The position numbers and the translations under genes are program-made. A DNA stretch of 34,057 nucleotides from Stramenopiles sp. TOSAG23-3. Taxonomy: Eukaryota. This document shows, in pieces, positions 1-34,057 of this stretch. The notes beneath the pieces are model-generated. The model was not told where the DNA came from. It ran no database searches and saw nothing but the letters and a program-made list of their open reading frames with translations. Location: positions 1-34,057 of the forward strand of contig LT642206.1 in assembly GCA_900128585.1 (NCBI GenBank), written 5' to 3'. Each line of letters opens with the position of its first letter. The stretch's first letter is position 1.

Positions 1-117
1 GAAAAGAAAGAAAAGAAAGAAAAGAAAGAAAAGAAAGAAAAGAAAGAAAAGAAAGAAAAGAAAGAAAAGAAAGAAAGAAAAGAAAGAAAGAAAAGAAAGA
101 AAAGAAAAAGAAAGAAA
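1..117. repeat. Polypurine satellite, mainly (GAAAAGAAA)n
   Basis: Directly visible 9-bp period that decays towards position 117; runs off the window start. Confidence 0.95.
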
Positions 118-289
118 CCTTCCAATACTTCTTCTATATAATAATTAAATAATCTTTCCTTTCCTTCCTATTCCATTCTACTTCTATAATTAAATAATTA
201 AATTTATATGGAAAGAATAAGACGAAGGAACGAATGAAGTTTAATATTTTACATAGTATCCATTATAAGCCATTATATTTAAACTACGA

Positions 290-320
290 TTTGGTTTTGG
301 TTTTGGTTTTGGTTTTGGTT
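290..320. repeat. (TTTTGG)n microsatellite, about 5 units
   Basis: tttggttttggttttggttttggttttggtt seen directly. Confidence 0.9.
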
Positions 321-962
321 CTTTCTCTTAGCTTTTACACAAAGAAAGAAGAGAAGGACTGAAACGCTTCTTCAAGATTTGAAAAGGAATTTCTATTTTA
401 TATAGGATATATATTACATATAAGTACATTAAATTTGTAGTATTGTATTAGTTCCGATTCCATTTTAACGTTGTTACTCGAATCTCAAGTGCGAACGAGG
501 TTTCCATACTGTGTTTATGTTAATAATGAATTGCCGTTAGGTTTGCTTTTCCATGGATTAGGTAGAATATATTTTCCTATTTAATATTATTATTCTAATG
601 TAAACATATAAGTATAAAGTATTTCAATTATCTCTTTATTTCTATGCTAATCATTTATATCGACGTTCGACGTTACATTAACATGGCACAACATACACTA
701 CTATACGTTAGAGAAGAAGAAGAATGATCCTTCAATTTATCTATTCTTATTCTACGGAACAAGCAAGGAAGAGGCACTCTAAACGAATGATGTAGAGTTT
801 TAAATATTAAAAGAAACCAGAGCGAAGACACGAATTGACCTAATTTGTTCCACCCCATACATATATTTATGCAGGTTTTGGAGAAAGAAGATAAAAAGAA
901 GGAATTCAATTGAAATACAACAACTTACTCCCCGACCCACCCCCCCCCTCCATTGACCGACC

Positions 963-2389
963 ATGCCAGGGAAACCAAAAGCAAAGACCGGCGACTATAT
1001 TATCAAGAAACGTCGCGAGGTAGAGAACCGTCGAGATGCGCTACGTGCCGATGTTCAGGAACGAATCGTAATCGGTGGGATCGCCGATTGGGAAACGAAG
1101 ACCGCCAAGCGGATTGAGACCAACCGCGCCGTCACGTACTTCAACAAGATGAAAGCAGAAGCGGAGGAAAAGCTGGGCGAGCGCCGACGGCGCCTGGCCG
1201 CCAAGCTGAGCCGAGAGCAGTCACAGTATGAGGTCGAAGTTGAAAATAGTTTTGAAACGTCCGAGCAGCGCGCGGCCCGTCTGGCCGAACGCGCGCTGCA
1301 GCTCAAAGCGGACCGGGACAAACGGATGGATAAGGCGCGCGAAGAGGCGCGGGCCCGCCAATTCAGGGACTCGTGCGACGAGCTGCGCGGGAAGGACAAG
1401 CAGATCGTAGCCGAACTTATCAACGAGTACCGTATGCAGCAGATCAAGATGAAAGAGGAGAAGCGGGAGAAAGAGCACGCGGATTCCATGTCGTTTGCTA
1501 AGAGTGCCAAGATGGAGAACATTCGCAAGAAGGAACGCGAGGACAGTGAGTTGGCCCAACGGGCCGCCAAGAACCAAGAAATCAAGTCCATTTTGGACCA
1601 GCAAGTCGCAGAGAAAAAGATGGTCGAAGACTGGCACACGAAGAAGGAGGCGACGCGCGCCTCGGCGGACATCTCTAGGTGGCAGAAAGAGAACGAAATG
1701 CGTTCGAAGCGTACCAGAAGATGGCCGAGGACAACAGGATTATAGAAGAGAAGAAGAAGAGTTGGGGCGACGACGACAAGAAGCACACGAAATGGCTGCT
1801 CGAGGAGGCGCTCCGAAAGGAGAGGGAAACCATGGAGTACGAGAGGTCCGTCAAGGAACGCATGCGCAGGGAAGCGATGGAGTACCAAAAGCAGCTGGAG
1901 ATTCAGATGGTCAAGGAGATGGAAGATAACACCGGCCTGGACGCCATTCGAAGGGCGGACACGGAGAAAGCGTGGAAGAAGCGCGAGGACCAGTGGGCCC
2001 GCGAAGCCGCGGCGCGCGCAGCGCTCTTAAAGGAAGTCAACGATACCCGCGACTTGCAAATCGCAGAAAAGGCGGCGCTGAAAGATATCGCGGACGCCGA
2101 GAGCTTCAAGTGGGCGGCCGTCGCAAGGAAGAAGTACGACGAGGACTACGGCAAGGAGAAAGACAGGGAGAGGTGGCACAGGGACCGCAGGTCCAAGGCG
2201 CAAGACCAACTGTTGCAGCAAATCCAGGCGAACCAAACGCGAAGGGACAAGGAGCGCCAAAGGGTTTTTTTCGAAGATCGGGCGCGTAAGCAACAGGAGG
2301 CAGTTTTCAATGCCCAGCTTTTATCCATGCGCACGACGGACTACAAACCAAAGGATTTTCGCAAAAAGTCTGCTGGGTGGTTTAATTAA
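963..2389 (+). CDS. CFAP53: Cilia- and flagella-associated protein 53 (CCDC11/trichoplein-like coiled coil), split by a -1 frameshift near 1696-1698; about 475 aa if joined
   Basis: ORF 963-1745 has CFAP53-type motifs (ERRRRLAAKLSREQSQYEVE, RQFRDSCDELR). The overlapping ORF 1679-2389 has the C-terminal motifs (WKKREDQWAREAAARAALLKEV, terminal FRKKSAGWFN). One extra A joins them as WQKENENAFEAYQK. Confidence 0.85.
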
Positions 2390-2816
2390 TTGGACCTTTC
2401 GTTCGGCTGTCTTTTTGCCTTTTCAAATGTCACGCTATATTTTATTTACATAAACCGCAATGGAAAGAGAGAAGGGGTAAACTTACGCCCGAGACAGCTG
2501 AAAGGTGAAAGGCACATCGTAAAATTATGAGTATGGCAGCGAGCGAGAGTGTACACACAAAGCAAAATTACAAAAATTCTAAACGTACGGACGAAAATTT
2601 TGATTTTCTTAAAATAATGAATGTATTGTGTCTATTTTTAAAGCATACTTCGTACTATATCAATTTGTTTTTTTTCAATCTATGTTTTCAGAGTTGAAAG
2701 TGGTTTGTTTAGAAAGAGTCACAGTCTGAAAGTAAAGACTCTCCCCTCGCTTTTGTTTTTTTCCTTTTTATATATTGTACAATCCTACCGAAGCGCACGT
2801 TTCGGCATTATAGTCC

Positions 2817-3242
2817 CTACTCTTCGTAGCCAAACGCGCATTTGCGAAACCAGACATTCAAAAACCTTCGGCAAGTCGGTGTTGGCTCTGGTATGGGTTC
2901 GCCAACGGTATCGCCATAGCCGATTTGACCTGGGTCCAGCAATAATTTCCTACGGCCATTTGGTCGCTCTATCTTAATGTCGTGGGCTTCGCCTGAAGGG
3001 TACAGGGCATGCCTCTCCAACAAAACACTAGCAAGCTTTTCTGCCATACGAGAAGCCGTCACCTCATCGCGCTCATTGAAAACTTCACCGCCCACCGATC
3101 GAAACAGATCGTCTCCAAACCCACCAATATCTCGTACCAGCGATCGAACCAATGGACCATGGGGAGGACCATTCCCATTCACAAGCACTAAGAAGGTACT
3201 CAGCAAAGCACCAAACAAACGCAGGAAAAAGGAAAACAACAT
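2817..3242 (-). CDS. Small hypothetical, probably secreted protein (about 141 aa)
   Basis: First ATG of ORF 2817-3278 is at 3242 and gives a signal-peptide-like N-terminus (MLFSFFLRLFGALLSTFLVLVNG). It lies in a coding-like composition block between AT-rich flanks. No family recognised. Confidence 0.55.
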   Translation of the reverse strand: MLFSFFLRLFGALLSTFLVLVNGNGPPHGPLVRSLVRDIGGFGDDLFRSVGGEVFNERDEVTASRMAEKLASVLLERHALYPSGEAHDIKIERPNGRRKLLLDPGQIGYGDTVGEPIPEPTPTCRRFLNVWFRKCAFGYEE

Positions 3243-3476
3243 GATTCTCACAAAAAACAGCACCAAGGCCAACAACAATCAAACGAATCGAAACAAGTTT
3301 TACAGTTAGATACGCATTGATTTATACTTTAAAGAATACATATTTCAATTGTCTATCTTTTTGCTTATCATACTCTATATATTCGTATGTATATAAAAGA
3401 AGTAACATACATACATCATTCAATTAATTATAATAATAATAATAATCCATCATTCATCAATCAATCAATCAATCAT

Positions 3477-3523
3477 CCCGCCCGTACCCCGTGTGCCCCC
3501 CCGCCCCCCCCCCCCCCCCCCCT
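3477..3523. repeat. C-rich/poly-C tract (G-quadruplex-capable on the minus strand)
   Basis: Several C runs ending in a long poly-C run inside an otherwise AT-rich spacer. Confidence 0.8.
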
Positions 3524-3870
3524 CTTACCGACGTCCACGGCTCTCTCTCTCCTTCCCTGCTGTGTGCCTCCTCTCTCCATATAAATTAAAATTAAAAAAA
3601 AAGAAGCGATGTGGTGGTTGGTGGTGGTGAGTATTTTTTGGGATGTGGTGAGTAGAGTATTATGTATAAATAATAACGGATCTACACAGACATCAAATAT
3701 ATGATCCTTCTTGGTAAACTAATTATATAAACACAAATGCATTTTTTTTTGATAGGATTCTTAGGTATTGGTGATCTATTGAACGTAGTTTTTGGAATTA
3801 CAGGTTTCATTCTGTAATCGCCGATACTTTTATCTGGTTTACAGAAGAGTAGAACCGTGCGTACGCCAAT

Positions 3871-4680
3871 ATGTCCTTTCTGCGGAATTTGTTTAAGAGC
3901 AAGGAGCAGCGCCAGCGAGAGGCCGAGGAGGAAGAAGACGAAACGTTTGGTGACGATTTCTCGGAGGATGACAAGGAGGGAGACGGCGAGACGGAGACGT
4001 TTGATCATCTTTTTGGCCCTATCGAACTTGGTGGATCGGAGATGAGCGAGGGTTCAGATGATGAGACTGCGTACAGTGAAAGCCTGACGAGTTCCCAATT
4101 AATAAACGGCGACGAGGCCGAGGAGATCGAGGACGATGAAATTAGTGAAGTGAGTTACGATTCAGTATTTGAAGGCGGCGAGCCGAGCACGGTGTATGTG
4201 AAGAAATTTAAAGCATGGTTGGCCACCGCCCCGCCCCCACACCTTGTCCACAAGAAGAAGAAGAAAAAGAAAAAGGACCCGTTTGTCGCCAAGCGGGAAG
4301 ATGAGGTATTAGACCAAGGCGATATCGTAGACAAGAAATACGATTGGTTGTACAGAAAAAAGAAACGATTGTCAAAACGGAAAAATAAAAAAGAAACGGC
4401 GAACCAGTTACTCGATCGAATTGCTGCCAGGGCAGAACTAGAGAATGAGGAGAATCGAAAGGCGGAAGAGGAGGCCGCACTTGCACGCCGGCAGGCAAGC
4501 CTTGCTGCGTTGGGAATAAAGCTAGGCCCAGACGGCAAACCAATCGATGATTCCGATGAAAAAGACAAGCTGCCGGAAACGAACATTCTGCATGAAAAAG
4601 GAACGTGGCACAAGCAACAGTATGATGCGCGGATGAATGCATTGTTTAAAAGTATTTGCAAGCCAGAATTAAGGGCATGA
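3871..4680 (+). CDS. Hypothetical protein, acidic N-terminal half and Lys-rich (NLS-like) middle, 269 aa
   Basis: Clean ATG-TGA ORF with D/E-rich tracts, HKKKKKKKKD and a short coiled coil. No family recognised. Confidence 0.75.
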   Translation: MSFLRNLFKSKEQRQREAEEEEDETFGDDFSEDDKEGDGETETFDHLFGPIELGGSEMSEGSDDETAYSESLTSSQLINGDEAEEIEDDEISEVSYDSVFEGGEPSTVYVKKFKAWLATAPPPHLVHKKKKKKKKDPFVAKREDEVLDQGDIVDKKYDWLYRKKKRLSKRKNKKETANQLLDRIAARAELENEENRKAEEEAALARRQASLAALGIKLGPDGKPIDDSDEKDKLPETNILHEKGTWHKQQYDARMNALFKSICKPELRA

Positions 4681-4957
4681 GCCTAAAGAGGTTGGAAACA
4701 AAACCTAATGTTCAGTTTTTATCTACACGGGACTAAAAGAAAAATACATAATCCAACAACCCCCAAGTACTGCACGGCTTACCGAATCTTCACCATCGGA
4801 ATAGCACCCACAAACGCCGATTACGCACGCATGCATGATCCGAATCGTTAATCTAAAAAACAAATCAAATCCAGTTTTTATCCATAAATTATTTTTAGTA
4901 AAAATCTAAAATTGTAAAAACGTATTTATACGCGCACAGGTACGCGCGTATGTATAC

Positions 4958-5000
4958 CAAAAGTTCAAAAATGTTGTCTTTCAAAAGTTCAAAAATGTTG
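4958..5000. repeat. 19-bp perfect direct repeat x2 (CAAAAGTTCAAAAATGTTG)
   Basis: Copies at 4958-4976 and 4982-5000. Confidence 0.9.
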
Positions 5001-5084
5001 ACCAACCTTTTTTTCTTCTTCGACATCGTACCTTATAATTTGTAAAAATGAAAACTCTCACAATCATGCATCGTATCAATTTAG

Positions 5085-7112
5085 TCACAAAACTTCCTCC
5101 GTTTCTTCGGCAGTACATATTGCACTCAAAACCCCTGTTTCAAAGCAATCATCTTGCAGCAATTCCTCACGTTGGTACCACAATTTAGCATTGTTATCAT
5201 CGTGATGTATCATGTAATCTAAAATATCATCAAGCTTTGATTGTTTTAACCAAATGCTTGCGAACGATCTGCCTGGCGCACTCGCTTCGACAGACCAGAG
5301 ACCGTCTGCCTCGTGGGGGCGGTCGACCAAGATGACCACTCCAGTGCCAGTTGCTCTGTAGTTGAAACCGGCTTCATAAAATTTACAGTATTCAGAAACT
5401 ACACACTTTGCTTCTAAGGACAGAGAATGGATGGCTTTTGCATCCTCCAAGTGGTCTTTTCCTCGTAACTTTCGCGTTCCAAAAAAATTCCAGTCCCACC
5501 TTTCCATCTCAACGCAGATTTTGTTCACGACGGCACGATGGTTCGACAGCACAAGGACGGAATGACCTCGTTTCCGAGCCTTTTTGATCAAGTCCACAAC
5601 CACATTAACTTTACAAAAGGAATTGCATGCTTCCAATTTTAAAAGATATTTTGATTTTGTATTTCGATCCAAGCCTTCCGCCCACTTTCTTTTCAGCCTT
5701 GCCACGAAAGTTACGAATTCTTCTTTACTAATCGGGTCCGGCGCCGCATGGCGAAGGATACGCTGCCGCTGGGGTACCTCGCACGCCAGGGGGTCGTGCC
5801 TGTTCTTGTACAGAATGGTGTCGGGCGCTGCAGCAGCCAGTAAATCGCGAAAATGGGTCTGTTTGTTGTGGAATCGACCAGAACAAGTATTCGCCATTTT
5901 TGATAATATGTTACCAAGGAAACTTTCCACGTCCTTCTCCGAAGGGAGGCACTTCGAGTAAGGGTACGGAGTGAACTGCTCTCCGTCGGCCAAGTCCATG
6001 CCACCGCTCAGTGGAGAACGGATAGCATGCAAGTAAGGCATGATCGTCTGGGAGAGCTTACGGATTGGGTGTAGCATCGAATCTCCAAAGCCATATTTGG
6101 GGCAAATGTTTTGAGCATGAACTGGGGCGGCCGTAGAACCCACGAACATGTTGCAAGAAGGGCTCCCGCTCAGTTGAAAAAGGTTCGACAAGGCTTTCGG
6201 GCAAGTGACGAATTCGTGCATGTCCACTACAATGAGGGCAAAACGTTTGCGTCTCGAAAATGATTCGTGGGTTAAAGTCTGCATGAAATCTTTTGATACA
6301 AATAGGATTCTGTTTTCTTTTTCTTCCCAAAAATTTATACCAAATGAACGGGATTGGCGAAGAACATCTGTTTCTCGTTTGGCCGGTGCAACCAGAAAGA
6401 CTTGTTGCTTCAGTGCCCCGGAGATGCATTTTGCGGCAGCCAAACAGATTGCGAGTTTTCCCATGAAAATATCATGCGCTAAAATGACCCGCTTTTGCAC
6501 AAATATAGCGCCTAGGGCGTACTTTTGATACAGCCGAAGCTTAATTTCAAACGAATCGACTATTTCATCACAGAAATTGGGAAGAATCGGGCAACTGTCC
6601 CACATGGCTTGCACCAAGGAACCATTTTTTTCCTCTTCTCGAAGCTTCTTCTTCTCTAGTGCTCGCCTTTCGTTTTCAAGAATACTTTTTTCAAAACCCC
6701 GCTGTTTTGGAAGTGGGGACGCCTCTTGCAGCCCTTTAATATAACTTTCAATTGGACGACCGCTATCCCCTAGTTCTTTCTTCAAAAATTCGGTGTGGTT
6801 GGTTACGTTCTGAAGCGAAAACGATGCCACAGATTGTTCCTCGATAGGAGCTTGTTCAGAGCTCTCAGTGATGCTGGGTTGAGGGAGTGCCGATCTGCTG
6901 TCTCCTTTGCGGACCCACGCTTCGTTCGAAACATTTTTAAGCGGCGAATCTCGCTGACACGTTCGTTTTACTCTTTCTATACGATCTGGGCGGGGCGATC
7001 TAATGTACCCACTAATTTTACCCGGCCTGGTGAATGCGTTCAGTTTGGTTTGTTTCTTTGCGCGAGCTTGTTTTAAGAATGGGTTCGCGGCGGTGTGAGG
7101 TTCCGACGACAT
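5085..7112 (-). CDS. SNF2-family (SMARCAL1/ZRANB3-like) helicase-fold protein with degenerate ATPase motifs, 675 aa
   Basis: SF2/SNF2 motifs in the correct order: LRLYQ (Q motif), ILAHDIFMGKL (I), LVAPA (Ia), LIVVDMHE (II), GSTAAP (III), KVNVVVDLI..GHSVLVLSNHRAVV (IV), AGFNY..VVILVDRPH (V). Confidence 0.75.
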   Translation of the reverse strand: MSSEPHTAANPFLKQARAKKQTKLNAFTRPGKISGYIRSPRPDRIERVKRTCQRDSPLKNVSNEAWVRKGDSRSALPQPSITESSEQAPIEEQSVASFSLQNVTNHTEFLKKELGDSGRPIESYIKGLQEASPLPKQRGFEKSILENERRALEKKKLREEEKNGSLVQAMWDSCPILPNFCDEIVDSFEIKLRLYQKYALGAIFVQKRVILAHDIFMGKLAICLAAAKCISGALKQQVFLVAPAKRETDVLRQSRSFGINFWEEKENRILFVSKDFMQTLTHESFSRRKRFALIVVDMHEFVTCPKALSNLFQLSGSPSCNMFVGSTAAPVHAQNICPKYGFGDSMLHPIRKLSQTIMPYLHAIRSPLSGGMDLADGEQFTPYPYSKCLPSEKDVESFLGNILSKMANTCSGRFHNKQTHFRDLLAAAAPDTILYKNRHDPLACEVPQRQRILRHAAPDPISKEEFVTFVARLKRKWAEGLDRNTKSKYLLKLEACNSFCKVNVVVDLIKKARKRGHSVLVLSNHRAVVNKICVEMERWDWNFFGTRKLRGKDHLEDAKAIHSLSLEAKCVVSEYCKFYEAGFNYRATGTGVVILVDRPHEADGLWSVEASAPGRSFASIWLKQSKLDDILDYMIHHDDNNAKLWYQREELLQDDCFETGVLSAICTAEETEEVL

Positions 7113-8146
7113 GGTGGTGTGAAAAATCTGTGCTGTTGCCTAAAAATCAGCGAGAGGAGTGCGTTCCTACAAAAACACTACGTATGTTCAAAAAATAGTC
7201 GTGGTTATATGTCTTCCGTATCTCTTCCCTTTAGATGGAAGTTCATGTTTTTTAAAAGTTTTTCTTCTTTTACTTTTCACAAGAATAAAAAATATACCGA
7301 ACTGTAATAATGGAAAACATCGTCAACGTATTCATCTATAATAATAAATAAAAAAAAAAAACGAACTTCCTCCTGGTACTCACTTACAGGTACACACGAC
7401 CATTTATTATTCCAAAAAAAAAAACTTTTTACTACCACCACCAACAACAACAACAACAACATTCATCATCACCATTCCTTCATTCACAATTTGTTAGTTC
7501 GTAGGTGTATAGTCTTTTTTGTGAAAAAAATAAAAAATATTATCAATAAATACATGCGATAGCATCAAGAGGAATGTTGGAGTGGGTGAAATAAATAATA
7601 AAAAAGAAGATATTCTATTGCTGTATCATGTACGGTATTATATATAGCAATAGCATATGTGTATTGAAAAAAGAAGAAAGGGAAGAAANNNNNNNNNTTT
7701 TTTTTTTTTACTTCTTCCTTTGTATTTGTATGTTAGTTATTGTGTTGTTTGTCATTTCGCGGCTTTCTCTTCTTTTATAATAACAACTTAATTGTAAATC
7801 AGTAACGTTTAGTTTTTCTGGTTGATAATATGTAGTTATATGTTGTATTCTTTCAATCCATTATTACCTATATATTATTTACAAATTTATCGTTTTTCCG
7901 AGGCTGCTTTCTATATAGATTCGAAGAGTATTGGGTTAGGCTTGTCATAGCACTGCGTATCGTACTGCACCAAACCACAGCTCGAGTTGTTTCGAAAAGT
8001 GCTGCTCTTGCTTTTTTGTGTCGGTTGCTTACTTTTACTACCGTTTGTGCAAGTTCTCACGAGCGCTTGTGTGGGGAAAACTCATAACCACGGGTGAATG
8101 AAGGGACCAAAGCAATGCGATATTGTAACGGTTATCAGAAGCAAGT

Positions 8147-11100
8147 ATGTTAATTCGAAGAGAGCTGGCCAAACTTGGGGTGACGGAGCAAGAGGAAATA
8201 CCAAAATGGCGACTGGCTTACCCTCTGCACAGTAGGAATGGGCGTGTGGGGTTTAAATCATCAACGGGGAGGTCAATTTTTCCACGAACTCCAGCCTACA
8301 CGTTGGATGAATTTCGACGGGATGAGAAGTATCGCACTGCCCATGCCGTGCGCAAGAGAATGTATGGAAAAGCGGCGCCGCCTATGGATATTTACCACCA
8401 GCCGTTACGACGAACGAAAGGGCTCCCGGCTGCTGTGCGTGAGCTGAGGCCAGCTATAGAGAAAATCCGGCAAAAAATTGGAACCGTAAAACAACAGAGC
8501 GAAGACGAGCGGTACAAAAAACTTGGTTTTAGGCATGGGTTCAAGAGGAAAGAAAAAGAGAAGGCAAAAGAGGAGGGATTTTGGTTGCCTGAAGGGACCG
8601 CATTCTTCAAAGGCATGCGCGTTGAAGTAAATTGGAGGCAAAAGGGGCGGTGGTTTACGGGAAAAATCAGGAACATCAACCTAAATTATAAAAATGGTCA
8701 AGAAGCGACGACATTTGATGTACAGTATGAGTGGGGTGTTCCCACGGAGGAAGGGGTAACGTTTCAAAATATTAGACCTACATGCAAGCGGTTCGAATGG
8801 TTCAAGGGGCAAACGATCGTAGTAAACCATTTGGGAAAAGGTGTCTGGTTCACTGCGACGGTTGCTCATGTTCACAACGAAAAGTACAACGACGAGGGGA
8901 CAATTGACATAAGGTACGACTCTGGATTTCCGTCCTACGAGACAAGAATACCGTATGAGTATGTGAGGCACGTCGACTGGCATGTGGGCCAGCCCGTGCT
9001 GGGAAATTACAAGAATAATGGAAGGTGGTGCAAAGCCATTATCGAAAAATGCAGGGGGGACGTCACGTGGGGAAAGGGCACGGTCACGATACGATACACG
9101 GAGTGGGGGGACGATAGGCTGGAGAGCAACGTTGACCAGTCACGGTTGCGGCCGTGCATGGAAGATAACCCAAATTTGATGCCGGGTCCCGGGCAGCATA
9201 TGATTTCATTGGTGCTGAAGGCCCCTTCAATCGCAAGTAAGAGCCCCGGGCCAAATTCTTCCTCGGTCATGGACAGTTTAGCCAGTAGCGAGCACGATGG
9301 TATACCTTCGGACCTTGATGCGAAAGGGTGGTTTTGGAGGAGGAGCGGCCCCCAAAACAGCTACCGCGAAGAGAACAAGGAGGAAGGGGCAGGCGACAAG
9401 ACGAAGAGCCATTGGGTTCTCCCAAAAAAAACGGGCAAGTTCCAATTGAAAGTTAGATTGGCGGGCGAAACGGTACCAAAAATGTATTTGTCGTATGGTC
9501 TAAATGGGCATTTTATTCCAAAGCCGAAAAAAAAACTAAATCCATTCGAGAAAAAATTGGAAGAGCAGCGCGCAAATCTTCAGTTAAGACAAAAGAGGCT
9601 GGCGAGGGAAAAATTTGCAAACAGAGACTTTGGCCAGTCTTCTCCTGCGATGATAGCAATATCTGGGCCGGGCGCATTACCATTAAAAAGACGTGGCTCT
9701 GGTATGGAACGGATAACCCTTAAATTGCCCCACAAGTACCTTCAGGGGGTAGGAATGGACTTGCCAAGATTTGCAAGTAGCATCGATGCCATTAAATACG
9801 AGGCCAACTACGTTTACTTTTATTTGACAGTCAAACCGGGAAATTCAACACGTCTGCGTGTGCACGTTCAGAAAGGCACCAATGGCACAGGGACCGTAGT
9901 GACCTCTGCAACAAAAGACATTCGTAGCTTCCAGAATCTGTCAACAGAGAACAGAGGGCGAACGTCTAAATCTGTAGCACTCTCACAAAGCAGCAGTGCA
10001 ATGTCGCGGTTTGAACATTTTGACGCGCCATTTAGCAGCAGCACACTGTCCAGTGTTTCCAGCAGTAAACATCTACTGAATGCATGCAATTGTGCCCAAC
10101 GGGGCGAGCGGGAAAAAGTGTTGGCAACTTTGCTGCGACACCCTGCGTTAGTACACCAGCGCCAAGAGAAACAAGGCCGCACAATTTTGCAAGCAGCTGC
10201 GTATAGCGGCAATGTGGGGTTGGTGAGAGCCCTTCTTGCCCTGGGGGCAGACTCAAGCATCCAGGACGACTCTGGAAAGATGGCCACTGACATTGCTCGA
10301 GAACGAGCAGAATCGGAAGGCCTGCATAAACGATTGAAACGGCAATTGTACTACATCGGCGGTCTTTGCGATCCAAAGTCTATATTCCGAGCCTGCATCG
10401 AAGATGACATGCTACGAATCGGTGTCCTACTAGCAGAAGCGCCAACAAGTGTGCGGCAAGCGAACAATCACGGGATGACCGCCCTCCATTATGCTGTCAT
10501 GTATCGGCGCATAAATATCATTGAAAAGTTAACTGCCGTAGGAGCAGATTGGGGCTCGCCAAATATAATCGGGCAGACCCCTACGGATTTAATATGGGAC
10601 GTTGCACCGGCATCCTCGTTAAATCTCCGGACAATTGAAGCGGAACAAAGAGTTCATTTATGCCTCAAAGAAGAAGATCGAACACGGCGTGTAGCAGCGA
10701 ACGCTTTGCGAAAAATACGAGAGGCTGATGGTCCACACGACAAAGAGGTGGCGGAAAACCAGCTTCATGAGGCACAGGTAGCACACCAGGAGAGTATCTC
10801 TGCGACGGAAAAGGCCCGGATTCACGTGGATGTTTCAAAAGCACACCTTGGGGAAGATATTACTGCGGCTATCCATGAGATTATAGACGCCAGAGAACGT
10901 GGATTAAAGTTGCTTGTGCCGTATATCCCCCCAAAGAAGAAGGTGTTGCAGAAGCCTGTCAGAGCGCCTTGGACGCCTACTTCATCCCCGAAGCGTGCTG
11001 CGGAGCATTCTGTATATGCTTACGACGTGGACCAGAAGAAAAATTGGGAAAGCCGCGTGTCAAAAAAATCGGCTTTGTACGCATATGACACAGGAAGTAT

Positions 11101-11614
11101 GGCATTAGGAGCAAACTCAGTAAGCTCAAATAATCCATACTTGTCTGTAATCCACCTGGCTTCTCCTGTGCAAAAGAATCGTCGGCCAGATACCGCTTCC
11201 AACTGCAACAGGAGTCCCTCACACCTGGCTGCTTCACTGAAGTCTCCATCTGCTATTTCCCAGAGCAAAACCATGAGACCCTATTCAGCTAGCGTGTCGT
11301 CCAGGCGTAGCATCCAACGCCCCTTATCAAAATCCATGCCGGCAACAAAAGTAAAACACCCCGACGGCAAGAAAAAATGCAAACGAAAAGAACAAACCTT
11401 GGGTCAGGTCAGTTCTCCAATGAGGGGTTTCCGAAGTGTGCCTGGAACGGAGTACGGAAAGCCATCGACACTGCCGTGGCCACCGCCCTTGGATTCGCCC
11501 CTGTTCGAGACTTGGGTGGAAGCAATCAGTGGAAAAGGCGTTGATCGATCATTAGAAAAAGAAGAAGCGGAGAAGTGTTGGAATGAGCTTTACGGCGGAA
11601 GCAAAAGGCGTTGA
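8147..11614 (+). CDS. Protein with three Tudor/Agenet-like repeats and ankyrin repeats, 1155 aa
   Basis: Three repeats of F/W.xG..V..N....G.W....I......T.D/T.Y..G..E..V....R (about 8600-9155). Ankyrin motifs GRTILQAAAYSGNVGLVRALLALGAD and GMTALHYAVMYRRINIIEKLTAVGAD. S/P/K/R-rich tail. Confidence 0.85.
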   Translation: MLIRRELAKLGVTEQEEIPKWRLAYPLHSRNGRVGFKSSTGRSIFPRTPAYTLDEFRRDEKYRTAHAVRKRMYGKAAPPMDIYHQPLRRTKGLPAAVRELRPAIEKIRQKIGTVKQQSEDERYKKLGFRHGFKRKEKEKAKEEGFWLPEGTAFFKGMRVEVNWRQKGRWFTGKIRNINLNYKNGQEATTFDVQYEWGVPTEEGVTFQNIRPTCKRFEWFKGQTIVVNHLGKGVWFTATVAHVHNEKYNDEGTIDIRYDSGFPSYETRIPYEYVRHVDWHVGQPVLGNYKNNGRWCKAIIEKCRGDVTWGKGTVTIRYTEWGDDRLESNVDQSRLRPCMEDNPNLMPGPGQHMISLVLKAPSIASKSPGPNSSSVMDSLASSEHDGIPSDLDAKGWFWRRSGPQNSYREENKEEGAGDKTKSHWVLPKKTGKFQLKVRLAGETVPKMYLSYGLNGHFIPKPKKKLNPFEKKLEEQRANLQLRQKRLAREKFANRDFGQSSPAMIAISGPGALPLKRRGSGMERITLKLPHKYLQGVGMDLPRFASSIDAIKYEANYVYFYLTVKPGNSTRLRVHVQKGTNGTGTVVTSATKDIRSFQNLSTENRGRTSKSVALSQSSSAMSRFEHFDAPFSSSTLSSVSSSKHLLNACNCAQRGEREKVLATLLRHPALVHQRQEKQGRTILQAAAYSGNVGLVRALLALGADSSIQDDSGKMATDIARERAESEGLHKRLKRQLYYIGGLCDPKSIFRACIEDDMLRIGVLLAEAPTSVRQANNHGMTALHYAVMYRRINIIEKLTAVGADWGSPNIIGQTPTDLIWDVAPASSLNLRTIEAEQRVHLCLKEEDRTRRVAANALRKIREADGPHDKEVAENQLHEAQVAHQESISATEKARIHVDVSKAHLGEDITAAIHEIIDARERGLKLLVPYIPPKKKVLQKPVRAPWTPTSSPKRAAEHSVYAYDVDQKKNWESRVSKKSALYAYDTGSMALGANSVSSNNPYLSVIHLASPVQKNRRPDTASNCNRSPSHLAASLKSPSAISQSKTMRPYSASVSSRRSIQRPLSKSMPATKVKHPDGKKKCKRKEQTLGQVSSPMRGFRSVPGTEYGKPSTLPWPPPLDSPLFETWVEAISGKGVDRSLEKEEAEKCWNELYGGSKRR

Positions 11615-11706
11615 ATAAAGGGGGGGTTAGAGACACGGGGTGACAGGGGTGTGGATTAAATATTTTCAATTTTTGTAAAAAATTTAATTAACATCTCTCA
11701 ACGCCT

Positions 11707-14211
11707 TTACCGCGAGTATAAAACTTTGATATTTCTGTCTATTTTCCACATGTAGTCCACGTCTGCGATAATGGTGGCAATGTGCATTTTGTCTTCCCAG
11801 CTTAATCTGTCTATGCTGCTGTCGTCTTTGATAAATGGTCGTTGTTGCGTCACAGATTCCATGCGGATCTTAACGATGTTGTTAGAAGCAGAATCAAGAA
11901 CATGGCAACAATCGTTGTCGTCAACCTTCCCTTTTAAACAATACTGGTGATGCGCGTCTCTAACAGATACATATAACAATCGATCACCTGTGCTCAATAT
12001 ACGAGATCGCCACGTTGTCCACCATAAATGCAGATAATTTCCTGTGCATTGCTCTGGGGCAATCCCCCCACCGCCAATTCCCCTCGTTGCTTTTCCTGCA
12101 GTCGAGGCATTTCTTATGGTTTCAAACAAACAGTGAAATGCCAAAGTAGTCCTTTCCCCCTCTCGGCCATCAAACAGTGGGGATGGGTTTCTGAGAACTG
12201 GTTTTCGAAATTTTATTCTCCAATAATGGTACGATCGGTACAATTTTTCATTACGAATTATTTCTGACAAATGTTCTGCCAGAGAGCGCACGGACGGCAA
12301 ATATTGTACTGCAATGAATGCACTCGGCCCAAATTTCACGACATCCTGTATATCGAATTCTAGAATATCGGGTGGCCCAAGTACTATGGGGATCGCTCCA
12401 GAGAGGAGTGCTATTTGCAGTTTCTCGTCAACGTAGCTTTCGCACAACGAATTCATTGCTACAAGTTCAAACATGTACATTTTTGATAGTTTTGATTTGG
12501 CCGTTTCCCACCCGTGGGCCGATCGTCCAGCGCTCCCTGGTATATTTGGCCAATCGGTGTTGTGAAGACAACGCCCATATGATTTTAGAATGATTGCAGA
12601 CCTGCCTGCTGCCAGTTGGGGACCATTTAACGTCGAATTTAGTAACAAAGCAAAACGGTCTCGATCACTCGCAGTGTTGCAATGCGAGTAGACGTAAAGA
12701 ATATGGGGAAGGCGTGATGTAAAATCTGGTGCCGGCCCTGCCACATCGTACCTCATGGTTTCAGTCATGGGACAATTGGAACGTTTGCTACGAGTAGCAC
12801 TTACTTGAAAAATGCCCGAAAAAGTGGGGTCTTCCAGAATTCTGTCCGTCGTATATCTGGACGATTCATACGACAGGACTGCCCACACCTGGCCGTGCGG
12901 GCGGTCTTTGAAAGGCGGCGGGGCCATGTAAATTGTGGGAGCATGGTACAGAACAGCGTTTGCACGAGGCAAGCAGAAGCGGTTGAGAGTAATATAAGTC
13001 GTTAGGTCACTTCCAGTGACTTTAAGTATCATTTGCTCAGGCTCCATTTTTCCAGCAGATGGTATGCAAAGCACATCACCCGGTTTCAACTCTTGCGGGG
13101 ATTTTCCTTGGTTGTTGTTCATCAAATTACCAAGAGAAACGCGGTAGGTCTGCGAGATGGACCACATACTATCTCCACTCTTAACAGTCACACGTTTGGA
13201 ACAACGGTTCAGAACGGGGAATCCAGAGACTACATTTACAAGAATCGAATCATCAGGAATCATCTTTCTAAGAAACAGAAGTGCGTTTCCTTGGTCAGAA
13301 TACACGTCTGCCCAGGCAAGAATGAGTAAGCTGTTGTCGTCTCGCTGCGCTACATCAGCTTCGGCGCACTCTGAGGACCTTCCTGTCTTTCCCTGGAATT
13401 TTCTACTTTTCCATTCTATGTAGTCGGTTGTAAAGATCTGCTTCTGCAATCCGTACATACCCGGGTAAACGGACGCGCCAGTGCCAATCGATTTGCGTAC
13501 AAATGCAGGTTTTACGAATAGTTGGGTATACTCACTGTTGCTGACATCCACCTTTTGGGCTGCGTAAAGCCACCCGTTGCTGGAGAAGCCAAAGCAATGA
13601 GAAACTTTGTCACACGCATTCCCGATTGTGTTCAATGCGGTCCCCGTCACTTGGAACAAGGGCAAGTGCCTAATATCCCATGTGATTTTGCCCAAGCTCC
13701 GGCAATAATGGGAGCTGCCGTGCTTGACAAAGAGCACCTCTTCTTTCAAAATTACCAAATGAGCCAAGGAGCGACCGTTCGATGCGATTCCGATACAGGA
13801 AGGCGTAGAGCTACAGCGGTTGGATTCCATCATTTGGGCGCTATATCCGAATCTGTTGCTGGCACCATTCCAATCCCCCACGATAAATTCATGGTAACTC
13901 TGACGATATTTATCACACAGACCGTACACTTCCACCCTCCGCCTTTTCGAGTTCCATCGATGCAAGATATAAGACGCAATGATCCCACCTTGGTACTTGA
14001 AACCTAGTATATTTAACTTGATGGAGTTCGGCATGAACAGTACACCAGCGCAATCTGATAGGAGCAGAGCAAACAAGAGGTGCATTACTAGCTTGAGCGA
14101 ACGGAGCGTTTCACGTCCCTCCCCCCTTCTCCCCGTCTTCATAGCCGGGTAATTTTGGTACCGTTCATAGTACCTTTGTTTCATGTACCCCCCGCTATGC
14201 GTTTGATTCAT
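11707..14211 (-). CDS. GT10 alpha-1,3/4-fucosyltransferase-like protein with a LysM domain, 834 aa (alternative start at ATG 14085)
   Basis: LysM VTVKSGDSMWSISQTYRVSLGNLMNNNQGKSPQELKPGDVLCIP. GT10 motifs ANAVLYH, SYES, YSHC...R, SYGRCLHN, YMFELVAMNSLCESYVDEKLQIALLSGAIPIVLG, YRSYHYWR. N-terminal hydrophobic segment. Confidence 0.85.
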   Translation of the reverse strand: MNQTHSGGYMKQRYYERYQNYPAMKTGRRGEGRETLRSLKLVMHLLFALLLSDCAGVLFMPNSIKLNILGFKYQGGIIASYILHRWNSKRRRVEVYGLCDKYRQSYHEFIVGDWNGASNRFGYSAQMMESNRCSSTPSCIGIASNGRSLAHLVILKEEVLFVKHGSSHYCRSLGKITWDIRHLPLFQVTGTALNTIGNACDKVSHCFGFSSNGWLYAAQKVDVSNSEYTQLFVKPAFVRKSIGTGASVYPGMYGLQKQIFTTDYIEWKSRKFQGKTGRSSECAEADVAQRDDNSLLILAWADVYSDQGNALLFLRKMIPDDSILVNVVSGFPVLNRCSKRVTVKSGDSMWSISQTYRVSLGNLMNNNQGKSPQELKPGDVLCIPSAGKMEPEQMILKVTGSDLTTYITLNRFCLPRANAVLYHAPTIYMAPPPFKDRPHGQVWAVLSYESSRYTTDRILEDPTFSGIFQVSATRSKRSNCPMTETMRYDVAGPAPDFTSRLPHILYVYSHCNTASDRDRFALLLNSTLNGPQLAAGRSAIILKSYGRCLHNTDWPNIPGSAGRSAHGWETAKSKLSKMYMFELVAMNSLCESYVDEKLQIALLSGAIPIVLGPPDILEFDIQDVVKFGPSAFIAVQYLPSVRSLAEHLSEIIRNEKLYRSYHYWRIKFRKPVLRNPSPLFDGREGERTTLAFHCLFETIRNASTAGKATRGIGGGGIAPEQCTGNYLHLWWTTWRSRILSTGDRLLYVSVRDAHHQYCLKGKVDDNDCCHVLDSASNNIVKIRMESVTQQRPFIKDDSSIDRLSWEDKMHIATIIADVDYMWKIDRNIKVLYSR

Positions 14212-15129
14212 TGTTCCACTGACACCCGCATTTTACTTTCATTCCCTAAAACATCGCGCAATGAAAGAAAGGACGCGTTTACGAGGAGTCTGTTTTCTGC
14301 CTCTTCCTTGAGTCCATTGAATAATTTCTCTTAGAGTATACGGGATCCTAAACTCGGATCGCCAACGACATGCCTCCAACATCATAGCGCAGAACAAACA
14401 AGAGAAATAGATATTAATGGCCTTTGCAATGAGGCTTATGAAATTTAATTATTTATGTATACCCTTATAGTTTTTTTNNNNNNNNNNNNNNNNNNNNNNN
14501 NNNNNAAAATTTTATTTTTTATGTGTGTTAGTAATTGTGGAGACTATGAATATTCATGTTTATAAATATAGAACATAATCAGGGAAACAAATGGATTGCA
14601 ATATAAATAGGATAACAATACGATAAATTGGAAGAATTTGAGGGATTGAACCAATATAATAGGTGGTAATTGTATTGATAAAATTATAAGTATAAATAGT
14701 ACGCAAAAGGTTTTTCCGCGCGAATTTTGAATGCCGAACACGCTGTCGCATTCCTGGGTAGACTTTCTTGACGCTGTCTTCATGTATTTTACAAACATAG
14801 GGAACAGCATTATTGAGATTCAAATTTCTTAATTTTCTTAAATTTCAATGATACAGTACAGTAATACAGTACTGTGCCATGTATAAAAATGTAAATTATT
14901 GTTTTTTTTTACGGAATTACAATGATACACCACCATCGATCGAAATGATGGGCGGAATTTAAAATTTAAATCGAATAAAAACGGGATTACAGGTACATAG
15001 TATTAACAATATATCGAATCGGGGAATTAATTTCAATTTTCTTCTTTTCTTTTTTACTTTTCCGTAAAAAAAACTATTCTTCAACAAGAATTTTTGCCCT
15101 TTTTAATTGTGTTTATAAACAATACCAAA

Positions 15130-15268
15130 CTAAAAAAAAAAAGAAGGAAGAAGAAAGAAGAAGGAAGAAAGAAAGAAAGAAAGAAACAAACAAACAAACA
15201 AACAAACAAACAAACAAACAAACAAACAAAACAAACAAACAAACAAACATACAAACAAACAAACAAAC

Positions 15269-15320
<52 letters not shown>

Positions 15321-15322
15321 AG
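15130..15322. repeat. Compound (GAAA)n/(CAAA)n microsatellite
   Basis: Directly visible GAAA block, CAAA block, GAAA block. Confidence 0.95.
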
Positions 15323-15980
15323 ATCTCGATGTTGATTGCGTCATAAATTAAAGGATTGTATTACATCTTCATGAATTATATTTTTCATTAACGTACATTA
15401 TACAATATTAATAATTATGTAAGATATAAAAATAATTATATTTATCTATCCTTAATACATCAAAATCAAAGAAAAGAAAGAAAAGAAAGAAAAAATTTAA
15501 TTCTTCTTTTTTTTTTCCTCTTCTTACAGTGCTACTTCTTCTACCTTTTATTCTTGTTGTTGCCTCATTTTTTAGTTTTTTTGTTTCTATTTTAATTATT
15601 TTATTATACCAATGTTGTGTACGTGTTCATCAGATGTTGAATTTGGTGAAAATACTTAAAATTTAGGTAATACAAATCGGTCTGGTCAGTTTATTGTATC
15701 CTATACTATTCCTATGTTACTTTTTATAGATGACAAAATATCTTCTACAAACTAAAAAAAAGAAGGAATGGATTGGCATGTATCAGGAAAGGAGTAATGT
15801 GAAGCGACCCGACGTTTGCATTCTAAGATCAAAGACTTCTGAAACAATTTTATTCTGCCAGAGGCGTTTAACAAAATACAACAAACAAAAGGGCATTATT
15901 GAAAATTACTGCCATTTCTGCCGTTTAAACTTTCAACTCAACGCGATAGAACGCAACACCCACTTTCACTTCAAAGAACT

Positions 15981-17237
15981 ATGACAACCTTCGTTGCTTC
16001 GGATAACTCTGGCTTTGCCGCTTCCCCAAACAAAGCTTTGACCAAAGCCGTGCTCCAGGAATCACCGCAATCCTTGCGAGATCTTGGAAAGGGTAGGTAC
16101 GCTAGAGACCAATCGGAATGCCGCGACACTTTCAAAGCTATCCGGAGCGCAAGCACGGAAGAGCAAAAGAATGACATCCTCGACCAAGCTTTGACTTACT
16201 TTATGGCCAAAGCCGAACAGGAGAAGGAAGCGTTCCACAACAAGCTGGAAAGTGCATCGAATTCCGCAGAAGAACTGAAGGGCCTCGAGACCGAAAAGGC
16301 AATCCGTGCCGCCGAAAGGAAGCGATGGACCCTCAAAACCCAGGGAGTGAACTCCGCGGAATTCGTGTCCTTTAGCGAGCATTACGTTGATTTTAAGAGT
16401 GAAGTCGCCCGCTCCATAGCAAACATTTCATACCCTTTCACTGCCGATGAGCTCACGGCCGCTTCCTACTGGAAAGACCAGACTGAGATCACCGCTAGCG
16501 ACCCGAACCTTGACGCGTTCGATTGCCAGCAAGCAACATTAGTAGAAGAAAAGTCTGCACAAGAGGTGGAAGAAATGTTCTCAGAAACGACCATGAAAGT
16601 AAACCCTGCGACCCTTCGCGAAGCCACGCACGCGGACCAAGCCGTATGCGACGTAACCGTGGGCGACGAGGGTGCATGGGCCATGGGCCCCTCTGCGGAA
16701 GCCCTGACCGCCGCTGAATTGGCATTCAACGAGACATTCTGGACACCACAAGAGAAATCCGCGCTTGATACACAGCTAGACGAGGAACGAGTCGTCAACG
16801 GCCTAAGTGCATGGAGATCATTCACTCGATCTGATATTATCGATACCGACTCAACTACCAAGAAGCAAGACGCGCTCGTAGCTGCCCGCGCCGCCCGCGG
16901 CCCACTCAGCAACGGTGCAATCAACAAACGCATTGCACGAATGGCACGCTACTTTTCAAAACGAGCAGAAAAAAACATTACTGTCCCAGCTAGTACATTC
17001 TTTTCTGGGTGCGTCAAATCGTTTACTAAAGCAGATGTAGTGGATGCCAACGCTAGGTACCAAGCTGCAGAGAACGCCTTCAGCGACAAGTGGGCTGCTT
17101 TGGGAGCACCATTCTGCGTTTCGAAAGAAGTCTTTGCCGTCCAAAAGTCTTTTTCTTTTGCGTCTCCAAAAGCAAAAGCAATTAAAGATGCCCATATGTC
17201 GAAACGCGCAGCAGAGCGCGCAGGCGAACGCAAATAA
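15981..17237 (+). CDS. Hypothetical Ala/Glu/Lys-rich protein with short internal repeats, 418 aa
   Basis: Long ATG-TAA ORF with coding-like composition. Repeats SFTRSDIID / SFTKADVVD / PFTADELTA. No family recognised. Confidence 0.8.
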   Translation: MTTFVASDNSGFAASPNKALTKAVLQESPQSLRDLGKGRYARDQSECRDTFKAIRSASTEEQKNDILDQALTYFMAKAEQEKEAFHNKLESASNSAEELKGLETEKAIRAAERKRWTLKTQGVNSAEFVSFSEHYVDFKSEVARSIANISYPFTADELTAASYWKDQTEITASDPNLDAFDCQQATLVEEKSAQEVEEMFSETTMKVNPATLREATHADQAVCDVTVGDEGAWAMGPSAEALTAAELAFNETFWTPQEKSALDTQLDEERVVNGLSAWRSFTRSDIIDTDSTTKKQDALVAARAARGPLSNGAINKRIARMARYFSKRAEKNITVPASTFFSGCVKSFTKADVVDANARYQAAENAFSDKWAALGAPFCVSKEVFAVQKSFSFASPKAKAIKDAHMSKRAAERAGERK

Positions 17238-17501
17238 ACAGCGCTCTCACGAAGGGAGGCATTTCCGTGAATCGGACACCCCAAAGAGATAAGAACATAT
17301 ATTAGTATCTTAGCTACACAGAACGAAATTGCCCGCGACAACAGATTGGGCGTTGGTTGGCAATTTTTTGTGCAATTAAGCTAAAGCTCCAGCGATGGCA
17401 AGAGCACCCTATCAATTCGATTGGCCCTCTTGCTTGTATTAATTAAAAAATATTATATAAATACGATATATACGTACACGTCAACAAAATAAAAATATTT
17501 T

Positions 17502-20500
17502 TTAAATCTTTCCGCCCTGTTCCCCCTTCTTCTTCTCCTTTTTTAATTTGTCTGCAGCCTTCTTGCGATCTTTCTCTACCTCCAACCGAGCAAGATGCAT
17601 ATAAGTATTTGCTTCTCTTGCAGCCTTCAGTTTTTCCAGCTTTGCAGCCCGCACGCGCGTATCATGCGCTTCCCTATCCCGATGCTCTTTCGCATCCTCT
17701 GCAATCATTTTCAATTTTGTTGTTTCTCCTGTGCCTTGATCTTTCGTTTTTGGTGCTGCCGCGGCATTTTCCGGTTGCCTTTGTTGAAGGGATATGCTCA
17801 TCAAGGAACCCTCTTCTTCATCGTCTTCGTGATCCTGAAATTGGGGCGGAGTTCCCCATATTCCAAAATAACTTTCGTGCTCTTCAACTGGAACATCCGC
17901 CCGTAACTCTATAAACTCTAACTCTTTTTGAGGCTTAGGCTGCCGACGCACAATTTTTCCATTAAAGAGAACGCTGTCTACTCCTTGATCATTAGGCGTG
18001 GTATCAAATGGATGAACCTTCGTCTGCATTTCTTCCCGCCACAATTTTTCACTGTGCGCATCATCTTCGTCAAATAAACGGGCACCGAAGATTTTCAAGC
18101 TTGCACGACAGAACCCAACGCCACAATGAAACGCGTTACGGCACGCCACGGTAGATTTTTGAATTTCAATCTTCAAAATATTTGCGCACGTCGAGCTAAA
18201 ATTGTACTGTCTTTCATCATCATTTGTCATGAACAAATGGAAAATTGCCCTCAACCCCAGCAATACGATATACATTACTGTAATAAGCAAGGCCTGGATG
18301 TACCGGACTGCAAAAACGGACACCATGCTTCCCATTAAAACAGTCCCGAAGGGTGAGAAAATCACTAGGTTTAACGGTTTATGAAACATTACTACCCTGA
18401 CATCTTCGCCCGTTTCTGGAAAACTACCCGAAACAGATTGTTGCGCGCGATGTTGGCACCAAATAAATCTGGACGTCTTCAATGCCACAAACACTAGAGG
18501 GACCAAGATTGCCACGATGAGCAGAACATCTGCGGCAAAGAACATGTCGCTAGGGACTTTACTTTGCCAATAAGTAACGCACAAGCCTAACTCAAGTAGA
18601 AAATATACGAAATTAAATTGCTGAACAAAGTTGCACCTTTTCTTTTCGCATCCAATATTTCTTAGAAGACATGATTCTTCCACAGCACATTCGCCGACGC
18701 CTCGGTTGCCACGCTTGCGCTCGCGGGCATGCTTACAAACCCAGTCACCATTTTTGAAGCATAGAATCAACCAAAAAAATAATAGCGAAGTGGCCTGGAG
18801 GACTGGTTTTAACTCTTCGTCGATTAGATTACCAAATCCTAACATGGCCAGGGCAATTGTCCTAATGTTTTTGAGTTGATCGTGTACAGAATAGACAGAC
18901 GCAGGATTTTCATTCCATGCTCCATAACCAGACTTCCGTTTTTGCCAACATCGTAGCAGTGGAAACACAATCGCAACTCCCAATACATACACAAAAGCAA
19001 GTGCGACAATAGTGTACTGCCACGAAAAACTATTGCCAAGAATACACTCCAAACCATCTAAGCGGAGGCTCGACTTTTCGTTTCTCCCCGCTGGGTCTTT
19101 GACGCAATCGAGCAAGCCTAAAACGCCAAGAAGAACGACAGCAAAAAATGAGTTGAAAAATACATTGCGTATGGCTCGGGAAAGAACCCACAGCTCTGTG
19201 TCGACGTCAACGACCTCAATATAGTTTCTGAAGCGGCGACAAGCGTACACCAAAATCATTGTGCTCAGATAAAAGAAAGGAGCGTAGAAATGGTCAACGA
19301 TGAAACCGACTCGTGCCGTTGATTCAAAGTTGCATTGGACCCATGACATGGACCACGGCAAGTATTGAAAATTGAAAATATTTATGGCAACCATGTACGA
19401 ACTGTGAGTAGCGAAGCTCCGTTTGCTCTCAAACCGTAAGACGGGATTCTCGTTGGTGTTGACAAGAATAAATAAAATTTGCATATGACGAACCAAATTG
19501 CTGTGAAAGGAAACCCAGGATATTCTCTTATCAAAAGCAGTGCCGTGGACTTGACCAGGGTAGTCGTAGTCGTCTTCGTGCGCCAACAAAAGTGGGATTG
19601 CAAACAAGTAAATGCAGATGCCTATCTTAAATAGACCTTCGACCACGTGCCCTGCACTTTTTGAATTCGGTGGGCATGGAATGCATACACCCCTTTCGCC
19701 CCGAAATGTACCCCCAATGCACTTGTTGCATGTTGATCTAGGGTCTCTGTTTCCATGGCACAGCCCGTCACTCAACCTGCAAAACCTTTTCTGGATACAA
19801 AACTGGCACTCGTCGACTGCTATAGCCCCTTGCCGAGAAAACATGTCGCGGTAGGGGCATATGGTACAGTTGGATTTCCCCCGGAAGTCATTGTACGTTG
19901 ACGCGTAACACTCTTGGCATGGTTTCACCCGGTTCGTTCTTGGATTAAACCTCCCTTTTTGACACAACTTGCATGTCGGTAAGCCCTCTTCGTTGCTATA
20001 ACGCCCGATCTCGCAACTGGGGCAATCAGCCGCCGCCAGCCGATTGCTATATTTGCCGATTGCGCAGGGAATGCATTTATTCATCGCACTATCGTTCGTA
20101 AATTTTCCGGTCCCGCAGGGGTCACACTGTTTTGCACCGTATCCTTTTCTGATCTTGCTGAAGTATCCTGGTTTGCAAGCAATGCATGATGACTTGTTTG
20201 GGGCACCAAACACTTCATTATGGAACCCATCCGGGCAATTGATACATGAGTAATTATTTGCGTATTGACCTGGAGTACACAGCCCGCAGCCACACAGGGG
20301 GTATATTTCAACGCTCTTGATGGCCCCGAAAGACGACGAACCACCAGTAATGTACAGTTTATCGCCGACGACGGCAGAGGCATGGTCGGCGCGGTTTTCA
20401 GGCTCTCCATTTAAGACCCCAGTGTATTTGACTTTTTGCCACGACTCAAACGCACCATTGCTTTGCTTTTCAAGGTTAAAAAAGTACATATCATTAAGGT

Positions 20501-21515
20501 ATGCATCTGAATTGTCGCGCCCCCCAAATACCAACATGTAGTTCAAGTACATATTTGCAGTGTGTTTATGGCGCGGCGCAGGTGCATCCGTCTTGCTGCC
20601 CAAGGACATGACGTTGGTCCAACGCCATTGACTTGCCCCCGCAGCAAGCAGCAGAACAATCAAGTCGTTGTAAATAATTATCGACTTACCCGGATCGCTT
20701 GAAACACCTCCAAACACAAACATTTCCCCCGCATGGAGGACCGCAGAATGATCGTAACGAGCTGCGGGGCGATCTCCCGACGTAGCTATCGTTGTCCAGT
20801 TTAGCTCTTTGACCGTTTCATTGGGTTCTCGGGCCCTCTGGCGCTCCCACAAATCTATCATCAGAGTGTCACTTAGAGAATTGGCTTCGTTATTTCTTCC
20901 ACCAAAAACAACCATCTGACTTCCAAAACTAACCGCAGAATGGCACCCTCTCGCCCACGTGGTACTGGGAGACTGTCTCTCTTCGCAAATTGCTTCTTTA
21001 CTGTACTGCAAAATTTTCCAGGACGTACATTTTGATGTTGCGGGCACGTTAACACCGGGGTCCGTGACCGAGCTGAATTCCAACAGCACATGGGTATACG
21101 AATCCGAGACTGGATCGACACCAGATGCACCACCAAATACATACATGCTGCCTTCGTAAACGATCGATGTATGGTCGTATCTTCCATACGACGCACTAGT
21201 AGACACCATGAGCCATGTATCGTTTTGACTTCCTATACCAAGCGACAGAATCTGATTTCCTTTCCCACGGTCAACGTTCGACAATTTGTCGTGCCCACCG
21301 TAAACAACAATACTCGATTCATTTGACACCACTGAATGGTCGTAGCGGAACGCAAATCCATCTACGGGTCCGTCTACGATGGGTCCTAAAGGGTCTATTG
21401 ATAGGCAATCACCGGAATAGCCATAAACATCGCACGTCTGCGCTACAGGCCTTCCACCGCTGGCCAAGAGACCAAGGGCAAGCAAAACAGTGAAACAAAG
21501 CGACCGCAAACCCAT
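17502..21515 (-). CDS. Multi-pass membrane receptor-like protein: signal peptide, Kelch propeller, Cys-rich GCC2/GCC3 (ephrin-receptor-like) repeats, about 10-12 TM helices, charged tail, 1337 aa
   Basis: MGLRSLCFTVLLALGLLASG signal. Six Kelch repeats (RYDHS..VYGG, RYDHT..VFGG, RGCHS..VFGG, RYDHS..VFGG, RHKHT..VFGG, RADHA..ITGG). C.pCp.G.F/Y repeats. Many hydrophobic segments. Confidence 0.88.
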   Translation of the reverse strand: MGLRSLCFTVLLALGLLASGGRPVAQTCDVYGYSGDCLSIDPLGPIVDGPVDGFAFRYDHSVVSNESSIVVYGGHDKLSNVDRGKGNQILSLGIGSQNDTWLMVSTSASYGRYDHTSIVYEGSMYVFGGASGVDPVSDSYTHVLLEFSSVTDPGVNVPATSKCTSWKILQYSKEAICEERQSPSTTWARGCHSAVSFGSQMVVFGGRNNEANSLSDTLMIDLWERQRAREPNETVKELNWTTIATSGDRPAARYDHSAVLHAGEMFVFGGVSSDPGKSIIIYNDLIVLLLAAGASQWRWTNVMSLGSKTDAPAPRHKHTANMYLNYMLVFGGRDNSDAYLNDMYFFNLEKQSNGAFESWQKVKYTGVLNGEPENRADHASAVVGDKLYITGGSSSFGAIKSVEIYPLCGCGLCTPGQYANNYSCINCPDGFHNEVFGAPNKSSCIACKPGYFSKIRKGYGAKQCDPCGTGKFTNDSAMNKCIPCAIGKYSNRLAAADCPSCEIGRYSNEEGLPTCKLCQKGRFNPRTNRVKPCQECYASTYNDFRGKSNCTICPYRDMFSRQGAIAVDECQFCIQKRFCRLSDGLCHGNRDPRSTCNKCIGGTFRGERGVCIPCPPNSKSAGHVVEGLFKIGICIYLFAIPLLLAHEDDYDYPGQVHGTAFDKRISWVSFHSNLVRHMQILFILVNTNENPVLRFESKRSFATHSSYMVAINIFNFQYLPWSMSWVQCNFESTARVGFIVDHFYAPFFYLSTMILVYACRRFRNYIEVVDVDTELWVLSRAIRNVFFNSFFAVVLLGVLGLLDCVKDPAGRNEKSSLRLDGLECILGNSFSWQYTIVALAFVYVLGVAIVFPLLRCWQKRKSGYGAWNENPASVYSVHDQLKNIRTIALAMLGFGNLIDEELKPVLQATSLLFFWLILCFKNGDWVCKHARERKRGNRGVGECAVEESCLLRNIGCEKKRCNFVQQFNFVYFLLELGLCVTYWQSKVPSDMFFAADVLLIVAILVPLVFVALKTSRFIWCQHRAQQSVSGSFPETGEDVRVVMFHKPLNLVIFSPFGTVLMGSMVSVFAVRYIQALLITVMYIVLLGLRAIFHLFMTNDDERQYNFSSTCANILKIEIQKSTVACRNAFHCGVGFCRASLKIFGARLFDEDDAHSEKLWREEMQTKVHPFDTTPNDQGVDSVLFNGKIVRRQPKPQKELEFIELRADVPVEEHESYFGIWGTPPQFQDHEDDEEEGSLMSISLQQRQPENAAAAPKTKDQGTGETTKLKMIAEDAKEHRDREAHDTRVRAAKLEKLKAAREANTYMHLARLEVEKDRKKAADKLKKEKKKGEQGGKI

Positions 21516-22152
21516 CTTAACAGTCTCGCAATAGTATTGAACCTCGTATTGAACTCATGGTATCAGTAACCGCGCTCATTTTTTCCCAAGCAATATTGCA
21601 TGTCGATTGTAAAAGGATCGCCGTGAAAGTTGTTACGGTCTTTGGACGAGAAGAATGCATACCTCGAAGTCACCCGAAAGATTATATACTACTGTATATA
21701 TTATTATAGTTTTCAAAAGAGAACGAGGACGACTGCTGTGAACTGAGAAGCAACATACTACATTTTGTTGATTTTTTTTCTTGCTGTGCTTGTATAATAA
21801 TATTATTTTCATAGATTCATTCTTCTTCTAAAAAACTTATTATAATAAAAAAAAAAGAAGGAGAGGAGAAGAGGAGGAGAAAAAAAAGAAGAGGAGAGAC
21901 GATGATGAATTGTTGTTGTTGTTGTTGTACTTCTTGTTGCAATAATTATTATTATCCCTTTATTTTTTATTATTTTTTTTATTATTATTATTTAAAAAAA
22001 AATCTACCTGTATCATTTACAATTACTTCAAAAAAATTGAATGCAAACAAATAGAACATTGCTTCAATTTTTTTGTGTTTTTTTTCTTCCAACTGCGTTC
22101 CTTGGCACCCCTGGGGTTGTAATTGACATATTTATTTTACTACGACGCTAAA

Positions 22153-23400
22153 ATGTCGCAAAGGATTATTGGTCGTCCACCAACGTGGGTAAACGTCTTG
22201 CGAAGGTCAAAAGATTTTATAGACCTGAGAGTTGGGCAGCCCGACAGGAACCATTTACCCGTACAAGAGTTGGAGGAGGCCGCCGCTTCATGTTTTTCCG
22301 GGCCCTATGGGATTGATGCAAATGACCCCTGTCGATTTTTGCAATATGGTGGGGAGGATGGGTGGACTATTATTTCCGAGGTACGTAGTTTTTTGAACAG
22401 GTTCGATCGCTCCCGTACGACGCAAACGGGGGAGTTGATGATGTCGGCTGGGAATTCGCACGCTATAGAGTTGATCACCAGCACGTTTACGAAACCCGGC
22501 GACACTGTACTGGTTGAATCCCCAACTTACTTTCTGGCCCATCGAATTTTTGAAGACAACGGATTATCTATCGTTGAAGTAGATTTTTCGGCTAAGGAAG
22601 AACTACTCCAAGCAATAAATAAACACTCACCCGCCCTTGCTTACTGCGTGCCGAGCTATCAAAATCCAGGATCCACAAATATTTGTGAGGCAAGGCGAAG
22701 TGAAATCGTGGAATTGGTAAGAGATAATGGCGTCACTCTCATAAGTGACGAGGCATACCAACTTCTGCACTTTGAGTCTGCTTCTCCTCCCCCTCCCCCA
22801 CTCGCAGAATTGGATAGAAAATACACTGAAGTGGGGGGTAAGGGCAATGGAACTGTGCTATCTTGTGGGTCGTTTTCGAAAATTGCTGCACCAGGCTTCC
22901 GGTTAGGATGGATAGAAGGTGACCTAGGTTCGCTGGAAAAGTTAGCAAACCGTGGCTATTTAATATCGGGTGGAACAGTCGCTTCCCCCATTTCATGCGC
23001 ACTAATGGAACAAATTTTATCGTCTGGAAAACTCGAAGACATTGTTATACGCCTCCGCCATCTTTACGAGAAAAGAGCGAATGCATTAGTAGACGGGCTT
23101 CAAAATTATTGCCCCTCTGTCAAGATTGCAAATGTGGATCGTATTGAAGGCGGCTACTTTGTATGGTGTGAACTTCCCCCAAGTATCGGGGATATTCACC
23201 AATTCTTGGAGTATTGTATGGCAAATGAGAATTTATGCTTTTTGCCTGGCGATGCATGTTGGTACAACAACTCTTCGGGAGAGCTGGAGAGCACGAAAAT
23301 GGTACGCCTGTGCTTTGCTATGTACGAATCTGAGCGTCTTGTAGAGGCCACCAAGCGCCTGGGGCGCGCGCTTAGTTCGTATACAACCCCAGGCCAATAA
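22153..23400 (+). CDS. PLP-dependent class I/II aminotransferase (MocR/2-aminoadipate transaminase-like), about 415 aa
   Basis: IDLRVGQP, LQYG, VLVESPTY, VPSYQNPGS, ISDEAY, PLP-lysine motif GSFSKIAAPGFRLGW, VRLCFA. First ATG is at 22153 (the ORF track starts at a TTG). Confidence 0.92.
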   Translation: MSQRIIGRPPTWVNVLRRSKDFIDLRVGQPDRNHLPVQELEEAAASCFSGPYGIDANDPCRFLQYGGEDGWTIISEVRSFLNRFDRSRTTQTGELMMSAGNSHAIELITSTFTKPGDTVLVESPTYFLAHRIFEDNGLSIVEVDFSAKEELLQAINKHSPALAYCVPSYQNPGSTNICEARRSEIVELVRDNGVTLISDEAYQLLHFESASPPPPPLAELDRKYTEVGGKGNGTVLSCGSFSKIAAPGFRLGWIEGDLGSLEKLANRGYLISGGTVASPISCALMEQILSSGKLEDIVIRLRHLYEKRANALVDGLQNYCPSVKIANVDRIEGGYFVWCELPPSIGDIHQFLEYCMANENLCFLPGDACWYNNSSGELESTKMVRLCFAMYESERLVEATKRLGRALSSYTTPGQ

Positions 23401-23752
23401 ATTGGAACGCTAAGTACGAGGAGTTAAGGGGTTAATTTTTAACATATTTGAAAAACTTTAATTTTCGATTAATTGAAATTTTAAAAAAACGATTTAACAT
23501 CGCGTATTATTTTTGTTTCCATTTTCTTCCATTGAGTGGTTTAACACCAAATTGAAAACATTTACTTGTAATCTCAGGAGCAGAGATGAGTTCGCAGTAA
23601 TATGAAGACGATAAGTAACTACTTTTAACAGCCAATTTTTTGCTTTTAATTTACCTAAAACGTAGCTTAATAGCAGCCAAATTTTTGATTTTTTTCATTG
23701 AGATAAACTGAATATTTTATTTTTTTAAAAAAGATTTTACTCCTTATTAATC

Positions 23753-26700
23753 TTACTTTTTAACGTACGAGCTGTGGCGGGCAAACGTAGATCGAAGACT
23801 GGAATGTTTGATTTGTGATTTGCGTCGACGAAAACTCGCAAGACGTTGCGCATCAACCAATGATAGTTGCCCAGCCCCCCTCACAAGCTGGGCCCCGTCG
23901 CTGGGTTTTGGCAAACTCATGCCTGGATGATGGGTTTGGCGGCGGCCACTTACCGTTTGGGTCGGGGAGTAAGTAGCTCCCATCCCAGTGAATTGCTTAA
24001 TTTTTGAAATTTGTGAAAATGAGTTACGTCGCCCAGAAGACAATTTTGGTCCTGGTAGGGCATTTTGGTTACTATCCTCTACCTCTGGATCTACACGAGC
24101 CATTCCATGGTCCTCTTCTGTACGTTTTGAAAAAGTAGCGACGTTTGGTGCTACATTCTTCCGGTCAACAATTAGTTGTTGCATGCCATGCAGCAGCTTT
24201 ATTTCTGTTGTGTACTTCTTTTTCTCCTCCAAACGTTTGGTCTCCAGCGCCCGGATAGCCGCCGACATTTCGTTTTTTTCATGTTGCTCTTGAATCCTAT
24301 TGTTCAGTTTTGTATTGAGGTCTAGAACCTCTCGCTTCACCTTCATCATTTTCATTATTTTCTGGTCGTTTTCTTCTATGTTTCTTTTAATTAATTCGTA
24401 GCTTCGTCGTTCCCATTGTTGTTCAACATCTTTGAGTTTGTCCTTTAAAATTTGGTTTTGCAACTGTATCCTGGAGATAATTTTGTTTTTGAACAGTTTT
24501 CGCCAACCCAGGAAAAGGCGCGAGCGCCGGCCATTTGCCACAGCTTTCATCATTAGCTTAATGACCTTCTCTTTCTTCATTTGTTTAGTGCAGTGATCTT
24601 TAAGAATGTTGAAGCTATCCTGAAACTGACCAATCAAATTTTGGTATACCATCTTCGCATACTTTTGATAAGTGTAATTTTTTTCAGCTTTAGCTCGCAT
24701 TAATTCGTAATCGACCACCATGTTCGAATACTTTTCATCTTTTTCAGCAACAATTCGGCTATGATCTTTCTCCATGAATTGGAAAGCTTCGGCGGCATCG
24801 GCTTCTGAGGTGGCTTTTCTCCATATGTGAAAACGTTATGGTGTTTTTCAAGTACTTTGGTCAGTACTGTACACGCCAACATAGACTCACTCTTATATTC
24901 TACTTCCGCATCTATTATCGAATGGATTTTTCCCGACCATATTTTGAATGCTCGGTGTTTAACAGCGTGCAGATGTTTAATTATTTTTCCTAAAACTAAT
25001 TTAACTGCAAATCCAGAGGTCTCTAAAGAGCGTTCTCCCTCAATCATTTTTAAGTTTTTGTGATGGCGCAAAAGCAGAACGCGTTTGTGCCACAAAAAGA
25101 ATGATTGGGTTTGCTTTGATTCCCAGTAGTTGTACAGCTCGTTGAGTTTCAATTTCAGTGTGGATTTGGATTTCACCTCCTGAACCACCCTTTCGTTCTC
25201 TTCTGCGAAACTGCCTAGCAGGTTTTTGTGCCCATTCTGGAGATCCTCCATTTCTTTGTTTTTGGCCTCGATGGCTAATTGGTTTTGCACTTGTACCTCT
25301 TCCATCGCCTGGAGCAATTCATTCATTTCTCCCTGCTTTTGTTCATTAAAATGTTCCCGCTGCAAATTCATTTCTTCGATTTTCTGCTGCTCCGCCCGAG
25401 CCTCTGCGTCTTTCAACAGGTCCTCGAATTTAATCTTTTCCTTTACAACTTGATCATTTGCCGTTTCAATGCTTTGTCTTATTTCCTGATTTAGGTTTTC
25501 GATGATCACGTCATTGTTCGTCATCGTCTTTTCCAATTTTTCGTTCATGGTATCCAAAGCTTTCGCGTGTTGCTCGGCAATATTTTCTTTTTCGTTGCGG
25601 TGCTGCTCTGCAATACTTTGCTTTTCTTTATGATGTTCTTCTTTCGTTTTATTTACAGTAGCTTCGTGTTCAAGTTGGAGTAACTCCCGGTCTTCGGCAA
25701 ATTTTGCCCGCGCATCGTCCAGCAGCTTCAAGGTCCGAGCAGTTTCTTCTACATGCTGGTTTTTAAGCTCTTCCATCTGAACGTGACGGTACTGCTTCTG
25801 CCTACTCATGAATTCTTCATTATCGTCTTTGATTTTGGAAATTCTTCTTTCGTATTCTGCAACAACTTCCTTTTTGTAATTTTTGAATTTTTCTTGCTCG
25901 TCTTTGACCACTGCTTCGTGGTCAAGCTTTTGCTTCGCTATGTCATTCTTTACGTGGGCAACGGCAGCGCCCAAGGCTTCCTTTGATTTTGCTCGAATCT
26001 CTTCTGTGTGGCTCATGTACTTTTCATTTAAACTTTTAATTTCCTCTTGGTGGCGGTTGTGTAAGGTTTTCTCCTTCGTGGCCCATTCCTCCTGCATTTG
26101 TTTCATAGAACTTGCGTTGCTTTTCCGCTCGGTTTCTAAATCACTTCGTACCGTTTTAATCTGATTTTGATAGGAAGTTACCATTTCGTTGACAGATGTT
26201 GTGTGATCTGCTTGCACTTTCCCCAAGGCCACTGCGTGCTGTTGGTGAAGAGATCGCGTTTTCTCCAATACAGCACTATTGTGACTCTCGCGGAGTTCAG
26301 TAATTTCTTTCAACATCTTTTCATTAATTTCTTCCATGCTGAGCGCATGCGCCTCCCGAATATCGTTTAGCTCTTTTGCGTGCTCCTTTTTAAGACATTC
26401 AATAGCATTGGTTTGAGCAGCTTGTTCATCTTTCATTTTTGAATTAAACAGAGCGATGGCTGCGGTATGTTCATTTTTTATGTTGTCGATTTCTTTTCGA
26501 TGTTCTTCCACCGTTTCCCGAAGCAAAGCATCATTGCGCACTTTCTCGTTTTCAAACTGTTTCATAACTACCGCATGATTTTTAGCCATATCTTCAGCAT
26601 TGCTAGCGTGGCGCTCCCGCTCTTGCACGTATGAATTCACTTCAAGTTTGTGGCTGTCCACTATGTCTGCTAATGTCGCGGAGTGACTTTTTCTCTCCGA

Positions 26701-28926
26701 ATCTAGCGTTGCCTGCAAAGACTCCAACGTCATGTGATGCTCCTCTTTGATATCTCGCATTTCATTCTGATGAACCGCCTTCAATTGATCAACGTACTGC
26801 GCGCTTCGTGCTTCTTCCATTTTCTGTGTTTGCAGCATTTGCTTTTCATATTGATCGAAATGGTGCTTTTGGTGCTCCATATTCTTGCGGGCCAGTCCTT
26901 CCTGAAGCTTCAATTGGTTTTGCAGGCTAGACAACGATTCATTGAATTCTTCCTGCAGTTTCTCTTTTAAGGTCTGCTCTAGCTTTTTTATTTCAATTAC
27001 ATGATCTTGCTTTGCCTTTTCGGCATCATTTTCTGCTCGCTTCTTGATCTTCTGTATTTCTTCACTTGATTGCAACAGTTTAGTCTCTAGATTATGCTGG
27101 TCTTGAAGGAGCCGTTTTTTTGTTTCCTCTGCATCACGCAATTCACTCTCGTACCCACGCACCTGGTCCGAGTGGTTACGTTTCAATGATTGAATATCGC
27201 CCTTGTGACCCTCGGTGATATGATCTATTCTACTGTCTTGTTTCTTAAGATTTTGCTCCAGCTCTTCCATTCGCCCTTTCATCTCTTGCTTTGCAACAAC
27301 TAGCCCTTTTTCGCTTGCTCTGAGAAGCGTCAGTTTTTCTTTCAGGCCAGAAATATTTTCCTCTAAATCTTTTACAAGATCTTCACCGGAACGAAGTTGC
27401 AGTTCATTTCGTTTCTGAATTACTTCTATTTCGCGCTGTTTTTCTAATTTGGAGGTTTCTTGAATGCGCTCTATGGCGTCCTGGTGGGTGTGCTTTAAGT
27501 CCGCAATGGTAGCAACTAACTGCTTTTTCTCAGTTTGGTAGTCCATGCTAGTGTGTTTTAGTTCTTGCAGCTTTTTGTCGTACTTTTTTGTCCACTTTGT
27601 ATTGCTTTCTTCGGACATCTTCTTCAAGTCGCGCTGTTCTTCGCTAATTTCCTTTATTTTACTTTCGTACGTATATTGTTCGGATCTGCGTTTTTCTTCT
27701 GCTTCCTTTAAAAGTTCGTCCACATTCTCGCAAGTTTTGAGTTTTTTCTTTAACTCCTCCAATTTTTCTACTTGCTTCTCACTTTTGACGGCTTGTTCTC
27801 GATTCTGCGCTTTCAAGTCCTCTATCGCATCTAATGAATCAGTGTTACGTGATTTTAGTTCCCGGCATTCAGCTTTTGCCTCCGTAAGTTTTGACCTATA
27901 TTCATCTAGTTTTTGGTCTGCAATAAGCTCTGCGGCAGTTAATTTCGCCTCCGCATCTTTTGTTATTTCTAATTCTTTGGTAATCTGCCGTTGGGCGTAT
28001 TTTTTTTCTATCGCCAGATTTTCGCTCTTTGACTTGTCTAACTTGTCATGCAGATCTTTCATCTCCGCATTATATTGAGCTTCTAACTTTTGCTTGCTCT
28101 CAGCACACTCCGATTCCGCCTTTGCTTCGACTGTGGATATTCTGTTTTCGTACTCTTCTACAGTTCTAATATGACTAGCCTTTTCGTCCGCCAGTTTTGT
28201 TTTGCAGTCGTCTATTATTCGCTGGTATTTTGCATCTAGACTAGTCTTTAACCCCTCGCTCTCGTCATGGCGCCTTTGCTCGGCTGAAGATATTTTCTTT
28301 TCGTAATCTTCTATCAGTTCGGCATTCTTCGCCTTTTCTGCAATTGTTTTTTTCTTGCAATCGTCTATGATTCGTTGGTACTTTGTATCTAATGCCGCCT
28401 TTAGCGTTTCGCTCTCATCTATAAGTTTTTGCTCTGCTGCAGAGAGTTTTGTTTCGTACCCTTCAGCGATTTCTATACTTTTCTGCCTCTCGGTCCCCAC
28501 CTTCTTCTTATAATCGTTGATTATCGCCTGATACTTTGCGTCCATGTGTGCGTATTTTGTCTCCAACTCGCTTTTTAGTTTGATGCTCTCCCCATGAATC
28601 TTCTGTTCCATTTCCCTAGTTTTCTCATCTCGCTCGGCAGTTACTCTCCCAAGTCGTTCCTGCAGCGTTACAATATTTTTATACTGCAAGTCTGCCAAAT
28701 GCTTTGAAACCTTTCTAAATATCTGTTCTTTTCTTGGTTGATCTTTAATTTTCATTTGGGTACAAAACCGTTGACAAGCGACTTCAGGATCATCGCCTAT
28801 ATTTATTTCAGGAGGCTGTTGTTTTCTTTGAGCCGCAACAGCATGAAGCTTTTTCTGCAGCGCGGTAAAGTCCCCCGGGGAGTGTTGTGGACTCAACGCC
28901 ATCCCCTCTTTGTTATTATTCGACAT
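23753..28926 (-). CDS. Very long coiled-coil protein, split by a -1 frameshift near 24830-24833; about 1724 aa if joined
   Basis: ORF 24700-28926 (1408 aa, E/K-rich) overlaps ORF 23753-24775. The frame of the second ORF is open back to about 24835 and reads FHIWRKATSEADAAEAF, matching the F..W repeats found on both sides. Confidence 0.8.
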
Positions 28927-29494
28927 GAGGAAGTAGTCTGTTTGGGATGCTTCTTTTCACTTCAAACCCAGATATGCTAGACTTTCGTCCGTTGTTTTAA
29001 CAGAAACCTAACTATGCCCAGCGCAATTGTTAACAAAGCCTTTTTCTCTTGCAGACAACGTGGCAGATGAGGGACATGCCTGTTTGCAGCAAAGTTCACG
29101 AACGAAACAACTATTGCCGAGTATAGTATTTTTTATCACTTACTAAGTTGTTGGTAGAAGACGACGACGAACTATTATTCTTAGTTCAACAACAGAACAC
29201 AACAACAACGATGAAGGAAATAGCAAGAGAAATACTACATCATGTGTTTTATTTAAATAGACGACTACAATACTCTTCTTGCAGTAGGGCTAATATTTCA
29301 TAACGGAACTACCACTAAAGAGACACAAATAGAAAATAAGAATCATCTCTCATATATAGACACAGCATTCGGTGTCTTGTTGACATCGGGTTTTTATAAC
29401 CCTCCTATATTATATACGAGGACCTCCTATCTAAGCATTAATATATAATAAAATAAAATATGGACCCCGGTATCATCCTACGATTAATTCATCA

Positions 29495-29552
29495 TTTTTA
29501 TTATTATTTCTTCTTTTTTTTCTTCTTTCTTCTTTCTTCATTCTTTCTTCAT

Positions 29553-29605
<53 letters not shown>

Positions 29606-29832
29606 ATTCTTTCTTTCTTTCTTTCGACTCTTTCTTTCGACTCTTTCTTTCGACTCTTTCTTTCTTTCGACTCTTTCTTTCGACTCTTTCTTTCTTTCTT
29701 CTTTTTTTATTCTAATATTATATATTCTCTCTTTCTTCATTTTTTCTTCTTCTTCTTCTCCTCTTCTTCTTCTTTTTTTCCTTTTTTTTTTTTGTGTTTT
29801 GTTCTTCTTCTTTGTTTTGTTTTTGTTGTGTT
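29495..29832. repeat. Polypyrimidine (TTTC)n/(TTC)n satellite with four TTCGACTCT variants
   Basis: Directly visible. A unit containing ttcgactct recurs four times between about 29620 and 29690. Confidence 0.92.
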
Positions 29833-30062
29833 GATGACGACTTTGTTGATTATTATTGTCAATTTTTTGAAATTGTATGTGTAATTTTACTAATACCTTA
29901 TATATATATGGACATCGATATCAAGTTTTATTATTCAGAGAAAATATATTACAATGAATAAAAGCATTTATGTATAAAGAGAGAGGCAACCGAGTTGTGT
30001 TTGTTGGTCTTGTTGTTGTACTTGTTATTTATGAGATTTAATAGAAAGTTTAGGTATTAGAA

Positions 30063-31085
30063 ATGGCCAATTATACAAATGCAGCGGTCCTGAACCCGGT
30101 CACTGGGCTTCAGATGCAGAAGCGTGCCCTGGAAGCTGGGGTGTTGGCGACGGGCTGCCAGGGGATTGATGATTGTCTAAAAGGTGGATTTCGTGCGTCT
30201 GCTGGTATTACGGAAGTTTCTGGGAAATCTTCGTCGGGAAAGACCCAGCTTTGTTTGCAGCTGGCGATCAACTGCCAGAAATCTATCGAGAGAGGGGGGC
30301 TAGGGGGTGGTGCGTTGTACGTATTTTGTGAGGGTACTTTCCCAGTCAAACGGTTGCAGGAGCTGGCCGCCGCCCAGCCAGCCACGCTTGGGATCGATGG
30401 CGACCAGAAAACCGCGAAAGACATTACGGATCGAATTTTTGTGCAGCACGCGGACGACTGCGAGCAACTATGGAATCTTTTGAGCGGATCAAGGCTTACT
30501 TCAATGTTGCAGACAGGCGCCGTAAAACTGGTTGTGATCGACTCTATCACGTCAATTATTAGGGGGGAGTTTAGTACTTCGCGGCGGGATTTGTCGGATC
30601 GCAGTGACATTTTGTTTTCTTTCTCCGGGCGTATGAAACGGCTTGCCAGTACCTTCAACTGTCTTTTTGTTGTAATTAATCAAGTTTCTGGTGTGTTCTC
30701 ACCCGCTCCTGGTGCCCCCCGTGCATCTTGCATGGGAACAAGCTTTCTCCCAAATGGACAGGAGAGCACCTTTGATTCATTTCTGGCACCTCTGAAGGTC
30801 ACACCATCTTTAGGTATCGCATGGTCAACGTGTGTGACGACGAGGGTATTGCTGCAGCGCCTTGTAGACGCAGATAAGACCACATACACCAACGGGACCA
30901 TCGCCGATTGTACAAATACGCATATGAAGCGAACCGCACGGGGAAACAAAGGGACCTCTAGGGGAACTGTAACAGAGTTTTCACCTGTGCCGAGGGAATT
31001 GCGGGTCCTTCTTAGCCCGTACATCGCCCACAACGCATCGTGTAGATTTTTCGTGACCAGAAACGGCTTGCAGGACAAATTATAG
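30063..31085 (+). CDS. XRCC3: DNA repair protein XRCC3 (RAD51 paralog), 340 aa
   Basis: TGCQGIDDCLKGG, GITEVSGKSSSGKTQLCLQL (Walker A), GGLGGGALYV..EGTFPVKRL, LVVIDSI (Walker B), VINQV, and the XRCC3-type PSLGIAWSTCVTTRVLL. No RAD51 N-terminal domain. Confidence 0.88.
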   Translation: MANYTNAAVLNPVTGLQMQKRALEAGVLATGCQGIDDCLKGGFRASAGITEVSGKSSSGKTQLCLQLAINCQKSIERGGLGGGALYVFCEGTFPVKRLQELAAAQPATLGIDGDQKTAKDITDRIFVQHADDCEQLWNLLSGSRLTSMLQTGAVKLVVIDSITSIIRGEFSTSRRDLSDRSDILFSFSGRMKRLASTFNCLFVVINQVSGVFSPAPGAPRASCMGTSFLPNGQESTFDSFLAPLKVTPSLGIAWSTCVTTRVLLQRLVDADKTTYTNGTIADCTNTHMKRTARGNKGTSRGTVTEFSPVPRELRVLLSPYIAHNASCRFFVTRNGLQDKL

Positions 31086-31238
31086 ACCGTATTGTGGCGA
31101 AACCAGTGGACAGGGGCGGCGTATTAGAACTAAGGTGAGTTGTAAAATTAAATGTTTTTTGCCAAAATATACACTGTGCTCTCTTAACCTTTTTACATAC
31201 AAGAACTTCATGACACGCAAATTGAAAAGGCGGAGATT

Positions 31239-32378
31239 TTAATGCTTTGCATTTTCGTCGTTGTACCCTGCCAAATGCCTTCCATGCCCATGGCCGATTT
31301 CCCACCCGCTCTGTGCAAACATGTGCGTCATGATGGAGGACCGCCCACTGCGCTTGTCGTTTCGATCTCGAATTACAATTGTTGTTCGGGGCGATTTCTT
31401 CCTCACTTGAACAACTGGTCGCCCGTCCCCTCTCGCCATCGCCCCCCCAAGAGCTGCCCCGTGGTTTTTGGCTTTTTTCCTGTACAATTGCTCAACCCTC
31501 TTAATGTGCCGTTCGTCGTTTTGCTGCGATACAAAGTTATCACGAGCTCTGTTGCGAGCAATATGCTTATACTTCTCTACTTGTGCAGTGGAGAAACCTT
31601 TGATTTTGTTGGCGGCTGTGTCGTAGTTTGGCACCTCTGTCCGTTGCTTTGTACGTATTTGGTCGACGATTGTCCCTCTCTCCACGACGGGCACGGCATG
31701 TTTCCCTTTCCGCGTTCTGGAGGTAAACATCGGCTTTGCAGAGCCAAATCTAGATATTTTGTTGGTAGAGTCTCGAAGTTTTTCCAAGAATTGTCCACCC
31801 GTTAGTGCTTCACCACACCCCTGGCCGGCAATTTTCAAGAACACCTCCCCAGCCACTTTTTCGCTTACATTAAATCCTTGTTTTGACAAACCGTGCCTGA
31901 TGGAATCCTTTGTGACCTCGCATTTGTGAGCCCTTTGCCCTGCTGCTTTTGGGTCACGGTATAGGCGAAGGGTTTTGAAACCAGTCCGGGTTTGCTGCCG
32001 GTCTTGCATTACTCGTAAAATCATTTGAGGGTTGGTAAACACGTAGTCTTTCTCATCAAACTTTGGATCCGATGTTCCTTTCCCATCCTTACTGAAATGA
32101 TTCCCTTGCCGTCGCTGCCCTATTTGGGCCGTTTGGGGACGCATAGGTAGGCCTAATTTTGAGGAATTTTGGCGGTAGTTCCACATTTTATGTATTGGGC
32201 GCCCAGAGCGTTCATTCGGGTACCTAGCCGTTCGAGGCCTTAACCGCGGAGTAGGGTTAAACCAGGGCGATCTCGGACGGGACGGTCGTCGTACCGAGTT
32301 CACTTTTGTTTTCGGTTTTGTTTGCTTCGGAATTTTCGTCCCGATTATCACCACCGGCTTTTTGGGTTGTTGTGACAT
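31239..32378 (-). CDS. Hypothetical basic protein with RPxTA motifs and a possible degenerate EF-hand pair, about 379 aa
   Basis: ORF 31239-32510; the ATG at 32378 (MSQQPKK) is the likely start. RPRTA and RPQTA motifs. EVTKDSIRHGLSKQGFNVSEKVAGEVF...LTGGQFLEKL resembles an EF-hand pair lacking Ca ligands. Confidence 0.72.
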   Translation of the reverse strand: MSQQPKKPVVIIGTKIPKQTKPKTKVNSVRRPSRPRSPWFNPTPRLRPRTARYPNERSGRPIHKMWNYRQNSSKLGLPMRPQTAQIGQRRQGNHFSKDGKGTSDPKFDEKDYVFTNPQMILRVMQDRQQTRTGFKTLRLYRDPKAAGQRAHKCEVTKDSIRHGLSKQGFNVSEKVAGEVFLKIAGQGCGEALTGGQFLEKLRDSTNKISRFGSAKPMFTSRTRKGKHAVPVVERGTIVDQIRTKQRTEVPNYDTAANKIKGFSTAQVEKYKHIARNRARDNFVSQQNDERHIKRVEQLYRKKAKNHGAALGGAMARGDGRPVVQVRKKSPRTTIVIRDRNDKRSGRSSIMTHMFAQSGWEIGHGHGRHLAGYNDENAKH

Positions 32379-32946
32379 CCCACCAATGAGTGGTGTAACT
32401 GTGTTGGTTCCAGAACTCAAGAAAATGCAGGGATAACAAGTTGTGCAACCTTCAAAACTCTTTGTTTTGATTGCCTCATTGTTTTCATAATGTGTATTCA
32501 TGAAAACCACATAATAACCAAATGTGCGTTATACTTCATATATTCGTTTGAGAAGAAGCGAAGTTTGGAAGTTTGAGGAGTTTTTTTATTAATTATTATT
32601 ATATATATTAGTCTATTTACTTACTACTACTTCTTCCACTAATTACCTGCTATTTAAAAGAATGACGAAACGGCAGAACGGCAGCAGCAGCAGCAAAAAA
32701 TGAACAGACAAAAACAATTTCATAGACCTACTAATTAGTATACGAGGATGCCTTATTCTAGATAGGAGGATAGTGTACTACATCATTACGTAAACAACAA
32801 AAGGTTTTTAATATATTTCTATAAAGAGAGTTATGACCCCAAGACCGGCAAGGTTTCATTTGTTACTTGTATGGGGAACACGCCTCGCTTAGATTTTTTT
32901 CATTTTACGTTTAGTTTTGAAGATATATAATATACTTGTTTATCTA

Positions 32947-33504
32947 TTACCCGATTTTCCATATGCCATTAACATCGAAGGATCCACATGCAGCATGATT
33001 CCCATTCTTTTTGACACATAAAACAGCTGTAGTTTCATCCCTTAGCTTTTTAACTTGGCATTCCATATTCGCATACGTACAAACACTTTTGTCGCTACTA
33101 CATTCTTCTGGTTCTTCAGAGCTCAAGCTTGACATGTTGGTGTACGAGTTAGGAAGCGAAAGTAGTCCAGAAATGTCCTCAAAGTACTTGCGAGGTACAT
33201 TGCCAGCAATGCTTGTTCCGTGTAAATGCAGGCATTCGATTGCGGATAAATTTGCCATGGGTAAGGTCCCATTGATGCCAGGGTTATCCGACAAGTCCAG
33301 AACTTTCAGGTTGGGGTTAGAGAATAACCCTGCCGGAACAGTACCTGACAATGCGTTTTCCCTCAAATCCATAGTCTGAAGGATATCACTTCTCCACGAT
33401 GGCACAGGACCAGCCAAATTCGACCGATAAAGTTTCAATGTTCTTAGCCGAGGAAATAAGTCAAACTTGAATCGATTGATTGGGCTTCGGTGTGTACAAA
33501 GTTC
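32947..33504 (-). CDS. Terminal exon of a leucine-rich-repeat protein (plant/receptor-type LxxLxLxxNxLsGxvP repeats) with Cys-rich C-terminus; 5' part not identified
   Basis: LRTLKLYRSNLAGPVP, LQTMDLRENALSGTVP, LKVLDLSDNPGINGTLP, IECLHLHGTSIAGNVP. The frame is open without an ATG up to 33504, where it abuts TTTTTATGTAG, an acceptor-like 3' splice site. Confidence 0.78.
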   Translation of the reverse strand, partial: ELCTHRSPINRFKFDLFPRLRTLKLYRSNLAGPVPSWRSDILQTMDLRENALSGTVPAGLFSNPNLKVLDLSDNPGINGTLPMANLSAIECLHLHGTSIAGNVPRKYFEDISGLLSLPNSYTNMSSLSSEEPEECSSDKSVCTYANMECQVKKLRDETTAVLCVKKNGNHAACGSFDVNGIWKIG

Positions 33505-33953
33505 CTACATAAAAAGACGCAATTCAAAATATTTTATCTTCTTGAAACCCAATGAGAAGGTGTATAATGTAGAAACATCTTTTAATCTTTTTTTACTTCG
33601 TTGTTAATGTGAGAGAATCTTATATCGCTTAAATATTATTTAACTGTATTATTGTTATTTTATATATATTAAATTCGTTATTATTTATTAGTAGAAAAAA
33701 AAAGAGAATGAACAACGCCGCACGCACACGAAGAAGAAGGAAGAAGAAGGAAGAAGAAGAAAGAAAAATGGTGGGGGTGGAGAAAAAAGAAGAAGACGAA
33801 AATATCGAATCTATATACTAGACTATATAATGTAGTATAATTTAAAATAATTGGCTGTTGTTATTTTTAGCGTCCTCATACCCTATAACCTAATCCTAAA
33901 TTGGTTCTGTAGTTTATTATCCAAGTGATTCATGTCATGTCGCATTTTAAAAT

Positions 33954-34057
33954 TATTTTGGAAACCAACCCAATAATAATATGCCTATGTAATATATATC
34001 CCTATCAAAACACATTATTAGAATACAAAACGAATAAAAGGGTTGGTTTCCAAAATA
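33954..34057. repeat. 18-bp perfect inverted repeat flanking a 68-bp AT-rich core (MITE-like)
   Basis: TATTTTGGAAACCAACCC (33954-33971) and its exact reverse complement GGGTTGGTTTCCAAAATA (34040-34057). Confidence 0.85.

Follow-up and report, generated by a model that had tools for sequence, protein, structure and literature searches.

A LysM domain nested in the acceptor lobe of a GT10 fucosyltransferase-like protein from Stramenopiles sp. TOSAG23-3

Glycan-reading modules and GT10 enzymes

Glycosyltransferases rarely bear carbohydrate-binding modules and, when these are present, they are usually terminal. The ppGalNAc-transferases carry ricin-type lectin domains that steer the enzyme in cis, and NodZ, a bacterial and cytoplasmic GT23 α1,6-fucosyltransferase without a LysM, acts on chito-oligosaccharide Nod factors. 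LysM is a glycan-binding module, and it binds peptidoglycan in many proteins. The FUT8 exosite and MGAT2, both mentioned in PMC12929593, work on the same in-cis principle, a glycan-binding module directing the enzyme to certain glycosylated substrates. The usual acceptor of GT10 enzymes is a GlcNAc residue (PMC12717137, available text), and the family includes protein O-fucosyltransferases as well (PMC11949838, available excerpt). In human FUT9 (PDB 8d0o, 8d0w) the accessible sections of PMC12717137 describe an acceptor pocket shaped by four loops (69-81, 136-153, 157-169, and 326-330) and roles for Glu137, Arg202, Asn246, and Lys256. The plant core α1,3-fucosyltransferase AtFUT11 (PDB 9s6a), whose catalytic base is Glu158, has an extra subdomain on the acceptor side that, according to PMC12929593, anchors a GlcNAc-containing N-glycan with its chitobiose core. 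An inserted LysM has been described once among the systems compared here, in MoCVNH-LysM of Magnaporthe oryzae, in which a single LysM lies inside another domain, i.e., LysM tolerates nesting (PMC4392113, available part).

Here, we report an 834-aa protein in which a LysM is nested within the acceptor-side lobe of a GT10 enzyme fold. It shares with human FUT9 the GT-B fold and the catalytic core, and both would be type II membrane proteins. FUT9, however, has no inserted domain; its strand 1, loop 69-81, and HLTTDR strand fall within ~30 residues, while the corresponding elements here take ~110, its FENS motif keeps the Glu that is Met in the 834-aa protein, and it is without the 230-residue conserved N-terminal region and the 113-residue C-terminal domain found here. 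AtFUT11 also has an acceptor-side addition within GT10, but in the published description available to us (PMC12929593) that addition is an N-terminal, non-LysM subdomain which supplies the catalytic base, whereas here the LysM follows strand 1 and the base stays in its canonical position. The modules of FUT8, MGAT2, and the ppGalNAc-transferases are terminal, come from different families and folds, and include neither a LysM nor a module nested in a Rossmann lobe. The host domain of MoCVNH-LysM is a CVNH lectin and not an enzyme, and its domains are reported as independent (PMC4392113, as far as the available text goes). If the protein fucosylates chito-oligosaccharides, NodZ would be its functional analogue, with a different family (GT23 vs GT10).

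Gene, domain map, and position of the LysM

The window, i.e., the whole stretch of 34,057 nucleotides that was analysed, carries the gene on its minus strand at 11707..14211 (stop included), an intronless complete ORF whose stop-free translation of 834 aa reads as a membrane-anchored GT10 fucosyltransferase with a nested LysM; metagenome locus L004 is a copy of this gene at 99.97% DNA identity. All of the features below are on the same strand. Behind a K/R-rich N-terminus there is a putative type II signal anchor, the single hydrophobic segment at aa ~39-61 (LKLVMHLLFALLLSDCAGVLF; 14029..14097), which contains the top Kyte-Doolittle 19-residue window of the protein (aa 41-59, mean 2.14), the one strongly hydrophobic window that it has. 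By the positive-inside rule, this arrangement fits the topology of a type II Golgi glycosyltransferase, with a single N-terminal anchor and a catalytic part predicted to be lumenal, and it backs the assignment to the secretory pathway made in the earlier note on this DNA.

The region that follows (aa 95-290; 13342..13929) contains conserved cysteines and family-invariant columns (C170, C200, C206, F209, S210, and G213-Y216), and gave neither a Pfam match nor a PDB sequence match. AlphaFold2 modelled this region only poorly: the mean pLDDT was 38.7 when aa 95-292 were submitted alone, and the confidence was low in the full model too. Its cysteine pattern looks PAN/apple-like, an impression by eye only. 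GT10 strand 1, LLILAW (aa 295-300; 13312-13329), and a family-specific segment reaching up to C337 occupy 13204..13341. This segment reads W300-D-x-Y-x-x-Q-G-x-A-x-x-F-x-R-K-M-x-P and runs up to C337, the cysteine conserved in GT10, which is encoded at 13201-13203 and is counted with the LysM part. Few stretches of the protein are as well conserved as this one (43-54% identity to relatives P0004, P0005, and P0006). In our 41-row GT10 alignment, 32 rows have an aromatic residue at column 300 and 28 have Cys at column 337. The nested LysM (CBM50) takes aa 337-385 (13057..13203), followed by a return linker (aa 386-405; 12997..13056) that is poorly conserved (11-17% identity) and has a predicted strand at 394-399. 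The remaining acceptor (N-terminal Rossmann) lobe, aa 406-500 (12712..12996), contains the ITLNR..ANAVLYH strands together with E449 (codon 12865-12867), which is the putative catalytic base, and the donor (GDP-fucose) lobe, aa 504-670 (12202..12702), holds S509, R517, N587, E596, and K597. Predicted helices at aa 671-721 finish the GT-B fold, and an extra α/β domain then runs through aa 722-834 (both within 11710..12201); this last domain is modelled with five strands and three helices at pLDDT ~77-87 through aa 820 and ~64-65 in the last 14 residues, and is 28-36% identical to P0004 and P0005. A family-profile search of the PDB returned nothing beyond the LysM and GT10 parts.

Pfam places both named domains above their curated cut-offs, as the earlier note had anticipated: LysM PF01476 at aa 342-384 (window 13060-13188; E 9.8e-13, 48.3 bits vs 20.9), spanning profile positions 2-43 of 43, and the GT10 C-terminal domain PF00852 at aa 504-670 (E 3.7e-19, 69.5 bits vs 23.9). 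The GT10 N-terminal domain PF17039 is matched below threshold at aa 407-473 (E 0.008, 17.1 bits vs 28.7) and only partially, over profile positions 33-97 of 109. Positions 1-32 are absent from the match in all three full-length LysM-GT10 members, and it is the LysM insert that accounts for the unmatched start of the profile.

The LysM is nested, not appended: alignment and predicted structure both put it within the N-terminal Rossmann lobe, on the acceptor side, where it separates strand 1 from the remainder. LLILAW aligns with strand 1 of many canonical GT10 enzymes, whose rows are gapped across the LysM, as are 37 of the 41 rows in all. From the conserved GT10 Cys to the T-x-N/D-R motif there are 70-78 residues in the four LysM-family rows, and 1-25 (median 7) in the other 24 Cys-bearing rows. 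The insert itself is 66 residues long (aa 338-403), one canonical LysM plus its return linker, and it enters between two positions that bear N-lobe cysteines in canonical GT10 enzymes. In the AlphaFold2 model the LLILAW strand (aa 294-299, pLDDT ~89-92) sits in the N-terminal Rossmann sheet with the LysM nested after it, and FUT9 and seven other GT10 chains superpose starting at model residues 289-294; on this predicted model the insertion point directly follows the counterpart of acceptor loop 69-81 in FUT9. The earlier note had read the sequence in this way, with a LysM inserted between the LLILAW strand and the rest of the GT10 N-domain, and we find both elements where it located them, with its coordinates one base off (the structural LysM is 13057-13203).

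The model was built on the 41-sequence alignment and has a mean pLDDT of 68, with aa 1-258 unmodelled and aa 260-834 mostly at 70-95. As modelled, the protein has a GT-B fold that superposes with those of solved GT10 enzymes. Among the solved relatives, FUT9 ranks first both by sequence (phmmer E 3.8e-9) and by fold (Foldseek E 1.5e-13), and model residues 294-721 superpose (VIA) on FUT9 63-359 with Z 20.0, an rmsd of 4.2, and 23% identity over 284 aligned residues; mango FUT13 (Z 16.8), AtFUT11 (Z 16.7, 268 aligned), and Helicobacter pylori FucT (Z 15.1) follow. The LysM is predicted to be β-α-α-β (strand 337-342, helices 349-355 and 360-366, strand 380-384), and all 49 of its 49 residues superpose on the LysM of Equisetum chitinase A (5bum_A) with Z 8.5, an rmsd of 1.3, and 37% identity. 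By predicted structure, the nearest ESM Atlas cluster is named alpha-(1,3)-fucosyltransferase 10-like, with a TM of 0.38 on the query and 0.63 on that row.

Conserved residues, relatives, and distribution

Counted over the 41-sequence alignment, the residues expected of a GT10 enzyme are largely kept. E449 of the SYES motif stands in a column that is Glu in 36 rows and aligns with FUT9 chain index 100, i.e., Glu137; R517, after YSHC, is Arg in 40, and S509 is shared by 39 rows, N587 by 40, Y593 by 35, E596 by 39, and K597 by 39. The equivalents of FUT9 Glu137, Arg202, Asn246, and Lys256 are thus present as E449, R517, N587, and K597, and the reading that the key residues are retained while the usual ENS has become MNS, made earlier from the letters of this stretch, stands on both counts. 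M586 occupies the Glu position of the F-E-N-S motif and is Met in all LysM-family members, which is why full activity is not certain. Please note that this column is variable across GT10 (E 24, Q 5, A 5, M 4, H 1, P 1, and one gap). His510 likewise replaces the Asn aligned with FUT9 Asn195, although relatives P0004 and P0005 retain Asn.

The LysM-GT10 layout is kept in five diverged marine-metagenome sequences from separate records, at 35-53% identity to P0001, and all five family members have the LysM, with an identity of 39-63%, on a par with that of the whole protein. One of these relatives, at locus L005, comes from an organism of 32% GC (vs 47% here) with a spliceosomal-type intron. Among the best 150 of the 2326 matches of an exhaustive protein search, three (P0004, P0005, and P0006) match across the architecture of the query. 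Pfam finds LysM and GT10 in P0004 (PF01476 27.1 bits, PF00852 63.4 bits) and in P0005 (34.8 and 51.9 bits), and LysM in the fragment P0006 (43.6 bits); ten more of the best 150 matches, checked with Pfam, have one of the two domains only, and the other 137 were judged solely by the query region that they match. Word-indexed homologue searches gave two matches each and added no family members, and a phage collection gave no match. The layout is rare and undescribed: a full-text literature search returned no description of a LysM-in-GT10 architecture, in agreement with the earlier note, which did not know it as a described one.

Conservation within the family peaks in the GT10 core (49-50% identity to P0004 and P0005). 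In a tree of the catalytic core (aa 406-680; unrooted FastTree, 41 sequences) the four sequences with a LysM group in a single clade (support 1.0), the deep branches being weak and the sister node at 0.76. The LysM insert has a single origin. In public sequencing data, at least half of the sampled words of the locus occur in 14 run rows, and the 20 rows with any of the locus span 13 studies.

Proposed role of the LysM and alternatives

The LysM aligns gap-free to the LysMs of Ecp6, YaaH, LytE, and chitinase A. Its best PDB match is the chitin-binding effector Ecp6 (E 5e-11), and among peptidoglycan enzymes it matches YaaH (E 8e-9), LytE (E 3e-8), and a Thermus protein related to cell-wall endopeptidases (E 1.5e-8); since it aligns equally well with binders of both, the sequence does not choose between chitin and peptidoglycan. 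Its ligand may be chitin, chito-oligomers, an N-glycan core, or peptidoglycan.

We consider, with a probability of about 0.55, that the protein is a GT10 inverting fucosyltransferase whose in-cis LysM lectin feeds a GlcNAc-bearing acceptor to the adjoining pocket. In this marine microbial eukaryote it would be a type II membrane glycosyltransferase whose catalytic part faces the lumen; Glu449 is the likely base, and Arg517, Asn587, Glu596, and Lys597 may hold the GDP-fucose that it presumably uses as donor. The LysM, as a built-in lectin, would bind a β-1,4-GlcNAc glycan (a chito-oligomer, a chitin-like chain, or the chitobiose core of an N-glycan) and hold or feed the GlcNAc-bearing acceptor at the neighbouring pocket, so that binding would be coupled to catalysis, giving higher affinity or processivity and setting the specificity. 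The nested LysM probably helps the enzyme find GlcNAc-containing targets. It may point to a GlcNAc-containing glycan that a widespread lineage of marine protists fucosylates and, lying in the acceptor Rossmann lobe, offers a natural test case for an in-cis lectin that sets GT-B specificity or processivity; being compact with clean boundaries, the insert may also serve enzyme engineers as a grafting template for fucosyltransferases. A bolder version, in which a small protist family fucosylates chitin-like chains or chito-oligosaccharides in the secretory pathway while the LysM slides along or clamps the GlcNAc polymer, is speculative and we hold it only tentatively. If true, the protein would be the first case of a LysM reader forming part of the acceptor lobe of a glycosyltransferase, and it would imply that an abundant lineage of uncultured marine eukaryotes has a fucosylated GlcNAc polymer or signal molecule.

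The enzyme could also be an active GT10 whose LysM does not handle the acceptor, serving instead as a tether to a GlcNAc-rich matrix or glycoprotein (for localisation, retention, or assembly) or as a structural plug, the acceptor being an unrelated glycan. In MoCVNH-LysM, the LysM and the domain that harbours it are reported to function independently of each other (PMC4392113), the poorly conserved return linker suggests that the LysM is flexibly attached, and either of the conserved regions aa 95-290 and aa 722-834 could carry substrate recognition. We nevertheless think this unlikely, as the insertion adjoins the equivalent of FUT9 loop 69-81 and not a distal surface or a terminus, the segment directly before the LysM is among the best conserved, and the typical GT10 acceptor, GlcNAc (PMC12717137, available text), is also the ligand class of LysM. 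Considerably less probable is a protein O-fucosyltransferase of the POFUT3/POFUT4 (FUT10/FUT11) kind that modifies Ser/Thr of a folded domain, with the LysM and its flanks recognising protein. The name of the nearest ESM Atlas structural cluster, a long C-terminal extension as in FUT10/11, and the presence of protein O-fucosyltransferases in GT10 (PMC11949838, available excerpt) would suit it, but the best solved matches, FUT9, mango FUT13, and AtFUT11, all act on glycans, and our unrooted tree, with its weak deep nodes, does not group the LysM family with P0141, a lamprey sequence that represents POFUT3. The character of LysM as a glycan-binding module argues in the same direction.

Peptidoglycan or muropeptides of bacterial prey, symbionts, or an organelle wall might instead be the target, the LysM binding the strand and the enzyme fucosylating its GlcNAc, and the LysM does match YaaH, the Thermus protein, and LytE about as well as it matches chitin binders. 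This is quite improbable in our judgement: the predicted type II anchor puts catalysis in the secretory lumen, where GDP-fucose is supplied and peptidoglycan is not expected, the best single PDB match is Ecp6, and we know of no eukaryotic peptidoglycan fucosylation. That the protein is a catalytically dead GT10 relative working as a lectin or scaffold seems very doubtful. The family-wide Met at the F-E-N-S Glu would suit such a role, as would His510 (though Asn is kept in P0004 and P0005), whereas the base Glu449 together with Arg517, Asn587, Glu596, and Lys597 is in place, the GT10 core is the part of the family that is best conserved, and the Glu-245-equivalent column lacks Glu in 16 of the 40 GT10 homologues with a residue there. 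An artefact, either an assembly chimera or an unrecognised intron read as LysM, is extremely improbable. The RNA evidence consists of 12 short contig pieces (151-267 nt) from four RNA runs in three studies, at 95-100% identity on the stretch, of which 11 lie on or overlap the gene; they stop short of 13014-13213, so that transcript structure across the LysM is not directly seen, and over the part that they cover they have no joint or indel. Two of the RNA libraries are poly-A or oligo-dT, and DNA can be present in such libraries. The same in-frame architecture recurs in five diverged sequences of separate metagenome records, which argues against a spliced-out LysM segment, the LysM clears the Pfam cut-off by a wide margin and its protein sequence is conserved, and the recurrence of the locus across public runs and studies likewise speaks against an artefact.

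A giant-virus origin was considered as well and is unsupported: three loci in viral contigs match, at the level of the LysM only, and none has a GT10. As for the surroundings of the gene, the neighbouring aminotransferase gene has close relatives at 99% and 56% identity; the nearest relatives that carry a name are bacterial (~34%), and its ESM Atlas taxa are mixed.

Nesting of a LysM in a GT10 fucosyltransferase

The gene at window 11707-14211 (reverse strand) is one open frame of 834 codons. In this frame LLILAW, the first strand of the GT10 fold (aa 295-300), maps to window 13312-13329 (-) and the fold unit of the LysM (aa 337-385) to window 13057-13203 (-), so that the positions stated for both in an earlier note were correct to a base or a few bases. 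It had been proposed there that the LysM is inserted between GT10 strand 1 and the remainder of the enzyme; sequence alignment, predicted structure and Pfam concur with that proposal, i.e., they agree that the LysM is nested in GT10, not appended to it. The HMM check, run with Pfam, placed both domains above cut-off: the LysM at aa 342-384 (E 9.8e-13, 48.3 bits versus 20.9) and the GT10 C-terminal domain at aa 504-670 (E 3.7e-19, 69.5 bits versus 23.9), both on the reverse strand. A GT10 N-terminal domain piece at aa 407-473 (-) is sub-threshold and covers profile positions 33-97 of 109 only. In none of the three full-length family members does this N-domain match include the first ~30 profile positions, which is what a strand 1 set apart from the remainder would give. 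Against solved structures, the top sequence matches of the catalytic part were human FUT9 (E 3.8e-9), mango FUT13 and Arabidopsis FUT11, and aa 337-391 were matched by a series of LysM proteins.

Our MAFFT alignment contains 41 rows: the window's protein, three of its LysM-bearing relatives and 37 homologous GT10 sequences. In many ordinary GT10 enzymes the first strand aligns with LLILAW and the conserved cysteine with C337; these rows then have a gap across the LysM and resume with the T-x-N/D-R and A-D-x-V-x-F-H strands. Column 300 is aromatic in 32/41 rows, column 337 is Cys in 28/41, and column 382, within the LysM, is a gap in 37/41. The four family rows have a spacing of 70, 78, 78 and 71 residues between this Cys and the T-x-N/D-R Thr, as against a median of 7 (range 1-25) in the other 24 Cys-bearing rows.

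The AlphaFold2 model was built from this shallow 41-row alignment (mean pLDDT 68, pTM 0.69), with pLDDT mostly 70-95 at aa 260-834 and below 50 at aa 1-258. In the model, strand 294-299 is followed by helix 310-317, strand 323-326, the LysM, strands 394-399 and 404-408, and then the remaining GT-B fold; the LysM itself is predicted as beta-alpha-alpha-beta (337-342, 349-355, 360-366 and 380-384). FUT9 (8d0o_A) residues 63-359 superpose on model residues 294-721 (Z 20.0, rmsd 4.2, 284 aligned), and among the matches listed the superposition starts at model residues 289-296 for all eight GT10 entries and nearly all other GT-B enzymes. Residues 337-385 of the model separately superpose on the LysM of Equisetum chitinase A (Z 8.5, rmsd 1.3, 49 aligned, 37% identity). 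Foldseek concurs with the predicted fold (FUT9, E 1.5e-13), and in the ESM Atlas model of the same protein the alignment to GT10 clusters likewise begins at residue 289-290.

Active site and place of the insert

The retention of key GT10 residues, claimed in the earlier note, is borne out by the 41-row alignment: E449 (Glu in 36/41 rows), S509 (39/41), R517 (40/41), N587 (40/41), Y593 (35/41), E596 (39/41) and K597 (39/41) are all in conserved columns. The replacement of the usual F-E-N-S by MNS is likewise real, Met being the family residue in a column with E 24, Q 5, A 5, M 4, H 1, P 1 and one gap; because this column is mixed, the Glu is no universal requirement. The position of FUT9 Asn195 is occupied by His510, and by Asn in the relatives P0004 and P0005. 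FUT9 has a Cys at chain index 54 (residue 91) immediately before HLTTDR, where the window's protein has T405 with the LysM just ahead. We take the first conserved cysteine to be FUT9 Cys82.

In the FUT9 sequence alignment, with the numbering of the review PMC12717137, E449 corresponds to Glu137 (the proposed base), R517 to Arg202, N587 to Asn246 and K597 to Lys256. That review describes an acceptor cavity sculpted by four loops (69-81, 136-153, 157-169 and 326-330). Since our structural alignment begins at FUT9 residue 63, loop 69-81 is the loop after strand 1; taken with the FUT9 alignments and the position of T405, the insert therefore comes a few residues after the counterpart of FUT9 acceptor loop 1.

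Occurrence and origin of the layout

We searched 1.84 billion representatives exhaustively with HMMER and obtained 2326 matches at E <= 0.001, of which the best 150 were inspected. Three among these 150 matched the query-wide architecture: P0004 (891 aa, 41% identity) and P0005 (914 aa, 39%), both with LysM and GT10 by Pfam, and the fragment P0006 (272 aa, 53%), with LysM by Pfam. The other matches among the best 150 covered the LysM stretch only or the GT10 stretch only of the query. Ten further long or multiple matches were scanned with Pfam, and none has LysM and GT10 together, each having LysM repeats only or GT10 only; for the 137 others the architecture was judged from the matched query region alone. 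A metagenome scan added a fifth member, at the locus L005, which is 49% identical to P0005 and keeps the LysM. Its gene is interrupted after the catalytic core by one 111-nt intron (GTAAGT...TAG; L005 2477-2588), the window's gene is intronless, and the GC content is 32% in the L005 organism versus 47% in the window's gene. The family comes from metagenomes throughout, one of them an ocean survey; none of its proteins bears an informative name, and no relative of the whole protein was found in viral or phage collections.

Identity among members is 39-63% in the LysM, the same range as in the whole proteins, and 43-54% in aa 291-336 just upstream of it; the return linker is only 11-17% identical. 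In a FastTree phylogeny of the catalytic core only (aa 406-680, 250 columns, 41 sequences; P0006, without the core, was excluded), the four LysM-bearing sequences form one clade with support 1.0, and their sister group is five LysM-less GT10 proteins (support 0.76). The lamprey POFUT3 (P0141) and Trichoplax FucT representatives are placed elsewhere in the tree. The LysM-bearing sequences are monophyletic on the catalytic core alone, and the insert therefore had a single origin, in a separate lineage of protist GT10 enzymes.

Full-text literature searches brought up no paper on a fucosyltransferase, GT10 or other, that contains a LysM or is fused to one; co-occurrences of the two terms, among them PMC4815162, were CAZyme inventories, LysM-Cre mouse papers or unrelated mentions. 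Each of the parts is well known; what is new, against the literature searched, is their combination. Another HMMER match, P0148 (799 aa), is named in its source as GT10 C-terminal domain plus Concanavalin A-like; after this example, the joining of GT10 to lectin-type domains may recur among environmental eukaryotes.

Possible role of the LysM, flanking regions and locus

The normal acceptor of GT10 enzymes is GlcNAc, either in LacNAc units or in the N-glycan core (PMC12717137 and PMC12929593), and LysM modules bind GlcNAc-containing glycans (PMC4392113). The most economical reading is that the nested LysM would be a built-in reader of a beta-1,4-GlcNAc motif beside the catalytic pocket. AtFUT11 is a GT10 enzyme whose additional acceptor-side subdomain anchors its glycan, and FUT8 and MGAT2 are cited as exosite users in the same paper (PMC12929593). 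The main rival is that the LysM is a simple tether; it stays so because the one studied nested LysM, that of MoCVNH-LysM, is independent of its host domain according to PMC4392113. If the LysM is a reader, the putative motif could be a chito-oligomer or chitin-like chain, the N-glycan chitobiose core or peptidoglycan; the LysM is similar in sequence to Ecp6 and the LysMs of plant chitinases and equally to YaaH and LytE, which does not decide among the three. The only strongly hydrophobic segment, aa ~39-60 after a basic N-terminus, we infer from sequence to be a type II anchor, as usual in secretory-pathway glycosyltransferases. Since the topology would then be lumenal, peptidoglycan seems the least likely candidate.

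Two other regions of the protein were observed. The stretch aa 95-290 (window 13342-13929, -) is conserved in all family members, with Cys170, Cys200 and Cys206 invariant and an H-C-x-G-F-S-S-x-G-W-L-Y motif; Pfam and PDB sequence searches gave no match to it, and AlphaFold2, in two attempts, no confident fold. By eye the arrangement of its cysteines looks like that of a PAN/apple-type module, in which case the stretch would be a second binding module. Past the end of the FUT9 superposition, aa 722-834 (window 11710-12048, -) are predicted as an extra alpha/beta domain of five strands and three helices (pLDDT ~77-87, down to ~64-65 over the final 14 residues); P0004 and P0005 have it in conserved form.

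The neighbor genes are of eukaryotic type and encode an ankyrin plus Agenet protein, a kelch plus ephrin-receptor-like protein, a Rad51 paralogue and a long protein of coiled-coil type. At least half of the locus's sampled words were present in 14 run rows, and any part in 20 rows from 13 studies; these are mostly marine or seawater metagenomes, and three of the rows may be the source itself. Twelve short RNA contig pieces from four libraries in three studies (two libraries poly-A or oligo-dT) lie on the stretch, 11 of them on or overlapping the gene, which makes its transcription plausible; there are no joints, and none of the 12 spans window 13014-13213, the LysM region.

Elsewhere in the window, (AAAG)n/(TTTC)n microsatellites of 27-51 copies each occupy AT-rich intergenic spacers (1-117, 15132-15321 and 29507-29748). 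A 1408-aa open frame at 24700-28926 (-), Glu/Lys/Gln-rich and coiled-coil-like, with no Pfam match, accounts for the strong AT skew at 24-29 kb. The region 963-1888, rich in purines and relatively rich in GC (GC 0.57, AT skew +0.43), has long open frames that overlap on both strands, and looks like low-complexity coding or repeat sequence. A class I/II aminotransferase at 22123-23400 (+) has close relatives only among unnamed metagenome proteins (99% and 56% identity); among named proteins the nearest, at ~34%, are MocR-like or 2-aminoadipate-type enzymes of bacteria, and a bacterial origin is possible. Beside the family member, L005 also has an aminotransferase (3566-4834), weakly similar to that of the window (25% over 161 residues); this could be a trace of a shared neighborhood or chance.
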